This document shows positions 1-64,000 of a DNA stretch of 64,000 nt, piece by piece. Under the pieces are notes generated by a model. The model was given only the letters and a program-made list of their open reading frames with translations. It was not told where the DNA came from and made no database searches. Source of the DNA: an uncultured Erwinia sp. Lineage in GTDB: Bacteria > Pseudomonadota > Gammaproteobacteria > Enterobacterales > Enterobacteriaceae. The stretch lies in contig CALYQW010000008.1 in assembly GCA_945290265.1 (NCBI GenBank), positions 3,494 to 67,493 of the forward strand, written 5' to 3'. The stretch's first letter is position 1; every line of letters starts with the position of its first letter. The translations under genes were made by a program, and so were the position numbers.

Positions 1-540
1 GTCCGATATTTCCTATCCCTGCGCGCCGCCCTGAGAAATGATGCCGTGATAAACCGGCTTCAGGCCGTTCCAATTGGCTGAATGATTTCTCTCTTCAAAC
101 GAGGACTGGGGGGTATAGGCGTCGATGCTGGCCTTACTGGCTTGCTTCGCGGTACAGTTTGCGATTGCGGCGATGCTGGGCTTTTTCACCCGACTGTTTC
201 TGGCCGCGCACTGGCAGGTACATATTGCCTGGTGGCCGCTCAGTATGCTGTTTGTGGCCATCTTCTGGATACTGGGGATACGGCGGGTAGAGGTGGGGGG
301 CGGCTACTCGGCGTACTGATGCTGGCGGAAACCGGTATCGTTCTGTTGACCGATATTATGATTCTGGTGCATAAAACCGGTGCCTTGAGCTGGCGTACAT
401 TTGAGCCTGCGGTATTTATGCAGGGTAACCTGGGCATCACCTTTATCTTTACCATCGCTGCCTTTATTGGTTTTAAATCCACTGCCATCTACGCGAAAGA
501 GTGTCGCAGTTCGCAGAAAACCGTGCCGCGCGCCACCCTT
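1..540 (+). pseudogene. APC-superfamily amino acid permease remnant (frameshifted, 3' truncated, runs off the window start)
   Basis: Two different + frames carry permease-like TM text. The first is 125..319 (AWWPLSMLFVAIFWILGI). The second is the frame of 82..621 (ITFIFTIAAFIGFKSTAIYAKECRSSQKTVPRATL), which resembles the conserved F.GFE..a..aEE.knP.k.iPrA motif of APC permeases. The frame switches near 300-320. Family-like text ends near 540, just before the convergent lpxP-like stop, so more than half of a normal permease is missing. Confidence 0.5.
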
Positions 541-583
541 AAACCGATCTGCCAGCGTGGTAAACGCTGGCTGAAGGGGAGCA

Positions 584-1504
584 TTAATACAGTGAAGCGG
601 CACCCAGTGGTCGGGTCTTAAAGCGGCGATGGAGCCACATATACTGATCCGGGGCGCGCATGATTTCGCGCTCAATCACCTGGTTCATATAGGCGGCGGC
701 CTGCTGTTCATCACTGACCGGATAGTCGCGTAACTCGGGTTGGATCACCAGTTCATAGCCACTGCGATCGCTGTTGCGGATCAATACCACGGTAATCAGC
801 GCCGGGTTGGCCATGCGGGTCAGCATCCAGGTGCCGCTGGTGGTGGCCGCCTGAGGTACGGCAAACAGCGGGGCAAATACGCTGCCTTTTGGCCCATAGT
901 CCTGGTCCGGAGCGAACCACACCGCTTCACCCTGCTTGAGAGCCTGTACCATACCGCGCAGATTACGTCGGTTAATCATCGCTTTGTTAGAGCGCATACG
1001 GCCTTTGGTCTGGACCCATTCCATCAGCTTATTATTGTGAGGGCGATACATCGCCATCATCGGCTGACACAAGCCCATCACCCGGCCACCCAGTTCCAGC
1101 GACATAAAATGCACGCCGATGATTAATACGCCACGACCTTCACGCTGAGCATGCTGCAAATGATGTAAACCGTTGACGCTGAACCAGCGTTTGACGCGTT
1201 TATCAGACCAGAACCACGCCATCCCGGTCTCCAGCAGCCCCATGCCCAGTGATTCAAAGTTACCCACCACGCGCAGTTCGCGCTGCACCGGATCCATATC
1301 AGGAAAGCAGAGCTGCAGATTACGGCGGGTGATGGATACCCGGCGTTTCAGAAAATGCATGGAAGTGCGACCCAGCCAGATACCCAGCCGGTGTAGCAGG
1401 GGGTAAGGCAGCTGAACCAGCAGAAAAAGTACGCTGATACCAAACCAGGTCAGCCAGTAGCGCGGTTTTAATAAACCCCACTGAAATTGTTGAGACTCTG
1501 TCAT
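584..1504 (-). CDS. lpxP: Lipid A lauroyl/palmitoleoyl acyltransferase, LpxL/LpxP family (closest by eye to LpxP)
   Basis: From ORF 584..1585. Family strings present: KPRYWLTWFGISVLFLLVQLPYP, GVHFMSLELGGRVMGLCQPMMAMYRPHNN, WFAPDQDYGPKGSVFAPLFAV, MWLHRRFKTRP. Start moved to the internal ATG at 1504 (MTESQQFQW) to fit family N-termini. The paralog choice (LpxP versus LpxL) rests on memory of the E. coli proteins. Confidence 0.8.
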   Translation of the reverse strand: MTESQQFQWGLLKPRYWLTWFGISVLFLLVQLPYPLLHRLGIWLGRTSMHFLKRRVSITRRNLQLCFPDMDPVQRELRVVGNFESLGMGLLETGMAWFWSDKRVKRWFSVNGLHHLQHAQREGRGVLIIGVHFMSLELGGRVMGLCQPMMAMYRPHNNKLMEWVQTKGRMRSNKAMINRRNLRGMVQALKQGEAVWFAPDQDYGPKGSVFAPLFAVPQAATTSGTWMLTRMANPALITVVLIRNSDRSGYELVIQPELRDYPVSDEQQAAAYMNQVIEREIMRAPDQYMWLHRRFKTRPLGAASLY

Positions 1505-1852
1505 AAATACTCGTGCTGATGTTGAAAAAGGGGCGAGCCGCAGGCACACCCGACCCGGGTCGAGTGCATGAGACAGGTATGACACCGTGAAAAGGAATTG
1601 GTTAGGTTTATGCGTATTATTAATTGTATATTTTTATTTAATAATGTTGTGTCTATTGAATAAACTGGATGAGGAGTCTAAGTTCGGGGGAAAACGGCAC
1701 TTCCGATTTGATGAAAATTCCTTTTTTTATAGTCGGTTATGTTATAGCAATCGGCGGGTAGCGCATTTTTTGTTTTTTACAAATCGACCTCCGATTAGTT
1801 TCCATCATCTGCTTTCAATATCAATAAGGCACTCAGCTGTTTATAGTGCCTG

Positions 1853-2316
1853 TCAGAACCGGGATGTCAGTAACTTTATGCCCGCCACACAATAGAACAG
1901 CGCCAGACAGGTGCAGAAGATTTTTTCAATGCGTTGAAACGGTCGCATCGCCAGCGTGCTGGAAAAGGCGAGCGCATAAAATGAGAACACCATGATACAA
2001 ACGAAAAAAACAATCTGCGATGGTTTCTGCCGCAACGGCGTAGTTCATCCCGTCCTTCATTGACAGTGACATAATAGCCACCCAGATAGTTTATCACCAG
2101 CAGCAGGCTGGCGACGGTGGCCAGTAAAGACGCGATACCCAGCGTGGCGGTCAGTGCCCGGATCGTTGAACCGGTGGTTACCCCATCGCGGGAACCAGAG
2201 CATTTTTGCGATGGCCGCCGATTGCGGTACTCATAAAGGCCATATTACTGGGGCCAGGGCTGAAGGTTGCTAAAATAAGTACTATAAATAACCGTTAACC
2301 CGCCTGAAATATGCAT
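1853..2316 (-). pseudogene. LysE/RhtB-family amino acid exporter, decayed (at least 2 frameshifts, shorter than the family norm)
   Basis: Minus strand from ATG 2316 reads MHISGGLTVIYS and stops after 23 codons. The next frame gives LILATFSPGPSNMAFMSTAIGG, which contains the family PGP motif. A third frame gives VTTGSTIRALTATLGIASLLATVASLLLVI. ORF 1853..2035 supplies the C-terminal TM text AFSSTLAMRPFQRIEKIFCTCLALFYCVAGIKLLTSRF. The span is about 154 codons against about 200 expected. Confidence 0.55.
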
Positions 2317-2714
2317 TAGTCACCCCGGTAAACAATATGTATTTTATTGCTATCAGGATCAGCAAAGTAAGCGCCGCGGTAGTTATCGCCATACCATTCC
2401 CTTAACCATGGCTCGCCCAGCGCGGTTCCGTCCTTTGCCATTGCAGCAGCGAATGATTGATTCACTTTTTCAGGTGAGTCGGCGGGTAATGCCACCCTCG
2501 TGCCATTATCCGCCGTTGCAGGTTCACCATTAAAAGGTAAACAGGTATAGAAGCGGAGTAAAAGATGTTCTCTTTGTATCCAGCACAGTGACTCCGGGCC
2601 GCCATCTTTTTCAACCTGTCTTCTTATCAGGTCCAGCGGAGCAAGAACGGCATCTTAAAAGACCCCGGCGGTAACCAGACAGCGGACACCTACAGTAATA
2701 TGGCTGAACATCAT
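2316..2714 (-). pseudogene. VOC/glyoxalase-family protein inactivated by an in-frame TAA at codon 20
   Basis: Minus frame from ATG 2714 reads MMFSHITVGVRCLVTAGVF, then TAA (2657..2655), then DAVLAPLDLIRRQVEKDGGPESLCWIQ...ADSPEKVNQSFAAAMAKDGTALGEPWLREWYGDNYRGAYFADPDSNKIHIVYRGD, then TAA (2318..2316). The N-terminal SHI.vgV....a..FYdavL pattern and the C-terminal Y.gAYf.DPDgn pattern are VOC-like. The stop sits where homologs have Tyr (FYD). The terminal TAA overlaps the ATG of the LysE-like remnant (TAATG). Confidence 0.65.
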
Positions 2715-2847
2715 GGCTCTCCTGGTTTTCAGGAAGACGTGAATGGAGCATGGGCTCAGAATATACCGGTGATACTGGTTTAGCGTAAAGCACGACTACC
2801 GTAAAACCCCGGCAACCAGACGTGATAAAAAAAACCGCTGAAACCCG

Positions 2848-3609
2848 TCATTGGCCCCTGAGCACCTTCGCCCCGTGCTGAGTAAGATAAGCACAGGCAG
2901 ATTCCGGCAGGTGGTTATCTGAAATCACCGTATCAAACACCGATAATGGCAACGCCATATAGGTTGCTGCCTGATTAAACTTGGAACTGTCACTTAATAA
3001 GATTTTTTTAGCGCTGACCTGGCTGGCGGCGCGCTTTACCGATATTTTTCTCTCGTCCGGGGTGAATATGCCGCGTAAATCCCAGCTGCTGGTTGAGATA
3101 AACGCCATATCAATCGCCAGATTCAGCAGGGTGCGTGCCGCTGACTCACCGGTGGCAGAACGATTTTCACGACACAGTGTGCCGCCGGTATGAATCACTC
3201 CACACTGGCTGGAATTAATCAGCAGCCGCGTAATTTCAAAGTCATTGGTGACGATTTGCAAATCATCGCGGTGCAAAATTTCTTTTGCCAGCGCCAGGGT
3301 GGTGGTACCGGCATCAAGATAGATACAGCATTGTTGCGGGATGTTTTCTGCCGCTAAACGCCCGATAGCGCTTTTTTCATCGCTGTATAAGGTGCTTTTA
3401 ACCAGATGGCTGGGTTCGGATGACAGTCGATTAATGGAGCGCACGCCGCCGGACACGGAAACCAGTAACCCCTCCTGCTCCAGCTTTCCGACATCGCGAC
3501 GAATGGTCATATGAGAAACGCCGAGAATATCCGTTAACTCAGTAATACTCGCCGTGCCTCTCTGTTCCAGTAATGCCAGTATATGCTGATGCCGTTCGAT
3601 GGGTATCAA
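2848..3609 (-). CDS. ygbI: DeoR-family transcriptional repressor of the divergent acid-sugar operon (YgbI-like)
   Basis: 253-aa ORF. N-terminal DeoR HTH (RHQHILALLEQRGTASITELTDILGVSHMTIRRDVGKLEQEGLL) plus a sugar-phosphate-binding C-domain. It is divergent from the ltnD-otnKCI-ygbN genes, as in E. coli ygbI. Confidence 0.85.
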   Translation of the reverse strand: MIPIERHQHILALLEQRGTASITELTDILGVSHMTIRRDVGKLEQEGLLVSVSGGVRSINRLSSEPSHLVKSTLYSDEKSAIGRLAAENIPQQCCIYLDAGTTTLALAKEILHRDDLQIVTNDFEITRLLINSSQCGVIHTGGTLCRENRSATGESAARTLLNLAIDMAFISTSSWDLRGIFTPDERKISVKRAASQVSAKKILLSDSSKFNQAATYMALPLSVFDTVISDNHLPESACAYLTQHGAKVLRGQ

Positions 3610-3846
3610 GATGCTCTCCTTACCAATTTTTCACACTGCAATCATAAGCATTATTAATCATGCGGTTATGCTTATTTTAAATTCTGCTACACCACGTCTG
3701 AACATGCCTGGGAGTTAAATATAGCCTGCGCTGATGTGATTTTTTTATAAAAAATTAGCTGTGCGTGATAAGTGTCACATATTCTAACAACGCAGCCGGT
3801 ATAGTCTATCAATAAGTCACATAATTTCACAATGTTGAGGTATCAC

Positions 3847-4761
3847 ATGTCAGTTCAGAAAAACAATGTCTGCATTATTGGGCTGGGATCGATGGGAATG
3901 GGCGCTGCGCTGTCATGTATTAAAGCCGGTCTCAATACCTGGGGTGTCGATATTAACCCACAGTCCTGCCAGTCTTTGATCCAGGCGGGGGCGAAAGAAG
4001 CGGGCAACAGCGCGATCCCCTTTGCTGCTGAACTTGATGCTGTGTTATTGCTGGTGGTGAATGCGGACCAGGTAAAAAATATTCTGTTTGGCGACAATGC
4101 GCTGGCACCACACCTAAAGCCAGGCACCATTGTGATGGTTTCTTCAACGATTTCCGCCGCTGATGCCAGTGAAATTGCCACGAATCTCCGGCAATACGAT
4201 CTGCTGATGTTGGATGCGCCGGTCTCCGGAGGTGCTGCTAAAGCGGCAACCGGAGACATGACCGTGATGGCATCCGGCAGCGCTGCGGCTTTTGCTGGCT
4301 TACAACGGCTTTTAGAGGCGATTGCCGGCAAAGTGTATCGTATTGGTGATGATATTGGCCTCGGTTCAACTGTCAAAATCATCCATCAGCTGCTGGCTGG
4401 CGTGCATATCGCGGTAGGTGCCGAAGCCATGGCATTAGCGGCGCGTGCCGGTATTCCTCTCGACACCATGTATGACGTGGTGACCCATGCGGCGGGTAAC
4501 TCCTGGATGTTTGAAAACCGCATGCAGCATGTGCTTGACGGCGACTACTCGCCAAAATCGGCGGTCGATATTTTTGTTAAAGATCTCGGCCTGGTGAATG
4601 ACACCGCCCGTTCCCTGAAATTTCCCCTGCCTCTCGCGACCACTGCCCTTAATATGTTCACCTCCGCCAGCAATGCCGGTTACGGGCGTGAAGATGACAG
4701 TGCGGTGATCAAGATTTTTAGCGGGATAACATTGCCGGCAAACCGTGCTGAGGGGAAATAA
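3847..4761 (+). CDS. ltnD: L-threonate dehydrogenase (3-hydroxyisobutyrate dehydrogenase family, YgbJ/LtnD)
   Basis: From ORF 3832..4761. Long identical runs to remembered E. coli YgbJ: GLGSMGMGAA, LDAPVSGGAAKAA.G.MTVMASGS, GSTVKIIHQLLAGVHIA.GAEAMALAARAGIPLD, DSAVIKIFSGITLP. ATG 3847 chosen because a GAGG Shine-Dalgarno lies 6 nt upstream. Confidence 0.9.
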   Translation: MSVQKNNVCIIGLGSMGMGAALSCIKAGLNTWGVDINPQSCQSLIQAGAKEAGNSAIPFAAELDAVLLLVVNADQVKNILFGDNALAPHLKPGTIVMVSSTISAADASEIATNLRQYDLLMLDAPVSGGAAKAATGDMTVMASGSAAAFAGLQRLLEAIAGKVYRIGDDIGLGSTVKIIHQLLAGVHIAVGAEAMALAARAGIPLDTMYDVVTHAAGNSWMFENRMQHVLDGDYSPKSAVDIFVKDLGLVNDTARSLKFPLPLATTALNMFTSASNAGYGREDDSAVIKIFSGITLPANRAEGK

Positions 4762-4762
4762 G

Positions 4763-6025
4763 ATGCAACTCGGAGTGATTGCTGACGATTTTACCGGGGC
4801 AACGGATATTGCCAGTTTCCTCGTCAAAAATGGTATGTCGACCATCCAGCTTAGCGGCGTACCACAGCAGGATCTGCAGACTGACAACGATGCGGCAGTG
4901 GTCAGCCTGAAAACGCGTTCATGCCCGGTGGACTCTGCGATCCAACAATCTTTAGCTGCTCTGAGCTGGCTACAAAAGCAGGGCTGCCAGCAGTTCTATT
5001 TTAAATATTGTTCCACTTTTGACAGTACTCCGGAAGGCAACATCGGCCCGGTACTGGATGCGTTATTAGCGGCACTGGGCGAGAAAACCACCATTATCTC
5101 TCCGTCGCTGCCCGTCAATGGCAGAACCGTTTACCAGGGGTATCTGTTTGTTGCAGACCAGCTGCTGAACGAGTCGGGCATGCGCAACCACCCGGTTACG
5201 CCGATGAAAGACGCGAATTTACTGCGCCTGATTGAATCACAGGCGCAGGGCAAAGCCGGTCTGATCGGCTACAGCATCATGGAACAGGGAAGCGACAGCG
5301 TTCGCCAACGGCTGACGGAACTGGCTGGCACCGGCATCAGTTATGTCGTCCTGGATGCGCTAAATGAGCAGCACCTGCTCACCCAGGGGGAAGCGGTACA
5401 GGGGCTGAAACTGGTTTCTGGTGGTTCAGGGCTGGCGATGGGGATCGCCCGGGCCTGGGCGCAGAAAAAAGGCGCGGTTGAAGACAGTTCTGCTGCCGGA
5501 CACCCGGTGCGGGGCAACGCGGTGGTGTTATCCGGCTCCTGCTCGGTGATGACCAATGCACAGGTGGCAGCCTATCAGTCACAGGCAGCGGCGAAAAGCC
5601 TCGATTTAGCCGCGTGTTTTGACCATTTTGACCAGTATGTCGCGGAAATATCTGCCTGGGTACGTGAACAGGATAACCACCCACTCGCTCCGCTGGTTTA
5701 TGCCACCACCGAACCGCAAACCTTAAAGCGCCTGCAGGCAATTTATGGTGATAAAGCCAGCAGTGAAATCGTGGAGCGCTTCTTCGCAAGCCTGGCGGCA
5801 GACTTACGGCGACACGGGTTTACCCGCTTTATTATTGCTGGTGGTGAAACTTCCAGTATCGTCGCCCAGACGTTGGGCGTAAAAGCCTTTCATATCGGGC
5901 CGACGATCTCTCCCGGTGTGCCCTGGGTGCGCGACAGCGCACAGGATCTGTCACTCGCCTTAAAGTCAGGCAATTTTGGCGATGAAAATTTCTTTGCCCG
6001 CGCCCAGCAGGAGTTCCCGCTATGA
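4763..6025 (+). CDS. otnK: 3-oxo-tetronate kinase (DUF1537 four-carbon acid sugar kinase, YgbK/OtnK)
   Basis: From ORF 4745..6025. Family N-terminus MQLGVIADDFTGATDIASFL starts at ATG 4763, immediately after the ltnD stop. Its position between ltnD and otnC matches the E. coli ygb operon. Confidence 0.88.
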   Translation: MQLGVIADDFTGATDIASFLVKNGMSTIQLSGVPQQDLQTDNDAAVVSLKTRSCPVDSAIQQSLAALSWLQKQGCQQFYFKYCSTFDSTPEGNIGPVLDALLAALGEKTTIISPSLPVNGRTVYQGYLFVADQLLNESGMRNHPVTPMKDANLLRLIESQAQGKAGLIGYSIMEQGSDSVRQRLTELAGTGISYVVLDALNEQHLLTQGEAVQGLKLVSGGSGLAMGIARAWAQKKGAVEDSSAAGHPVRGNAVVLSGSCSVMTNAQVAAYQSQAAAKSLDLAACFDHFDQYVAEISAWVREQDNHPLAPLVYATTEPQTLKRLQAIYGDKASSEIVERFFASLAADLRRHGFTRFIIAGGETSSIVAQTLGVKAFHIGPTISPGVPWVRDSAQDLSLALKSGNFGDENFFARAQQEFPL

Positions 6026-6642
6026 CAGAGCATGAATTACGCCGTGAAATGGTGCATATCGGGGCTTCGTTATTTGCCCGCGGTTATGCGACAGGTTCCG
6101 CAGGAAACCTCTCTTTATTACTCCCCGATGGCAATGTGTTAGCCACGCCAACCGGTTCCTGTTTAGGAGAATTACAGGAAGACAGCCTGTCGGTTGTTAC
6201 CCCGCAAGGTGAATGGATATCAGGCAACAAACCGTCGAAAGAGGTCTCATTCCATCGCGCGGTTTATCAAAACAAGCCTGAGTGCAAAGCGATTGTGCAC
6301 CTGCACAGCCACTATCTGACGGCGCTTTCCTGCCTGCAGGGGCTGGATACGCAAAACTGCATTCGGCCGTTTACCCCTTATGTGGTGATGCGGATTGGCG
6401 ATGTGCCGCTAGTGCCTTATTACCGCCCGGGAGATGCGCGTATCGCCACCGATTTAGCCAGACTGGCGCCGCACTATAACGCGTTCCTGCTGGCCAACCA
6501 CGGTCCGGTGGTAACCGGTTCGTCACTGCGCGAGGCCACCAATAACACCGAAGAATTAGAAGAAACCGCACGCCTGATATTCACATTAAGTCCTCGTGAA
6601 ATTCGCTATTTAACACCCGATGAAGTCAAAGAGTTGAGATAA
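6022..6642 (+). CDS. otnC: 3-oxo-tetronate 4-phosphate decarboxylase (class II aldolase/adducin fold, YgbL/OtnC)
   Basis: 206-aa ORF. The ATGA overlap with the otnK stop suggests translational coupling. Class II aldolase text is present (GSAGNLS, HLHS, ANHGPV). Confidence 0.85.
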   Translation: MTEHELRREMVHIGASLFARGYATGSAGNLSLLLPDGNVLATPTGSCLGELQEDSLSVVTPQGEWISGNKPSKEVSFHRAVYQNKPECKAIVHLHSHYLTALSCLQGLDTQNCIRPFTPYVVMRIGDVPLVPYYRPGDARIATDLARLAPHYNAFLLANHGPVVTGSSLREATNNTEELEETARLIFTLSPREIRYLTPDEVKELR

Positions 6643-6648
6643 CTAACT

Positions 6649-7428
6649 ATGCCAAAATTTGCTGCTAACCTCTCGACGATGTTCACCGAACTGCCCTTTA
6701 TGGAACGTTTTTCTGCGGCGGCGCAGGCCGGGTTTAAGGGCGTAGAATTTCTGTTTCCTTATGAGTACCAGGCGGCCGATATTAAACGCTGCCTGACGGA
6801 AAATAATCTGCAGCTGGTGTTGTTCAATACCCTGCCGGGTAACGTTAACGCGGGGGAATGGGGAGTAACGGCGCTGCCAGACCAGGTGGCGTTAGCACGC
6901 AAACATATTCAGCTCGCCTTCGATTACGCCTGTGCTCTGGATTGCGATCAGGTGCATGTGATGGCGAGCGTGATTACCCCGGAGATGGATCCTGAACGTT
7001 GCGAAACCACGTTTATTGAAAACCTGCGCTATGCGGCCGATTTGTTTGCCGAAAAAGGAAAAAGCCTGCTGATTGAGGCGTTAAACCCGGTATCCCGCGC
7101 GCAGTATTTATATTCCAGCCAGTATCAAACCCTGGAGATGGTAAAACGTATTGATCGACCGAACGTTTTTACGCAATTAGATCTGTTCCATGCCCAAAAA
7201 GTGGATGGCAATTTAACTAAATTGATTACCGAGTATGCCGGTCAGTATCGCCATATTCAGATTGCTTCTTTGCCTGACCGCCATGAGCCAGATGAGGGTG
7301 AAATTAATTATAACTGGATATTTAATCTGTTAGACAGCACCGGCTATATCGGCTGGGTGGGGTGTGAATATAACCCTAAACAAGATACCTTTTCCGGGCT
7401 GAAATGGTTCGATAAATATAAAAAATAA
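6649..7428 (+). CDS. otnI: 2-oxo-tetronate isomerase (hydroxypyruvate isomerase/TIM-barrel family, YgbM/OtnI)
   Basis: 259-aa [24 protein letters not shown] is the characteristic Hyi/OtnI N-terminus. Operon position supports the call. Confidence 0.85.
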
Positions 7429-7480
7429 GCCCGATAGTTAAAGAAAAAACGCTTACGCCAACACCTTCTGAGGTCTAATT

Positions 7481-8839
7481 ATGTCTACCACTACGCTGTT
7501 ATTGATAGCGTTAGCCAGCGTAGTCTTGCTGCTATTTCTGGTTATTAAGGCTAAAGCTCACCCTTTTGTGGCTTTACTGATTGTCAGTCTGCTGGTTGCC
7601 TTCACTACCGGGATCCCGGCCAGCGATATTATGAAAATCATTGAAAAAGGCATGGGGGGGATATTAGGGCATATTGCCAGCATTATTATTCTCGGCTCGA
7701 TGCTGGGGGTGCTGATTGAAATGTCCGGTGGTGCCGAATCACTGGCAAATACGCTCACCAAAGCCCTGGGACCGAAAAGAACCATTGCCGCCTTAACCAT
7801 TGTGGCTTTTATCCTCGGAACACCGGTGTTCTTTGAAGTCGGCTTTATCATCATTATTCCGATGATTTACGGCTTCAGTAAGGTATCTCATGTTTCCCCG
7901 CTGAAATTTGGCCTGCCAATGGCTGGGGTGATGCTGGCTGTACATGTTGCGTTACCGACGCACCCGGGAGCGGCGGCGGCGGCAAGCATCCTGCATGCGG
8001 ATGTTGGCTGGCTGATGTTAGCCGGTCTGTTGATCTCAATGATGGCCGGGATTGTCGGTTATTTTTATTCCCGCCTGCTCAACAGGCGCAATTATCAGCT
8101 ATCCATCAATGTGTTTGCACAACAGCAAACCGCTGAGCTACCGGGCAATGCAGAGAAAAAATCGCAGCAGCCCCCTCCCGGTGCGCTGGTGATTGCAGGC
8201 CTGATTGTGATCCCAATTGCATTAATTGTCTCCGGCACCTTATGCCAGGCCTTGTTAACCGATAGCAACCCGGTGCGCCAGATCATGACCGTGGGCGGTA
8301 CTCCGCCGGTGGCGCTGTTAATTTCGCTGGGCATCGCCAGCTGGCTGCTGGGCGTTCGTCGTGGCATCAGTGTGAAAAAATTAGGCGAAGTCACCGGCCG
8401 GGCGATCCCCTCATCGGCGGATGTGATCCTGGTGGCGGGGGCTGGCGGTGCCTTCGGTGGCGTGTTAGTCGCCTCGGGTATCGGTAATGCCCTGGCCGGG
8501 GCGCTGGAAGCCATTCATTTACCGCTGCTGCCGGCGGCGTTTTTGCTGTCCCTGGTGTTACGCGCTTCGCAGGGGTCGGCCACGGTGGCAATACTGACCA
8601 CCTCCGGGCTGTTATCGCAAGCGGTAGTCGGCCTTGAACCGGCACAAATGGTGCTGGTGGCATTAGCCACCTGTTTTGGTGCTTTAGGCCTTTCGCATGT
8701 TAATGATGCGGGCTTCTGGGTGGTGACGCGCTATCTGGGGTTATCGGTGCCTGATGGTTTAAAAACCTGGACGGTACTCACCACCGTGATGGGCGTTGCC
8801 GGATTCCTGCTGACCTGGGCCGCCTGGCTGGTGATTTAG
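7481..8839 (+). CDS. ygbN: GntP-family acid-sugar:H+ symporter (YgbN-like)
   Basis: 452-aa polytopic membrane ORF. GntP-type text is present (FVALLIVSLLVAF..G, GGILG.I..II.LG..LG, HVNDAGFW). It is the last gene of the ygb-type operon. Confidence 0.85.
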   Translation: MSTTTLLLIALASVVLLLFLVIKAKAHPFVALLIVSLLVAFTTGIPASDIMKIIEKGMGGILGHIASIIILGSMLGVLIEMSGGAESLANTLTKALGPKRTIAALTIVAFILGTPVFFEVGFIIIIPMIYGFSKVSHVSPLKFGLPMAGVMLAVHVALPTHPGAAAAASILHADVGWLMLAGLLISMMAGIVGYFYSRLLNRRNYQLSINVFAQQQTAELPGNAEKKSQQPPPGALVIAGLIVIPIALIVSGTLCQALLTDSNPVRQIMTVGGTPPVALLISLGIASWLLGVRRGISVKKLGEVTGRAIPSSADVILVAGAGGAFGGVLVASGIGNALAGALEAIHLPLLPAAFLLSLVLRASQGSATVAILTTSGLLSQAVVGLEPAQMVLVALATCFGALGLSHVNDAGFWVVTRYLGLSVPDGLKTWTVLTTVMGVAGFLLTWAAWLVI

Positions 8840-8982
8840 AGGCTGCTTAGGCAGCGCAAGGTGCGAGTCACAAGCATATAAAGGCATTATTCCGTAGAAT
8901 AGTGCTTTTATATAAATATTCAGAGGCATGGCTGTTTAACCGGCCCTCAATAAAAATATTCCTGATAATCGGTTTTTACGGA

Positions 8983-9558
8983 CTAAATCATCAGTCGATA
9001 TTTTTCCAGCTCAGTCACTGTTTTTGGCAAGCCCAGCTGAAGCAGGCTTTGCAAAAATTGCTCTGGAGTGAGGGAAGGGGTACGCAGGTGTGACCGCTGC
9101 ATGCTAACCGCTTCAAGCACCAAGGCATGGTTCAGGTCGAAAAGGTCTGATAAAAACTCATCCGGGTGAAGCGCTTCAATATCAAATTCAGCAAGGTTTA
9201 CGCCAGGGAAATCGGCAAGATTGTAGGTCACAATCACTTCGGAATCTGAGCGGATGGCCGCGGCAAGCACATGCCGGTCATCCTGATCTGGCAGGTTAAG
9301 CCCGTCGATAATGCTTTCATAGCCCGTTACGCAGGCATCGCTGAATGCTTTATTCATCAGTGTTTCGGTGCGTTTCAATTGTTCAACCTGAATATCAGGG
9401 CGGTTTTTTAGCAGATTTCGCTGCCATTCATCATGTATCAGGTTAGTCCATTTAGGTTGATATAAACCCGTCTTCCCAAGATGCATCAGAAGATCCCGCA
9501 GCATTGATGGGTAGAGCACGCAGGCATCAAGAACGGCGGGATAAGGTGAATGTGTCAT
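8983..9558 (-). CDS. PIN-domain protein, putative type II toxin (VapC-like with C-terminal extension)
   Basis: 191-aa ORF. Begins with a PIN-like LDACVLYP acidic start, and has a later DDRHVLAAAI motif. Its ATG overlaps the stop of the upstream HTH gene (ATGA at 9556..9560). Confidence 0.7.
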   Translation of the reverse strand: MTHSPYPAVLDACVLYPSMLRDLLMHLGKTGLYQPKWTNLIHDEWQRNLLKNRPDIQVEQLKRTETLMNKAFSDACVTGYESIIDGLNLPDQDDRHVLAAAIRSDSEVIVTYNLADFPGVNLAEFDIEALHPDEFLSDLFDLNHALVLEAVSMQRSHLRTPSLTPEQFLQSLLQLGLPKTVTELEKYRLMI

Positions 9559-10019
9559 CAGTAAAAGCCAAGCTCCTGACTTTGTTCCGCCAGCTCGCGC
9601 AGTGCCTGCGTACTTTCTTTATCACGCTGATCTTTGTATTTCATCAGGTCTGCGAAAAGAACGCGGCGATGACGGCCAGTTTTATGGAAAGGCAGCTTGC
9701 CTTCCTCCAGAAGTTTCACCATATGCGGGCGAGAAACATTCAGGATGTTGGCAGCTTCCTGTGTCGTTAATTCGGCATGCACGGGCACAACCTGAACGGC
9801 GTTTCCCGCAGCCAGTTCACCCAGGATACTCATCAGCAGCATCAGTGAAGATGTTGGCAGCTCTATTTGATGAGTGACATCCTGAGCATCCTGAATCGCA
9901 ATTTTCTGTGTTTCCAGCCGGGTAGACAGGAATGTAGCAAGATCCCTTTGCCCACGTTGAGCTGTCTCAATCTCCCTGGGAGCCGGTAATGTAAGGCTGT
10001 TCAGAAGTGAGTTTGTCAT
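9558..10019 (-). CDS. Excisionase/MerR-type HTH DNA-binding protein, putative antitoxin of the PIN toxin
   Basis: 153-aa ORF. C-terminal HTH_17-like text: TTQEAANILNVSRPHMVKLLEEGKLPFHKTGRHRRVLFADLMKY. It is 4-nt coupled to the downstream PIN gene. Confidence 0.7.
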   Translation of the reverse strand: MTNSLLNSLTLPAPREIETAQRGQRDLATFLSTRLETQKIAIQDAQDVTHQIELPTSSLMLLMSILGELAAGNAVQVVPVHAELTTQEAANILNVSRPHMVKLLEEGKLPFHKTGRHRRVLFADLMKYKDQRDKESTQALRELAEQSQELGFY

Positions 10020-10346
10020 TTCAGTATTCCAGTTAGTGTCGGGAGTCAGTTTTATGTTTATGCGGTGACGATTTTAAGTTTTTCGTATGTCAATTTTACG
10101 GTTGGCGGTGATTAAAAATAATACTGAATATCACTGTAATCGAAACAATCTGAAATAGCAATAAACGAAACAAACGAAAATTCACACAGAGAATTTGTGT
10201 ACTATGAAGAGTCATATCAGGTGATGGTCAGGAAGAAATATTCTTTTTTCCGCTCAGAAGCTGCCTGTTGTTTGGCCTGGCGACCTTTCGAGTCCAGTTC
10301 CCGACTATGCTGGTAAATGGTATGCATAACCTTATGAATAAAAGGT

Positions 10347-10451
10347 AAAAAAAAGCACTATCCTCATCAGGAAAGTGCCTTTTTTAGAATCAATCGGGTT
10401 TGAACGATCAGTTCATGCCGTACTTTTTCAGTTTCTTACGCAGCGTACCAC
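10347..10451. repeat. Displaced copy of the fis 3' end plus terminator (left direct repeat of the islet)
   Basis: 10347..10451 aligns base-for-base with 12957..13061. Only about 5 differences occur: A/G in the hairpin loop, a one-T length difference, caatcgg versus cagtcag, and stop codon TGA versus TAA. On the minus strand it still encodes ..[13 protein letters not shown]-stop. Identity ends exactly at gtaccac. Confidence 0.9.
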
Positions 10452-10906
10452 TGCATCAGCAGTATCTGTCATCCAGTAAACAGGTACGAAACTGGCGACA
10501 TTTCCTCGCACTGTTGGCGGCGATTGCAGTACTGCTCATTTTGACTCCACAAAAGGGGTGGCGTTATCCTGTTTTTCCAACGCCAGACTATGGAAACAGT
10601 GTTCACGATGTTCCGGGTACCTGTGAGGTCAGCATTTACTATGACTGCCACCATCATACCAGACATTAGCTGCGCGCTAGTGTCTCTTTTAAAATATACG
10701 TTAGTTTCTCAGGCAATCGCTGCATGCGGGGTAGCCTGATATGGCCTGTTATTAAAGCGGCGGCTAAAATCGTAGGTGTAGCCGAATTTATTTTTGAGAG
10801 GGATTGAAAGAGTAAAATTTAGCCGCATATAAAGCATGGTTATTACGCAAAAGGATTCATCATGGCTGGTCAATTAGATGTAGCAGCGAAGCAGATTTTG
10901 TGAACG

Positions 10907-11551
10907 TTGTTAGCCGATTTTAGCGATAGAGGATTGACTGCTAAAGATTTAAAATCTGGCTATGAAGGCCCAAAAATTGAAGCTTTAGCAGTAGCGGTAT
11001 GCAATGTTGCAGATATTACAACGGTTGATTACGATGTGGCTTTTTCCGATCTCGAAAAGAGCAGTTTGATTAGAACTGGCCCTATGGCAATGTATGATAA
11101 CGATAGAAACAGCTCTGTTATTATCATTGCATCATATAGTAAACGTGAATATGTTTTTTTAACTGAAGCAGGTTATAAAGAATCCAGGAAGGTACCGAAT
11201 CGTCCACAGAAAATTCAACGTGTAGTCAATAATTTAACTATTAATGGTGGTCAGTTTGGTAATATGCAAGTCGGGCAAGGTGAGGGGATTAACCAATCGA
11301 TAGATGCTAATATCACCAGTTCTGATTCAAAGCTTATAGAAAGGTTGATTACTATCCTGGAACAACAGGGGCAGATAGTTAATGATGCTCAGCGCGCTGA
11401 TATTATTGATGTTGTTGCAGCTGCAAATGATGGTGATGGTAAAGAAGCCAAATCATTGCTGGCTAAAGTCTGTGGACCTGCATGGGAGTCAGTTCAACCA
11501 GTCATCTGGCCTATTGTCGGTGATCTTGTTAAGAAAAGTTTAGGTTTCTGA
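10907..11551 (+). CDS. Hypothetical protein (possible pseudogene: an in-frame ATG at 10862 is separated from it by TGA 10901..10903)
   Basis: 214-aa ORF that the track starts at a TTG. Upstream in the same frame the sequence reads ATG GCT GGT CAA ... ATT TTG TGA ACG TTG. The middle of the protein is Gln/Asn/Gly-rich (NNLTINGGQFGNMQVGQGEGINQS) and the C-terminus looks helical. I recognise no family. Confidence 0.5.
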   Translation: MLADFSDRGLTAKDLKSGYEGPKIEALAVAVCNVADITTVDYDVAFSDLEKSSLIRTGPMAMYDNDRNSSVIIIASYSKREYVFLTEAGYKESRKVPNRPQKIQRVVNNLTINGGQFGNMQVGQGEGINQSIDANITSSDSKLIERLITILEQQGQIVNDAQRADIIDVVAAANDGDGKEAKSLLAKVCGPAWESVQPVIWPIVGDLVKKSLGF

Positions 11552-11691
11552 TTATTTTTCTGCTCCGGAGAAAATATATGCTTACTTTATTTTCTCCGGA
11601 ACTATTAATGTCTGGATTTCTTCATGGAGGAATGAGGATTTTAAATATTCATGTGGTGCTTATAGTTGGATTTCAATTTTATCTTCGGTTT

Positions 11692-11895
11692 TTAAATGCC
11701 ATCATGCACTTTATCCGCAATCCGATAAATGAGCCAGGCAACGAGAAATCCGAGACATGAAATCAATGCAAACAGGTATTTCCACTCTGATTCTGACATG
11801 AAAATAAACCAGAAAAGAAAACCCATGGTAATCAGGTTAATGCTGTCACTGATGCCTGCAATTCCTCTGGATAAAATCACTTTCAATACTTTCAT
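11692..11895 (-). CDS. Small two-TM membrane protein, coupled to the upstream 214-aa ORF
   Basis: 67-aa ORF with two hydrophobic segments (ITMGFLFWFIFM and LFALISCLGFLVAWLIY). Its ATG overlaps the stop of ORF 11892..12536 (ATGA). Confidence 0.55.
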   Translation of the reverse strand: MKVLKVILSRGIAGISDSINLITMGFLFWFIFMSESEWKYLFALISCLGFLVAWLIYRIADKVHDGI

Positions 11896-12536
11896 GGCTG
11901 CACTCTTTGCAAAAAGTAACGTGATACCTCATCGAACATCCTGCGATTATTTTTCCAAAATAAAGTCGCTGTCTCGAATGGATGCATGCGCTTTTCCAGC
12001 AGGAAGTAGAGCAAATCCAGGTTACCCAGGTTCTTAAGATAGCAGTAAAGTTCAGGGTCACGTTGACTCAGCTCTCTTGATGTATAAATCGCCCGCGCCT
12101 GAATGGCTCCCAATGAAAGTAGCGATGAAAATGTGAAGCCTGTTAGCATTTTGGCAATCATCCGGTCGGCAAACATGGAACCGATATTACCTAATATAAT
12201 TCTGTTGGCAACCATGCTCCCTGCAAGCTTTCCGGCACTGTTAAGCCCTGCATCTCTAATTTTTGTAACATCAATCTTATCCAGATAGCGATCAATAATG
12301 ATATTGGCAATTTTCTGGAGGCTTTTACGGTTAGCAAAACCATTTTTCACCAGCCTGATGCAGCGCTCTCCATCCAGACTGTTGGCCCACCGGCTATCTG
12401 TATCAAGATAACTGTAACCGAGATAGAAAAGGTCAACAGGTAACTCAAGGGCACCATTGGCAAAAGATTTTACAAAACTGCTATTTACTTCAAGCGCATC
12501 AACCATCTGATTCGCTAAATCTTTGGCATTAATCAT
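11892..12536 (-). CDS. Hypothetical protein with an internal hydrophobic hairpin
   Basis: 214-aa ORF in the AT-rich islet. Mostly helical-looking, with a hydrophobic stretch KLAGSMVANRIILGNIGSMFADRMIAKMLTGFTFSSLLSLGAIQA. I recognise no family. Confidence 0.55.
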   Translation of the reverse strand: MINAKDLANQMVDALEVNSSFVKSFANGALELPVDLFYLGYSYLDTDSRWANSLDGERCIRLVKNGFANRKSLQKIANIIIDRYLDKIDVTKIRDAGLNSAGKLAGSMVANRIILGNIGSMFADRMIAKMLTGFTFSSLLSLGAIQARAIYTSRELSQRDPELYCYLKNLGNLDLLYFLLEKRMHPFETATLFWKNNRRMFDEVSRYFLQRVQP

Positions 12537-12956
12537 CCTGATCTTCCATGATTTATTTTCTTAGTTTAGGAATGTGGAATTTATTTTTTCCAAAAATAAC
12601 CTATATTTGAAAAATAAATTTTAATAACGGTTAGTAAAATAATCATGTGCGCGTGAAAATACAAGTCAAAATTCTGTTATGAGAAAAGAGTTGCCAGATT
12701 TTTTTATAATTCTTAGTAAAAAGCCGCTAAGTCAAATTTTTCCGATACAGATATCATCATTGATGAGAATTGAGGGGCTTTATATTCAATGTCTTTAAAG
12801 CATGAGAGTTTATAAATCATGTAAGTATAATTCTATGGATATAATTATCGATAAATCTCTTGAATATATTGATGGAATGAATTTCTTTACCTCTGCGCCA
12901 CTTCAGTTTGCCGTAAAGGGCTGCGACAGAAAACAGGCCCACTAAAATGAAGGCAA

Positions 12957-13061
12957 CAAAAAGGCACTATCCTCGTCAGGAAAGTGCCTTTTTTTAGAAT
13001 CAGTCAGGTTTGAACGATTAGTTCATGCCGTACTTTTTCAGTTTCTTACGCAGCGTACCAC
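12957..13061. repeat. Resident fis 3' end plus terminator (right direct repeat of the islet)
   Basis: Partner of 10347..10451. It includes the last 14 codons of the intact fis gene and its terminator. Confidence 0.9.
12958..12995 (-). terminator. fis rho-independent (bidirectional) terminator
   Basis: Stem GGCACT (12963..12968) pairs with AGTGCC (12983..12988). It is flanked by an A-run on one side and a T-run on the other, about 25 nt after the fis stop. Confidence 0.75.
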
Positions 13062-13314
13062 GGTTGATCCCCATCATCAGGGCCGCACGGGTCTGGTTGC
13101 CACGGGTGTATTGCATCACCATATCCAACAGAGGCTGCTCTACTTCAGCCAGTACCAGCTCATACAGGTCATTCACATCCTGACCGTTCAGTTGAGCAAA
13201 ATAGTTCTTCAATGCCTGTTTGACCGAATCACGCAGTGGCTTTTGAGTCACCTGATCCTGTGAGTTAACGGTGGAAACGGTCAGTACATCAGAATTTACG
13301 CGTTGTTCGAACAT
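13018..13314 (-). CDS. fis: DNA-binding protein Fis
   Basis: 98 aa. [98 protein letters not shown] is essentially identical to E. coli Fis. Confidence 0.99.
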
Positions 13315-13339
13315 AGTTCTGTTAGCTCTTTATTTCTGG

Positions 13340-14305
13340 TTAAGCAAGTTTTTCGAAGTATGCCTCCAACGCCTCCAGCTGTTCGCTGGCATCCTCAATG
13401 GCGTTGAATGTGCGCCGAAACTGGTCGTTTGGGGCGTGCTCCTGCAGATACCAGGAGACGTGCTTCCGGGCAATGCGGTATCCCTTGCGCTGACCATAAA
13501 AGTCATGCAACTCCCGCAGGTGTCCGATAAGCAAGCGCTTGACTTCAGCCAGTGGCATTGGTGCCAGCAGCTCCCCAGTGTCCAGATAATGCTGGATTTC
13601 CCGGAAGATCCACGGTCTTCCCTGAGCTGCACGTCCTATCATCAGGGCATCAGCCCCCGTATAGTCGAGTACAGCTCTGGCTTTATGCGGGTCAGTAATA
13701 TCTCCGTTCGCGATAATCGGAATGGAAACACTCTGCTTAACTGCCCGAATGCTGTCGTATTCAGCTTCGCCGTTGAACAGACAGGCGCGGGTGCGTCCGT
13801 GAATGGTCAGGGCCTGAATACCGCAACCTTCAGCCAGTTGGGCAATCTTAATACAGTTACGGTTGTCAGTATCCCAGCCGGTGCGAATCTTCAGCGTCAC
13901 AGGCACATCGACTGCATTAACTACCGCCGAGAGGATAGATTGTACCAACCCGGGATATTGCAGCAGTGCCGAACCTGCCATTTTACGATTCACTTTCTTG
14001 GCCGGGCACCCCATATTAATATCGATAACCTGCGCGCCCGATGCGGCATTAATGCGCGCGGCGGCGGCCATGTCCTCAGGGTCACAACCTGCAATTTGCA
14101 CGGTGCGAATACCAGGTTCATCACTGAATACCATGCGCAGGCGCGACTTATCGCTGGCCCAGACTTCCGGGTTTGACGACAGCATCTCGGAAACCGTCAT
14201 TCCGGCACCCATCTGATAGCACAGTGCGCGGAACGGCCTGTCGGTAATACCGGCCATTGGCGCTGCAATCAGACGGTTTCTGAGCTGGTGATTTCCTATG
14301 CGCAT
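13340..14305 (-). CDS. dusB: tRNA-dihydrouridine synthase B
   Basis: From ORF 13340..14377. The conserved start [26 protein letters not shown] is at ATG 14305. The protein is near-identical to E. coli DusB throughout and lies upstream of fis as in the dusB-fis operon. Confidence 0.97.
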
Positions 14306-14748
14306 GAAAAAAAGTGACCATTGTGTATCCGCAAGGCGGCGTATATTACGCATTTTTTCAGGAAGATGAAAGGCCAAACTTTGAACAATTCATCATCAGG
14401 GTGCCTTACCCCCCCTGCTTAAGGTCAGTCTTTGATTTAAAACCATTTTAAAACAGCAGATTAAAAAAATAATGCGTAATGAAGGTTAACGATTTTTCTT
14501 TTTTTATGACCTGAAAAACAACATAAATTGCGCCGCTTTGGTTGATATTCAGGATATGTGACCGGTATAAACCTGCCCCACCAGGTTATTTAATGCGTTA
14601 TTTTGAACCAGGGCAGTGCTCAGAATCCTCACGTACTTCGTGTACGCTGCGGTTTCTGCGCGCTGTCCGTGTTCAAACTAACTTCAACAATCACACCTGA
14701 TGGGACAGGCTCTGAATCTTGTTCACAGCCGATTTAACCGATAAAAAC

Positions 14749-15636
14749 TTAAGCCTGCTGACGAACGCCGGTAATCCGGCACCATTCCTCTTTCTCTGCC
14801 ACCGGATCGAGCAGGAAGCGGTCGCGATAAGCTTCACAGACGCTTTCCGCCTGGCTTGCCAGTACGCCGGATAAGCCCAGATGGCCGCCACTTTTAGGCA
14901 GCACGCTAATCAGCGGTGCCAGTTCACGCAGCGGACCGGCCAGAATGTTGGCTACCACCACATCCGCCTGCAGGTTTTCCGGCTGTTGGTGAGGTAAATA
15001 AAGAGACAGCCGTTCAGACACGCCATTGCGTTCGGCGTTATCCCGGCTGGCCTGGATCGCCTGCGGATCGATATCAATACCAATCGCCTGCGCAGCACCC
15101 AGCTTCAGGGCAGCAATCGCCAGGATACCGGAACCGCAGCCAAAATCGATCACGGTTTTACCGGTCAGATCGAGGCCGTCAAGCCAGGTCAGACAGAGCG
15201 AGGTGGTCGGATGGGTACCGGTACCAAACGCCAGGCCAGGATCGAGCATCACGTTTACCGCATCCGGGTCGGGCACATCGCGCCAGCTTGGACAGATCCA
15301 TAAGCGTTTGCCGAACTGCATCGGGTGGAAGTTTTCCATCCACTCGCGTTCCCAGTCCTTATCTTCCAGCTGTTCGATTTTATGGTGGAAGCCGTTACCG
15401 AGCAGGGGATGTGGCTCCAGACCGGCAATCACCTGCTGCATATCGGTTTCGGCATCAAACAGACCGATGACATCGGTATCGCCCCACAGGCGGGTTTCGC
15501 CAGGTAACGGCTCAAACACCGGATTATCGTGGGTATCCTGGAAGGTGACGGAGACGGCACCGTTCTCAATCAGCGCATCGCCCAGCTCTTCAGCCTGAGC
15601 GCCGGTGGTATTAATCTTTATTTGTATCCAGGGCAT
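14749..15636 (-). CDS. prmA: Ribosomal protein L11 methyltransferase
   Basis: 295 aa. Contains [12 protein letters not shown] and a SAM-binding motif [15 protein letters not shown]. Synteny with panF supports the call. Confidence 0.96.
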
Positions 15637-15646
15637 AGCAATTCTC

Positions 15647-17104
15647 TTAATCAGTCACAACGTTGGTGGCATCTTCCGCGCTGTGCGCAGGACGCCCAAA
15701 GCGGTTGCCAATAATAAAGGCCAGCAGGCTGAGCAGCAGCGACGGCACAATCGGATGAAAGCCGGCTGGCTGCAGATGCAGACTGGCCAGCAGCGTGTAG
15801 CAGGCCGCACCGCCGCACATGGCGCTGAGCGCACCCGCCGCATTGGCTTTTTCCCAGTACAACCCCAGCACCAGCGGCCAGAGAAACACCGCTTCCAGCC
15901 CGCCAAAAGCCAGCAGATTCAGCCAGATTATCATATCCGGCGGATTCCAGGCGGCCAGCAGCAGGAGTAAGCCCAGTATCAGGGTCACCAGCCGGGTCAG
16001 GCGCTTGAGCAGCCGTTCATTATTCTGCTGCTGCGGCCGCAGGCGCAGAAACAGATCTTTGACAATGGTGGCAGAGGACTGCAACAGCTGCGCGTTAATG
16101 GTCGACATAATGGCCGCCATCGGCGCGGCCAGGAAGATCCCCGCCGCCAGCGGCGGCAGCACTTTGATCATCAGCGCAGGGATCACCTGGTCGGGGATCG
16201 CCAGATCGGGGATCACTGCCCGTCCCAGCGCTCCGGCAAGGTGCATTCCCAGCATCAGTACCGCCACCACTATGCTGCCCAGCAGGATAGCCATATGCAC
16301 CGCTTTGCTGTCTTTATAGGAAATGCAGCGCACGGCGGTGTGGGGCAGACCAATCACCCCAAAGCACACCAGTACCGAAAACGAGGCCAGAAAGGTGGGG
16401 GTAATAATATCGCCGACCCCGGTGGGAGAAAGCAGTTGGGGATCGATCTGCTGCAGACGCTCAACCGCGCTGTGCATCCCGCCTGCGGCGTGGATCACCG
16501 CAAACAGCAGCAGAAAGGTCCCCGCCAGCATTACGATCCCCTGCATGGCATCATTCAGCACGCTGGCACGAAAGCCGCCAAACGCGGTATAGAGCGCAAT
16601 GGTACCGCCAAATATCAGCAGCCCCTGGCCGTAGGGGATCCCGGCGGCGGTTTCCAGCAGGCGCGCCCCGCCGATAAACTGCACCGTCATGGCGGCAATA
16701 AAGGCAATCAGCAGGGTCAGGCTGGCCAGCCATACCAGCAGCGGGCTTTGATAACGGGCAAACAGCATGTCATTCAGGGTAACGGCCTGATAGCGACGGG
16801 CGAGGATAGCAAATTTTTTCCCCAGCACCCCCAGCGACAGCCATACCGCCGGTACCTGCACCATCGACAGCAGCACCCAGCCCAGGCCGTATTTATAGGC
16901 GGCACCCGGGCCACCGATAAATGAGCTGGCGCTAATATAGGTGGTGGTCAGCGTCATGGCCAGCACAAAGCCGCCCATCGAGCGGCTGCCGAGAAAATAC
17001 TCGGTAAGGAAATTACCGCTGTGGCGCTTGCGCATCGCAAAGACCGATAAGCCCGCCACCAGCAGCAGATAGCCAATCAGAGGCAGAATAATTTCAGCGG
17101 TCAT
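15647..17104 (-). CDS. panF: Sodium/pantothenate symporter
   Basis: From ORF 15647..17116. Long identity runs to E. coli PanF ([41 protein letters not shown]). ATG 17104 (MTAEIILPL) overlaps the yhdT stop, as in E. coli. Confidence 0.96.
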
Positions 17105-17336
17105 GATCGTCCTCAAGGGGGATATCGCGGAAGATAATACGCACCATCAGCCAGCAGAAAATAATAAATATCAGCGGTACCAGCAGGCAGGCGAATTCAA
17201 ACCAGTGGGGCAGGCCGCTCGAGCCGGGAGCACTGTCAGGCAGCCAGGCACCCAGCGCCCAGCAGGCGAGGTAGGCAACGGCCAGCCAGCATGACCAGCG
17301 CGCTTCTTTATTAGCCTGAAGAAAACGTTTATCCAT
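17094..17336 (-). CDS. yhdT: Small inner-membrane protein YhdT (DUF997)
   Basis: Internal ATG 17336 of ORF 17094..17477 gives an 80-aa protein (MDKRFLQANKEARW..) with 2 TMs. Conserved position between accC and panF. Confidence 0.85.
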   Translation of the reverse strand: MDKRFLQANKEARWSCWLAVAYLACWALGAWLPDSAPGSSGLPHWFEFACLLVPLIFIIFCWLMVRIIFRDIPLEDDHDR

Positions 17337-17525
17337 CGGAACCTTCTGCGGAATAAAAACAGGACGCCACCGCCGGTGATAATACCTCAACGGGGCTTCC
17401 GGTGATTTCTCATAATGAACGTAAAAGAGGAAGGTGCCCGGATCCGGGCAGATTACCAGAGAGCTGTCTGACTGCAACCGGAGGGTAACCCGCTCTGCCC
17501 TGCGGCAGAGCGGGTAGCAGGATGA

Positions 17526-18872
17526 TTAATCCTGCAGACCGAGCTTTTTCTCCAGGTAGTGGATGTTGGTTCCACCGTGCTGGAAGTTCTCGTCTGACAT
17601 GATTTTCATCTGCAGTTCAGTGTTGGTTTTGATCCCATCGATAATCAGTTCTGCCAGCGCATTTTTCATGCGGGAAATGGCGACATCGCGGTTTTCACCG
17701 TAGGTGATCAGCTTACCAATCATTGAATCGTAGTACGGTGGCACGCTGTAACCGGCATAGATATGCGATTCCCAACGCACGCCAAAACCACCTGGCGCGT
17801 GGAAGCGGGTGATCTTGCCCGGACTTGGCAGGAAAGTATTCGGATCTTCGGCGTTAATACGGCACTCGACCGCATGACCACGGATCATTACTTCTTCCTG
17901 CTTGATTGACAGCGGCTGACCGGCAGCGATACGCAGCTGCTCTTTGATCAGATCCACGCCGGTAATCATTTCGGTAACCGGATGCTCTACCTGAATACGG
18001 GTGTTCATCTCGATAAAGTAGAACTCGCCGTTTTCATACAGGAACTCGAAAGTACCTGCACCACGGTAGCCGATCTCAACACAGGCTTTGGTACAACGCT
18101 CACCGATATAGCGACGCATTTCTTCGGTGATGCCCGGGGCGGGTGCTTCTTCGACCACTTTTTGGTGACGACGCTGCATAGAACAGTCGCGTTCAGCCAG
18201 GTAAATCGCGTTGCCCTGACCATCCGCCAGTACCTGAATCTCGATGTGACGCGGATTCTCCAGATACTTTTCCATATAGACCATATCATTGTTGAAAGCG
18301 GCTTTCGCTTCAGCACGGGTCATATTGATCGACTGTTCCAGATCTTTGTCGCTGCGCACCACACGCATACCACGACCGCCGCCGCCGCCGGACGCTTTGA
18401 TGATCACCGGATAACCAATGCGTTTGGCAAAGGCACGGTTTTTATCCATATCATCCGTCAGAGGGCCATCGGAGCCTGGCACGCAGGGAACACCGGCTTT
18501 CTTCATCGCGTTGATAGCGGACACTTTATCGCCCATCAGACGGATGGTGTCGGCTTTGGGACCGATAAAGATAAAGCCGGAGCGCTCAACCTGCTCGGCG
18601 AAATCGGCGTTCTCAGACAGGAAGCCGTATCCCGGATGGATGGCTACCGCCCCGGTGATTTCAGCTGCTGAAATCAGCGCCGGAATATTCAGATAACTTT
18701 TCACTGACTGAGCCGGACCGATGCAGACGGTTTCGTCTGCCAGCAGCACGTGCTTCAGATCACGATCGGCGGTGGAATGCACGGCTACGGTCTTAATGCC
18801 CAACTCTTTACAGGCACGCAGAATGCGCAGCGCGATTTCACCACGGTTTGCAATTACAATTTTATCCAGCAT
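17526..18872 (-). CDS. accC: Acetyl-CoA carboxylase, biotin carboxylase subunit
   Basis: 448 aa. [33 protein letters not shown] and the rest are near-identical to E. coli AccC. Confidence 0.99.
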
Positions 18873-18883
18873 GGCTTGCCTCG

Positions 18884-19360
18884 TTATTCGATGACGACCA
18901 GCGGCTCGTCGAATTCAACAGGCTGACCGCTTTCTACCAGGATCGCTTTTACCACGCCGGATTTATCGGCTTCAATCTGGTTCATCATTTTCATCGCTTC
19001 AACGATGCACAGAGTGTCACCGGCGTTCACTTTCTGACCGACTTCAACAAAGGCTTTCGCGTCCGGGCTTGGCGTGCGGTAGAAAGTACCCACCATCGGT
19101 GAGCGCACTACGTGACCGCTGATTTCATTTGCGGCTGCCGGCGCTTCAGCGGCTGCCGCAGGGGCAACCGCGGCGGCCAGAGCCGGCTGCTGTGGCTGTT
19201 GCATCATTGGTGCCGCGTAAGCCTGCTGCATCATTGGGTAGCCGACATTGGCCGGAGAACGACTGATACGTACTGACTCTTCGCCTTCTGAAATTTCCAG
19301 TTCCGCGATACCGGATTCTTCAACCAGTTCGATCAGTTTTTTAATCTTACGAATATCCAT
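18884..19360 (-). CDS. accB: Acetyl-CoA carboxylase, biotin carboxyl carrier protein
   Basis: 158 aa. Has [18 protein letters not shown], an Ala/Pro linker, and the biotinylation motif [10 protein letters not shown]. Confidence 0.98.
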
Positions 19361-19381
19361 GAATGGGGTTCCGTACTCTGT

Positions 19382-19834
19382 TTAAGTAGATGGTGACAGG
19401 CGTTTAACCGCCGTCTGTAAAGCCCAGGAATAGCCGTCGACGCCAAGCCCGCAGATCACGCCGGCAGAAATATCAGAAAGATATGAATGATGGCGAAAAG
19501 GTTCACGGGCATGCACGTTTGACAGGTGAACTTCGATAAACGGGATATCCACTGCCAGAAGCGCATCACGCAGCGCAACGCTGGTGTGCGTAAATGCAGC
19601 CGGATTGATGACGATATAATCGACCTGGCCTTTAGCCTGGTGGATCCGATCAATTAACACATGTTCCGCATTGGACTGGAGATGGCTCAGGGAAACGTTC
19701 AACTGCTCCGCCTGTTGGGTCAGATCGCTGACAATATCATCGAGCGTGGTAACCCCATAGGTTTCCGGCTCACGGCTGCCCAGCAGATTAAGGTTGGGAC
19801 CGTTTAAAAGCAATATATGTAACTTGCCTGCCAT
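19382..19834 (-). CDS. aroQ: Type II 3-dehydroquinate dehydratase
   Basis: From ORF 19382..19900. The family start is at ATG 19834 ([27 protein letters not shown]). Also contains [16 protein letters not shown]. An aroQ-accBC arrangement is common outside E. coli. Confidence 0.93.
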
Positions 19835-20027
19835 CCTGCTGCCATCCTCCGCGATAATTGAGTTATCGCACAAAATACATTGCCAAACGGCATTTGTCAC
19901 CTTTTCAGCAGAAATTTAGATCCCGGCGGTCAGAAAATCGCGGCATTATAACCATATCAGCGCAAATAGCAGCTAATTAGTTAACATATCCGCGAAGTTG
20001 ATTTTAAAGGTAGGATCGGGCAGGTTT

Positions 20028-20630
20028 TCAGGGAAACCAGCGTTTCAGCTTTTTGTAACGCCATAACAGCAATATGGCGGCGCAGATCGCATACAGCCAC
20101 GGACGTGGTGACAGCGTTTTAACCGACCAAAGATAGTGAACCGGTGCCAGAATTGCCACCAGGTAGATGAAATTATGCAGACGCTGCCAGTTTTTCCCCA
20201 TTCTGCGCTGTGCCCACTGCAGTGAGGTCAGCGCCAACAGCAGCAGAACCGACCAGCTGAGAATGCCGAAGGTGAGATAAGGGCGCGAAATCAGTTCCGA
20301 TCCCAGTAGTGCAAGGTTGTTAATCCCCAGTTCCAGCAGCCAGTAGCTGAGCAAATGCAGACTGGCCCAGCTGAAACACCACAGCCCCACCAGCCGGCGC
20401 ACGCGGATTAACAGCGGTTGTTTCAGCAGGCGCGCCAGCGGGCTGACGGCCAGGGTGCCCAGCAGAAACTTCAGCGCCATCAGGCCGGTAAAATGCTGAA
20501 TATCTTTCGCCGGATCGGCACTGAATGCGCCACTTCTGAGGGAAAACAGCAGCCACAGCAGCGGCAGCAGCCCGGTCAGGTGCAGCAGGATTTTTAGCAC
20601 GGTGATCTGTTTCAGCGTCAGGCGCATCAT
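20028..20630 (-). CDS. msrQ: Protein-methionine-sulfoxide reductase heme-binding subunit MsrQ (YedZ)
   Basis: 200-aa membrane ORF. Contains [14 protein letters not shown] and [20 protein letters not shown]. The start may be the second ATG at 20627. Confidence 0.92.
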
Positions 20631-21626
20631 TCAGAAATACTCCCGCAAATTCATCCCACGATACAGCCGGGCCACCTGATCGCCATAACCATTAAACAGC
20701 AGGGTGGGCTGACGTTTGACATCCAGGATTCCACCGCTACCAATCACCCGTTCGCTGGCCTGCGACCAGCGCGGATGGTCAACGTGCGGATTCACATTGG
20801 CATAAAAACCGTATTCTTCGGGTGCCAGCTGATTCCAGGTGGTTGGCGGCTGGCAGCTGGTCAGGGTGATTTTGACAATCGACTTGATGCCCTTAAACCC
20901 GTATTTCCACGGCACAATCAGACGAATGGGGGCACCATTTTGTGGCGGCAGGGTTTTGCCATACACCCCGGTGGCCAGCAGTGTTAACGGATGCATGGCT
21001 TCGTCCAGACGTAAGCCTTCCACATAGGGATAGCTCAGGCCACCGCCGATAAAGCTGTCTTTCTGACCTGGCATTTCATCCGGCGCATAGCGCGTCTGAA
21101 AGGCGACAAAGCGAGCTTTGCTGGTGGGTTCGGCCGCCTGCAGCAGTTTTGCCAGTGAAAAACCGACCCAGGGGACCACCATTGACCAGGCTTCCACACA
21201 GCGCAGACGGTAAATGCGCTGCTCCATGGCAAAACGCTTAAAAATGGCGTCCATATCCAGCGTCAGCGGTTTTGCCACTTCACCGTCAATCTGCAATTGC
21301 CAGCCGTCGGTCTTCAGCGTACCTGCATTTCTGGCGGGAGCGGCTTTATCCAGACCAAACTCGTAAAAGTTATTGTAACCAGTGACTTTATCCTCCGGCG
21401 TCAGCGGCAGATCGTTCTGATACTGTGCCGGCCGGGTCAGGGTAATCGGCTTACCCGGCTGAGGTTTGGCAGGCGCATCGCCGCTCAGCCACGACAAAAT
21501 ATCGGCACTGCCGGTGGCGGGGAGTGACAGCGCTGCCGCGCTGATCCCTAACTGTTTCAGCAGCGTGCGGCGACGCAGGAAAAAAATCGCTTCCGGCGTG
21601 ATATCGTTATCTGTAAGTTTTTTCAT
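20631..21626 (-). CDS. msrP: Protein-methionine-sulfoxide reductase catalytic (molybdopterin) subunit MsrP (YedY)
   Basis: From ORF 20631..21632. ATG 21626 has a GAGGAG Shine-Dalgarno 5 nt upstream. Tat signal: [27 protein letters not shown]. Long identity runs to E. coli MsrP ([36 protein letters not shown]). Confidence 0.95.
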
Positions 21627-21653
21627 TGTCACTCCTCACTGACCGCTACTGAC

Positions 21654-22634
21654 TCAGCCGCCTATATTGACCAGCGTTCGGCCGGTTAGCTGATTATTCA
21701 GCAGCTGTTCCGCTGCATCCGCCGCCTGTTCCAGCGTCACTTCATTGACCACCTGCTGATAAAATGCAGCGGGCAGGCTTTCCTGTAAACGTTGCCAGGC
21801 CGTGACGCGTTGTGCCTGGGGCACCATTACCGAGTCTACGCCCTGCAGGCGCACATTACGTAAAATAAATGGCATCACGCTGGTGGGTAAGGCCACATCA
21901 CCGGCCAGACCACAGGCGGCGACCACGCCGCCGTAAGCCGTCTGCGCCAGAACGCTGGCCAGCACCTGACCTCCCACGGTATCAATAGCGGCCGACCAGC
22001 GCTGTTTTTCCAGCGGGCGCGAGACGGCGCTGAAATCAGCGCGCGGTAAAATATGCTGCGCACCCAGTTGGCGTAGATAGTCATGCGTGCTCTGCCGCCC
22101 ACTCACTGCCGTCACCCGGTAGCCGAGATGACTGAGGATGGCTATCGCCGTGCTGCCCACGCCGCCACTGGCCCCGGTCACCAGGATATCACCGCTAGCC
22201 GGGGTAATGCCGCCCTGTTCCAGCGCCATCACGCATAGCATGGCGGTAAAGCCTGCTGTACCGAGGATCATCGCCTGACGCACACTGAGACCGGTAGGTA
22301 GCGCTACCAGCCAGTCAGCGCTAATCCGCGCCTGCTCTGCGAGACCACCCCAGTGGTTTTCTCCTACCCCCCAGCCGGTTAGCAGCACCGCCTGGCCGGG
22401 AGCAAAACGGGAGTCGCTACTGGACTGCACCTTACCGGCAAAATCAATACCGGGCACCATGGGAAAGTGTCGAATAATTTTACCCTTGCCAGTAATGGCC
22501 AGCGCATCCTTATAATTAATTCCCGACCAGGCAATATCCACCACCACTTCCCCGGCAGGCAAATCGCTGCTGTCGATGGATTTAATATTCCTGCTTATGT
22601 TTCCGTCTGAATTTTCCAAAATTAGAGCCAGCAT
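21654..22634 (-). CDS. acuI: Acrylyl-CoA reductase / YhdH-type zinc-independent MDR oxidoreductase
   Basis: 326 aa. YhdH-family text: SGINYKDALAITGKGKIIR.FPMVPGIDFAG, VTGASGGVGS. Syntenic position next to csrD. Confidence 0.9.
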   Translation of the reverse strand: MLALILENSDGNISRNIKSIDSSDLPAGEVVVDIAWSGINYKDALAITGKGKIIRHFPMVPGIDFAGKVQSSSDSRFAPGQAVLLTGWGVGENHWGGLAEQARISADWLVALPTGLSVRQAMILGTAGFTAMLCVMALEQGGITPASGDILVTGASGGVGSTAIAILSHLGYRVTAVSGRQSTHDYLRQLGAQHILPRADFSAVSRPLEKQRWSAAIDTVGGQVLASVLAQTAYGGVVAACGLAGDVALPTSVMPFILRNVRLQGVDSVMVPQAQRVTAWQRLQESLPAAFYQQVVNEVTLEQAADAAEQLLNNQLTGRTLVNIGG

Positions 22635-22978
22635 AATTACCTCTTTTTAATCTAATTAATGGAATTATATCTTGTCATTCCCGCTATTTAGCGGGGGTCG
22701 CTGTGCCTGTTCAGTCACATTCTGCGCATTTTGTCACTACGTTGAGCGATTTTCCCATTGTTTTTTAATATTTACTATCGCCAGGGATAATAACTTCTGA
22801 TACCAAAAAAATTTATGATATTAAGAATCATTACTCGAACGTAGGGGAATCATTGTTTAATAAATTATGGTATTTTTCTTATGTCCGTTACGGACGTAAC
22901 TAATTTTTTTCGATCATTGCCGAAACGTGTCACCTGCGGCCGTGTTCGTTCCCGTGATGTCATTACATGGACACAAGG

Positions 22979-24931
22979 ATGCGATTAACCACCAAACTTT
23001 CTGTAATTATTACGCTGTTATGTGCGCTTACTATGCTGTTAATGCTGGTTGGCTGCGTCGCCAGTTTCTTTTACTTAAGTAATGAGCGCGATGAACAGCG
23101 CGTAGCGCGTTTATCCGAAGAAGTTGATCGGGCGTTACTGACCCAAACACCTCAGCAAATTGAAGGCTGGCTGCGTAAGGTGATGAATCCGCTTCATATT
23201 CAGCGCATTGAGCTGATAGATCGCAGTGATAACCGGGTGCTGCATATCAACCTGCGTCAGGTATCGCTGTACGATGATGAGCCGAACCGCTACCACTATA
23301 CTCAGGTCGCCTTAGCGCAACATGCGGATTTAAAGATGCGTATCCGATGGGTGGATCCTACCCGGACTTGGTTTGCATCGATGTTCGGTACCTCCATGAT
23401 CATTGCTGTCACGACAGTGGTATTGATTATGGCAATGCTCCTGTTGCAGGCGCAGCGCTGGTTGTATCGCCAGCTGAAAGGCATGGAGCGGCTGGAAGCG
23501 CGTGCGCAGTTGATTATCTGTGGTGAGCGCAGTTCAGTACGCCCCGGTTCGGTACATGAGTGGCCACCGAAAGCCAGCAGCGCGATTGATCTGCTGCTGT
23601 CGGATCTGCGCGAAGCCGGTGAACAACATACCCGTATCGATACGCTTATTCGCTCATTTGCCGCTCAGGACTCGCGTACCGGGCTGAATAACCGCCTGTT
23701 CTTTGATAACCAGTTGACCACGCTGCTGGAAGATCCCGAATCGGTAGGTACCCACGGGATGGTGATGATGATCCGCGTCCCGGACTTTGACTTGTTGAAT
23801 GAAAAGTGGGGGCATAATGCGCTGCAGGACTATCTGTTCGCGCTGGTCAATATGCTGTCTACTTTTGTTCTGCGTTACCCGGGTGCTCTACTGGCACGCT
23901 ATTTTCGCAGTGACTTTGCAGTGTTGTTACCTCATCGCAGCGTCAAAGATGCTGATGGGATTGCCTCGCAGCTGATCAAGGCGGTGGATTCGCTGCCACC
24001 AACGCGCATGCTGAACCGAAGCGATATGATCCATATCGGCATCAGCGGCTGGTCCAGCGGCCAGACCACCCAGCAGGTGATGGAAAATGTTGAACTGGCA
24101 ACCCGCCATGCCACCCTGCAGGGCGGCAACAACTGGTCAGTGGGGGAAGGAGCCAGCCAGGATAACAGCCGCGGTAGCGTGAAATGGCGCACGCTGCTGG
24201 AAAATACCCTTGAGCGCGGTGGCCCTCGGTTGTACCAGAAACCAGCGGTGACTGCCCAGGGCAATGTCCATCACCGTGAAATGATGCCGCGTATCTTTGA
24301 TGGCGAGAAAGAGCTGCTGGCCGCCGAATATCTGCCAATGGTGCAACAACTGGGACTGGCAGAGCGTTATGACCGGTTGCTGGTGACCAGGATCAAGGCG
24401 CTGATGGAGTTGTGGGAAGAAGAAACGCTGGCGATCCCGCTGACGGTGGACTCTATTTTGCAGCGCAGCTTCCTTAACTGGCTGCGCGATATGTTGCTAC
24501 AGTGCACCCGGGCGCAAAGAAAACGCATTTTATTTGAACTTGCAGAGGCGGATGTGTGTCAACACATCAGCCGGCTGCAACCGGTATTTCATATGTTGTA
24601 TGGCTTTGGCTGTAGTGTGGCGGTGAATCAGGCCGGGCTGACGGTGGTCAGTACCGCGTATATCAGCCAGCTGCAGGTGAAGTTGATTAAACTCCATCCC
24701 GGACTGGTGCGTAATATTGAGCGCCGCATGGAAAACCAGCTCTTTGTTCAGAGTCTGTTGGAAGGCTGTAAAAAAACCGGCACCCAGATATTTGCGGCGG
24801 GCGTCCGCTTCCGACAGGAGTGGCAGACGCTCTCTGAACTGGGTTTATCGGGAGGACAGGGCGATTTTTTCGCTTCTTCTCAGCCGGTTGACAGAAATGT
24901 GAAAAAATATTCACAAAGATATCGAGTTTAA
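22979..24931 (+). CDS. csrD: RNase E specificity factor CsrD (degenerate GGDEF-EAL protein)
   Basis: From ORF 22967..24931. The conserved start MRLTTKLS is at 22979. Contains TGLNNRLFFDNQLTTLLED, PGALLARYFRSDFAVLLPHR and the C-terminus GGQGDFFASSQPVDRNVKKYSQRY.V, as in E. coli CsrD. Confidence 0.95.
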   Translation: MRLTTKLSVIITLLCALTMLLMLVGCVASFFYLSNERDEQRVARLSEEVDRALLTQTPQQIEGWLRKVMNPLHIQRIELIDRSDNRVLHINLRQVSLYDDEPNRYHYTQVALAQHADLKMRIRWVDPTRTWFASMFGTSMIIAVTTVVLIMAMLLLQAQRWLYRQLKGMERLEARAQLIICGERSSVRPGSVHEWPPKASSAIDLLLSDLREAGEQHTRIDTLIRSFAAQDSRTGLNNRLFFDNQLTTLLEDPESVGTHGMVMMIRVPDFDLLNEKWGHNALQDYLFALVNMLSTFVLRYPGALLARYFRSDFAVLLPHRSVKDADGIASQLIKAVDSLPPTRMLNRSDMIHIGISGWSSGQTTQQVMENVELATRHATLQGGNNWSVGEGASQDNSRGSVKWRTLLENTLERGGPRLYQKPAVTAQGNVHHREMMPRIFDGEKELLAAEYLPMVQQLGLAERYDRLLVTRIKALMELWEEETLAIPLTVDSILQRSFLNWLRDMLLQCTRAQRKRILFELAEADVCQHISRLQPVFHMLYGFGCSVAVNQAGLTVVSTAYISQLQVKLIKLHPGLVRNIERRMENQLFVQSLLEGCKKTGTQIFAAGVRFRQEWQTLSELGLSGGQGDFFASSQPVDRNVKKYSQRYRV

Positions 24932-25206
24932 TCTGTGGTTTGGCTGGATTTCACGTAGAATAGCCGCGTGATTGGCGGAGGCCGGTAAAATTTGCCTTCT
25001 CCATGAATATGACTAAAAATGCTAACATTTATGTATCTTATGTCTATGTTTTTACCGACCGGGATGCGTCGGGTGCCTGATACAGCGGCTTTTGCTAACT
25101 TTTTCCGGCTGCTGGGGTGAATAACCGGACGTGAGACAGCAACGATTTTTCACCGGAACAGTATGTTTTAGCGCCTTGTCGCGGTTCCGTGTGGTTGATA
25201 AAGTAA

Positions 25207-26295
<1,089 letters not shown>

Positions 26296-26305
26296 TTTTC
26301 CTGAA

Positions 26306-26340
26306 GGAGCGCAGGTACGCTGTTATCTGCGCTCCTTTTT
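26306..26340 (+). terminator. mreB-mreC intercistronic hairpin / partial terminator
   Basis: GGAGCGCAG (26306..26314) pairs with CTGCGCTCC (26327..26335) and is followed by TTTTT, 10 nt after the mreB stop. Confidence 0.6.
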
Positions 26341-26367
26341 CATGTTGTTGAGGAAAACGCCCAGTTT

Positions 26368-27390
26368 ATGAAGCCGATTTTCAGCAGGAAATCTTCCCTG
26401 CAGCTCCGCCTTTTTTTGGCGCTACTGGTGGCAATAGGTGTAATTATTGCCGATAGCCGGATGGGCGCGTTCACCAAAGTCCGTACTTATATGGACACCG
26501 CCGTCAGCCCGTTCTATTTTCTCGCGAACGGCCCTCGCCAGATCCTGGACAGTATTTCTCAAACCCTGGCCTCACGCCAGCAGCTTGAGCTGGAAAACAA
26601 AACCCTGCACCGTGAACTGATGCTGAAAAACAGCGAGCTGCTACTGCTCGGCCAGTTTAAGCAGGAAAACGCACGTCTGCGTGAACTGCTCGGCTCGCCA
26701 CTGCGTCAGGATGAGCAGAAAATGGTGACGCAGGTGATCTCCACCGCCACCGATCCTTATACCGACCAGCTGGTGATTGATAAAGGCAGCGTCAATGGCG
26801 TGTATGAAGGGCAGCCGGTCATCAGTGATAAAGGTGTGGTCGGACAGGTGATCGGGGTGGGTAAAATTACCAGCCGGATACTGCTGATTTGTGATGCCGC
26901 CCATGCGCTGCCGATTCAGGTACTGCGTAATGATATTCGCGTGATTGCCGCCGGTAATGGCTGTTCGGAAGATCTGCAACTGGAGCATCTGCCGGCTAAT
27001 ACCGATATTCGGGTCGGGGATGTGTTAGTTACATCCGGTCTGGGTGGTCGCTTCCCGGAGGGCTACCCTGTAGGCGTGGTTTCTTCGGTGAAACTGGATA
27101 CCCAGCGCGCCTATACCGTGATAAAAGCACGTCCCACCGCCGGATTGCAGCGCCTGCGCTATCTGTTATTGTTGTGGGGTGCTGATCGCAATGGTGTTGC
27201 ACCAATGGCACCGGATGAAGTACACCGCATCGCCAACGAACGTTTAATGCAAATGATGCCACAGGTGCTGCCACCTGCGGCAGATATGGGACCGCCTGCG
27301 CCGCCGACAGCCGCGGCGGCGGCGAGTCAGCCGGCAACAGCCGGATCCGCGACAACACCGCGTCCGACGTTGAGTGGAGGTCAGCCTTGA
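26368..27390 (+). CDS. mreC: Rod-shape-determining protein MreC
   Basis: 340 aa. Has MKPIFSR...LRLFLA, a coiled-coil segment, the beta-domain text [22 protein letters not shown], and a Pro/Ala-rich tail. Confidence 0.96.
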
Positions 27391-27875
27391 ATAGTTACTG
27401 CGGTCACGGGCGTTGGGTTATCTGGCTTTCTTTTCTGGTGGCGCTGGTGCTACAGATTATGCCCTGGCCCGATCAATTGTTGATGTACCGTCCGTCATGG
27501 CTGCTGTTGCTACTGATTTACTGGGTGCTGGCGTTGCCACATCGGGTGAATGTAGGCACCGGTTTTATGATGGGCTCGGTGATGGATTTGATCTCTGGCT
27601 CTACGCTCGGGGTGCGGGCGCTGGCGCTGAGCATTATTGCCTATCTGGTAGCATTTAAATGCCAGCTGTTACGCAACCTGGCGCTGTGGCAGCAGGCCTG
27701 CCTGGTGATGGTGCTGGCGCTGGCGGTTGATGTTATTGTTTTCTGGGCGGAATTTCTGGTAATTAATGTCTCTTTCCGCCCGGAAATATTCTGGGGTAGC
27801 GTGATTGATGGTATTCTCTGGCCCTGGCTGTACCTGCTGATGCGTAAGATTCGTCATCAGTTCATCGTACAATAA
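27387..27875 (+). CDS. mreD: Rod-shape-determining protein MreD
   Basis: 162 aa. [21 protein letters not shown]...[13 protein letters not shown]...[13 protein letters not shown] is near-identical to E. coli MreD. A TTG start overlaps the mreC stop, so the exact start is uncertain. Confidence 0.93.
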
Positions 27876-27884
27876 AGGATCATT

Positions 27885-28478
27885 ATGGTGTCCCTGTATC
27901 TGGCTTCCGGCTCTCCGCGTCGTCGTGAACTGCTGACGCAACTTGGCCTCTGCTTTGAACGCCTGGTGACGGAAGTGGAAGAACAGCGCGAGCCGAATGA
28001 GCTCCCCACCGACTACGTGCGCCGCCTGGCGCAGGACAAAGCCCGCGCTGGCGTGGCGGTCGCGCCCGCTGATTTACCGGTATTGGGAGCCGATACCATA
28101 GTGGTTTTTAATCAGCAGGTGCTGGAAAAGCCGCAAAATGAAGCCGATGCGGCGGCGATGCTGGCACTGCTGTCCGGTCAGACCCATCAGGTGATGACGG
28201 CGGTGGCTCTGGCCTCAAAGCATCATCTGCTTGATTGCCTGGTGACCACAGAGGTCACATTCCGTTCGCTAAGTCCCCAGGATATTGCCAGCTATATCGC
28301 CAGCGGGGAACCGATGGATAAAGCCGGTGGCTACGGTATTCAGGGGCTGGGCGGCAATTTTGTCAGAAAGATTAACGGCAGCTATCACGCGGTGGTAGGG
28401 CTGCCGTTGGTGGAAACCGCTGAATTGCTGCAGCGTTTCCGGCAACTGCGTGACGTAAGAGGACAAGATGACAGCTGA
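27885..28478 (+). CDS. yhdE: Maf-family dTTP/UTP pyrophosphatase YhdE
   Basis: 197 aa. Contains [34 protein letters not shown]. Confidence 0.93.
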
Positions 28479-29937
28479 GTTGCTGGTCAATATTACCCCG
28501 TCAGAAACCCGTGTCGCCTGGATTGACGGCGGTATCCTGCAGGAAATCCACATTGAACGTGAAGCGCGTCGGGGCATTGTCGGTAATATTTATAAAGGCC
28601 GGGTCAGCCGGGTGTTACCGGGGATGCAGGCGGCTTTTGTTGATATCGGTCTGGAGAAAGCCGCCTTTCTGCATGCTTCGGATATTATGCCGCACACTGA
28701 GTGCGTTGCCGGCGATGAACGTAAAAATTTCGCGGTGCGCGATATTTCTGAACTGGTGCGCCAGGGGCAGGATTTGATGGTGCAGGTGGTCAAAGATCCC
28801 CTTGGCACTAAAGGCGCGCGCCTGACCACCGATATTACCTTACCCTCGCGCTATCTGGTGTTTATGCCGGGTGCCTCGCACGTTGGCGTTTCCCAGCGCA
28901 TTGACAGTGAGGCCGAACGCGAGCGTCTGAAAGCGGTGGTGGCAGGCTACTGTGATGAACTGGGCGGCTATATTATTCGCACAGCGGCGGAAGGCGTGGG
29001 CGAGGATGAACTGGCCTCGGATGCCGCCTATCTCAAGCGTCTGTGGGTAAAGGTGCTGGAGCGTAAAAAACGCAATAAAACCCGCTGCCGTCTGTACGGT
29101 GAGGTGGCGCTGTCACAGCGTATCCTGCGTGATTTTGCCGGTGCCGCGCTGGATCGCATCCGTATTGACTCGCGTCAGAGCTGGGAGCAGCTGGTGGAGT
29201 TTACCGGTGAATATATTCCGGAAATGACGGCAAAGCTGGAGCTGTATAGCGGTAAACAACCGATCTTCGATCTGTTCGATGTTGAAAATGAAATTCAGCG
29301 TTCGCTTGATCGTAAGGTGGAACTGAAATCCGGTGGTTATCTGATTATTGATCAGACCGAAGCCATGACCACCATTGATATCAATACCGGTGCCTTTGTT
29401 GGCCACCGCAATCTTGATGAAACCATCTTCAATACTAATATTGAAGCGACCCAGGCTATCGCCCGCCAATTGCGTCTGCGCAATCTGGGCGGCATCATCA
29501 TTATCGACTTTATTGATATGAGTAACGAAGACCACCGTCGTCGCGTACTACACTCACTGGAACATGCGCTGAGCAAAGATCGGGTGAAAACCGGTATCCA
29601 CGGCTTCTCTCAGCTGGGGCTGGTGGAAATGACCCGCAAGCGTACCCGTGAGAGCATTGAGCATGTGCTGTGTGAAGACTGTCCGGTGTGCAAAGGCCGC
29701 GGTACCCTGAAAACGGTGGAGACGGTGTGTCATGAAATTATGCGTGAAATTGTGCGGGTGCATCACGCCTATGAATCAGACCGTTTTCTGGTGTATGCCT
29801 CACCAGCGGTGGCTGAGGCGCTGAAAAGCGATGAATCTCATGCGCTGGCGGAAGTGGAAATTTTCGTTGGTAAGCAGGTCAAGGTTCATATGGAGCCACT
29901 CTACACCCAGCAGCAGTTTGATGTGGTAATGATGTAA
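28468..29937 (+). CDS. rng: Ribonuclease G
   Basis: 489 aa. Contains [17 protein letters not shown], the S1 domain text [23 protein letters not shown], and the catalytic region [12 protein letters not shown]. Confidence 0.98.
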
Positions 29938-30028
29938 GTCTGTCGTATTAACTGGTCGTCTCCTGTCCGCGAGATATGCAGAGAGTAGTGAGCTGACGTT
30001 GCGTTTACCGGAAGACAAGGAGAGGGTA

Positions 30029-33000
30029 GTGAGGCGATTGCCGGGGATATTATTGCTGACAGGTGCGGCAACAGTGGTGATTATTGCACTGTTGGTCAGC
30101 GGCCTGCGCCTGTTAATGCCTCACCTCAACAGCTGGCGTGAACCCATCCTGGCGCGCGTCACTGCGCTCACCGGGTCGCCGTTGCAGGCCAGCGCGTTAA
30201 GCGGCAGCTGGCAAAATTTTGGCCCACAGCTGGAAATCAAAGATATTCAGGCGCAGCTGCCGGATGGCGGGGTGCTGAAGATTCAGCGCGTTACCCTGGC
30301 GCTGGATGTCTGGCAGTCGCTGCTGCATCTGCGCTGGCAGTTTCGCGATCTTACCTTCTGGCAGCTGCATCTGACTACCAACACGCCGTTAACCCGACGC
30401 AGTGATTCCACCATGGCAACTGACCAGTTGCAGAATCTGTTTCTGCGCCAGTTTGACCACTTTATTCTGCGTGACAGCACCTTTAACTTCGTCACGCCTT
30501 CTGACCAGCGAGCCACCCTGGCGATCCCACAGCTGACCTGGCTGAACGAACGCAGCCGCCACCGGGCGGAAGGTGAGGTCAGCCTGTCGAGCATTACCGG
30601 GCAGCACGGTGTGGTGCAGGTGCGCCTGGATGTCCGCGACCGTAATGGCTTCCTTGATACCGGCAAAGTCTGGCTGCAGGCGGAAAATATCGACGTAAAA
30701 CCCTGGCTGAGCCAGTGGGTGCGCGATAAAACCCGTCTGGACAGCGCTAACTTTACGCTGAATGCGTGGATGGATATCAGTAACGGCGATATCGCCGGCG
30801 GCGCTATTCACCTGCAGACCGGCGGGGCAGCATGGCAGGGCGACAATACCACACATCATTTGAATGTGGACAACCTGCTGGCGCATATCAGCCGCGTCCA
30901 GGGGGGCTGGCAACTGAAGGTGCCGCAGACCCGCTTTATTACTGACGGACAGGCCTGGCCACAGGGGAAACTGGCGCTGCTGTGGCTGCCGGAGAAAACG
31001 CAGCCGGAGCTGCGGGTGCGTCTGACCGATGTCGATTTGACTACCCTGGATCCGCTGTTACCCCTTTCAGCACAGCTGGCACCAGAACTGCTGGAGAACT
31101 GGCAGCAGTTACGGCCGCGCGGGCGGTTACAGGCCGCCGCCGCCGATATCCCGCTGAATAATCCGCAGCAGACACGCTTTCAGGCGCAGTGGCGCGATCT
31201 GGGCTGGCAGGCATGGAAACAGCTGCCGGCGATGGAGCATCTGAATGGTCAGCTGAGCGGCAGCGTCGATGACGGTCGGGTGGCATTCCGGGTGCAGCAG
31301 GCGGTGTTGCAGGTGGGTGATACCTTCCGCGCACCGCTGGAGATCAATCAGGCCAGCGGCGCGCTCAGCTGGCAGCACAACGCGCAGGGGCTGACCCTCT
31401 CCGGGGAACAGCTGGATGTGCAGGCAAAGTCACTGTGGGGACGCGGGGATTTCCGCTATCAGCAGGTGCAGGGTCAGCCGCCCCGATTGGATATTCTCGC
31501 CGGTATTAACGCGACCAATATCGGTGATGCCTGGCGCTATTTCCCGCAAAAGCTGATGGGTAAATCGCTGACAGATTATCTCAGCAGCGCCATTCAGGCA
31601 GGGTCCGTAGAAAATGCCACCCTGATTTTCTCCGGTAACCCGCATCAGTTCCCGTTCCACCATAACGAAGGGATGTTCCAGGTGGCGGTACCAGCCAGGA
31701 ATGCGACCTTTGCTTTCCAGCCCGACTGGTTGCCCCTGACCGATCTGGACGTTGACCTCAACTTTATCAATAACGGGCTGTGGATGGATGCAACGAAAAC
31801 CCGGCTGGGTGAGGTCAGCGGACGCAATATCCAGGCGGTGATCCCGGATTATATGAAGGAGCGGATTGTTATTGATGGTGATGTCAGCGGTTGCGGTGAG
31901 CAGGTTCGTGACTTTTTCAACCACTCGACGTTAAAGAAAACCATTGGCAGCGCGCTGGAACAGCTGAAGGTGACCGGCGAAGTAAGCAGTCGCTTACATC
32001 TGGATATCCCGTTTGATGGCGAACAGGTGAAAGCCAGCGGCGACGTCAACCTGCATCATAACCGCGTGCTGATTAAACCGCTGGGCAGCACGCTGCACCA
32101 GCTGAGCGGGCGTTTCAGCTTTGACAATGGCAACCTGCACAGTGAACCGATGCAGGCGGAATGGTTTGGTCAGCCGCTGAACGTCAGCTTTACCACCCGT
32201 GAAGGCGAAAAAGATTTCCAGGTTGGGGTTAATCTGCAGGCCGACTGGCGACCGGACAAACTGGCGTTGATCCCGGCAGCGTTAAGAGAAAAGCTGGGCG
32301 GACATCTGCCGTGGCAGAGTACTGTGTCGATTGTGCTGCTGCATCACGGGGGGGCCACTTATCAGGTGCAGGCCAAAGGGGACTTTAAAGAAGTAAGCAG
32401 TCACTTACCTTCGCCGCTGGATAAAACCGATAGCGCAGCGCTGCCGGTACAGGTGGAGGCCAGTGGCGATCTGCACAGCTTTACTCTGAGTGGCACCCTG
32501 GCAGACAATCAGCGCTTTAACAGCCGCTGGTTGTTGGGTAAATCGCTGCGTCTGGATCGTGGCGTGCTGACCAATGCGGTGAAAACCCCGCCCCTGCCGG
32601 CGTTCCATGGCCTGTATCTTAATCTGCCGCCAATAAACGGTGAGTCCTGGCTGGCGCTGGCGCTGGCGGCAGGAGCCGGCAGTGAGGCAAATAAACAGGC
32701 CAGCCTGCTGCCAGGAGAAATCCATTTGCATACTCCGGCGCTGAGCCTTGCGGGTCAGCAGTGGCAGGATTTGACGGCGGAGGTCAGCCAGGATCTTGCC
32801 GGTCTGAACGTTAGCGCACAGGGGCGTGAAATTAGGGGTACGCTAAGTATCCGCCATAACGCACCCTGGACAGGCCATATCAAATACCTTTACTACAATC
32901 CGCAGTGGCAGCATCATCCGGGGGAAAAAAACACCGCACAGGTTGATGTTAAGACGCTGGACTTCAGCCGCTGGCCGGCGCTGCGTCTTGACTGTGAACA

Positions 33001-33799
33001 GTGCTGGCTGGCCGGACAGAACTATGGCCACATCCGTGGCAGTATGATCCCGGATGGTCAGACGCTGAAACTGGAAAACGGCCTGATTGACAGCCCCCAT
33101 GCGCGGCTGACCCTTGCCGGTGAATGGGTCAACGCCCCCGGCGGGCAACGTACCTCGATTAAAGGCAACCTGAGTGGTAACAAAATGGATGCCGCTACCC
33201 GCTGGTTTGGTATTGATACCCCGCTGCGTGATTCTCCGTTTAATATCACCTACGATTTGCACTGGCGGGCTAACCCGTGGCAGCCTGATTTCGCCACGCT
33301 GAGCGGATTACTCAAGACCCATCTGGGTGCCGGGCAAATTGATGATGTCTCTACCGGCCGCACCGGTCAGTTGCTGCGCCTGGTCAGTTTTGATGCCCTG
33401 CTGCGTAAGCTGCGTCTGGATTTCAGAGACACCTTCCGTCAGGGCTTTTACTTTGACTCCATCAACGGTAACGCCTGGATTGATAAAGGGGTAATTCACA
33501 CTGATAAGCTGCTGATCGACGGGCTGGAAGCCGATATCACCATGAGCGGGCAGATGGATCTGGTGAACCGTGAGATAGATATGCAGGCGATTGTGGCGCC
33601 GGAAGTGTCGGCAACCATTGGGGTTGGCGTGGCCTTTGCCATTAACCCGGTGGTGGGGGCGGCAGTGTTTGCCGCCAGCCAGGCGCTGGCACCGCTATGG
33701 AATAAAATTTCGCTGCTGCGTTATCACATCAGCGGCTCGCTGGATAAACCGCAGGTCAGTGAAGTGTTGCGGCAACCGCGTGAGCAGGAGAGCAGATGA
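30029..33799 (+). CDS. yhdP: AsmA-like inner-membrane-anchored phospholipid transport protein YhdP
   Basis: From ORF 29999..33799. GTG 30029 (VRRLPGILLLTGAA, matching E. coli MRRLPGILLLTGAA) has an AAGGAGAGG Shine-Dalgarno upstream. The conserved C-terminus SLLRYHISGSLDKPQVSEVLRQP is present. Confidence 0.95.
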   Translation: MRRLPGILLLTGAATVVIIALLVSGLRLLMPHLNSWREPILARVTALTGSPLQASALSGSWQNFGPQLEIKDIQAQLPDGGVLKIQRVTLALDVWQSLLHLRWQFRDLTFWQLHLTTNTPLTRRSDSTMATDQLQNLFLRQFDHFILRDSTFNFVTPSDQRATLAIPQLTWLNERSRHRAEGEVSLSSITGQHGVVQVRLDVRDRNGFLDTGKVWLQAENIDVKPWLSQWVRDKTRLDSANFTLNAWMDISNGDIAGGAIHLQTGGAAWQGDNTTHHLNVDNLLAHISRVQGGWQLKVPQTRFITDGQAWPQGKLALLWLPEKTQPELRVRLTDVDLTTLDPLLPLSAQLAPELLENWQQLRPRGRLQAAAADIPLNNPQQTRFQAQWRDLGWQAWKQLPAMEHLNGQLSGSVDDGRVAFRVQQAVLQVGDTFRAPLEINQASGALSWQHNAQGLTLSGEQLDVQAKSLWGRGDFRYQQVQGQPPRLDILAGINATNIGDAWRYFPQKLMGKSLTDYLSSAIQAGSVENATLIFSGNPHQFPFHHNEGMFQVAVPARNATFAFQPDWLPLTDLDVDLNFINNGLWMDATKTRLGEVSGRNIQAVIPDYMKERIVIDGDVSGCGEQVRDFFNHSTLKKTIGSALEQLKVTGEVSSRLHLDIPFDGEQVKASGDVNLHHNRVLIKPLGSTLHQLSGRFSFDNGNLHSEPMQAEWFGQPLNVSFTTREGEKDFQVGVNLQADWRPDKLALIPAALREKLGGHLPWQSTVSIVLLHHGGATYQVQAKGDFKEVSSHLPSPLDKTDSAALPVQVEASGDLHSFTLSGTLADNQRFNSRWLLGKSLRLDRGVLTNAVKTPPLPAFHGLYLNLPPINGESWLALALAAGAGSEANKQASLLPGEIHLHTPALSLAGQQWQDLTAEVSQDLAGLNVSAQGREIRGTLSIRHNAPWTGHIKYLYYNPQWQHHPGEKNTAQVDVKTLDFSRWPALRLDCEQCWLAGQNYGHIRGSMIPDGQTLKLENGLIDSPHARLTLAGEWVNAPGGQRTSIKGNLSGNKMDAATRWFGIDTPLRDSPFNITYDLHWRANPWQPDFATLSGLLKTHLGAGQIDDVSTGRTGQLLRLVSFDALLRKLRLDFRDTFRQGFYFDSINGNAWIDKGVIHTDKLLIDGLEADITMSGQMDLVNREIDMQAIVAPEVSATIGVGVAFAINPVVGAAVFAASQALAPLWNKISLLRYHISGSLDKPQVSEVLRQPREQESR

Positions 33800-33900
33800 G
33801 TTTGACGTAGCGGCGGAATTGCCGCAGGCTACGCTGATATCATCATTACAGCACCGTGAAGGCTGGTGATAACCGGTCCTCTATTGATAAGCGAGAATTT

Positions 33901-35346
33901 ATGAGTCTTAATCTGGTAAGTGAGCAGTTACTGACTGCCAACAATCTCACTCACAGCGATCTGTTTTCTGTCCTCAGCCAGCTTTCTGAACGTCGGCTTG
34001 ATTATGCCGATCTCTATTTCCAGTCCAGCTACCATGAATCCTGGGTGCTGGAAGATCGTATTATCAAAGACGGTTCATACAATATTGACCAGGGCGTTGG
34101 CGTGCGCGCCATCAGCGGTGAGAAAACCGGCTTTGCCTATGCTGACCAGCTGACGCTGGATGCGTTGCATCAGAGCGCAACGGCCGCACGCAGTATCGTG
34201 CGTGAGCAGGGTAATGGTCAGTCGCAGGTGCTGAATGCGCTGCAGCATCGGGCGCTGTATCCACAGCAGGATCCGCTGCACAGCCTGACGCGCGAAGAAA
34301 AGATTGCCCTGTTGCACCGCGTGGACAGTGCTGCCCGGGCGGCAGATAAGCGGGTGCAGGAAGTCTCCGTCAGTCTGACCGGCGTTTATGAGCAGGTGCT
34401 GGTAGCGGCCACTGATGGCACCCTGGCCGCGGATATTCGTCCGCTGGTGCGTCTGTCGGTCAGCGTCCAGGTGGAAGAAGACGGCAAGCGCGAGCGCGGC
34501 AGCAGCGGCGGCGGCGGGCGCTTTGGCTATGAATTCTTCCTGGCTAATGAGTCCGGTGAAGTGCGGGCCGATGCCTGGGCGCGTGAAGCGGTGCGCATGG
34601 CGCTGGTGAATCTCAATGCGGTGGCCGCGCCGGCGGGATCGATCCCGGTGGTGCTGGGTGCCGGCTGGCCGGGCGTATTGCTGCATGAAGCGGTGGGGCA
34701 CGGTCTGGAAGGGGATTTTAACCGCCGTGGCACCTCGGTGTTCAGTGGTCAGATTGGCCAGCTGGTGGCGTCAGAACTGTGCACCGTGGTGGACGATGGC
34801 ACCCTGGAAGGGCTGCGCGGCTCGCTGGCGATGGATGACGAAGGCGTACCGGGTCAGTACAACGTGCTGATCGAAAATGGCGTGCTGAAGGGCTATATGC
34901 AGGACAAACTCAACGCCCGCCTGATGGGGGTTGCGCCAACCGGCAATGGTCGCCGTGAATCCTACGCGCATCTGCCGATGCCACGTATGACCAACACTTA
35001 TATGCTGGCCGGTCAGTCCACGCCGGAAGAGATTATTGCCAGCGTCGACTACGGCCTGTATGCCCCTAACTTTGGCGGCGGTCAGGTGGATATTACTTCC
35101 GGTAAATTTGTCTTCTCGACCTCGGAAGCGTATCTGATCGAAAACGGTAAAGTGACCAAACCGGTGAAGGGGGCAACGCTGATTGGCTCCGGCATTGAAG
35201 CGATGCAGCAAATTTCGATGGTCGGCAACGATCTGGCGCTGGACAAAGGCGTTGGCGTTTGTGGCAAAGAAGGCCAGAGCCTGCCGGTCGGCGTAGGTCA
35301 GCCCACGCTGAAACTGGATAAACTCACGGTGGGTGGGACTGCCTGA
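33901..35346 (+). CDS. tldD: Metalloprotease TldD
   Basis: From ORF 33856..35346 (the track start is a GTG). ATG 33901 ([11 protein letters not shown]) gives 481 aa, as in E. coli. Contains the [16 protein letters not shown] zinc motif. Confidence 0.97.
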
Positions 35347-35391
35347 TCGTGCACTCCCCGTCAGGCAGGACATGCGCCAGATAGCAGAAAC

Positions 35392-35426
35392 AAAAAGCCC
35401 GACTGGTGAGGTCGGGCTTTTTGTTT
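35392..35426. terminator. Bidirectional rho-independent terminator (tldD on +, predicted sRNA on -)
   Basis: AAAAAGCCCGAC-tggtgag-GTCGGGCTTTTTGTTT. There is an A-run upstream and a T-run downstream, so it is competent on both strands. Confidence 0.8.
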
Positions 35427-35447
35427 CCGGCATTCATTGAGTGGTGT

Positions 35448-35479
35448 CTCTGACCGGAGTGTGGTTCTCTACATCCAAC
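35448..35479 (+). repeat. 32-nt repeat copy 1 (inside the sRNA gene)
   Basis: ctctgaccggagtgtggttctctacatccaac. Matches copy 2 at 29 of 32 positions, including a perfect 17-nt run ggttctctacatccaac. Confidence 0.9.
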
Positions 35480-35485
35480 TGCTCA

Positions 35486-35514
35486 ATTTTAAAACAGATA
35501 CACAGCTATGTCAA
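35486..35514 (-). promoter_or_regulatory. Sigma70 promoter of the antisense sRNA
   Basis: Minus strand reads TTGACA (35514..35509), then a 17-nt spacer, then TAAAT-type -10 TAAAAT (35491..35486). Confidence 0.65.
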
Positions 35515-35627
35515 AAGCCCGAAAGTTCGTTTATGGTGCTGTGGTTGGCACTGAAAGAATTTCGCTCCAGCGCTCCTCTCATAAATATATAAGCCCTGGC
35601 TAAATACAGGTGGTGCTGTGTTTAGTA

Positions 35628-35659
35628 CTCTGGCTGGAGTGAGGTTCTCTACATCCAAC
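35628..35659 (+). repeat. 32-nt repeat copy 2 (predicted sRNA target in the toxin mRNA leader)
   Basis: ctctggctggagtgaggttctctacatccaac, ending 71 nt upstream of the toxin ATG. As RNA:RNA pairing, two of the three differences become G-U pairs, leaving a single A-A mismatch. Confidence 0.9.
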
Positions 35660-35730
35660 GAGAAGAGACCATAGTGACAGGCAGCCCATGAGTAAACTGT
35701 GGGATCTCACTCCCTGTAAAGGGAAAGCGG

Positions 35731-35814
35731 ATGATTGATAAAACAATCATTGTTCTCGGTGCGTTAATTTCGTTCCTTGAACTGATTCGTTATCTTCTCC
35801 AGTTGATGGGCTGA
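35731..35814 (+). CDS. dinQ: DinQ-like 27-aa single-TM type I toxin peptide
   Basis: ATG ATT GAT AAA ACA ... GGC TGA translates to MIDKTIIVLGALISFLELIRYLLQLMG. I recall the E. coli DinQ peptide as MIDKAIIVLGALIALLELIRFLLQLLN, which is about 21/27 identical. It is below the ORF-track size cutoff and is followed by a terminator. Confidence 0.65.
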   Translation: MIDKTIIVLGALISFLELIRYLLQLMG

Positions 35815-35830
35815 TAACGGAAACGTAGCT

Positions 35831-35860
35831 AAGGCCGAAGACTAACCCGCTTCGGCCTTT
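35831..35860. terminator. Hairpin between the dinQ-like gene and the convergent aaeR
   Basis: AAGGCCGAAG (35831..35840) pairs with CTTCGGCCTT (35850..35859). It lies 17 nt after the toxin stop and 16 nt after the aaeR stop. Confidence 0.6.
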
Positions 35861-35875
35861 AACCGCCCGCAGTAC

Positions 35876-36793
35876 TTATTCCGCACGAAATTCCTGATAA
35901 ATTTGCGCCGCTTTCTTAAAATAATCAGTGAGATAATTAATGCACACCTGCACCTTGAGCGGCAGCTTATCTTTTTGCGTGTAGACCGCGTACACCGGGC
36001 GGGGCACGGACTGATAGTGAGCAAACAGGATCTCCACCTCGCCGGCTTTAATCTCCTCAAGGATCCACATCAGCGGGACATAAGCGATCCCCGCGCCGGT
36101 TTTCAGCCAGCGGATTAACGTCTGTGAATCATTGGTGGCAAAACGTCCCTGCGGCGACAGCCGGATGGAAATCCCCTCCGGTGAGGTCAGTTCTACGTCG
36201 TTATCCGGACGCACGCTGTATTCCAGCCAGGAGAAATTACCGATATCCGAAGGTTTTTCCGGCGTACCGTGTTGAACAAGGTAACTTTTAGCGGCGCAGA
36301 CTACCATCGGCATGGTGCCAATACGGCGTGAAAACAGGCTGGAATCCTGCAGGGCACCAATGCGCAGCACCAAATCCAGGCCATCAGCAATCAGGTCGGG
36401 TGCCGGGATGCCGGTCACCAGATTCACCGTCAGTCCCGGATACTCTTTCAGCATCTCGGCAGTCATACTGGCTAGCAGGTTCTGCGACATGGTGGAGGAG
36501 CTGCCAATGCGCAGGGTGCCAATCGGGGTATTATTGAACGCCCACAGTTGCTCATGCACCTGCTGAGCCTCTGACATCATGCGGCGGCAGCCCTGAAAGT
36601 AAATTTTACCGGCTTCGGTCAGGCCAATGCTGCGGGTACTGCGGTTCAGTAGCTTCACCTGCAGGCTGTCTTCCAGCCGGGCGATAATCTGGCTGACGGC
36701 AGAGACGCTGATTTGCAGCTGCTGGGCGGCGGTGGTGAAGGAACCTAACTCCACCACTTTGGTAAACACCGACATACCCTTTAAACGTTCCAT
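35876..36793 (-). CDS. aaeR: LysR-family activator AaeR
   Basis: 305 aa. Contains MERLKGMSVFTKVVELGSFTTAAQQLQISVSAVSQ. It is divergent from aaeXAB. Confidence 0.93.
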   Translation of the reverse strand: MERLKGMSVFTKVVELGSFTTAAQQLQISVSAVSQIIARLEDSLQVKLLNRSTRSIGLTEAGKIYFQGCRRMMSEAQQVHEQLWAFNNTPIGTLRIGSSSTMSQNLLASMTAEMLKEYPGLTVNLVTGIPAPDLIADGLDLVLRIGALQDSSLFSRRIGTMPMVVCAAKSYLVQHGTPEKPSDIGNFSWLEYSVRPDNDVELTSPEGISIRLSPQGRFATNDSQTLIRWLKTGAGIAYVPLMWILEEIKAGEVEILFAHYQSVPRPVYAVYTQKDKLPLKVQVCINYLTDYFKKAAQIYQEFRAE

Positions 36794-37044
36794 TATTAAC
36801 CCTGGCTTAAAAGTGATTTAGATCACATTTGATGGATAACCGATAGTTAAGCGCGTTACTATAGCATTATTGGGCTGCTGTTCCGCAGTCCCCTGCCTGG
36901 TAACAGCCGCAGTACTGACTATGCTCTGGGAACAGCGCCATTGTTGCAAGATCCGCCTTCATCGTTGCATATTTAACATCCCGTAGCAGGATGAGGTCGC
37001 GTTGTGTTTAACCCGAACTGGCAGGTAATTAACAAGGGAAAACA

Positions 37045-37248
37045 ATGAGTGTGCTACCGGTTATTGTGGTTTTTGGGATGTCATTTCCCCCCATCTTCTT
37101 TGAAATTATGGTTTCACTGATCCTGTTCTGGCTGGTGAGACGGCTGCTGACCCCCAGCGGAATTTACGATCTGGTCTGGCATCCGGCGCTGTTCAACACC
37201 GCTTTGTACTGCTGTCTGTTTTATCTGGTATCACGCTTGTTCGTCTGA
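37045..37248 (+). CDS. aaeX: Small membrane protein AaeX
   Basis: 67 aa. [61 protein letters not shown] is near-identical to E. coli AaeX. Confidence 0.95.
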
Positions 37249-37255
37249 GGTCATT

Positions 37256-38188
37256 GTGAAAGCATTAACACGAAAAATTTCCCGTTTTACCATAACTGTG
37301 CTGCTGGTGATTGTTGCGGCGGTGCTGATATTTCGCGTCTGGGTGTTTTACACCGAGTCTCCCTGGACGCGTGATGCCAAATTCTCTGCGGACGTCGTGG
37401 CGATCGCGCCCGATGTCAGCGGCCTGATCACCGAGGTGCGGGTTCATGATAACCAGCTGGTGCAGCAGGGGCAGATACTGTTTACCATTGACCGGCCACG
37501 CTACCAGCAGGCGCTGGCGCAGGCGGAAGCCGATGTGGCTTACTATCAGGCTATTCTGGGTGAGAAAAGCCGTGAAGCCAGTCGCCGTAACCGCCTGGGA
37601 TCGGTAGCGCTGTCGCGTGAGGCCATTGACCAGGCGAATAACGATTACCAGACCACTGAACATCAGCTGGCGAAAGCCGTAGCGACCCGCGACCTGGCAC
37701 GGCTGGATCTGCAGCGTACCGAGATTAAAGCCCCGTCAGCAGGCTGGATCACCAACCTTAACGTCTACGGCGGTGAATTTATCACCCGTGGTTCGACGGC
37801 AGTAGCGCTGGTTAAACAGCACTCATTCTATGTGCTGGCCTATCTGGAAGAAACCAAACTGGAAGGGATTCGCCCCGGGTATCGGGTAGAGATCACGCCG
37901 CTGGGCAGCAACCGCCTGTTGTATGGTTCGGTAGACAGTATCGCGGCCGGGGTCACCAACAGCAGCAGTAGCGTTGACAGTAAAGGGATGGCGACCATCG
38001 ACTCGAATCTGGAGTGGGTGCGCCTGGCACAACGGGTGCCGGTACGTATTCATCTGGATGCGCAGCCGGGCAACCTCTATCCTTCAGGCACCACGGCGAC
38101 CGTGGTGATTACCGGTGAGAAGGGGCATGAGCGTGAGACCATTTCGCCCTTTGCCCGCATGATCTATCGCCTGCGTGAGTTTGGGTAA
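37256..38188 (+). CDS. aaeA: p-Hydroxybenzoic acid efflux pump, membrane-fusion subunit AaeA
   Basis: 310 aa with a GTG start. Contains [28 protein letters not shown] and [17 protein letters not shown]. Confidence 0.95.
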
Positions 38189-38199
38189 GGGCTGAATCC

Positions 38200-40161
38200 A
38201 TGATGCAGTGGTATCGCCTGCGCTTCCCGCTGAAGCTGACGTTCGCTATCTTGCTGGCGCTGATCGTCGGCTTTGTGTTCAATCTGCAAACCCCGCGCTG
38301 GGCGGTGATGACCGCCGCCATTGTTGCCGGTGGCACCGCCTTTGCCGCTGGCGGCGATCCCTTTTCCGGCGCGCTGCGCCATCGCGGCATGCTGCGTATT
38401 ATCGGCACCTTTATTGGCTGTGCGGCGGCGCTGACCTTTATGATCGCCACCATGCGTGCGCCGGTGGTGACGCTGCTGCTGTGCTGCATCTGGGCCGGGG
38501 TATGCGTCTGGGTTTCCTCACTGATCAAGGTGGAAAACTCCTATGCCATGGGGCTGGCAGGCTATACCGCGCTGATTATTGTGGTCAGCGTCGATGCTAA
38601 CGGCTCCCTGTGGCTGGCACCGCAGTTTGCCGTTGAACGTTGCTGTGAAATTATCATCGGCATCGTCTGTGCCGTGCTGGCTGATATGCTGTTCTCACCG
38701 CGTTCAGTAAAGCAGGATGTTGACCGTGAGGTCGAGTCGCTGCTGGTGGAGCAGTACCGGCTGATGCAGCTCTGCGTGGCGCATGCGGATAAAGATGAAG
38801 TGGACAAGCTCTGGGCGGCGCTGGTGCGGCGCACCACGGCGCTGAAAAGTATGCGTACCCATCTGATGATGGAATCCGGTGGCTGGCATAAAGCCGCCCG
38901 CCGCCTTGAGGTGCTGAACAGCCTTTCGCTGACGCTGATCACCCAGGCCTGTGAAACCTTTCTGATCCAGAATTCACGCCCGGAATATGTACCGCCGCAA
39001 TTTCATCTGTTTTTTGATAAACCGGTTGAGAACATTGCGGATATTCACCGCAATATGAAGCAGATGCGCCGGGTGATTACCGTCAGTGGTAGCCGGCATA
39101 CCCCGGTGACCATCAGCAGCTGGGTTGGGGCCGCCAGTCGCTATCTGCTGTTAATGAAGGGCATTCAGACCAACAGCAGCATCAGCCTGATTGAACAGGG
39201 GGTGCTGAATGCCGAACCGGTGGTCAGGATGCGTTCGGCGGAAAACCGTCATGCGCTGATTAACGGTATCCGTACCTTTGTTGCCACCGCAGTGGGCTCG
39301 CTGTTCTGGCTGTGGAGCGGCTGGACGTCTGGCAGCGCAGCAATGATTATGCTGGCGGTAATCACCGCGCTGGCGATGCGGATGCCCAATCCGCTGCTGG
39401 TGGCGAAGGATTTTCTCTATGGCATGATCGCTGCGATCCCCATTGGATCGCTGTACTACATGTTTATTATGCCCAATACCCAGCAGAATATGCTGTTGCT
39501 GTGTATTGCCCTGGGGCTGCTGGCGTTTATTGCCGGGATCCTGATCCAGCGGCGTCAGATTGGTACTCTGGGGGGGCTGGTGGGTACCTTGAATATTCTG
39601 ACGCTAAGCAATCCGATGACGTTTAAAGTCAGCAGCTTTATCGACAGTGCGCTGGGCCAGGCCATGGGGTGCTTCCTGGCGTTACTGGTGATCCTGCTGA
39701 TCCGCGACAGTTCGCGTGAACGCATCGGGCGCACGCTGCTTAACCGCTTTATGTATGCAGCGGTGGCGGCAATGACCACTAATACCGCCCGCCGCCGCGA
39801 AAACCATCTGCCTGCGCTTTATCATCAGCTGTTTATGTTGCTGAATTTGTTTCCGGGGGATGTGAATAAATTTCGCCTGGCGCTGACGCTGATTATCGGT
39901 CACCAGCGTCTGCGCAATGCCGAGATCCCGATTAACGACGATTTGTCTGCCTTTCACCGCCAGTTACGCAATACGGCGGAAAAAGTGATGGGTGCCGGCA
40001 GTGATACCAAACGCGGCCATTATTTTACCCGTTTGCTCTCTGAACTGGATCTCTATCAGCAAAAGCTGGTGCAGTATGATGCCCCGCAGAGTGTCACCGA
40101 CCCGGTAGCGCGCCTGGCGCTGACGCTGAAGACTTACCAGAACACGCTGATCCAGATTTAG
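38200..40161 (+). CDS. aaeB: p-Hydroxybenzoic acid efflux pump subunit AaeB
   Basis: 653 aa. Contains [37 protein letters not shown] and a conserved C-terminal half ([31 protein letters not shown]). Confidence 0.95.
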
Positions 40162-40287
40162 CGCTCCCCACAGGCCTGGCTGTCAGCGGCCTGCTAATCC
40201 CTGCCCCATGGCGGTGTATACTTATCTGAGTCAGTCGCTGCCAGTTAGCGCTGGGCGCTGACGTGCGTTCATCACGGAGCCGTCTTT

Positions 40288-40557
40288 ATGCATAAAGAAA
40301 TATTTGATTTCAACCAGATTAGCGGACAGGACGATTTCTTCGCTCAGTTCAGCCAGCGCTTTGCACTGGCGGCTAACAGTATCCACGATCTTGAAGCCCT
40401 GTGGCTGGCCATTGTCTGCCGGCGTATTCCGCTACCGCTGGAGATTGTGTTTACCAATCTCACCCGTGTGGCTCAACGGCGTTACGGTGCGCTGATCCTG
40501 CTGATGGAAAATGCGGAAGAAGAGCTGGAAGGGCAGTTTGAATTTAATCGCGGCTGA
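40288..40557 (+). CDS. yhcO: Barstar-family protein YhcO
   Basis: 89 aa. Contains FDFNQISGQDDFFAQFSQRF, LPLEIVF and RRYGALILLMENAEEELEGQFEFN, matching the E. coli YhcO pattern. Confidence 0.85.
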   Translation: MHKEIFDFNQISGQDDFFAQFSQRFALAANSIHDLEALWLAIVCRRIPLPLEIVFTNLTRVAQRRYGALILLMENAEEELEGQFEFNRG

Positions 40558-40576
40558 GAGGGCAGGAAAAAAAGAT

Positions 40577-40602
40577 CCCGCTGAACGGGATCAAAGATTC
40601 AT
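40577..40602 (-). terminator. Rho-independent terminator for the minus-strand DUF1471 gene(s)
   Basis: Minus strand reads GATCCCG-ttcag-CGGGATC followed by TTTTTTT. It lies about 140 nt downstream of the 40743 stop. Confidence 0.55.
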
Positions 40603-40742
40603 GGTGTGGGGTAAAAGGCCCCCTGATAAGGAATGCACGACCTGTGCCTGAAAGCCGCATTCGTTTTTCGTTATATCGTTTCCTCTTTTGACTCCGGCAA
40701 CCTGGAAGCGGATCACCGGTGAGTTGGGCAGCGTCTCGGCTG

Positions 40743-41012
40743 TTATTTATACAGCTCAGCAGTGGCGTGATAGCTGCCGTCAAGATGTGCTTCAATTATG
40801 CGATATGCGGATGCGCCTTCATTATCGGCTTTCTCAGACAGCTGCTGGCGAATTTCGGTGGGAACACCGTTAATGCCGCTGACGCTAATGGTACCGGTTG
40901 GCTGCATATTTTGCTGAATCACCTGTTCATTGCTGACCTGCTGTGCAGCGCCGGCAGAGAATGAGAGAACAGAAGCAAGACCTAAAGCAATGATTGAAAA
41001 CGTGTTTTTCAT
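40743..41012 (-). CDS. YdgH/BhsA/McbA-like (DUF1471) periplasmic stress protein, YhcN family
   Basis: From ORF 40743..41054. ATG 41012 gives MKNTFSIIALGLASVLSFSAGAA (a signal peptide). C-terminal family text: GASAYRIIEA...YHATAELYK. Confidence 0.85.
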   Translation of the reverse strand: MKNTFSIIALGLASVLSFSAGAAQQVSNEQVIQQNMQPTGTISVSGINGVPTEIRQQLSEKADNEGASAYRIIEAHLDGSYHATAELYK

Positions 41013-41135
41013 GATATTTCTCCAGTTATTGACGTGTGACGGGTCGATAACCAAATCATTCCGAGCAGAAGGAGTTTCTCTCCCGGGTTATCGTTCCGTT
41101 ACTGCGCCCTGGCCTGTACGGCCAGGTGGGTACGA

Positions 41136-41399
41136 TTATTTGTACAGTTCTGCGGTAGCATGCCAGTTACCGCGCTGACTGTTTTCAATCACCCGATAAG
41201 CGCTGGCACCTTTCTCACTGGCTTTAGCTTCCAGAGCCTGGCGAACATCCATCGGTGAACCGGTAATGCCACTGACGCTAACAGTACCGATTGACTGTAA
41301 ATTTTGCGCCTGATCGTTGTTAAGCAGTTCTGCTGAAAATGCACCAAATGTCAGAGCAGAGAGTACGGTAGTGAGGGCAAGAGTAGTTTTAAAGTTCAT
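41136..41399 (-). CDS. DUF1471 periplasmic stress protein, YhcN-family paralog
   Basis: 87 aa. Signal peptide MNFKTTLALTTVLSALTFGAFSA. C-terminus GASAYRVIENSQRGNWHATAELYK. It is a tandem paralog of the preceding gene. Confidence 0.85.
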   Translation of the reverse strand: MNFKTTLALTTVLSALTFGAFSAELLNNDQAQNLQSIGTVSVSGITGSPMDVRQALEAKASEKGASAYRVIENSQRGNWHATAELYK

Positions 41400-41769
41400 A
41401 ATTTATTCCTTATCAGTAATTTTTATCTTTTTAATTGGTGTGATTCTGATCACGAGACAAGTATAGATCTGATAACTGAAAATATTAATAGCATGCTAAT
41501 AATTATTTGATGTATTAATCAGGCTTCAGGTGAGGTTTTTATAACGGTAGGTTATAAAAAGTGACGATATTCTGTGCGGGAATGTGATAACTGCTGTGGA
41601 AACATTAAGTTGTTCCTCTTTGGCGTTTTGTGCCATAAATCACATTATGCCGGGGAAGGCAGGAGGATAAGGGCTGAAAGCCGCTGTTCAGGAGCAAGTG
41701 CAGGCAGTAAGGTGTGCTTAAATAGGATAACAGCGCCGGGAGCTGGAGACTCCCGACGGCGGCAGGGGG

Positions 41770-42240
41770 TTACAGCTCCTGCTCAAACAGTGCCAGGATC
41801 GCATCGTGCAGTTGCTGCACGGTAAAATTGCGTGCCGGAGTAATAAAGATAGTGTCATCGCCGGCGATAGTGCCAAGAATACCTTCAGCTTTGCCCAGCG
41901 AATCCAGCAGGCGGGCAATTAACTGCGCCGCGCCTGGGCTGGTGTGGATCACCACCAGCGCATCGTTAAAATCAATATCCAGTACCAGGTTCTTCAACGG
42001 ACTGGTGGTGGTGGGGACACCAAGCTCTGCGGGCAGGCAGTAAACCATCTCCATTTTAGTATTACGAGTGCGCACCGCACCAAATTTTGTCAGCATGCGC
42101 GACACTTTGGACTGATTAATGCTTTCAAAACCTTCCGCCTGCAGCGCGCTGACTATCTCGCCCTGAGAACTGAATTTTTCTTCTTTGAGCAGAGATTTGA
42201 ACGCTTTAGTCAAATCGTCTTGTTTGGATGAATTACGCAT
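41770..42240 (-). CDS. argR: Arginine repressor
   Basis: 156 aa. [32 protein letters not shown]...[22 protein letters not shown] is near-identical to E. coli ArgR. Confidence 0.98.
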
Positions 42241-42285
42241 AATGTACCGATATTTTAAGAGACGCTTAACAGAACCCCGTTGGAG

Positions 42286-42324
42286 TGATGTTGATTATGC
42301 AGTTAAATGCATTTTTATGCAAAT
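42286..42324 (-). promoter_or_regulatory. Probable tandem ARG boxes (argR autoregulation)
   Basis: Minus strand reads ATTTGCATAAAAATGCAT, then TAA, then ACTGCATAATCAACATCA. That is two 18-bp AT-rich imperfect palindromes separated by 3 bp, 45-85 nt upstream of argR. This matches the ARG-box layout (TNTGAATWWWWATTCANW) only approximately. Confidence 0.45.
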
Positions 42325-42647
42325 AAGCCTGGTCACCGCTGCAACCGCCCAGCGCAGAGAATAAAATGTAATCAATGTGCTGCAGTTAGCATAAAAAACA
42401 AACAGATTTTGCTGTAATTGATGTTGTTCCAATAAGTGCTATAGGTATAAGGTAGCGACGAAACGCGATATCGGCCTGTTGCTGCACTCTGAATTGCCGT
42501 AAACAAGGTGCCGGACTGCCGTACCCGCGCTCAGGAACCAAATACAGCCGCAGTGGTTAGCGTGCTTCACTGTGCCGCAGAAAACGTCTGGGGCAGTCAA
42601 CATTCGATTTCACGGCATATAACGACACAAACCATTAGGAGTTCAGG

Positions 42648-43583
42648 ATGAAAGTTGCAGTTCTTGGTGCAGCCGGAGGAATTGGTCAGGCTTTAGCCCT
42701 GTTGTTAAAAATCCAGTTACCTGCCGGTTCCCGGCTGGCTCTTTATGATATCGCGCCGGTGACTCCAGGTGTGGCGGTTGACCTGAGTCATATTCCCACC
42801 GCAGTTGAAATTGAAGGTTTTAGTGGTGAAGATGCCACCGCCGCACTGGCCGGGGCGGACGTGGTGCTGATTTCAGCAGGAGTGGCGCGCAAGCCCGGCA
42901 TGGATCGTTCCGACCTGTTTAATGTCAACGCCGGGATTATCCGTAACCTGACGCAGCAGATTGCGGAAACCTGTCCGCAGGCCCTGATCGGCATTATTAC
43001 TAACCCGGTGAACAGTACCGTCGCGATTGCGGCTGATGTGCTGAAACAGGCCGGTTTTTATGATAAAAATCGCCTGTTTGGTATCACCACGCTCGACAGT
43101 ATCCGCGCCAGTGCCTTTGTCGCTGAGCTAAAGGGTAAACAGCCGGAGCGGGTGAAAGTGCCGGTGATTGGCGGTCATTCCGGCGTGACTATTCTGCCGC
43201 TGTTATCGCAGGTCGCGGGCGTGAAATTCAGTGAGCAGGAAGTGGCCGACCTGACCAAACGTATCCAGAACGCCGGTACGGAAGTGGTGGAAGCCAAAGC
43301 AGGCGGCGGTTCGGCAACCCTGTCGATGGGGCATGCGGCAGCACAGTTTGGTCTGTCGCTGGTGCGTGCGCTGGTGGGTGAGGAAAACGTGGTGGAATAT
43401 ACCTATGTTGAAGGTGATGGCGCGTATGCTCGTTTCTTTGCTCAGCCGGTATTACTGGGTAAACAGGGTATTGTCGAGCGTAAACCACTGGGGACGCTCA
43501 GCCCATTTGAACAACAGGCGCTGGACGCAATGCTGGAAACGCTGAAGAAGGATATTATTCAGGGCGAAGCTTTTGTGAAGTAA
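42648..43583 (+). CDS. mdh: Malate dehydrogenase
   Basis: 311 aa. Contains [41 protein letters not shown] and [15 protein letters not shown]. Confidence 0.99.
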
Positions 43584-43647
43584 CCTGCGCTTTGCTCCCC
43601 GTTCAGGATACTGATTTGAGCGGGGAGGGGCGGATTTTCTAAGGATT

Positions 43648-44706
43648 TTACTGACTCTGTTTCACTTCATCGGGATATTCCTGCACGGTCACCGGCAAAG
43701 TAAGTTTCTGATTATTCCGGTTTACCGTCACGTCGATCACCGTCCCCGGACGGATTTCTGCCACCTGATCCATGGTTTCCATCGCAGAAACCGCAGGCGA
43801 ATTGTCCACCATAGTGATCACATCGTGGATTTGCAGGCCGGCCCGCTTTGCCGGGCCATCAGGATTAATCGCAGTAACCACAATTCCCTGCAGATGCTCC
43901 AGATTCTCCCCCTGGCCGGTAAAACGCGGGATCTCTTCGCCGGTGATACCGATATAACCGCGGATCACCCGGCCATCGCGGATCAGCTTATCCATAATCC
44001 GGGTGGCCAACCGGGTTGGGATGGCAAAGCCCAATCCTTCCGGCGTTTCACCATCGCTGCTTTTATCAAATGACAGGGTATTGATGCCCATCAGTTCGCC
44101 CAGCGAGTTGATCAGGGCACCGCCGGAATTACCCCGGTTAATTGAGGCATCGGTCTGTAAAAAGTCCTGGTGGCGTGAAGGGCTGAGGCCAACGCGTCCG
44201 GTGGCACCAATAATCCCCTGGGTAACGGTTTGCCCGATATTGTAAGGGTTGCCGATTGCCATCACTACATCACCGATATGCGCGGTACGTTTGGGGTTTA
44301 TCGGGATCACCGGCAGGTTTGAGGCAGTAATTTTGAGCACCGCCAGGTCGGTCAGGGCATCGGAGCCGACCAGCAGGGCTTCAAAATAGCGCCCGTCCTG
44401 CAGGCGGACAATAATCTGGTTGGCATCGTTTATTACGTGGCGATTAGTCAGAATGTAGCCGCGTGGATCCATAATCACGCCAGAGCCCAGTACCGCTGCA
44501 CCGTTGTTGGTACTGCGATTGTAAACATACACCACGGCAGGCGCTGCCCGGCGCACGCCATCGTTGTAACTTAATGGCTCCAGGTCGGCGCTGTCAGTCC
44601 GATGCGTCCACAGATCGACGCCAGGCCGCAGCCCGGGAAGAGCAACTAACAGTATACCGGCCACAAGCAGGCCGAAAATCACGGAACGCAGCAGTTTAGC
44701 AAACAT
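43648..44706 (-). CDS. degS: Regulated-intramembrane-proteolysis site-1 serine protease DegS
   Basis: From ORF 43648..44748. The conserved start MFAKLLRSVIFGLLVAG is at ATG 44706. Contains the catalytic GNSGGAL and a single PDZ domain. Confidence 0.96.
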   Translation of the reverse strand: MFAKLLRSVIFGLLVAGILLVALPGLRPGVDLWTHRTDSADLEPLSYNDGVRRAAPAVVYVYNRSTNNGAAVLGSGVIMDPRGYILTNRHVINDANQIIVRLQDGRYFEALLVGSDALTDLAVLKITASNLPVIPINPKRTAHIGDVVMAIGNPYNIGQTVTQGIIGATGRVGLSPSRHQDFLQTDASINRGNSGGALINSLGELMGINTLSFDKSSDGETPEGLGFAIPTRLATRIMDKLIRDGRVIRGYIGITGEEIPRFTGQGENLEHLQGIVVTAINPDGPAKRAGLQIHDVITMVDNSPAVSAMETMDQVAEIRPGTVIDVTVNRNNQKLTLPVTVQEYPDEVKQSQ

Positions 44707-44790
44707 GGTTTTACGCGATGGAGGAATAAACGACCGGCAGGATAACATGAGTTGTGCGGGGACAGTACCCTGTACCCGCGCTGAGCGAGT

Positions 44791-46152
44791 TTAAGGTAGC
44801 AACAAATATAGACTTTCTTTGCCGCGTATCACGTTTAATGCCAACAGTGTGGGTTTGGCATCCACCAGTTTGCGTAGCTGAGCCAGGTTTTGCACTGGCG
44901 TCCGGTTCACGGCAATAATCACATCGCCTTTAAGTAATCCGAACTGCGCCGCAGGCGTGTCCTTGTCCACATTATCGACCCGCACGCCTTTCACCCCTTC
45001 CAGGGTTGTACCGTCACTCAGGGTGGCACCCTGCAGGGCTGGTGTTAACGCTGCGCTTGTTGCCTGGCTGCTGCTGTCGAGTTTAACCTTCAGCGTCAGC
45101 GCCTTACCCTTACGCAGCAGGCCAATACTGATTTCCTGACCCGGTGGTGTTGTGCCAATTTTCGCCCGCAGTTCAGCAAAGCTGGTTATTGGCTTGCCGG
45201 CCACGCTGGTGATGATATCTCCGGCTTTAATGCCTGCCCGGGCGGCGGCAGAGTCCGGAAGGACCTCATTGACAAATGCACCGCGCTGCACGTCAGCGCC
45301 GAAAGCCTGTGCCAGATCGGCAGTCACTTCGGTTCCCTTCACGCCGAGCTGCCCGCGTTTCACCTGGCCATACTGGATCAGCTGATCGGCGAGGCTGATG
45401 GCCATATTCGACGGGATGGCAAAACCAATGCCGATATTACCGCCAGAGGCTGCCAGGATCGCGGTATTCAGCCCCACCAGCTCCCCGTTCAGGTTAACCA
45501 GTGCACCACCGGAGTTGCCCTGGTTAATGGCGGCATCGGTCTGAATAAAGTTTTCCAGCCCTTCCAGATTCATGCCACTGCGACCGAGGGCGGAGATAAT
45601 TCCCGAGGTGACGGTCTGACCGAGGCCAAAGGGATTACCGATAGCGACAGCAAAATCACCGACCTGCAGTCGATCGGAGTCGGCAATCTTTATCTGCGTC
45701 AGATTGCTGGCATCTTTTAACTGGATTAGCGCGATATCCGTTTGCTCATCGTGCCCCACTTCTTTAGCATCAAATTCGCGTCCGTCACTGAGTTGTACCC
45801 GGATGCTGTCAGCACCGCTGACCACATGATTGTTGGTCAGTACATACCCTTTGGCGGCGTTAATAATGATCCCGGACGCCAGCCCTTCAAAGAGTTGCGG
45901 GGCCGGGGTGCCCTGGCCCAAAAACGGTGCTAACTGATTGGGGACTTGCTGGACGCCAGGTTGAGCGGCGCTGGCAGAGCCTTCAACGTAAACGCTGACC
46001 ACCGCAGGCAGCACCTTTTCCAGCATCGGTGCCAGGCTGGGCAGGGGTTGCCCCTGCACCTGGGGGGGCAGTGCGGCGTAACAGGAGGAAACAGCAGCCA
46101 GACTGAGGCTGAGACTCAACGCTATGGCGTGTAACAGCCGTTTTTTGTTCAT
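44791..46152 (-). CDS. degQ: Periplasmic serine endoprotease DegQ
   Basis: 453 aa. Has a signal peptide, SLAPMLEKVLPAVVSV, the HtrA catalytic region TDAAINQGNSGGALVNL, and two PDZ domains. Confidence 0.95.
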   Translation of the reverse strand: MNKKRLLHAIALSLSLSLAAVSSCYAALPPQVQGQPLPSLAPMLEKVLPAVVSVYVEGSASAAQPGVQQVPNQLAPFLGQGTPAPQLFEGLASGIIINAAKGYVLTNNHVVSGADSIRVQLSDGREFDAKEVGHDEQTDIALIQLKDASNLTQIKIADSDRLQVGDFAVAIGNPFGLGQTVTSGIISALGRSGMNLEGLENFIQTDAAINQGNSGGALVNLNGELVGLNTAILAASGGNIGIGFAIPSNMAISLADQLIQYGQVKRGQLGVKGTEVTADLAQAFGADVQRGAFVNEVLPDSAAARAGIKAGDIITSVAGKPITSFAELRAKIGTTPPGQEISIGLLRKGKALTLKVKLDSSSQATSAALTPALQGATLSDGTTLEGVKGVRVDNVDKDTPAAQFGLLKGDVIIAVNRTPVQNLAQLRKLVDAKPTLLALNVIRGKESLYLLLP

Positions 46153-46352
46153 CGCTATAAGGTCCTCGCTACCGGATTACGATGACAGCTGCAGACAGTG
46201 GGACGCTGGTTCCCATGCCGCAACTGAATACGTTATGTTCCTGCTGTACGTTCGGGTTCTGTGTCTTGTCTGCGCCCGGAATGGCGCTAACATTCACCTT
46301 AGGCAGGCCAGGTAATCAAAACTACGACTGACAGCGATAATAAAATTGAACC

Positions 46353-46381
46353 ACAAACAGGGGCACCCACAGATACCCCTG
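46353..46381 (-). terminator. zapG terminator
   Basis: Minus strand reads CAGGGG-tatctgtgggtg-CCCCTG followed by TTTGTGGTT, directly after the zapG stop. Confidence 0.6.
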
Positions 46382-46386
46382 ACGGA

Positions 46387-46788
46387 TTATTTAGTGCGCA
46401 GATTTTCGTTGCGCAGCAGGCCGGATGCCCCTTCAGAATAATCCCGCGGCATCTGTACCGGTGCCTGATCGTTATCCGCTTCTGACTCGGTTAACTGATA
46501 AGCAAAAGGATTTTTCTCACTCGGCAGATTGGGCAGTAAATCGTTAGAGCCTTTGGCCATGTGTTGATATAGCTGACGGTAGTCATGCGCCATATTGTCC
46601 AGCAGTTCTGCGCTGCGGGCAAAATGGTTGGTCAATTCTTCACGATAATCAGCCAGCTCCGCTTTGCTTTTCTCAAGCTCATACTGAAGGCTACGCTGCT
46701 CGCGCAGCTTTCTGTTGCCAAAACGCATGACCAGTGCGCCGATAATAAGTCCGACTACCAGCCCAATTAGTGAGTACTCCCAGGTCAT
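46387..46788 (-). CDS. zapG: Z-ring-associated inner-membrane protein ZapG (YhcB)
   Basis: From ORF 46387..46836 (the track start is a TTG). ATG 46788 gives MTWEYSLIGLVVGLIIGALVMRFGNRKLR, 133 aa, matching YhcB in size and N-terminal TM. Confidence 0.92.
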   Translation of the reverse strand: MTWEYSLIGLVVGLIIGALVMRFGNRKLREQRSLQYELEKSKAELADYREELTNHFARSAELLDNMAHDYRQLYQHMAKGSNDLLPNLPSEKNPFAYQLTESEADNDQAPVQMPRDYSEGASGLLRNENLRTK

Positions 46789-46965
46789 AATAGCTCCCGT
46801 TTTGTCTTCGTTGTTCCGTAGGTTTTTTTGCTGCAATGACCGTCACTATAACCGCTAATCTTATGGAAGTGGAATCCTGCGACAGCTTCGCTTAGTGTAG
46901 AACAACTTTTTTTTAACGATCAATGACCACGCAGCGTCATCTTTTTCAGGGAATATGATTACATT

Positions 46966-48093
46966 ATGCACACGCTATCTCCTCTGGCGCGTTACCAGCA
47001 GGCGCTGGATCAGGGTGACTATCAACCCGATGCAGTTCAACGGGAAGCCGTCAGCCGTTTAGATGCTATCTGGCAGGCGCTGTCTGCCTCGCCGGCTCCG
47101 TCATCAGCCGCTGCAGGGGGGCTGTTTGGCAGGCTGGGAAAACTGCTGGGGAAAGGGCACGAGTCCCAGCCGGTGGCTCCGCGTGGACTGTATATGTGGG
47201 GGGGCGTTGGCCGGGGTAAAACCTGGTTGATGGATATGTTTTTTCAGTCTGTTCCTGGTGAGCGCAAACAACGGTTACATTTCCATCGCTTTATGCTGCG
47301 GGTGCATGAGCAGCTGACGGAGTTGCAGGGGCACAGCGATCCGCTGCAAATTGTTGCCGATCGCTTTAAGGCGCAAAGCGACCTGCTGTGTTTTGATGAG
47401 TTTTTTGTCTCCGATATCACCGATGCGATGCTGCTGGGAACGCTGATGGAAGCGCTGTTTGCCCGCGGCATGACGCTGGTGGCAACCTCCAATATTCCAC
47501 CGGATGAACTCTATCGCAATGGCCTGCAGCGCGCGCGTTTCCTGCCAGCCATTGAGATGATCAAGCAGCACTGTGAGATCATGAATGTCGATGCTGGCAT
47601 TGATTACCGCCTGCGCACCCTGACTTCGGCCCATTTGTGGATGACACCCGCAGGGGCGGAAAGCAGCGCTAAAATGGATCAGATGTTTCAGGCACTGTCT
47701 GGTCAGGCGCGGGGGGCGGGGGAGACCTTAACCATTAATCACCGCAGCCTGCCAACGCTTGGAATGGCCGATGGCGTGCTGGCAATGGACTTCCTCACCC
47801 TGTGTGGCGAAGGGCGCAGCCAGCATGATTATATTGAGCTGTCGCGCCGTTTCCACAGCGTTTTGCTGTATGATGTGCCGGTGATGATTTATAACACCGA
47901 AGACCAGGCCCGGCGCTTCCTGGCGCTGGTAGATGAGTTTTATGAACGCCACGTCAAGCTGGTGGTGGCGGCAGAAACATCACTGTATGAAATTTATCAG
48001 GGCACGCGGCTGAAGTTTGAATATCAGCGCTGTATGTCGCGCCTGCAGGAGATGCAGAGCGAGGAGTATCTGCGTCTGACACATTTGCCCTGA
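46966..48093 (+). CDS. zapE: Cell division AAA-type ATPase ZapE (YhcM)
   Basis: 375 aa. Walker A motif GGVGRGKTWLMD and Walker B motif LCFDEFFVSDI. Syntenic with zapG and rplM. Confidence 0.93.
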   Translation: MHTLSPLARYQQALDQGDYQPDAVQREAVSRLDAIWQALSASPAPSSAAAGGLFGRLGKLLGKGHESQPVAPRGLYMWGGVGRGKTWLMDMFFQSVPGERKQRLHFHRFMLRVHEQLTELQGHSDPLQIVADRFKAQSDLLCFDEFFVSDITDAMLLGTLMEALFARGMTLVATSNIPPDELYRNGLQRARFLPAIEMIKQHCEIMNVDAGIDYRLRTLTSAHLWMTPAGAESSAKMDQMFQALSGQARGAGETLTINHRSLPTLGMADGVLAMDFLTLCGEGRSQHDYIELSRRFHSVLLYDVPVMIYNTEDQARRFLALVDEFYERHVKLVVAAETSLYEIYQGTRLKFEYQRCMSRLQEMQSEEYLRLTHLP

Positions 48094-48332
48094 TAAAAAC
48101 GTGGGGCACCGGGCGATCGTTCGCAGAAAAGGTTCGATTTTTCCAACCGACTTCTCTATAATCTTGCGACCCCACGTTACAGCAAAGGTTTTTTTTCCCA
48201 AAACTCTTTGTGTTCCGGTAACTCTATCCGAAGGGGTGGGCTTACTGGTCAAGATGGTCGTGTGAGCTCCAACCGTTTATTCAAGCGTTTGGGATTTCAC
48301 CAACGTGTAACTTAATTTGGGTAAGCTTTTAG

Positions 48333-49169
<837 letters not shown>

Positions 49170-49195
49170 TTTTCGCATTACTGCGTTTATTATCG

Positions 49196-49229
49196 AAAAA
49201 CCCGGTGCTCTGCACCGGGTTTTTTATTT
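49196..49229 (+). terminator. rplM-rpsI operon terminator
   Basis: AAAAACCCGGTGC-tct-GCACCGGGTTTTTTATTT, 27 nt after the rpsI stop. Confidence 0.85.
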
Positions 49230-49416
49230 CCAGCGGCAAAAAGCCGCATCAGAATGGTGGAAGTTTGCCATTTTGCCCGCAAATCTGTATTCCACCCCCA
49301 CAAGCTGGCTAAAATCTGGTAAACTCACAGCAAATTTGTGCCCATCGGCCGGGCAATAGTGAGTCGCCGTCCGGATGGCTCTTCGCAGTAATTATTGGAT
49401 AAACGTGGAGGTTTAC

Positions 49417-50058
49417 ATGGCTGTCGCTGCCAACAAACGTTCGGTCATGACGCTGTTTTCTGGTTCGACTGACATTTTTAGCCATCAGGTGCGTATTGTA
49501 CTGGCTGAGAAAGGCGTTAGCGTCGAGATTGAGCAAGTTGAGCCGGATAACCTGCCTCAGGATCTGATCGATCTTAACCCTTATGGTAGTGTGCCAACGC
49601 TGGTTGACCGTGAGCTGACGTTATATGAATCCCGTATCATCATGGAATATCTCGATGAACGTTTCCCTCATCCGCCGCTGATGCCGGTCTATCCGGTGGC
49701 ACGTGGTGAGAGCCGTCTGATGATGCATCGGGTTGAGCAGGACTGGTACAGTCTGATGCGTAAAATTGAGAATGGCACCCCGGCTGAAGCCGAGGCCGCG
49801 CGTAAGCAACTGCGTGAAGAGCTGCTGGCGATTGCGCCGCTGTTTTCCCGCACTCCGTTCTTTATGAGTGAAGAGTTCAGCCTGGTTGACTGCTATCTGG
49901 CTCCGCTGCTGTGGCGTCTGCCGCAGATGGGTATTGAGTTGACCGGTGCCGGTGCCAAAGAGCTGAAAGGCTATATGACGCGCGTCTTCGAGCGTGATTC
50001 CTTCCTGGCGTCTCTGACCGAGGCAGAACGCGAAATGCGTCTGCATACCCGGGGCTGA
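49417..50058 (+). CDS. sspA: Stringent starvation protein A
   Basis: From ORF 49375..50058. The conserved start MAVAANKRSVMTLFSG is at ATG 49417 (213 aa). GST-like fold text is present throughout. Confidence 0.98.
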   Translation: MAVAANKRSVMTLFSGSTDIFSHQVRIVLAEKGVSVEIEQVEPDNLPQDLIDLNPYGSVPTLVDRELTLYESRIIMEYLDERFPHPPLMPVYPVARGESRLMMHRVEQDWYSLMRKIENGTPAEAEAARKQLREELLAIAPLFSRTPFFMSEEFSLVDCYLAPLLWRLPQMGIELTGAGAKELKGYMTRVFERDSFLASLTEAEREMRLHTRG

Positions 50059-50062
50059 CAGT

Positions 50063-50560
50063 ATGGATGATTTGACACAGCTTACCGCTCGTCGTCCTCA
50101 TCTGCTGCGCGCCTTTTATGCCTGGTTGCTGGAAAACGATCTGACGCCGCATCTGGTGGTGGATATTAACCTGCCGGGCGTGATGGTGCCGCTGGAATAT
50201 GCCCGCGACGGTCAGATCGTGCTAAATATCGCCCCGCGCGCGGTAGGGAATCTGGATCTGGCGAACGACGAAGTGCGCTTCAATGCGCGCTTTGGTGGAG
50301 TACCGCGTCAGGTCAGTGTACCGATGGCTGCGGTGATGGCGATTTATGCCCGTGAAAACGGTGCCGGAACAATGTTTGAGCCGGAACCGGCTTATGAGGG
50401 AGCAGAGTCAGCGCAGGCTGAAGCGGATGATGAGACCCCTGAAATAAAGATGTCGGTGATTGATGGCGATCGTCCAGACAGTGACCAGCAGGGTGACGAT
50501 AATCCGGATAACGATCCGCCACCACGCAGTGGTCGTCCGGCGCTGCGGGTAGTGAAGTAA
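50063..50560 (+). CDS. sspB: ClpXP adaptor SspB
   Basis: 165 aa. Contains RRPHLLRAFYAWLLENDLTPHLVVD, an acidic linker, and the C-terminal ClpX-binding motif RPALRVVK. Confidence 0.97.
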   Translation: MDDLTQLTARRPHLLRAFYAWLLENDLTPHLVVDINLPGVMVPLEYARDGQIVLNIAPRAVGNLDLANDEVRFNARFGGVPRQVSVPMAAVMAIYARENGAGTMFEPEPAYEGAESAQAEADDETPEIKMSVIDGDRPDSDQQGDDNPDNDPPPRSGRPALRVVK

Positions 50561-50590
50561 CGCTGTCGCGGTTGTAGCGCATCTGCTGAT

Positions 50591-50621
50591 AAAGCCTGTA
50601 TCGTTGATGCAGGCTTTTTTG
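50591..50621 (+). terminator. sspAB terminator
   Basis: AGCCTG (50593..50598) pairs with CAGGCT (50610..50615) and is followed by TTTTTT. Confidence 0.7.
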
Positions 50622-51223
50622 TTGGTTAGACTGGCTGGGGTTATTGTTTTAAGGGCCAGGGATAAAGATCAGGTCAAAGTCAGAAGATGAAGGTCCTTAA
50701 CAGATTAAGATTTTGTGGCGGTTGTCAGCATTCTCAAGGGTTATGTACAGCGGGCGTATTAACATTTTTTTAGCTGTATGGATATGTTTGAAATAAGTCC
50801 ATGAGGATATATTTTCTCAGCGTGACATTGAATTCCGGGATTGTTTGCCAGAAATAATTTAAAACCAAACACTCTCTGAAAGATCAACTCACAGAGAGTG
50901 CTTTAATAATGTGGAACCCTGGTGTTAGCAGAAAATACGTTCTAAAAACTGCATTCTTGATTAGTAAATCTTGTTTTACCCTCTTAACTTAATACTTTAG
51001 TGTTGATAAAGTCAACATAAAAGGAGTCAAAATGTTGTCTGTAATGTATTCTTAATAGTGAGTGGTTAACTAAGTTAATGATTATTAAGCATTTAATGTG
51101 GTACTGCTGGCGTCTGAAAATGCTCTGAATTTTGTCCTCGGGGAAATTTTAGCGGGGAACTTATTGAAATAATTCAAATTTATTTATAGCATTTATGTAG
51201 GATAGCGGACAGGAATATCGGCA

Positions 51224-51835
51224 ATGAAAGTTTCGGGACTGCAAAGAAAAGAGAATATTATCAATAATATAGAGTATATTATACGCAGTCGGGGCGAAAG
51301 CAAAGTTTCCTTTGCAAGTCGTACAGGCGTAACCCGTGCCTCTTTATATAAGATATTAGATGGAAAGGTGAACAATGTTCATCGTTCAACCATAACCCGT
51401 ATTGCCGATTTTTTCGGAGTCTCCTGTGAAATCATTGAAAACTACGATTTAGAACATTTTGAGCTGGTCGAAAATACGCTTTCCCCAGATGGCAACAAAA
51501 ATCCCGCCGCTGTACCGGTTATTCCACAGTCTGAATTTATGTCCAGCTTTGAAAGCCGGATCGGTAATCTGGTTACGCAGTATCCTGTGACCTGGTATTT
51601 CGGCGATGTTTCCAATATGGTCGCCCTGTCAGTGGAAGATAAAATAGGGAAGATATTCCTCGCCGGAGATACATTAATTATTAAAAGAAAGGCTCGGCCT
51701 GTAAATAAACAGCTGGCATTATATTTTTCTGCTAAAAAAGGGTTCTTTATCAGAGAAGGTAGTGAAAGCATTATTTCTTATCCCGAAGAGGGTGAGTCTA
51801 TGTTGGGTACCGTGGTGGAAGAAAGGATCCAGTAA
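51224..51835 (+). CDS. XRE-family HTH regulator with a CI/LexA-like (S24-like) C-terminal domain that appears to lack the Ser-Lys dyad
   Basis: 203 aa. N-terminal HTH: SFASRTGVTRASLYKILDGKVNNVHRSTITRIADFFGVS. Linker AAVPVIPQSEF resembles the VP.hG..aG entry into S24 domains. The segment ALSVEDKIGKIFLAGDTLIIKR aligns by eye to LexA RVSGMSMKDIGIMDGDLLAV, with the catalytic Ser position not conserved. Confidence 0.6.
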   Translation: MKVSGLQRKENIINNIEYIIRSRGESKVSFASRTGVTRASLYKILDGKVNNVHRSTITRIADFFGVSCEIIENYDLEHFELVENTLSPDGNKNPAAVPVIPQSEFMSSFESRIGNLVTQYPVTWYFGDVSNMVALSVEDKIGKIFLAGDTLIIKRKARPVNKQLALYFSAKKGFFIREGSESIISYPEEGESMLGTVVEERIQ

Positions 51836-51870
51836 AAATAGCGGATAATTAACATTGAGGGTGGGTGGGG

Positions 51871-52758
51871 ATGGAAAATAACAAAAAGTATAAGCTGTTG
51901 GGGTTTAATCGCTCGAAAGTGATTACAGCCAATATTATGGTGCTGGCTACCGGTAAACATCTCAATATTGGCTTACAGGAGCTGGAAAGTAGCGAAATAG
52001 CAGATGATCTAAACCGTAATGAGTTAAAAGCGCTCTATCGTCGATTTTATGGCGATAAAAATACGGTGACATCGTATGAACTTGGTGACAGGAATGAGCG
52101 TTCCTGGTATGCTTACTTGATCATCAGTGTTGCACTGGCGGTTATTTATATACTCAGTACGGTCAGCGGCGTGAAGCCCATTCATATACCGATAATCAAT
52201 TTTGTAGTACCCCCGGCCATCTTATTTTATCCACTTTCTTTTATTTTTGTGGATATTATTAATGAGTTTTACGGACTGCGTATGGCGCGCAGAACCATCT
52301 TTATTTCATTTGTCTCCAATACCCTTTTCGTCACCGGGTTATGGCTCACCAGCCTGCTTCCCGGCCTCGCCGAGTGGGAGTTGAATGCCCCCTATAGCGA
52401 GTTTGTCCATAGCATTATCGCGGTACTCTTCGCCTCTTCAGCTGCCTGGCTGATATCAGAGAATATTAATGCTGTAATACTCTGTAAAATAAGGGAGTTA
52501 ACCAACTCCAGATATCTTTTTATCCGCGTAATCACCAGTAATGTGATCGCATCCGCCATTGACAGCGTGATATTTTGTACGCTGGCGTTTTACAATATCC
52601 TGAGCGCTGATACGATTAAAACCATGATTATTTCCCAGTTCATTATTAAGTTAGGCTATGCACTAATCGGTGTCGGGCCAATTTATGGGGTCAGGGCGTT
52701 ATTCAGGAAATATATTAATAATCAGCCCACTTTGCATGAAAACAAGGAACCGGTATGA
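51871..52758 (+). CDS. VUT-family (YhhQ/DUF165-like) queuosine-precursor transporter with an ~85-aa N-terminal extension
   Basis: From ORF 51865..52758 (the track start is a GTG; ATG at 51871). The TM core shows the family pattern [29 protein letters not shown] (compare YhhQ FPFIFLATDLTVRIFGAPLARRIIFAV). Residues 1-85 are hydrophilic and have no counterpart in E. coli YhhQ. Confidence 0.65.
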
Positions 52759-53582
52759 AAACTGAAGAAATTACTTTGCTGGGTAAAAGCACTGGCTACA
52801 TTCAGCAATATGCACCGGAATTGCTGGAGTCTCTTCCCCGTTCACGCGGCAGAGATGAAATTAATCTGAAATCAGATAATCTGCCATTCAGCGGATTTGA
52901 TTTATGGACCGGATTTGAACTTTCCTGGCTGAACGATAAAGGTAAGCCGGTAGTGGCGATCGCGGAATTTTTTATCGCGGCAGACAGCCAGAGCCTGATT
53001 GAGTCCAAGTCATTTAAACTCTATCTGAACAGCTTTAATCAGACAAAATTTGCTTCATCGGATGTGGTTGCCGCTACGCTGGAGAAAGATTTGTCTCGGG
53101 CCGCTGGGGGCAAAGTGCAGGTGAAGGTTTATCCCGATCTCACGCACTATCCTGCAGTGATTGCCTCGCTGCCGGGTGAATGTATTGACCAGCTGGATAT
53201 TGAGATCGCTGATTACGATTTTAACCCGGATTATCTGCAACAGGCGGTTTCAGATGAAATGGTAGCGGAAACGCTCAGTTCCAACCTGTTGAAATCTAAC
53301 TGTCTGGTGACCAATCAACCCGACTGGGGCACGGTGATCATTAAATATGAAGGCAGAAAAATAAACCCTGAGCATCTGCTGCGCTACCTGATTTCATTCA
53401 GAACCCATAATGAGTTCCATGAACAGTGCGTGGAGCGGATTTTCAATGATATCAGCCACTACTGTAAACCGGAGAAATTAACCGTGTTTGCCCGCTATAC
53501 CCGTCGCGGGGGGCTGGATATTAATCCGTTCAGAAGTAACTTTGAGCAGACGCTGCCAGCAGCGCGCCTGGTGCGGCAATAG
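52755..53582 (+). CDS. queF: NADPH-dependent 7-cyano-7-deazaguanine (preQ0) reductase, bimodular type
   Basis: 275 aa. Contains the QueF motif [17 protein letters not shown], the catalytic-Cys context [15 protein letters not shown], and [16 protein letters not shown]...[16 protein letters not shown]. Ends LVRQ like E. coli QueF. The ATG overlaps the transporter stop (ATGA). Confidence 0.93.
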
Positions 53583-53636
53583 GGTTATTGCCTCTGACAG
53601 GGTGGCGGCCACCAGAATTGGCCGCCTGCTAAGAAC

Positions 53637-55394
53637 TTAATACACGTCGCGCAGATAGCGTTTCTGCTTTTTCAGCTGGTCGATGTAGTTGGCGGTACTT
53701 TCTGCCGACAGTCCACCAAAGCGGCTGACAATTTCATACAGCGCCTGATCAACGTCTTTTGCCATCCGTGAGGCATCCCCACAGACGTAGAAGCAGCCGC
53801 CTTCTTCCAGCCACGCAAACAGCTCGGCACCCTGTTCCAGCATCCGATCCTGAACATAGATTTTCTCCGCCTGATCGCGTGAGAAGGCCAGATCCAACCG
53901 GGTCAACAGTCCGCTTTGCTGCCAGGCGTTCAGCTGATCCTGATAGATAAAGTCATGTTCCTGATGCTGATCGCCAAAGAACAGCCAGTTTTTCCCGCTG
54001 GCCCCCAGCGCTTCACGCTCTTCGAGGAAAGCGCGGAATGGTGCAATTCCGGTGCCAGGCCCAACCATAATCAGCGGCGCATTATTGTCTGCCGGCAGGC
54101 GGAACGCCTTGTTAGGCGAAATAAAAATCGCCGGCTTCTCGCCGCGTCCGGTACGGTCGCCGAGATAGGTCGAGCAGACGCCGTGACGGGCACGGCTGCT
54201 GCTGTGATAGCGCACTGCAGCCACCGTCAGGTGAACGTGATTCGGGTGCGCTTTTGGGCTGGAGGAGATGGAATAAGCGCGGTACTGCAGCGGACGCAGC
54301 AGGGCAACAAATTCACTGATGCTCAGGGTGCGCTTCAGCTCCAGCTGCAGCAGATCGAGAGTATCTTTGCCCCACAGCCAGACGCCCAGCGCATCGCGGT
54401 CATCATGCTGCAGTACGTGGCGCAGCTCCTGGTTGGTGGTGTTTTCACCGACCCACTCAATCAGCTTGCGTGACGGTTCGGAAATCTCGAACTGCCAGGT
54501 CAGCAGATCCCCCAGGCTGCGCTCAAAGCCGGGAACCGGGGTATCGTAGTCGGCTTTCAGTTGCGTCAGCAGCAGTTCAACCAGCTGCGGATCGTTAACC
54601 GGGATCACACCCAGCGCGTCACCTGCCTGATAGGTCAGGCCGCTGCCGCTGAGATCGAATTCAATATGACGGATCTCTTTACCGGACTGCTCGCCGGACA
54701 GGCGTTTATTGCTGATGATTTCTGCCGCATACGGGTTGTTCTTATTGCTGCCGGGGATCACCGGGGTTTCCGGCAGATTCTCCAGCACCGTGCCGCTGCT
54801 GCCCGCGCTGGCGGCAAACTGTGGCATGGACTGCTGCAGCCACTGTTCGGAAGGCTCTTCATACTCGATATCGCAGTCGATACGATCGCTGACGCGTTTC
54901 GCCCCCAGCTGCTCCAGACGCATATCAAAGAACTTACCGGCCTGGCAGAAGCCATCATAGCTGGTATCACCAATGGCCAGCACGGCAAAGTGCATATGCT
55001 CGAGGCGCGGGGCGGTGCTGGCGGAAAGCGCCTGCCAGAACAGCTGGGCGTTATCCGGCATTTCGCCTTCACCATAGGTTGAGGTGATGATCAGCACATG
55101 ACGCATGGTGGCAAACAGATCGATGTCGATCTCACCCAGCCCCTGAACCACCGGTACCAGCCCTTTGGCGCGCGCGGATCTGGCGGCGCTCTGTGCCAGC
55201 GCCTCGGCATTACCGGTCTGTGAGCCAAACAAAATATTCAGCTGGTTCGTCGAGGTGACGCCAGCGTGACTCGCAGCCTGCGGCTTCTCTTCCAGCACCA
55301 GTAGCCGGGAGTGCAGGCCGGCGAGAAAGCCCGCCAGCCAGTATTTTTGTTCGCCATTGAAGGGCGCATCTTCAGGAATATAAGGGATCTTCAT
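53637..55394 (-). CDS. CysJ-like diflavin (FMN + FAD/NADPH) reductase, sulfite reductase flavoprotein alpha family
   Basis: 585 aa. Flavodoxin motifs: ILFGSQTGNAE, ITSTYGEGEMPDNA, LAIGDTSYDGFCQAG. FAD/NADPH motifs: YRAYSISSSP, HGVCSTYL, VGPGTGIAPFRAFLEER, FYVCGDASRMAKDV. C-terminus RYLRDVY. It lies 59 nt downstream of the GltB-like gene on the same strand. No CysI-like partner is present. Confidence 0.85.
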   Translation of the reverse strand: MKIPYIPEDAPFNGEQKYWLAGFLAGLHSRLLVLEEKPQAASHAGVTSTNQLNILFGSQTGNAEALAQSAARSARAKGLVPVVQGLGEIDIDLFATMRHVLIITSTYGEGEMPDNAQLFWQALSASTAPRLEHMHFAVLAIGDTSYDGFCQAGKFFDMRLEQLGAKRVSDRIDCDIEYEEPSEQWLQQSMPQFAASAGSSGTVLENLPETPVIPGSNKNNPYAAEIISNKRLSGEQSGKEIRHIEFDLSGSGLTYQAGDALGVIPVNDPQLVELLLTQLKADYDTPVPGFERSLGDLLTWQFEISEPSRKLIEWVGENTTNQELRHVLQHDDRDALGVWLWGKDTLDLLQLELKRTLSISEFVALLRPLQYRAYSISSSPKAHPNHVHLTVAAVRYHSSSRARHGVCSTYLGDRTGRGEKPAIFISPNKAFRLPADNNAPLIMVGPGTGIAPFRAFLEEREALGASGKNWLFFGDQHQEHDFIYQDQLNAWQQSGLLTRLDLAFSRDQAEKIYVQDRMLEQGAELFAWLEEGGCFYVCGDASRMAKDVDQALYEIVSRFGGLSAESTANYIDQLKKQKRYLRDVY

Positions 55395-55453
55395 CGTATT
55401 TACTCAATCCTGTGTTTATGTTCATTTAACCTGCCACCTTTACCCGGGTGGTA

Positions 55454-58400
55454 TCAGGATAATTTGCCAACCGCCGCCGCTAATTCAGGCAGTGCCGCAC
55501 GGGCAAACAGCTCTTCAAAGTCAGGCAGGCTACCCAGCACCTGACGGTTATACGCATCCTGATAGATTATCCAGCCGTAGGTTGACAGGCTGTCCATGGA
55601 GCGAATATTGCGCCGGGTCAGGGCTGCCTTATAATCCGCCATGCGCTTTGCGGCGATCAGGCAGGTCAGCTGCTGGTCGTCATAGCTTTCAATCGCGGCG
55701 CGCGCATGGCGCTGCAGCTTGCTAATCAGGGCGAAGTCTTCGGTCATCAGCAGATTGCGTACTGCTTTTTCCACTGCCGCATCGTCCACCGCAGTGCCCT
55801 TCGGCAGTCGTGACAGTGCCAGCTGCTGGGCGGTGCTGAGCACGGTGTAATTGTTCAGCAGGATCAGCATCTCCGGAGTATCGGTTGCCCCATAGGCCGG
55901 CGCAGCCCCTTCGGCAATCGGCTTGCCTGCGCGCCACGCGGCCTTAAATTTCGCCACCTGATGAGCGGCCAGCGCAGCCGACAACTCTTCCAGCAGATCT
56001 TTGCGGCTTTTGGCTTTCAGGATCTCACCGCTGTCCTGATACAGCAGCAGTGAGCGCGGCATAATGTACACAAAGTGCTGGCACTCGCTTTCCCAGTTGT
56101 CCAGCAGCCAGGCGGCGCGCTCGGAGCCGGTTGCTGCCAGATGCCAGTTCAGCATGGTCAGCACGGTTTGCCGGTGTACCTGAGCCATTTCACTGTCTTC
56201 CGCCAGTGAGCCAAACAGCACCGAGTCACGAGCCGCGTAGCGGGCAAATTTGCCGTAAGGATCGTACTGCCAGGCAAAGCCGCCGCTCATGCCGTTACCA
56301 AAGCCCTTACCGAAGCTGCCGAGGTTCAGCACCGCTCCGTTGGTCATGTATTCGCAGCAGAAATCGCCCACGCCTTCCACGACCGCACTGGCACCGGAAT
56401 TACGAACCGCGAAGCGGTCACCGGCCTGACCCTGAACAAACAGTCGGCCACCGGTGGCACCAAACAGCGCGAAGTTACCGATCAGCACGTTACCATCGGC
56501 ATCCGGCGAGCCGCCGCCAGGGGAAACCACTGCAATCTCACCACCGCACTGGCCTTTACCCACGCCATCGTTACAGGTGCCGGTATGCGCCATCTGCATG
56601 CCGTCATTGCAGAACACGCCATAGGACTGCCCGGCCGAGCCGGAAGTCGTAATGCGCACGCTGTGCGGGGCCAGATAATGGCGACCACGATCGTCGCCCA
56701 GTACCGCCGACAGGCCATCGCGCGTAGCTGCATCCAGCTGATGGTTCAGCAAACGTTCAATATCAATCGCCAGCTGGCCGCCAACACTTTTGTGGCGATT
56801 GTTGAGGGTGATGCCGTTCCCCAGCAGGATCTCGCTGCGTGCTTCGTTAACCAGCTGCTGTTGCAGCGTCTCACCCCATGCGCTGTCGAGGGTAAAGTCT
56901 TTTTCCAGATACACCGGACTGGCAATATGAACTTCCGGCACCACGGTTAGCATGGCGCGCAGATCCAGACAGCCCACTTCCAGCGGGTGATCCATCAGGT
57001 GCAGCATATCGGCACGGCCACGAGCCTCACGCAGAGAGCGCAGGCCGAGGCGAGCGAGGATTTCCCGCACTTCGTGCGCCACGTTGAGGAAATACTGCGC
57101 CAGCTGACGCGGATCGCCATCAAAGGCTTCGGCATTGGTGGTCAGGCCGGCCGGGCATTTGACGTTACAGTTTTTCGCCATCACGCACTTCAGCATCATC
57201 AGCGCGGTGGTGCCGAATTCAAAGCTGTCGCCGCCCAGCAAAGCAGATTTCACCACGTCACTGCCGGTTTGCTGCGCGCCCGAGCAGCGCAGCTGCACTT
57301 TGTCACGCAGCCCGTTGGCGCACAGCGCCTGGTGGACTTCGGCAATGCCGATTTCCGCTACCCGCCCGGTATATTTCAGGCTGGTAACCGAGGCGGCACC
57401 GGTACCGCCGGTATTTCCGGCCACGTTAATCACGTCAGCACCGGCTTTCGCTACGCCAACGGCGATGGTGCCAATCCCTTCTGAGGACACCAGCTTGACG
57501 ATCACCCGCACCCGCGCAGCTTTACAGTCGTGGATCAGCTGCGCCAGATCTTCAATCGAGTAGGTATCATGGTGCGGTGGTGGCGACACCAGCTCAACGC
57601 CAGGGGTACCGCCACGTGCGGCGGCGATTTCCACGGTGACTTTGGCTGACGGCAGCTGGCCGCCTTCGCCGGGTTTCGCGCCCTGACCAATTTTAATTTC
57701 CAGTTCTTCCAGCATCGGGTCAGCCAGGTAGGCCGCCCAGACGCCGAAACGACCGGAAGCCAGCTGTTTGATACGTGACGCGCGCAGGGTGCCGTGACGC
57801 GAGTAGTGCTCACCCCCTTCACCACAGTTACTCATCCCACCGACCATATTGGTGCCGTGTGCCACCGCCTCATGGGCCGGTGCCACCAGTGCGCCGTGGC
57901 TCATTGCACCGGAGGCAAAAGTCCGGGTAATTTCGCAGGCAGGCTGGATTTCACTTAACGGCAGCGCTGGCGCAATGGTGAAGAAGCGCGACAGATAATC
58001 GGCAGCTTTGCCCTGCGCCATGATCACCAGGGACTCAGCGCTGACTTCGCTATGTTCGATCTCCGCGCCAAAGCGCGCCTTCAGCGTCTGTAGCAACACT
58101 TCCAGACGCTGCTGGTGTGGTTTCAGTCCAGCCACCGCATCCGGCAGGCGCAGCATAAATTCACCTGCCCGGCCGCCGCTTTCACACACCAGCCCGCGCA
58201 CCGCGAAGCTGTTATTCACCAGCGAATAGCGGTTCAGCTTGCGGCTGAATTCCGCCAGGCTGTCCACATGGGTTAAATCGCAGGGATAGGCCAGGATATC
58301 ACGCAGCGCAGCCGGGCGGCGCTTACGTTCCTGATACATCAGGCTTGAGAACTGACGGTAGTCCGGGGTGACGGCAAAGTGGTTGATAACCTCATCCGGA

Positions 58401-60982
58401 ATACGTTCAAAGCTGCTGCCGGCAAACGTAGTCTCTTTGATATCGAACGCATTGTTCAGTTTCGCCAGCGTCAGCAGACGCACAAACTGATCGTCTTCGC
58501 GCGGTTTATCGGCAAAGCGGATCGGCTGCTCCGTCATATCAATAAAGGTACGCACCGCAATAGTGCCGTAAGAGTGACCAGCACCTTCCGCCCGCTCTTT
58601 AAACAGCCCCAGCAGTGGCACTTCGGCTTCACTCTGAATTTTCAGGGCACTTTGATGCCAGTCTACGGCCATCTGCGCGATAGCGGCAAAGCCGGCACCG
58701 CCGACCGGGGTTTTGATATTGGGGAAATATTTCTTTAATACGGCATCGTTGGTATCGAGGAAGTTCGGCTCAAAGAATTCGCCGCAGCTGTAGCTTTCCA
58801 CAGTACAGAGTCCAACTTTACCCATGGTTTTCATCAGCGCTTTTTCAGCCGCTTTGGCATACAGCTTAAAGGCTTTATTGCCGCCTTCGCCTTCACCGTA
58901 TTTTTGTTCCGCGCGCATCTGCACGCCCAGCGGATAGATCGCTGAGGCACCGAAGCCGAGGGCGGCGGCAATATGGTGTGAAGAGATACTTTGTCCGCTC
59001 TCAACTACCAGGGACACGTCCAGACGCAGCCCTTCCTGCACCAGACGCTGGTTAGCAGCGGAGACCACCAGCAGCATCGGGATAGCGGCGCGTGAGGAGG
59101 CAATATGGCGGTCGGTCAGCACCGCAATGCCGCCCTGATCGCGGGCAAAATCCACCACCTGTTGCACGAGGTCGTCGACCGCCTGCTCCAGCGCCCGGGC
59201 ATTCGCCCGACGGCTCTGCTCATCATTGCCGATCACCGGCTGATACAGCATCTCAAAGCGGGCATAAGGGGCGACTTTCTGCTCACGCAGCTGCAGCATA
59301 TCCAGATGCGAGAGGATAGGGCCGGGCACCACGATTTGTTTGCCTTTGCTGCGTCCCAGGTGGGGTTTGGCCCCCAGCGCAACGCGCATCGTCATCCCGT
59401 CCGCTTCACGGATGGAATCCAGCGGCGGGTTGGTCACCTGGGCAAAGCGCTGGGAGAAGTAGTGCGCCATGCCACCTTCATGGTCGGAAAGGGCGTTGAT
59501 CGCGTTGCCGTAACCCATTGCCGAGATTTTCTCTGCACCGGTTGCCAGCATCGGATCCATCATAAATTTAAAGCTTTCCTGGTTGTAATAGTAGGCAACA
59601 AACCGCTGCCAGACTTGCAGATCGCCGCCGTAGCGCAGCGGTGAGCCCTGCTGCTCCGCCGGAACCGCAGGCAGCTCCTGTAGCGTAACACGCGACTGCG
59701 CCAGCAGCGCCGGATAGTCTTTCTCTGCTGCCAGTTTTTCCAGCGCTTCAACCGTGGTATAGCTGCGTTTTTCCTGATGATCGTAATAAAGCATGCCGCC
59801 GGCTTCGATACGGCCACGGCGCAGCACGCTTTGCGGCGGGAAGGCGATCTGACCGGCTTCGGACATCGCGCCTATATACTCAGCGGTCTCCACCGAGCGC
59901 AGCGGACGCAGCCCCAGACGGTCAAGACGGGCACCGATAATCTCACCGTTACCAAAAATCAGTGCTGCCGGGCCATCGTTTTTCTCTTCGTACAGTGAGA
60001 AATATTCCAGCATCGCGCGCACGTTGTCTGACAGGGAATCATCGTTCTCCCAGGCCGGTGGCATCATGGAAACCACGGCATAAATCAGCCCGAGGTTATC
60101 TTCCATCAGACGACTGTGGAGACTCTGATCGAGGCGTGAACTGTCCGACTGACCGTTTGGGCGCACAATTTTTTTGCCCCGGGCCAGTGCCAGTGCTGCT
60201 TCGGCAATACGGTTTTTACGGTCGGTATTCAGCTCACCGTTATGCGCCATCAGCCGGAAGGGCTGCGCCATGGTGGTGTGCGGATCGGTGTTGGTGGAGA
60301 AGCGGGTGTGGAAAAACAAACCGCGCACCTGGTGATCGGGATCGGTCAGATCGGCAAAGTAGGGGATTACCTCGCCGGAGTTCAGGCGGGCTTTAAATAC
60401 CTGAGTACGTGATGACAGCGACAGCGGATAGAGTCCGCCGAATTCTGCTTCAGTAAAAGCACGGGCTTCAATATCCAGCAGGGCGCGATAAATACATTTT
60501 TCAAATTCGTTCTGGTCGCTGATGCCCTGCGGGCGGGCAAAGATCCACTGCACAATCGGCAGCTGAAAAGAAATGGCTGCAGGAGGAAGCACCCGGGTAT
60601 CCAGCGGCAGATCGCGTTTCTTCATCACCTTCAGGCCGTAAGCCGCCAGGGTATCTTCCACCAGGCGTTCGCCGTTGGCGCGCAGTGCCGGATCTTTCGC
60701 CACGAAGAAGTTACCGACGCCAAAATGCCCGGCTTCCAGCAGCTGGCCGGTAATTTTGCGGAAGAAGGTCAACGAAAGATCGACGTTGACGCCAGCCCCG
60801 TCGCCGACGCCTTCAGCTGACATGCCACCACGGTGGGGAACGGTGCAAAGTGCACTGTGAGCCATCTGAAGGATCTCGTGGGTCTGCTCGCCATCCTTAC
60901 GCGTAATAAACCCCACGCCGCAGCTGTCATTTTCCTGGGTTGGGTCATATAAACCGTAGGGATAGGATATTGAGTCGGACAT
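55454..60982 (-). CDS. Atypical long glutamate synthase large-subunit-like protein (Ntn-amidotransferase + central + FMN/3Fe-4S + GXGXG domains, with extra segments)
   Basis: From ORF 55454..61012. ATG 60982 has an AAGGAGG Shine-Dalgarno 6 nt upstream and gives 1842 aa. Amidotransferase Cys context: ENDSCGVGF. Also HTRFSTNT and AHNGELNT. FMN domain: ASGAMSHGAL..AHEAVA.G.N..GG.SNCGEGGE, KIGQGAKPGEGGQLP, SPPPHHD.YSIEDLAQLI. Cys cluster: LKCVMAKNCNVKCPAG. GXGXG domain: GSAGQSYGVF, GVGDFCCEYMTNG, GNGMSGGFAW. It is about 350 aa longer than E. coli GltB as I remember it. Confidence 0.85.
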   Translation of the reverse strand: MSDSISYPYGLYDPTQENDSCGVGFITRKDGEQTHEILQMAHSALCTVPHRGGMSAEGVGDGAGVNVDLSLTFFRKITGQLLEAGHFGVGNFFVAKDPALRANGERLVEDTLAAYGLKVMKKRDLPLDTRVLPPAAISFQLPIVQWIFARPQGISDQNEFEKCIYRALLDIEARAFTEAEFGGLYPLSLSSRTQVFKARLNSGEVIPYFADLTDPDHQVRGLFFHTRFSTNTDPHTTMAQPFRLMAHNGELNTDRKNRIAEAALALARGKKIVRPNGQSDSSRLDQSLHSRLMEDNLGLIYAVVSMMPPAWENDDSLSDNVRAMLEYFSLYEEKNDGPAALIFGNGEIIGARLDRLGLRPLRSVETAEYIGAMSEAGQIAFPPQSVLRRGRIEAGGMLYYDHQEKRSYTTVEALEKLAAEKDYPALLAQSRVTLQELPAVPAEQQGSPLRYGGDLQVWQRFVAYYYNQESFKFMMDPMLATGAEKISAMGYGNAINALSDHEGGMAHYFSQRFAQVTNPPLDSIREADGMTMRVALGAKPHLGRSKGKQIVVPGPILSHLDMLQLREQKVAPYARFEMLYQPVIGNDEQSRRANARALEQAVDDLVQQVVDFARDQGGIAVLTDRHIASSRAAIPMLLVVSAANQRLVQEGLRLDVSLVVESGQSISSHHIAAALGFGASAIYPLGVQMRAEQKYGEGEGGNKAFKLYAKAAEKALMKTMGKVGLCTVESYSCGEFFEPNFLDTNDAVLKKYFPNIKTPVGGAGFAAIAQMAVDWHQSALKIQSEAEVPLLGLFKERAEGAGHSYGTIAVRTFIDMTEQPIRFADKPREDDQFVRLLTLAKLNNAFDIKETTFAGSSFERIPDEVINHFAVTPDYRQFSSLMYQERKRRPAALRDILAYPCDLTHVDSLAEFSRKLNRYSLVNNSFAVRGLVCESGGRAGEFMLRLPDAVAGLKPHQQRLEVLLQTLKARFGAEIEHSEVSAESLVIMAQGKAADYLSRFFTIAPALPLSEIQPACEITRTFASGAMSHGALVAPAHEAVAHGTNMVGGMSNCGEGGEHYSRHGTLRASRIKQLASGRFGVWAAYLADPMLEELEIKIGQGAKPGEGGQLPSAKVTVEIAAARGGTPGVELVSPPPHHDTYSIEDLAQLIHDCKAARVRVIVKLVSSEGIGTIAVGVAKAGADVINVAGNTGGTGAASVTSLKYTGRVAEIGIAEVHQALCANGLRDKVQLRCSGAQQTGSDVVKSALLGGDSFEFGTTALMMLKCVMAKNCNVKCPAGLTTNAEAFDGDPRQLAQYFLNVAHEVREILARLGLRSLREARGRADMLHLMDHPLEVGCLDLRAMLTVVPEVHIASPVYLEKDFTLDSAWGETLQQQLVNEARSEILLGNGITLNNRHKSVGGQLAIDIERLLNHQLDAATRDGLSAVLGDDRGRHYLAPHSVRITTSGSAGQSYGVFCNDGMQMAHTGTCNDGVGKGQCGGEIAVVSPGGGSPDADGNVLIGNFALFGATGGRLFVQGQAGDRFAVRNSGASAVVEGVGDFCCEYMTNGAVLNLGSFGKGFGNGMSGGFAWQYDPYGKFARYAARDSVLFGSLAEDSEMAQVHRQTVLTMLNWHLAATGSERAAWLLDNWESECQHFVYIMPRSLLLYQDSGEILKAKSRKDLLEELSAALAAHQVAKFKAAWRAGKPIAEGAAPAYGATDTPEMLILLNNYTVLSTAQQLALSRLPKGTAVDDAAVEKAVRNLLMTEDFALISKLQRHARAAIESYDDQQLTCLIAAKRMADYKAALTRRNIRSMDSLSTYGWIIYQDAYNRQVLGSLPDFEELFARAALPELAAAVGKLS

Positions 60983-61956
60983 TGCGAGCCTCCTTAAAAC
61001 TTCTCTGGACATTACCTTAGAACCTGATGGTCAGGCTCTTATTGTTTTAGTGATGGAGCACAGCACTCTTGCCGCTGGCTCTCTGTTATTTTCTGCCGCG
61101 CGCAGGCGGACACCTGAGGTCAGACGGCTTCAGTCCCGGGGCGAGGCCGCTAAAATTACGGGTATATTAATAATGGAAATAACCGGGCTCCTGAAGGAGT
61201 CTTTTATTGCATAGATATGCCGAAAGGCTGAGTCGTAAGACCTGCTTCCAGCGAATTTCCAACTTATCGGGAAAGCGCATCGAGGTCAAATTAAGTAATG
61301 ACTGAGGTTTTTTAACGTGTTTTTATTGTTATATGACTGATTATTATATGTTTATTCATTGTTTTTAACCGGATTTATATCCTTTGCACCGGACGAGAAG
61401 TGTGAGCTGTCTCACTATAGGGCAATAGAGAAATCTCTGCACCGTGCTGGTGCTACCGGGTATTGTTAGCATAAATGGCTGGAGTGATAACAAAAGTCCC
61501 GTAAAAATACTGTTTTTAATTCTATACATTAATAGATTTAAAACCGGGGGTACGATAAGAAATTTTAATTGCACGCAGAGTGCTTTTTTTTTCGTAAATA
61601 ATGAATGATTATTCGACGGGTAAAACAGGATGAAGCGGTCAGACCAAGCCACCGCACAGGAAAAGCGTCGCGATTAACACGCTCCTGGTCATCGGAGCGG
61701 CCTTACAGATTATGCAGTTATAAAATTTAGTCAATACCCTGCTGCCCGCTCGTACGCCCGGTGAGCGGATATTTTCTGTGAGGAAAATATTCGTCTGGCG
61801 CAGAAGGATGCTTCAGGTCAGCGCAGCGGGCTGATCCTGCACCATCATCGTACATCGGGTCACTGCACTTTTTATGCGCGTCAACGCTTGCGGTTAATGA
61901 TGGGTCTTTTAGCTGATTCCGGTATGATTATATTTATTACAGGCAGGGAGCGTTAT

Positions 61957-64000
61957 ATGAAACAAATTCGGTTATTAGCGCAATATTACGTTGATTTAAT
62001 GGTGAAGCTGGGGCTGATCCGCTTTTCACTGTTACTGGCATCGGCACTGGTGGTGCTGGCGATGGTGGTACAAATGGCGGTGACCATGGTGCTGCGTGGT
62101 CATGTGGAAAGCATTGATATCGTGCGATCCGTGTTCTTTGGTTTGTTAATTACGCCCTGGGCGGTGTATTTCCTGTCGGTGGTGGTAGAGCAGCTGGAAG
62201 AGTCACGTCAGCGCTTATCACGGCTGGTGGATAAACTGGAAGTTATGCGGCGCAGCGACGTCGAGCTTAAGCAGCAGATGCAGGGCAATATTACCCGGCT
62301 TAATCAGGAGATTGCTGACCGTATTAAGGCGGAAGAAGCTCGCTTACAGGTGGTGACCCGACTGGAAGAGGAGATGGCACGCCGCGAGCAGGCGCAGACT
62401 GAGCTGGAACAACAGTCGTCGTTCCTGCGTTCATTTCTTGATGCTTCACCGGATCTGGTTTTTTACCGTAACAGCGATCAGCAATTCTCCGGTTGTAACC
62501 GCGCGATGGAGCTGCTGACCGGGAAAAGTGAAAAACAGCTGATTGGCCTGACACCGGCTAAAATTTACGATCGGGATGCGGCAAAAAAAGTCTCAGAAAC
62601 CGATGAGAAGGTGTTTCGCCACAACGTGTCACTGACTTATGAGCAGTGGCTGTGCTACCCGGACGGACGCAAAGTGTGTTTTGAAATCCGTAAAGTGCCC
62701 TACTATGACCGGGTGGGTAAACGTAGCGGATTGATGGGCTTTGGTCGTGATATCACTGAACGTAAGCGTTATCAGGATGCGCTGGAGCAGGCCAGCCGGG
62801 AAAAGACCACCTTTATCTCGACCATCAGTCATGAGCTGCGCACGCCGCTGAATGGTATCGTTGGCCTGAGCAGGATCCTGCTGGATACCCGTCTTACTCC
62901 GGAACAGAACAACTACCTGAAAACGATTTACGTTTCTGCCATTACGCTGGGTAATATCTTTAACGATGTTATTGAGATGGATAAAATCGAGCGGCGTAAG
63001 GTACAGCTTGATAACCAGCCCATTGATTTTACTGGTTTTATAGCCGACCTCGAAAATATCTCAGGGCTACTGACGCAGCCGAAAGGGTTAAAGTTTTCTC
63101 TGGTTCACGAGCAGCCCCTGCCACGTAAAATTATCACTGACGGTACCCGACTGCGTCAGATCCTGTGGAATTTGATCGGCAACGCGGTGAAGTTCACTCA
63201 GCAGGGTGAAGTGGTGGTGCGGGTCAGTTACCTCAGCAACGACCGCCTGTGTTTTGAAGTGGAAGACTCCGGTATGGGGATCCCACAGGATGAGCAGGAG
63301 AAGATCTTTGCCATGTATTATCAGGTTAAAGATCAGCGTGGTGGTAAGCCGGCTACCGGTACTGGCATCGGTCTGGCGGTTTCCCGTCGTCTGGCGCAGA
63401 GCATGGGAGGCGATATCACCGTTAGCAGCCAGCCCGGCGAGGGAACCTGTTTTACGCTGACGATTAACGCACCGCGGATAGCGGAAGAGATGGTAGCAGC
63501 ATTAAACGACGAGCTGCCGCTACCGGCGCTCCATGTACTACTGGTAGAAGATATTGAGTTAAATGTGGTGGTAGCACGTTCAGTGCTGGAGAAATTGGGT
63601 AACAGCGTGGAAGTGGCGATGACCGGTGAAGAAGCACTGGCATTGTTTGATCCGCAGGAATTTGATCTGGTACTGCTGGATATCCAGCTACCGGATATGA
63701 CCGGGCTGGATGTGGCGCGCACTATTCATCAACGCTATGCCGGTCAGCAACTGCCGCCACTGATTGCGCTGACGGCCAACGTACTGAAAGATAAACGTGA
63801 GTACTTTGATGCCGGAATGGATGATGTTCTGAGCAAGCCGCTGTCAGTTCCGGCGTTAACCGCGATGATCAAGCAACACTGGGACTGCCATTCTCGACCG
63901 ATCCCCGCCGTCAGCGTTACCGTCAGCGACAGTCATCATCTGGAACTACTGGATATTGCGATGCTGGAACAGTATCTGGATCTGGTGGGACCGCAGCTGA
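61957..64000 (+). CDS. arcB: Aerobic respiration control sensor kinase ArcB (5' partial in window; continues past 64000)
   Basis: ATG 61957 gives MKQIRLLAQYYVDLMVKLGLIRFSLLLA...LITPWAVYFLSVVVEQLEESRQRLSRLV...FISTISHELRTPLNGIVGLSRILLDT...LLVEDIELNVVVARSVLEKLGNSV, near-identical to E. coli ArcB. It is not in the ORF track because no stop is reached. Confidence 0.97.
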   Translation, partial: MKQIRLLAQYYVDLMVKLGLIRFSLLLASALVVLAMVVQMAVTMVLRGHVESIDIVRSVFFGLLITPWAVYFLSVVVEQLEESRQRLSRLVDKLEVMRRSDVELKQQMQGNITRLNQEIADRIKAEEARLQVVTRLEEEMARREQAQTELEQQSSFLRSFLDASPDLVFYRNSDQQFSGCNRAMELLTGKSEKQLIGLTPAKIYDRDAAKKVSETDEKVFRHNVSLTYEQWLCYPDGRKVCFEIRKVPYYDRVGKRSGLMGFGRDITERKRYQDALEQASREKTTFISTISHELRTPLNGIVGLSRILLDTRLTPEQNNYLKTIYVSAITLGNIFNDVIEMDKIERRKVQLDNQPIDFTGFIADLENISGLLTQPKGLKFSLVHEQPLPRKIITDGTRLRQILWNLIGNAVKFTQQGEVVVRVSYLSNDRLCFEVEDSGMGIPQDEQEKIFAMYYQVKDQRGGKPATGTGIGLAVSRRLAQSMGGDITVSSQPGEGTCFTLTINAPRIAEEMVAALNDELPLPALHVLLVEDIELNVVVARSVLEKLGNSVEVAMTGEEALALFDPQEFDLVLLDIQLPDMTGLDVARTIHQRYAGQQLPPLIALTANVLKDKREYFDAGMDDVLSKPLSVPALTAMIKQHWDCHSRPIPAVSVTVSDSHHLELLDIAMLEQYLDLVGPQL

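Follow-up and report, generated by a model that had tools for sequence, protein, structure and literature searches.

The tldD-aaeR spacer, which separates two convergent genes, very probably contains a complete type I toxin-antitoxin module of the DinQ/AgrB family, about 480 bp long. The original prediction of a dinQ/agrB-like type I locus is borne out, as toxin and sRNA score above the thresholds of the curated DinQ and AgrB models, respectively. The whole locus can be aligned end to end with the dinQ-agr region of E. coli K-12, and also with plasmid dinQ and dqlB modules. A chance ORF or a terminator-associated repeat is ruled out by the curated-model matches and the covariation within the family. 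In the following, the window means the whole 64-kb stretch of DNA that was analysed.

The module is an ordinary newcomer in a described family, and its type is known. Experimental precedent exists for E. coli dinQ/agrB (PMC3567139, PMC5066626), and plasmid modules with a single agrB are toxic, are rescued by agrB and have a stabilising effect (PMC12365149, PMC12317039). The locus had been called unannotated. This is correct for the metagenome contigs that carry the exact locus, where no gene is called in the spacer, but RefSeq labels the homologues dinQ or dqlB, the dinQ-like family has been known from chromosomes and plasmids since a publication of 2016, and its plasmid members were validated in 2025.

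The predicted toxin and antitoxin genes

The toxin ORF (35731..35814, plus strand) encodes a DinQ-type peptide of 27 residues, MIDKTIIVLGALISFLELIRYLLQLMG, and no longer in-frame start exists. The proposed closeness of this 84-nt ORF to E. coli DinQ is confirmed: the peptide obtains 53.3 bits against the NCBIfam model NF041472 toxin_DinQ (cut-off 30, E = 2.4e-14), and it is identical to K-12 DinQ at 21 of 27 positions and to the plasmid DinQ WP_000565612.1 at 25 of 27. Eighteen of the 27 residues are hydrophobic, and the LELIR motif common to all family peptides is present. Pfam has no model for the peptide. The DqlB subfamily (NF041473) was rejected, with only 14.9 bits where its model requires 35; the DqlB toxin has 31 aa (MINLLIIVLRAV...), while the window peptide is of the DinQ type. 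Toxicity on overexpression and membrane depolarisation have been demonstrated only for K-12 DinQ (PMC3567139) and plasmid DqlB (PMC12365149, PMC12317039), and the window peptide would be toxic by homology.

On the minus strand, the AgrB-like antitoxin sRNA gene is located at 35390..35479 and is about 89-90 nt long. Positions 35390..35478 match the Rfam model RF02891 (AgrB) over its full length (model positions 1-84 of 84) with 49.1 bits, where the gathering score is 40. This is the sole Rfam match at gathering level within the 64-kb window, and it is also the lowest score among the family members at that level, the others having 56-77 bits. The sRNA folds with -32.3 kcal/mol (z = -3.9). Two other candidates were rejected: for Zor/Orz, the OrzO-P match obtains 32.3 bits against a gathering score of 60 and covers the terminator half only, and for ShoB/OhsC, the ohsC match obtains 26.1 bits against 50.

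The antisense promoter of the original prediction (TTGACA, 17-nt spacer, TAAAAT) is found at 35514..35486 of the minus strand with 11 of 12 sigma-70 matches, and in the alignment it occupies the position of the K-12 agr promoter. The start site of the sRNA is predicted at 35479/35480. At the other end, a perfect 17-bp hairpin (35387..35427, an inverted repeat with 100% complementarity, flanked by A and T runs) would terminate the sRNA and most likely also ends tldD. The hairpin is also conserved on plasmids, in the dinQ and the dqlB modules. We assign it to the module rather than to tldD because the plasmid copies end their agr gene with the same hairpin. The sRNA of about 90 nt that had been proposed to run from the repeat to the terminator therefore coincides with the full-length AgrB match, but what was described as the tldD terminator is the module's own. 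The terminator scanner reported neither of the two terminators of the module. We think that the scanner extends the stem of the sRNA terminator so far that it consumes the U run; the toxin terminator, like that of K-12, has just three U's.

Antisense pairing and the proposed RNA switch

A 32-nt repeat had been described in the spacer, and both copies are present, at 35448-35479 and 35628-35659, with 29 of 32 positions identical. We estimate the chance of such a repeat in a 600-bp region at about 1e-9. The first copy (35448..35479, minus strand) is the 5' recognition region of the sRNA, and the second (35628..35659, plus strand) is its target site in the 5' UTR of the toxin gene, which according to the K-12 mapping contains element 2 (35633-35645). 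Between the 5' end of the sRNA and the toxin leader, 31 of 32 positions form pairs (29 Watson-Crick and two G-U, with one A-A mismatch), exactly as had been foreseen, and the duplex computed with duplexfold has an energy of -60.3 kcal/mol.

The sRNA and its target co-vary across 19 family loci. The mean pairing is 30.8/32 for cognate combinations and 25.7/32 for non-cognate ones, and in the variable core of the pairing region the values are 15.4/16 and 10.4/16.

The putative toxin promoter (35508..35537, plus strand) consists of a -35 box ATGTCA (35508-13), an 18-nt spacer and a -10 box TATGGT (35532-37), homologous to the K-12 -10 box TATGAT and +1 position. With only 8 of 12 matches it lies under the threshold of the promoter scan, which did not report it. 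From the alignment to the K-12 RNA of 331 nt (+1..+331), the toxin mRNA is predicted to be about 320 nt long (35544..35866, plus strand), with both ends placed by homology. The predicted mRNA folds with -115.6 kcal/mol (z = -5.7).

Each of the four switch elements of K-12 dinQ has its counterpart in the window leader, on the plus strand. Element 1 (35559..35571, AUUUCGCUCCAGC) is predicted to lock element 2 of the full-length RNA by pairing with it; all 13 of its positions pair, one of them as A-U instead of the G-C of K-12. Element 3 (AUCUCACUCCC) and element 4, which includes the Shine-Dalgarno sequence AAGGGA, lie at 35704..35724. In the folds, element 3 has two alternatives: paired with element 2 it leaves the Shine-Dalgarno sequence open, and paired with element 4 (hairpin 35711-35724) it closes it. 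The leader also contains two stem-loops. SL2 (35599..35626) has 91.7% of its cells paired among 23 family members, and 8 of its 11 pairs are changed on both sides. SL4 (35664..35707), whose loop carries the family-invariant TGACAGGCA...GAGTAA, has a core stem with 91.3% paired and with covariation in the same 23 members. The mRNA ends in a putative terminator hairpin (35832..35861, AAGGCCGAAG...CUUCGGCCUU followed by UUAAC), which is convergent with the end of aaeR, homologous to that of K-12 dinQ and also seen in the computed folds.

The competing helix described in the original prediction is real and has a more specific meaning than a typical type I refolding. It is formed by GGAGUGAG at 35636-35643, one position to the left of the 35637-35644 first given, and CUCACUCC at 35706-35713, which was placed correctly. 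An alternative pairing thus exists, and it corresponds to duplex 2:3 of the model of Kristiansen 2016, which opens the ribosome binding site (PMC5066626) rather than merely refolding the leader; the sRNA is modelled to repress by disrupting this duplex. Since register shifts reduce the column counts of the MAFFT alignment for the 2:3 and 3:4 helices to only 66-71% paired, these two helices were judged by folding the duplex or hairpin of each sequence separately. By this measure, duplex 2:3 forms in 23 of 23 family leaders, with a mean energy of -18.9 kcal/mol compared with -10.3 for shuffled sequences, and the Shine-Dalgarno hairpin is likewise found in all 23.

The minimum free energy folds give the three published states, i.e. 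full length, 5'-trimmed, and trimmed with the target blocked. The probability that the Shine-Dalgarno sequence is unpaired is 0.19, 0.44 and 0.19 in these states, a moderate change.

By homology and folding, we infer the following switch for the window module. The plus strand would give the mRNA for the hydrophobic DinQ-type peptide of the inner membrane, while on the minus strand the strong, constitutive-looking promoter would produce the sRNA. The primary mRNA would be translationally inert, as elements 1 and 2 are paired and element 3 is free to form the hairpin over the Shine-Dalgarno sequence. In K-12, 5' processing of the dinQ RNA at +44 gives the translatable form. A corresponding loss of the first ~40-45 nt here would free element 2 to pair with element 3, and the ribosome binding site would open, making the toxin translatable. 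Binding of the first 32 nt of the sRNA to the element 2 region would return element 3 to the Shine-Dalgarno sequence and block translation. By analogy with E. coli, RNase III may then cut the sRNA-mRNA duplex.

Relatives of the module and alternative readings

One close relative is dinQ-agrA-agrB of K-12 (Weel-Sneve 2013, PMC3567139; Kristiansen 2016, PMC5066626). The two peptides have the same length of 27 aa and share the charged residues D3, K4, E17 and R20. In both loci an AgrB-family sRNA is divergent from the toxin gene and does not overlap it, and about 31-32 nt of its 5' end pair with the leader at a site well 5' of the Shine-Dalgarno sequence. Both also have the four-element switch, the stem-loops SL2 and SL4 and the terminators, and the mRNA lengths are similar. 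However, the window has one agr gene and K-12 two; the single gene occupies the position of K-12 agrA, yet shows the near-perfect complementarity of AgrB. The start codon is ATG in the window and GTG in K-12, the promoter region is 15 nt shorter, and the DNA identity is about 74% over leader and ORF and about 62% over the leader.

The chromosomal site differs as well. As originally described, the E. coli family lies elsewhere with two agr copies: K-12 dinQ-agrA-agrB is seen between gor and arsR, and the K-12 aaeR-tldD spacer has 133 bp and no module. The tldD-aaeR site is new for the family: the module is missing there in E. coli and in the closest relatives sampled, and it is absent from the 65 metagenomic aaeR-tldD loci compared. 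In the literature searched, no mention of a dinQ-like locus at tldD-aaeR was found. All occurrences of the exact locus were in metagenome contigs of ENA and Logan, from insect gut, food and honey; no RNA run contains it. A scan of genome contigs with a 16-base family pattern matched at least 120 stretches and was unspecific, most of its matches being chance hits in unrelated phyla; among the matches listed there are at least ~30 true family loci, which is not a complete census, and none of these adjoins tldD or aaeR. The tldD-aaeR spacer is in itself a variable site, short in most relatives and with an unrelated membrane-protein gene in others.

A further difference from K-12 concerns SOS control. 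In Escherichia dinQ loci a LexA box, CTGTATGATTATCCAG, overlaps the -10 box, and Citrobacter youngae and C. pasteurii have a similar box; in the window it is replaced by GTTTATGGTGCTGTGG. As a window-wide LexA search with two mismatches gave mostly noise, a targeted test for CTG-N10-CAG was used instead, and this motif occurs nowhere in the window toxin promoter region. Without a LexA operator at the putative toxin promoter, SOS induction is not expected, and the window module should be SOS-independent.

Closer relatives are found on plasmids. The plasmid dinQ/agrB modules in RefSeq (e.g. Y. pestis Java 9 pJARS35, IncX7, and the E. coli AR_0369 plasmid with WP_000565612.1) have the same architecture with a single agr, and like the window module they have no LexA box. 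Their peptides are identical to the window peptide at 24-25 of 27 positions, including the C-terminal YLLQLMG. The best DNA matches to the window are pJARS35 (80%) and the E. coli and Salmonella plasmid dinQ (79%). The window copy differs from these in being chromosomal, and the variable core of its sRNA-target pairing is locus-specific. The DqlB/agrB modules of pOXA-48 (IncL) and pOXA-484 (IncX3), validated as toxin-antitoxin and addiction modules (PMC12365149, PMC12317039), have the same layout, with an AgrB-family antitoxin of which ~35 nt are complementary to the toxin 5' UTR, and the window module aligns to the dqlB plasmids at about 70% over its agr and leader half. Because the peptide is closest to plasmid-borne DinQ, the comparison suggests that the module was acquired horizontally. 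It is now flanked by two core genes on the chromosome, and no plasmid or mobile-element genes adjoin it.

The toxin arm could be silent or decaying, with the sRNA made and the toxin mRNA barely transcribed, so that the locus would be a remnant or an orphan sRNA gene. The poor match of the toxin promoter and the lack of a strong LexA-controlled promoter like that of Escherichia agree with this, and so does a close relative (run X6, ~98% identical), in which the last base of the -10 box is changed from T to C (TATGGT to TATGGC), the invariant GAGTAA loop motif is altered and the peptide carries L23R. These changes could reflect relaxed selection on the toxin arm. However, the relative's module has 11 differences in 480 bp, no higher than the 9 in 425 bp of aaeR. 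In the window the ORF, the Shine-Dalgarno sequence, the four switch elements, both terminators and the 31/32 pairing are all intact, and low expression is normal for type I toxin genes. We regard a silent toxin arm as unlikely.

More doubtful still is that a plasmid-type, SOS-independent module was captured recently and precisely between the convergent core genes, where its terminators now end both tldD and aaeR. Such a module could be wired to its neighbours, with tldD read-through titrating the antitoxin, or could act as an anti-addiction or region-stabilising element.

A chromosomal anti-addiction copy taken by itself, whose sRNA neutralises incoming plasmid dinQ/dql toxin mRNAs and which protects against plasmid post-segregational killing instead of acting as a stress toxin, is compatible with the DinQ/AgrB explanation. 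It would fit the plasmid origin of the closest relatives and the addiction behaviour of plasmid DqlB/agrB (PMC12365149, PMC12317039), but with the foreign targets sampled the window sRNA achieves no more than 21-27 pairs over the 32 positions, and K-12 AgrA, with 25/31, fails to control the active dinQ mRNA (PMC3567139), which makes this role improbable. A true orthologue of E. coli dinQ, i.e. an SOS-induced and LexA-repressed damage-response gene moved to another site, can practically be dismissed: the equivalog name in NCBIfam, "damage-inducible type I toxin DinQ", and the peptide identity to K-12 speak for it, but the promoter region has another sequence in place of the LexA box and contains no CTG-N10-CAG, plasmid dinQ, which likewise has no box, is nearer in the peptide and the ORF half, and the site and the single agr gene are different.

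Significance of the locus

The DinQ/AgrB module between tldD and aaeR introduces no new principle, as the family, the RNA switch and the spread over chromosomes and plasmids of Enterobacterales have already been published. Ordinary gene callers still overlook small type I toxins and their sRNAs, and this is a further case, the spacer having no gene called on the contigs that carry it. If the module was indeed captured as described above, any tldD read-through RNA would include a stretch perfectly complementary to the 5' end of the sRNA (35448-35479, plus strand) and could titrate the antitoxin, so that release of the toxin would be coupled to tldD transcription or to the efficiency of the terminator. 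The window copy could also show whether captured modules of the plasmid type become domesticated. Being a natural variant that has neither a LexA operator nor a second agr, it could serve to study the role of a chromosomal DinQ outside the SOS response.

Identity of the predicted toxin and small RNA

The spacer between the stop codons of tldD (ORF 33856-35346, + strand) and aaeR (35876-36793, - strand) is 529 bp long. As originally predicted, it contains an ORF (35731-35814, +) encoding MIDKTIIVLGALISFLELIRYLLQLMG, for which no upstream extension is possible. The proposed likeness of this peptide to E. coli DinQ is borne out: it is identical to K-12 DinQ at 21/27 positions and to the E. coli plasmid DinQ WP_000565612.1 at 25/27, and it matches the NCBIfam model NF041472, "damage-inducible type I toxin DinQ", with 53.3 bits (E = 2.4e-14, cut-off 30 bits). 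No Pfam model was found for the peptide. With the DqlB model the peptide reaches only 14.9 of the 35 bits required by the cut-off, and a DqlB-type toxin was therefore rejected.

The predicted small RNA (sRNA), at 35390-35478 on the minus strand, matches the whole Rfam AgrB model (RF02891) with 49.1 bits (gathering score 40), the only gathering-level Rfam hit across the 64-kb window. Its promoter, TTGACA-17-TAAAAT (35514..35486, -), was correctly recognised; it agrees with the consensus at 11/12 positions and is the top-ranking promoter-like site of the region. With a start predicted 7 nt downstream of the -10 and an end at the hairpin, the sRNA would have the proposed length of about 90 nt. 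A perfect 17 bp inverted repeat, with A and T runs on its flanks, is located at 35387-35427. The entire module, sRNA and toxin terminators included, can be aligned with the K-12 dinQ-agr locus, and also with plasmid dinQ and plasmid dqlB loci.

The hairpin that ends the sRNA had been described as the bidirectional terminator of tldD. It does mark the predicted sRNA end, but it belongs to the module, because it is kept in the plasmid modules and thus arrived together with it; it probably now also ends tldD. The terminator half of the sRNA (35392-35454, -) matches the Rfam models OrzO-P and ohsC below threshold (32.3 and 26.1 bits, with gathering scores of 60 and 50, respectively), consistent with the similarity between the zor and dinQ leaders (PMC11264685). 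This hints that the trans-encoded type I antitoxins AgrB, OrzO-P and ohsC share a common ancestry.

The predicted RNA switch and its conservation

The primary dinQ RNA of E. coli is inert: element 1 of the leader is paired to element 2, and a hairpin closed by element 3 covers the Shine-Dalgarno (SD) sequence (SD hairpin). Removal of 44 nt leads to pairing of elements 2 and 3, which opens the SD, and binding of AgrB to the element 2 region re-closes the SD hairpin and brings about RNase III cleavage (PMC3567139, PMC5066626). We transferred the K-12 RNA coordinates onto the window by alignment. The +1 equivalent falls at 35544, 7 nt after TATGGT, followed by element 1 (35559-35571), the processing site equivalent (+44, 35587), element 2 (35633-35645), element 3 (35704-35714), element 4 with the SD (35718-35724) and the toxin start codon (35731).

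The 1:2 duplex pairs at 13/13 positions, with an A-U replacing a K-12 G-C once, and minimum-free-energy folds reproduce all three published states. In the full-length RNA the SD hairpin and a long stem at the 5' end are formed (z = -5.7), the RNA from 35587 contains the 2:3 duplex and an unpaired SD, and when 35628-35659 is barred from pairing, mimicking sRNA binding, the SD hairpin returns. The mean probability of an unpaired SD is 0.19, 0.44 and 0.19, respectively. The sRNA 5' end pairs with its target just as proposed: the duplex (-60.3 kcal/mol) consists of 29 Watson-Crick and two G-U pairs, interrupted by a single A-A mismatch. The helix between GGAGUGAG (35636-35643) and CUCACUCC (35706-35713) had been interpreted as a competing structure; it is real, but according to the K-12 mapping and the folds its role is that of the activating duplex 2:3. 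The coordinate of its first strand, 1 nt lower than first assigned, was the only slip among the elements listed; that of the second was correct. For the module itself, transcript ends, processing, RNase III cleavage and toxicity are predicted from homologues, experimentally validated for K-12 DinQ (PMC3567139) and plasmid DqlB/agrB (PMC12365149, PMC12317039). No RNA run was found to contain the sequence of the locus.

About 30 family members were recovered from the fetched loci. Across 19 distinct loci, 29-32 positions (mean 30.8) pair between the 32-nt region of the sRNA and its cognate target, compared with 19-30 (mean 25.7) for non-cognate combinations, and in the variable 16-nt core the values are 15.4 and 10.4. 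The complementarity is thus kept up by co-variation, and the pair in the window (31/32) is in line with the other loci. In a 23-sequence leader alignment, 91-92% pairing is seen in the stem-loops SL2 and SL4 and double-sided changes are numerous, above the level of every one of the 500 shuffles and of every slid control. The alignment register blurs the 2:3 and 3:4 helices, which were assessed sequence by sequence: every leader contains the 2:3 duplex (mean -18.9 kcal/mol vs -10.3 shuffled) and the SD hairpin. Elements 2 and 3 co-vary, e.g. GGAGUGAG/CUCACUCC, GGAGGAAG/UUUCCUCC and GGAGGGAG/CUCCCUCC.

The predicted 32-nt leader repeat (35448-35479 and 35628-35659) is present with 29/32 identity, and a second direct repeat of 19 nt (84% identity, 35534-35552 and 35611-35629) links the toxin -10/+1 region with the 3' half of SL2. 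Together the repeats suggest that duplication of one segment gave rise to both the agr gene and the toxin leader. A 16-codon upstream ORF (35688-35738, +; ATG AGT AAA ... TGA, MSKLWDLTPCKGKADD) starts inside the SL4 loop and its end overlaps the toxin start codon out of frame. The homologous ATGAGTAAG of K-12 shares the reading frame of dinQ; the long ORF that results was reported as not the translated product (PMC3567139).

Promoters and plasmid-like features

The claimed difference from E. coli in agr copy number holds: a single agr gene is found, at the promoter-proximal position of K-12 agrA and with AgrB-like complementarity. Plasmid modules likewise contain a single agrB (PMC12317039). 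In K-12 a LexA box, CTGTATGATTATCCAG, overlaps the -10, while the window has GTTTATGGTGCTGTGG instead, and no CTG-N10-CAG motif was found in its toxin promoter region. Escherichia loci have the box, and Citrobacter youngae and C. pasteurii a similar one; it is missing from the plasmid dinQ copies, as it is here. SOS induction is, on this basis, not expected.

The predicted toxin promoter, ATGTCA-18-TATGGT, is weak (8/12 matches). Its -35 (35508-35513, +) overlaps the sRNA -35 (35514..35509, -) almost fully, so the divergent promoters could compete for RNA polymerase. ATGTCAA is also found in the dqlB plasmid module. The relatedness of the module is mosaic, judged by alignment: the ORF half is nearest to plasmid dinQ (79% for E. 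coli and Salmonella plasmids, 80% for Y. pestis pJARS35, IncX7), and for the half comprising agr and the leader, the alignment with dqlB-type modules reaches about 70%.

Insertion site and a close relative

The E. coli site is without the module, as predicted; the K-12 aaeR-tldD spacer is 133 bp long and unrelated in sequence to that of the window. TldD and AaeR are 89% and 75% identical to their K-12 counterparts, in keeping with a member of the Enterobacteriaceae that is not an Escherichia. In no E. coli genome is at least 80% of the module found together at a single locus, and no family locus adjoins tldD or aaeR among the matches listed from species genomes. In 65 fetched metagenome loci, encoding AaeR at 73-89% identity, the module was not found by BLAST or family pattern, nor by Rfam in the nine checked. 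In loci that allowed both gene ends to be located, the spacer measures about 840-955 bp in one group and 44-134 bp in most of the rest. The long form occurs in L142 (3413-4314), L143, L144, L146-L148, L154, L156, L157, L160, L163, L169, L171 and L174, about 13 being similar to L142, whose spacer contains an unrelated 204-aa membrane-protein ORF (3647-4261, +). By these comparisons the aaeR-tldD spacer is a variable insertion site. Exact copies of the locus were limited to a few metagenome assemblies, from insect gut, food and honey, and sequencing run X6, from a relative of about 98% identity, has the same tldD-module-aaeR arrangement. Given its absence from related loci, the insertion looks lineage-specific and is probably recent.

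Run X6 leaves room for a toxin arm that is silent or decaying. It differs by T35537C in the last base of the toxin -10 (TATGGT to TATGGC), T35693C in the family-invariant SL4 loop motif (GAGTAA to GAGCAA) and T35798G, causing L23R in the peptide, a possible sign that selection on the toxin arm is relaxed in this strain. However, divergence of the module as a whole does not exceed that of aaeR next to it. Other run X6 contigs, which match the window at 35392-35422 and 35609-35639, share the sRNA terminator hairpin; in one, terminator-like and target-like segments are spaced at 245 instead of 186 nt, which suggests that this organism carries at least one paralogous dinQ/dql-like module elsewhere.

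The original observation is thus confirmed and its interpretation as a DinQ/AgrB system supported. Systems of this type are well known: a dinQ-like family was defined on Enterobacteriaceae chromosomes and plasmids in 2016, curated models exist for DinQ, DqlB and AgrB, and homologues are annotated in RefSeq. What is new is that the module is inserted between tldD and aaeR, and that a chromosomal copy combines this location with features of the plasmid type, namely only one agr gene, a peptide resembling that of plasmids and the lack of a LexA box.

Follow-up and report, generated by a model that had tools for sequence, protein, structure and literature searches.

A pair of adjacent genes in the DNA of an uncultured Erwinia sp. 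likely encodes a two-component, NADPH-dependent glutamate synthase (GOGAT) whose GltD is replaced by a CysJ-like diflavin reductase dedicated to it. Together with glutamine synthetase, GOGAT is the main point of nitrogen entry into bacterial and plant metabolism, and the known classes of the enzyme are distinguished by the electron donor, which is NADPH via GltD, ferredoxin, or NADH in the fused eukaryotic forms. Electron feed from a diflavin reductase to a glutamate synthase appears to be undescribed in the literature searched, and among the known enzymes coupled to diflavin reductases we know of none in which glutamate synthase is the acceptor. The first-pass annotation of the 64-kb stretch of DNA analysed here (the window) had put forward such a wiring, and all of the refutation tests that can be run in silico favoured it, although the reading is still a prediction.

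The gene order in the window is zapE-rplM-rpsI-sspA-sspB, three extra genes, the cysJ-like gene, the long gltB (gltB-L) and arcB, as compared with arcB-yhcC-gltB-gltD-gltF ... sspB-sspA-rpsI-rplM-zapE in E. coli, and the comparison bears out the initial view that the pair, lying between arcB and sspB, occupies the E. coli gltBD site (Table 1). Neither GltD nor CysI is detected anywhere in the 64-kb window by tblastn with the E. coli proteins as queries (E ≤ 1e-5), in agreement with what had been noticed from the open reading frames. The two genes are indeed on the same strand and separated by 59 nt, a spacer that contains no terminator and carries an AGGA ribosome-binding site, and they are presumably co-transcribed; elsewhere the two genes overlap by 4 nt at one extreme and lie under about 190 nt apart at the other. 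Among 66 Erwiniaceae loci, arcB is found divergent and about 1 kb upstream of gltB-L in all 66, and sspB just downstream of the pair in most, and gltBD has been displaced by the gltB-L/reductase pair at this syntenic locus. The window ArcB (start 61957) is 76% identical to E. coli ArcB and 85% identical to that of a related Erwiniaceae genome, whereas the identity between GltB-L and GltB of E. coli is 30-41%, and because of this disparity between neighbours the pair is, to judge from the sequences, a xenolog in Erwinia. The Erwiniaceae would thus have gained the module horizontally, with gltBD (and yhcC) replaced in situ between arcB and sspB, which would represent a clean case of non-orthologous subunit displacement in core metabolism.

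Table 1 Features of the gltB-L/reductase locus, in window coordinates.
Feature	Position	Strand	Basis or remark
CysJ-like NADPH diflavin reductase, 585 aa	53637..55394	-	Pfam, motif alignment
Intergenic spacer, 59 nt	55395..55453	-	AGGA ribosome-binding site, no terminator
gltB-L, glutamate synthase large subunit, 1842 aa + stop	55454..60982	-	ORF, four Pfam domains, exact database match P0001
All-helical C-terminal extension, family-specific, about aa 1650-1842	55457..56035	-	AF2 model, profile search
GXGXG beta-helix domain, aa 1417-1596	56195..56734	-	Pfam E = 3e-50
FMN / 2-oxoglutarate synthase domain, Glu_synthase, aa 1006-1314	57041..57967	-	Pfam E = 4e-102
3Fe-4S ligand cysteines C1266, C1272, C1276	57155..57187	-	Alignments to E. 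coli GltB, 7mfm, 2vdc, 6s6s, 1llw
Family-specific insertion, about aa 805-1005, between central and FMN domains	57968..58570	-	Alignments
Glu_syn_central, aa 460-738	58769..59605	-	Pfam E = 8e-74
Ntn glutamine amidotransferase domain, GATase_2, aa 21-423	59714..60922	-	Pfam E = 4e-83
Candidate sigma-70-like promoter, TTGACC-N17-TAAGTT	61261..61289	-	About 280 nt upstream of gltB-L, in conserved block
Candidate NtrC-type palindrome TGCACCGTGCTGGTGCT	61438..61454	+	About 460 nt upstream of gltB-L, in conserved block

While the open reading frame of gltB-L (55454..61012, minus strand) spans 1852 aa, the database version P0001 starts from the ATG at 60982, which is preceded at a distance of 7 nt by an AAGGAGG ribosome-binding site. 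The protein carries all four GltB domains, as had been claimed, with GATase_2, Glu_syn_central, Glu_synthase and GXGXG found in this order (Pfam E-values from 3e-50 to 4e-102). A loss of catalytic residues on alignment, which had been named beforehand as grounds for rejecting the proposal, is not observed: GltB-L retains Cys1 as well as the FMN motifs and the cysteines of the 3Fe-4S cluster. First, removal of a predicted propeptide of 20 aa would expose Cys21 as Cys1; the residue lies in the motif ...ENDS/CGVGF (the slash marking the predicted cleavage), of which DS/CGVGF aligns with DN/CGFGL in E. coli, and it is invariant in 10 of 10 aligned family members as well as in E. coli GltB. Next, the motifs GAKPGEGGQLP, SPPPHHD-YSIEDLAQLI and GGTGA align with those of the solved GOGATs (7mfm, 2vdc, 6s6s and 1llw). 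Finally, the cluster cysteines are arranged as C-X5-C-X3-C, one residue less than in every solved GOGAT. The best solved relatives of GltB-L are the alpha subunits of NADPH-GOGATs, with 813 bits for 7mfm and 755 for 6s6s, against 696 for the Fd-GOGAT 1llw.

Apart from these shared elements, GltB-L contains several regions of its own. The insertion that separates the central domain from the FMN domain is missing in the aligned E. coli, B. subtilis, Azospirillum and Synechocystis enzymes and gives no significant Pfam match, and AF2 models the second half of it (about aa 900-1005) as a compact alpha/beta domain (pLDDT 90-98). A Foldseek search against the PDB finds a weak likeness of the insertion to the ArgR C-terminal domain (E of about 0.05, TM of about 0.56 on the target), to be taken as a lead only. 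Another family-specific insertion of about 20 aa (about aa 1405-1425) just precedes the GXGXG domain in the alignment. The C-terminal extension consists of nine helices in the AF2 model (mean pLDDT 84.5) and has neither a significant Pfam match nor a fold match in the PDB (Foldseek, best E = 0.7). A profile of the extension matched 116 cluster representatives among 1.84 billion, mostly short fragments, and in the long matches (up to 1839 aa) the matched region lies at the C-terminus. The reductase may dock on this extension. An additional Fe-S site in the GXGXG domain was considered as well, with Cys1458, Cys1470, Cys1479 and Cys1543 kept in the proteobacterial members, but was rejected because in the Lentisphaeraceae-type sequences Cys1458 is replaced by Leu and Cys1479 by Ser.

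The partner gene had been described as encoding a complete CysJ-type reductase, and Pfam agrees, with matches to Flavodoxin_1, FAD_binding_1 and NAD_binding_1 and a C-terminus of RYLRDVY. A conserved N-terminal peptide without a significant Pfam match is followed by the flavodoxin (FMN), FAD and NADPH domains, and the motifs for all three cofactors are conserved, including the NADPH-type motif AFSRDQ...YVQ and the terminal aromatic residue. With an FMN-flavodoxin module fused to FNR-like FAD/NADPH modules, their predicted cofactor sites and the C-terminal aromatic residue, the protein belongs to the diflavin reductase superfamily of the CPR/CysJ/MSR type. The reductase is distinct from CysJ. 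Its identity to the E. coli protein is 40.7%, and it scores below both NCBIfam cysJ cut-offs (611 against 668 for TIGR01931 and 506 against 838 for NF008197) and above that of NF004859, 'sulfite reductase subunit alpha' (480 against 432), the last being probably the model behind its database name. That name, encountered for the family in NCBI, UniRef and JGI, would fit a plain sulfite reductase flavoprotein, or else a general-purpose reductase, whose place beside gltB is meaningless, and so would the passing of the NF004859 cut-off and a domain architecture identical to that of CysJ. Besides the scores under both cysJ equivalog cut-offs, such a reading is opposed by the absence of a CysI hemoprotein gene from the window and from within about 10 kb in 83 non-E. 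coli loci, and by the separate cysJ-cysI3 of E. amylovora (EAMY_0747/0748), which respond along with other sulfur genes (PMC5561584).

The pairing of the two genes extends far beyond Erwinia. A gene-neighbourhood check, which had been suggested at the outset, finds the reductase gene directly downstream of the long gltB in 82 of 82 loci analysed together, 80 of them from species genomes, and in six more. The loci belong to Alpha-, Beta- and Gammaproteobacteria, Actinomycetota and Planctomycetota, and the flanking genes are unrelated. Gibbsiella, Gordonia, Methylicorpusculum and a Planctomycetota MAG, each with unrelated flanks, show the same arrangement, again with no GltD beside the pair and no CysI within about 10 kb; overall, the pairing recurs in at least four phyla. 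An adjacent gltD, which would have spoken against the proposal, is found neither in the window nor beside the pair in any of the 82 loci. The sole GltD hit among them is a GltD-like gene about 7 kb downstream in Corticibacter, beside a separate canonical gltB, these canonical genes as a set being 2 kb from the pair. The identities of the two proteins to their counterparts in the window co-vary (Pearson r = 0.97, 76 loci). In two sequences from independent assemblies, P0269 (a Lentisphaeraceae MAG) and P0357/L088, which are 62% identical to each other, gltB-L and the reductase form one open reading frame, the sources being one partial MAG contig and one long-read contig that has other frameshifts. 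Both fused frames run from the GXGXG domain through the C-terminal extension and the N-terminal motif of the reductase into the flavodoxin domain. A further apparent fusion of 585 aa from a high-GC metagenome, P0254, resembles a frame-shifted gene call and was left out of the fusion evidence.

With 82 of 82 loci paired amid unrelated flanks, the co-variation and the fusion, the neighbourhood and fusion data effectively refute the role of a plain sulfite reductase flavoprotein or general-purpose reductase, which we regard as highly improbable. The same evidence bears on the possibility that the long GltB is a ferredoxin- or flavodoxin-dependent GOGAT served by a free carrier, with the CysJ-like protein as an accessory for carrier regeneration, Fe-S protection or repair, or regulation. 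Fd-GOGATs do function as single large subunits, but GltB-L lacks the loop specific to them (between GEGGE and IKQxASGRFGV), the region being even shorter than in the solved enzymes of both the Fd- and the NADPH-type, the fusion sets the flavodoxin-like domain straight onto the GltB C-terminus, and the pairing is strict over at least four phyla, all of which makes a free carrier quite unlikely.

A direct transfer from the reductase to GltB-L suggests the following course of the reaction. The FAD of the reductase would be reduced by NADPH and would pass single electrons to the FMN of the flavodoxin-like domain, which, when docked on the long GltB, would reduce the 3Fe-4S cluster. From the cluster the electrons would move to the synthase FMN, which would then reduce 2-iminoglutarate made from 2-oxoglutarate and ammonia, the latter being supplied by glutamine hydrolysis at Cys1 and channelled. 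Both the physical complex of the two proteins and the electron path are predicted here, as is the specificity for NADPH, and the docking could be mediated by the GltB-L insertion and helical C-terminal extension on one side and, on the side of the reductase, by its highly conserved N-terminal peptide.

The P. ananatis locus, L039, encodes a GltB-L protein that is 84% identical to that of the window. In the genome of the one P. ananatis strain reported, the E. coli GOGAT is without a close homologue and there is only an Agrobacterium-like gltB (PMC3251776), and a gltB knockout has been reported as a glutamate auxotroph (PMC12364357), although the statement is second-hand, the genome paper cited there lacks it, and it concerns gltB alone and not the reductase gene. 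The reductase partner goes unmentioned in both of these works (PMC3251776, PMC12364357). By the published P. ananatis genetics, the pair appears to be the main route to glutamate in Erwiniaceae cells. A full-text literature search, with subscription-only papers and patents outside it, returned no earlier characterisation of the pair, in line with the initial impression, and among solved structures there is none of the long GltB and diflavin reductase type.

The two proteins might also cooperate without being mainly a GOGAT, for instance as a reductive aminase that uses glutamine and acts on a different 2-oxo acid, or in another physiological direction, with the GOGAT role in Pantoea as a special case. 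The presence of a canonical gltB and a gltD-like gene near the pair in Corticibacter implies that the module is either redundant or functionally different in lineages of this kind, and Agrobacterium presumably also keeps a canonical gltBD alongside it. GltB-L is moreover far from canonical GltB in sequence, has two extra domains without an assigned function, and only narrowly reaches the cut-off of the NCBIfam GltB equivalog NF008730/PRK11750 (1052.2 bits against 1047). On the other hand, the FMN and 2-oxoglutarate motifs of the solved GOGATs are kept almost letter for letter, the Erwiniaceae pair occupies the exact former gltBD site, and the reported auxotrophy is for glutamate, so that a different main substrate or direction seems unlikely.

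Upstream of gltB-L, a block of 104 nt (61192-61295) is conserved. The sigma-70-like TTGACC-N17-TAAGTT may act as the promoter of gltB-L, and 65 of the 66 Erwiniaceae loci carry a looser pattern, TTGAC-N18/19-TAAGTT. The palindrome TGCACCGTGCTGGTGCT is the sole NtrC-type match with at most one mismatch in the 64-kb window, as judged against the general consensus for NtrC sites; 19 of the 66 Erwiniaceae loci have an exact GCACC-N5-GGTGC equally far upstream, with nine matches in 1.23 Mb elsewhere, and gltB-L may be under nitrogen regulation via this putative site. A scan for sigma-54 promoters upstream of gltB-L, allowing three mismatches, gave 324 matches against 365 expected, no GG-N10-GC with the correct spacing was seen by eye in the conserved leader, and an Rfam scan of the window places no known RNA family in the leader.

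We further consider it probable, if with somewhat more reserve than for the pair itself, that a fourth class of glutamate synthase is at hand, a diflavin-reductase-dependent GOGAT, composed of a large subunit of about 1840 aa with two previously undescribed domains and a CysJ-like NADPH reductase that is mis-annotated everywhere as sulfite reductase, spread horizontally over at least four phyla and, in one Lentisphaeraceae lineage or more, fused into one giant polypeptide. If true, a class wired via a CysJ-type diflavin reductase would extend the GOGAT scheme, and the name of the whole family labelled 'sulfite reductase subunit alpha' would be corrected. GOGATs are known for the cross-talk between their sites, and the pair would provide a new tractable system for studying it along with electron transfer from flavin to Fe-S. 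Should the pair be the sole GOGAT in Erwinia and Pantoea, it would also bear on fire-blight physiology and on the engineering of P. ananatis as a glutamate producer, including the budgeting of NADPH.

Compared with the GltB/GltD enzymes of E. coli, Azospirillum brasilense (2vdc/6s6x) and B. subtilis (GltAB, 7mfm), the proposed enzyme shares the four domains together with the Cys1, 3Fe-4S and FMN sites, and the best sequence matches of GltB-L are alpha subunits of this type. The chromosomal slot is shared with the E. coli gltBD, and the predicted ultimate donor is NADPH in both. In contrast to the canonical NADPH-GOGATs, in which gltD is encoded with gltB, the window locus has no gltD, and the pair consequently lacks both 4Fe-4S clusters and the FAD/NADPH Rossmann subunit, a flavodoxin/FAD/NADPH diflavin reductase being the partner instead. 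GltB-L is also about 350 aa longer than E. coli GltB (1842 and 1486 aa, respectively), has the additional insertion ahead of the FMN domain and the helical C-terminal extension, and differs in the spacing of its cluster cysteines and the low overall identity.

The Fd-GOGATs of Synechocystis (GlsF, 1ofd/1llw) and plants likewise have a large subunit without GltD, which accepts single electrons at the 3Fe-4S/FMN site from a small redox domain; in the proposed enzyme the FMN domain of the reductase would stand in for ferredoxin or flavodoxin. The sequence match of GltB-L to the Fd-GOGATs is, however, lower than that to the NADPH-type alpha subunits, and while Fd-GOGAT is a stand-alone large subunit that uses a free carrier, GltB-L comes with an NADPH reductase that is dedicated to it, inherited together with it and in some cases fused, and whose gene is always either adjacent or joined to that of GltB-L.

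The logic of the proposed system is that of CysJ/CysI, where electrons likewise pass from NADPH to the FAD and then the FMN of a diflavin flavoprotein, and on to a separate metallo-oxidoreductase encoded alongside. The reductase has all the domains and motifs of CysJ and a related N-terminal peptide, although its N-terminus is about 16 residues shorter, and its proposed acceptor is a GltB-type enzyme, whereas CysI is a siroheme/4Fe-4S hemoprotein. CPR/CysJ-type modules, either fused or separate, are known from P450 BM3, NO synthase, methionine synthase reductase and the Euglena pyruvate:NADP+ oxidoreductase, and the reductase described here would follow the same pattern, being a fused or separate partner of a catalytic redox enzyme.

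The glutamate synthase large subunit encoded in the window (GltB-L) has the four GltB domains in canonical order (GATase_2, Glu_syn_central, Glu_synthase and GXGXG; Pfam, E 3e-50 to 4e-102), and its score of 1052 bits barely exceeds the NCBIfam GltB equivalog cut-off of 1047. An AAGGAGG ribosome-binding site within a conserved block precedes the publicly called start codon. On the same strand, downstream of a 59-nt spacer that has an AGGA ribosome-binding site but lacks a terminator, lies a gene for a reductase composed of Flavodoxin_1, FAD_binding_1 and NAD_binding_1 domains (Pfam) and ending in RYLRDVY, while tblastn searches with E. coli GltD and CysI gave no matches in the 64-kb window. 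The ORFs, Pfam domains, spacer and tblastn results therefore show the first-pass annotation, which described this pair and the lack of GltD- and CysI-like genes, to be right in every particular. The G+C content of the pair (0.58-0.60) is somewhat above that of the immediate flanks (0.44-0.53).

The pairing is conserved and co-inherited across lineages, a co-occurrence that the first-pass annotation had suggested checking. A scan with an alignment specific to the C-terminal extension of GltB-L, with one genome per GTDB species, found 411 genomes, from which the best 80 were taken with 10-kb flanks; Methylobacillus and Agrobacterium loci were fetched separately. The reductase gene directly follows long gltB in 80/80 of these best-matching genomes and in both additional loci, the two genes overlapping by 4 nt at one extreme and lying less than ~190 nt apart at the other, and the genes flanking the pair are unrelated between lineages. 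Identities of the two proteins' homologues to the window copies correlate with r = 0.97 (76 loci). The same adjacency is found in four further loci, from Gibbsiella, Gordonia crocea (Actinomycetota), Methylicorpusculum and a Planctomycetota MAG. In Gibbsiella quercinecans the pair lies elsewhere than the arcB/sspB locus, ~1 kb downstream of a divergent AsnC/Lrp-family gene that is possibly its dedicated regulator. In Gordonia crocea the reductase directly downstream of long gltB has 623 aa, a second diflavin reductase gene is located on the upstream side of the long-gltB fragment at a distance of ~1.6 kb, and long gltB itself may be truncated or mis-called, since the called product has 1036 aa. 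Most strikingly, two independent sequences with 62% identity, P0269 from a Lentisphaeraceae MAG and P0357/L088 from an ENA metagenome contig, contain a single uninterrupted ORF in which the GXGXG domain is followed without a break by the C-terminal extension, the reductase N-terminal motif and the flavodoxin domain. These represent a classic Rosetta-stone fusion, with P0269 coming from a partial contig and L088 from a long-read contig with several frameshifts away from the junction. Both the neighbourhood and the fusion speak against the reductase being a sulfite-reductase flavoprotein that is merely adjacent to gltB, an explanation which is effectively excluded.

Nearly all database sources that name the reductase call it "sulfite reductase subunit alpha" or a variant thereof. 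It shares 40.7% identity with E. coli CysJ and conserves the FMN, FAD and NADPH motifs as well as the C-terminal aromatic residue; it falls under both NCBIfam cysJ equivalog cut-offs (611 vs 668 and 506 vs 838) and passes only NF004859, "sulfite reductase subunit alpha", among these models. The first ~30 residues (MKIPYIPEDAPFNxDQKAWLAGFLAGL) belong to the most strongly conserved portions of the protein from Agrobacterium to Erwinia; this stretch is related to CysJ's N-terminal peptide, which mediates oligomerisation. No CysI homolog was found within ~10 kb of the pair in 83 non-E. coli loci, and E. amylovora CFBP 1430 has a separate cysJ-cysI3 pair (EAMY_0747/0748) that is differentially expressed along with other sulfur genes (PMC5561584). 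The protein is CysJ-like, not CysJ itself.

The chromosomal position of the pair was likewise read correctly in the first-pass annotation. The gene order in E. coli K-12 is arcB-yhcC-gltB-gltD-gltF ... sspB-sspA-rpsI-rplM-zapE, and in the window mdh, degS, degQ, zapE, rplM, rpsI, sspA and sspB are followed by three extra genes, the reductase gene, long gltB and, after a 974-bp spacer counted from the 60982 start, arcB. The window ArcB is 76% identical to that of E. coli, and GltB-L reaches only 30% identity to its E. coli counterpart in the N-terminal half and 41% in the C-terminal half. GltB-L nevertheless shares 76-80% identity with Comamonadaceae proteins, 70% with Methylobacillus and 67-69% with Rhizobiales; the pair is therefore a xenolog that took over the chromosomal site of gltBD and yhcC. 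The layout is the same in 66/66 Erwiniaceae genomes retrieved among the best 80 of the 411, with arcB divergent ~0.7-1.15 kb upstream of long gltB (measured in 16 of 66) and sspB usually directly downstream of the reductase gene (62/66 other loci, mostly within ~200-500 nt). The yhcC gene, which E. coli has between arcB and gltB, is missing at this place in the window and in all Erwiniaceae loci; 0.7-1.15 kb of non-coding DNA, several blocks of which are strongly conserved, stands there instead. The three extra genes have a low G+C content (0.44-0.47) and look like a small insertion carrying a preQ0/preQ1 salvage module; a QueF homolog between the reductase gene and sspB occurs in 0 of 66 other Erwiniaceae loci.

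Several blocks of the upstream region are conserved across Erwiniaceae. One contains a sigma-70-like TTGACC-N17-TAAGTT, with a looser TTGAC-N18/19-TAAGTT in 65/66 loci, and another a candidate NtrC-type palindrome, the sole one in the window. The exact GCACC-N5-GGTGC occurs at the same distance in 19/66 loci, frequently accompanied by another copy farther upstream, against 9 matches in 1.23 Mb elsewhere; these candidate sites would fit a nitrogen-regulated operon and provide a lead only. The most conserved block also includes a hairpin without a match to any Rfam family, which reads as a putative terminator on the strand opposite long gltB and could belong to a small antisense or divergent transcript or to a leader structure.

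Coordinates of the pair, its surroundings and other features in the window and in loci from other genomes (L-numbers)
Feature	Sequence	Coordinates	Strand	Details
Long gltB ORF	window	61012-55454	minus	ORF search
Long gltB start, public gene call	window	ATG at 60982		1842 aa (P0001)
Reductase ORF	window	55394-53637	minus	585 aa
Alpha/beta insertion domain	window	57968-58270		GltB-L aa ~900-1005
Extra genes between sspB and reductase gene	window	51224-53582		203-aa Cro/C1-type HTH protein, 297-aa Vut_1 / queuosine-precursor-transporter-like protein, QueF
Non-coding upstream region	window	60983-61956
arcB start	window	61957
NtrC-type palindrome	window	61438-61454
Hairpin	window	61185-61212	plus	GGGCTCC-TGAA-GGAGTCT, then T-rich run
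ArgR	window	41770-42240
AgrB (RF02891)	window	35390-35478	minus	49 bits, gathering score 40
496-aa ORF	window	33856-35346
89-aa ORF	window	40288-40557	plus	borderline Pfam Barstar (barnase inhibitor), E = 5e-5, 23.6 bits, cut-off 23.4
Fused gene, Lentisphaeraceae-type	L088	4649-11942		long GltB and reductase in one frame across junction; expected full-length ~2400 aa
AsnC/Lrp-family regulator gene, Gibbsiella	L085	8509-9018
Second diflavin reductase gene, Gordonia crocea	L089	3598-5343		581 aa
Canonical gltB, then gltD-like gene, Corticibacter populi	L070	14675-20592		gltB product 44% identical to E. coli GltB

The only Rfam match in the window is AgrB, which in E. coli is an antisense RNA of the dinQ/agrAB type I toxin locus; here it lies immediately downstream of the 496-aa ORF.

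The gene for the large subunit had already been noted in Pantoea. According to its genome paper, P. ananatis AJ13355 lacks a close homologue of the E. coli GOGAT and carries only an Agrobacterium-like gltB (PMC3251776). A 2025 paper reports that knocking out that gltB turns strain SC17(0) into a glutamate auxotroph and that GS/GOGAT is the strain's main ammonium-assimilation route (PMC12364357), but the genome paper it cites for the knockout does not contain it. Neither PMC3251776 nor PMC12364357 refers to a small subunit or to the reductase gene next door. The proteins of the P. ananatis locus (L039) are 84% and 82% identical to GltB-L and the window reductase, respectively. The pair quite probably acts as an NADPH-GOGAT that does not depend on GltD. 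One competing explanation would be another substrate or physiological role, above all in genomes that also carry canonical gltBD. An example is Corticibacter populi, in which canonical gltB starts 2 kb downstream of the pair and has a gltD-like gene behind it, so that this genome holds two GOGAT types in one cluster. The first-pass annotation knew of no characterised example, and no paper tying GOGAT to a CysJ-like or diflavin partner was found in full-text searches. The dedicated diflavin-reductase partner, its cross-phyla conservation, the one-lineage fusion, the misannotation and the family-specific domains appear to be undescribed in the accessible literature.

For a GltD-independent NADPH-GOGAT, electrons would run from NADPH through the FAD and FMN of the reductase into GltB-L, where the 3Fe-4S cluster and then FMN would hand them on to 2-iminoglutarate, with ammonia tunnelled from glutamine hydrolysis at Cys1. 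This wiring, proposed in the first-pass annotation, is supported as far as sequence analysis goes. Motif conservation backs every cofactor site along the path; the inter-protein electron step, a docking role of the new GltB-L domains and NADPH specificity (AFSRDQ...YVQ motif) are inferred. Alternatively, a free ferredoxin or flavodoxin would be the true electron donor to GltB-L. Aligned with E. coli GltB and the solved GOGATs, GltB-L keeps Cys1 behind a 20-aa propeptide, the amidotransferase motifs HxRFSTNT and AHNGExNT, the motifs for FMN and 2-oxoglutarate and each of the three cysteines for the 3Fe-4S cluster. The C-terminal extension of ~190 aa is all helical (pLDDT 84.5) and has no Pfam or PDB fold match; a search with its profile yields no more than 116 cluster representatives out of 1.84 billion, mostly short fragments, and the long matches (1016-1839 aa) carry it at the C-terminus, as expected for long GltB. 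An insertion of ~200 aa separates the central domain from the FMN domain, and a second one of ~20 aa lies just upstream of the GXGXG domain. The second half of the ~200-aa insertion is modelled as a confident alpha/beta domain (pLDDT 90-98) with only a weak likeness (Foldseek prob up to 0.98, E ~0.05) to the C-terminal arginine-binding/oligomerisation domain of ArgR, a possible hint of a role in ligand binding or oligomerisation; a true ArgR is also encoded in the window. The 3Fe-4S cluster spacing is C-X5-C-X3-C in GltB-L, in contrast to C-X5-C-X4-C in all solved GOGATs. Unlike Fd-GOGAT, GltB-L lacks the Fd-GOGAT-specific loop after GEGGE, and the segment following this motif is even shorter than in the NADPH-GOGATs.
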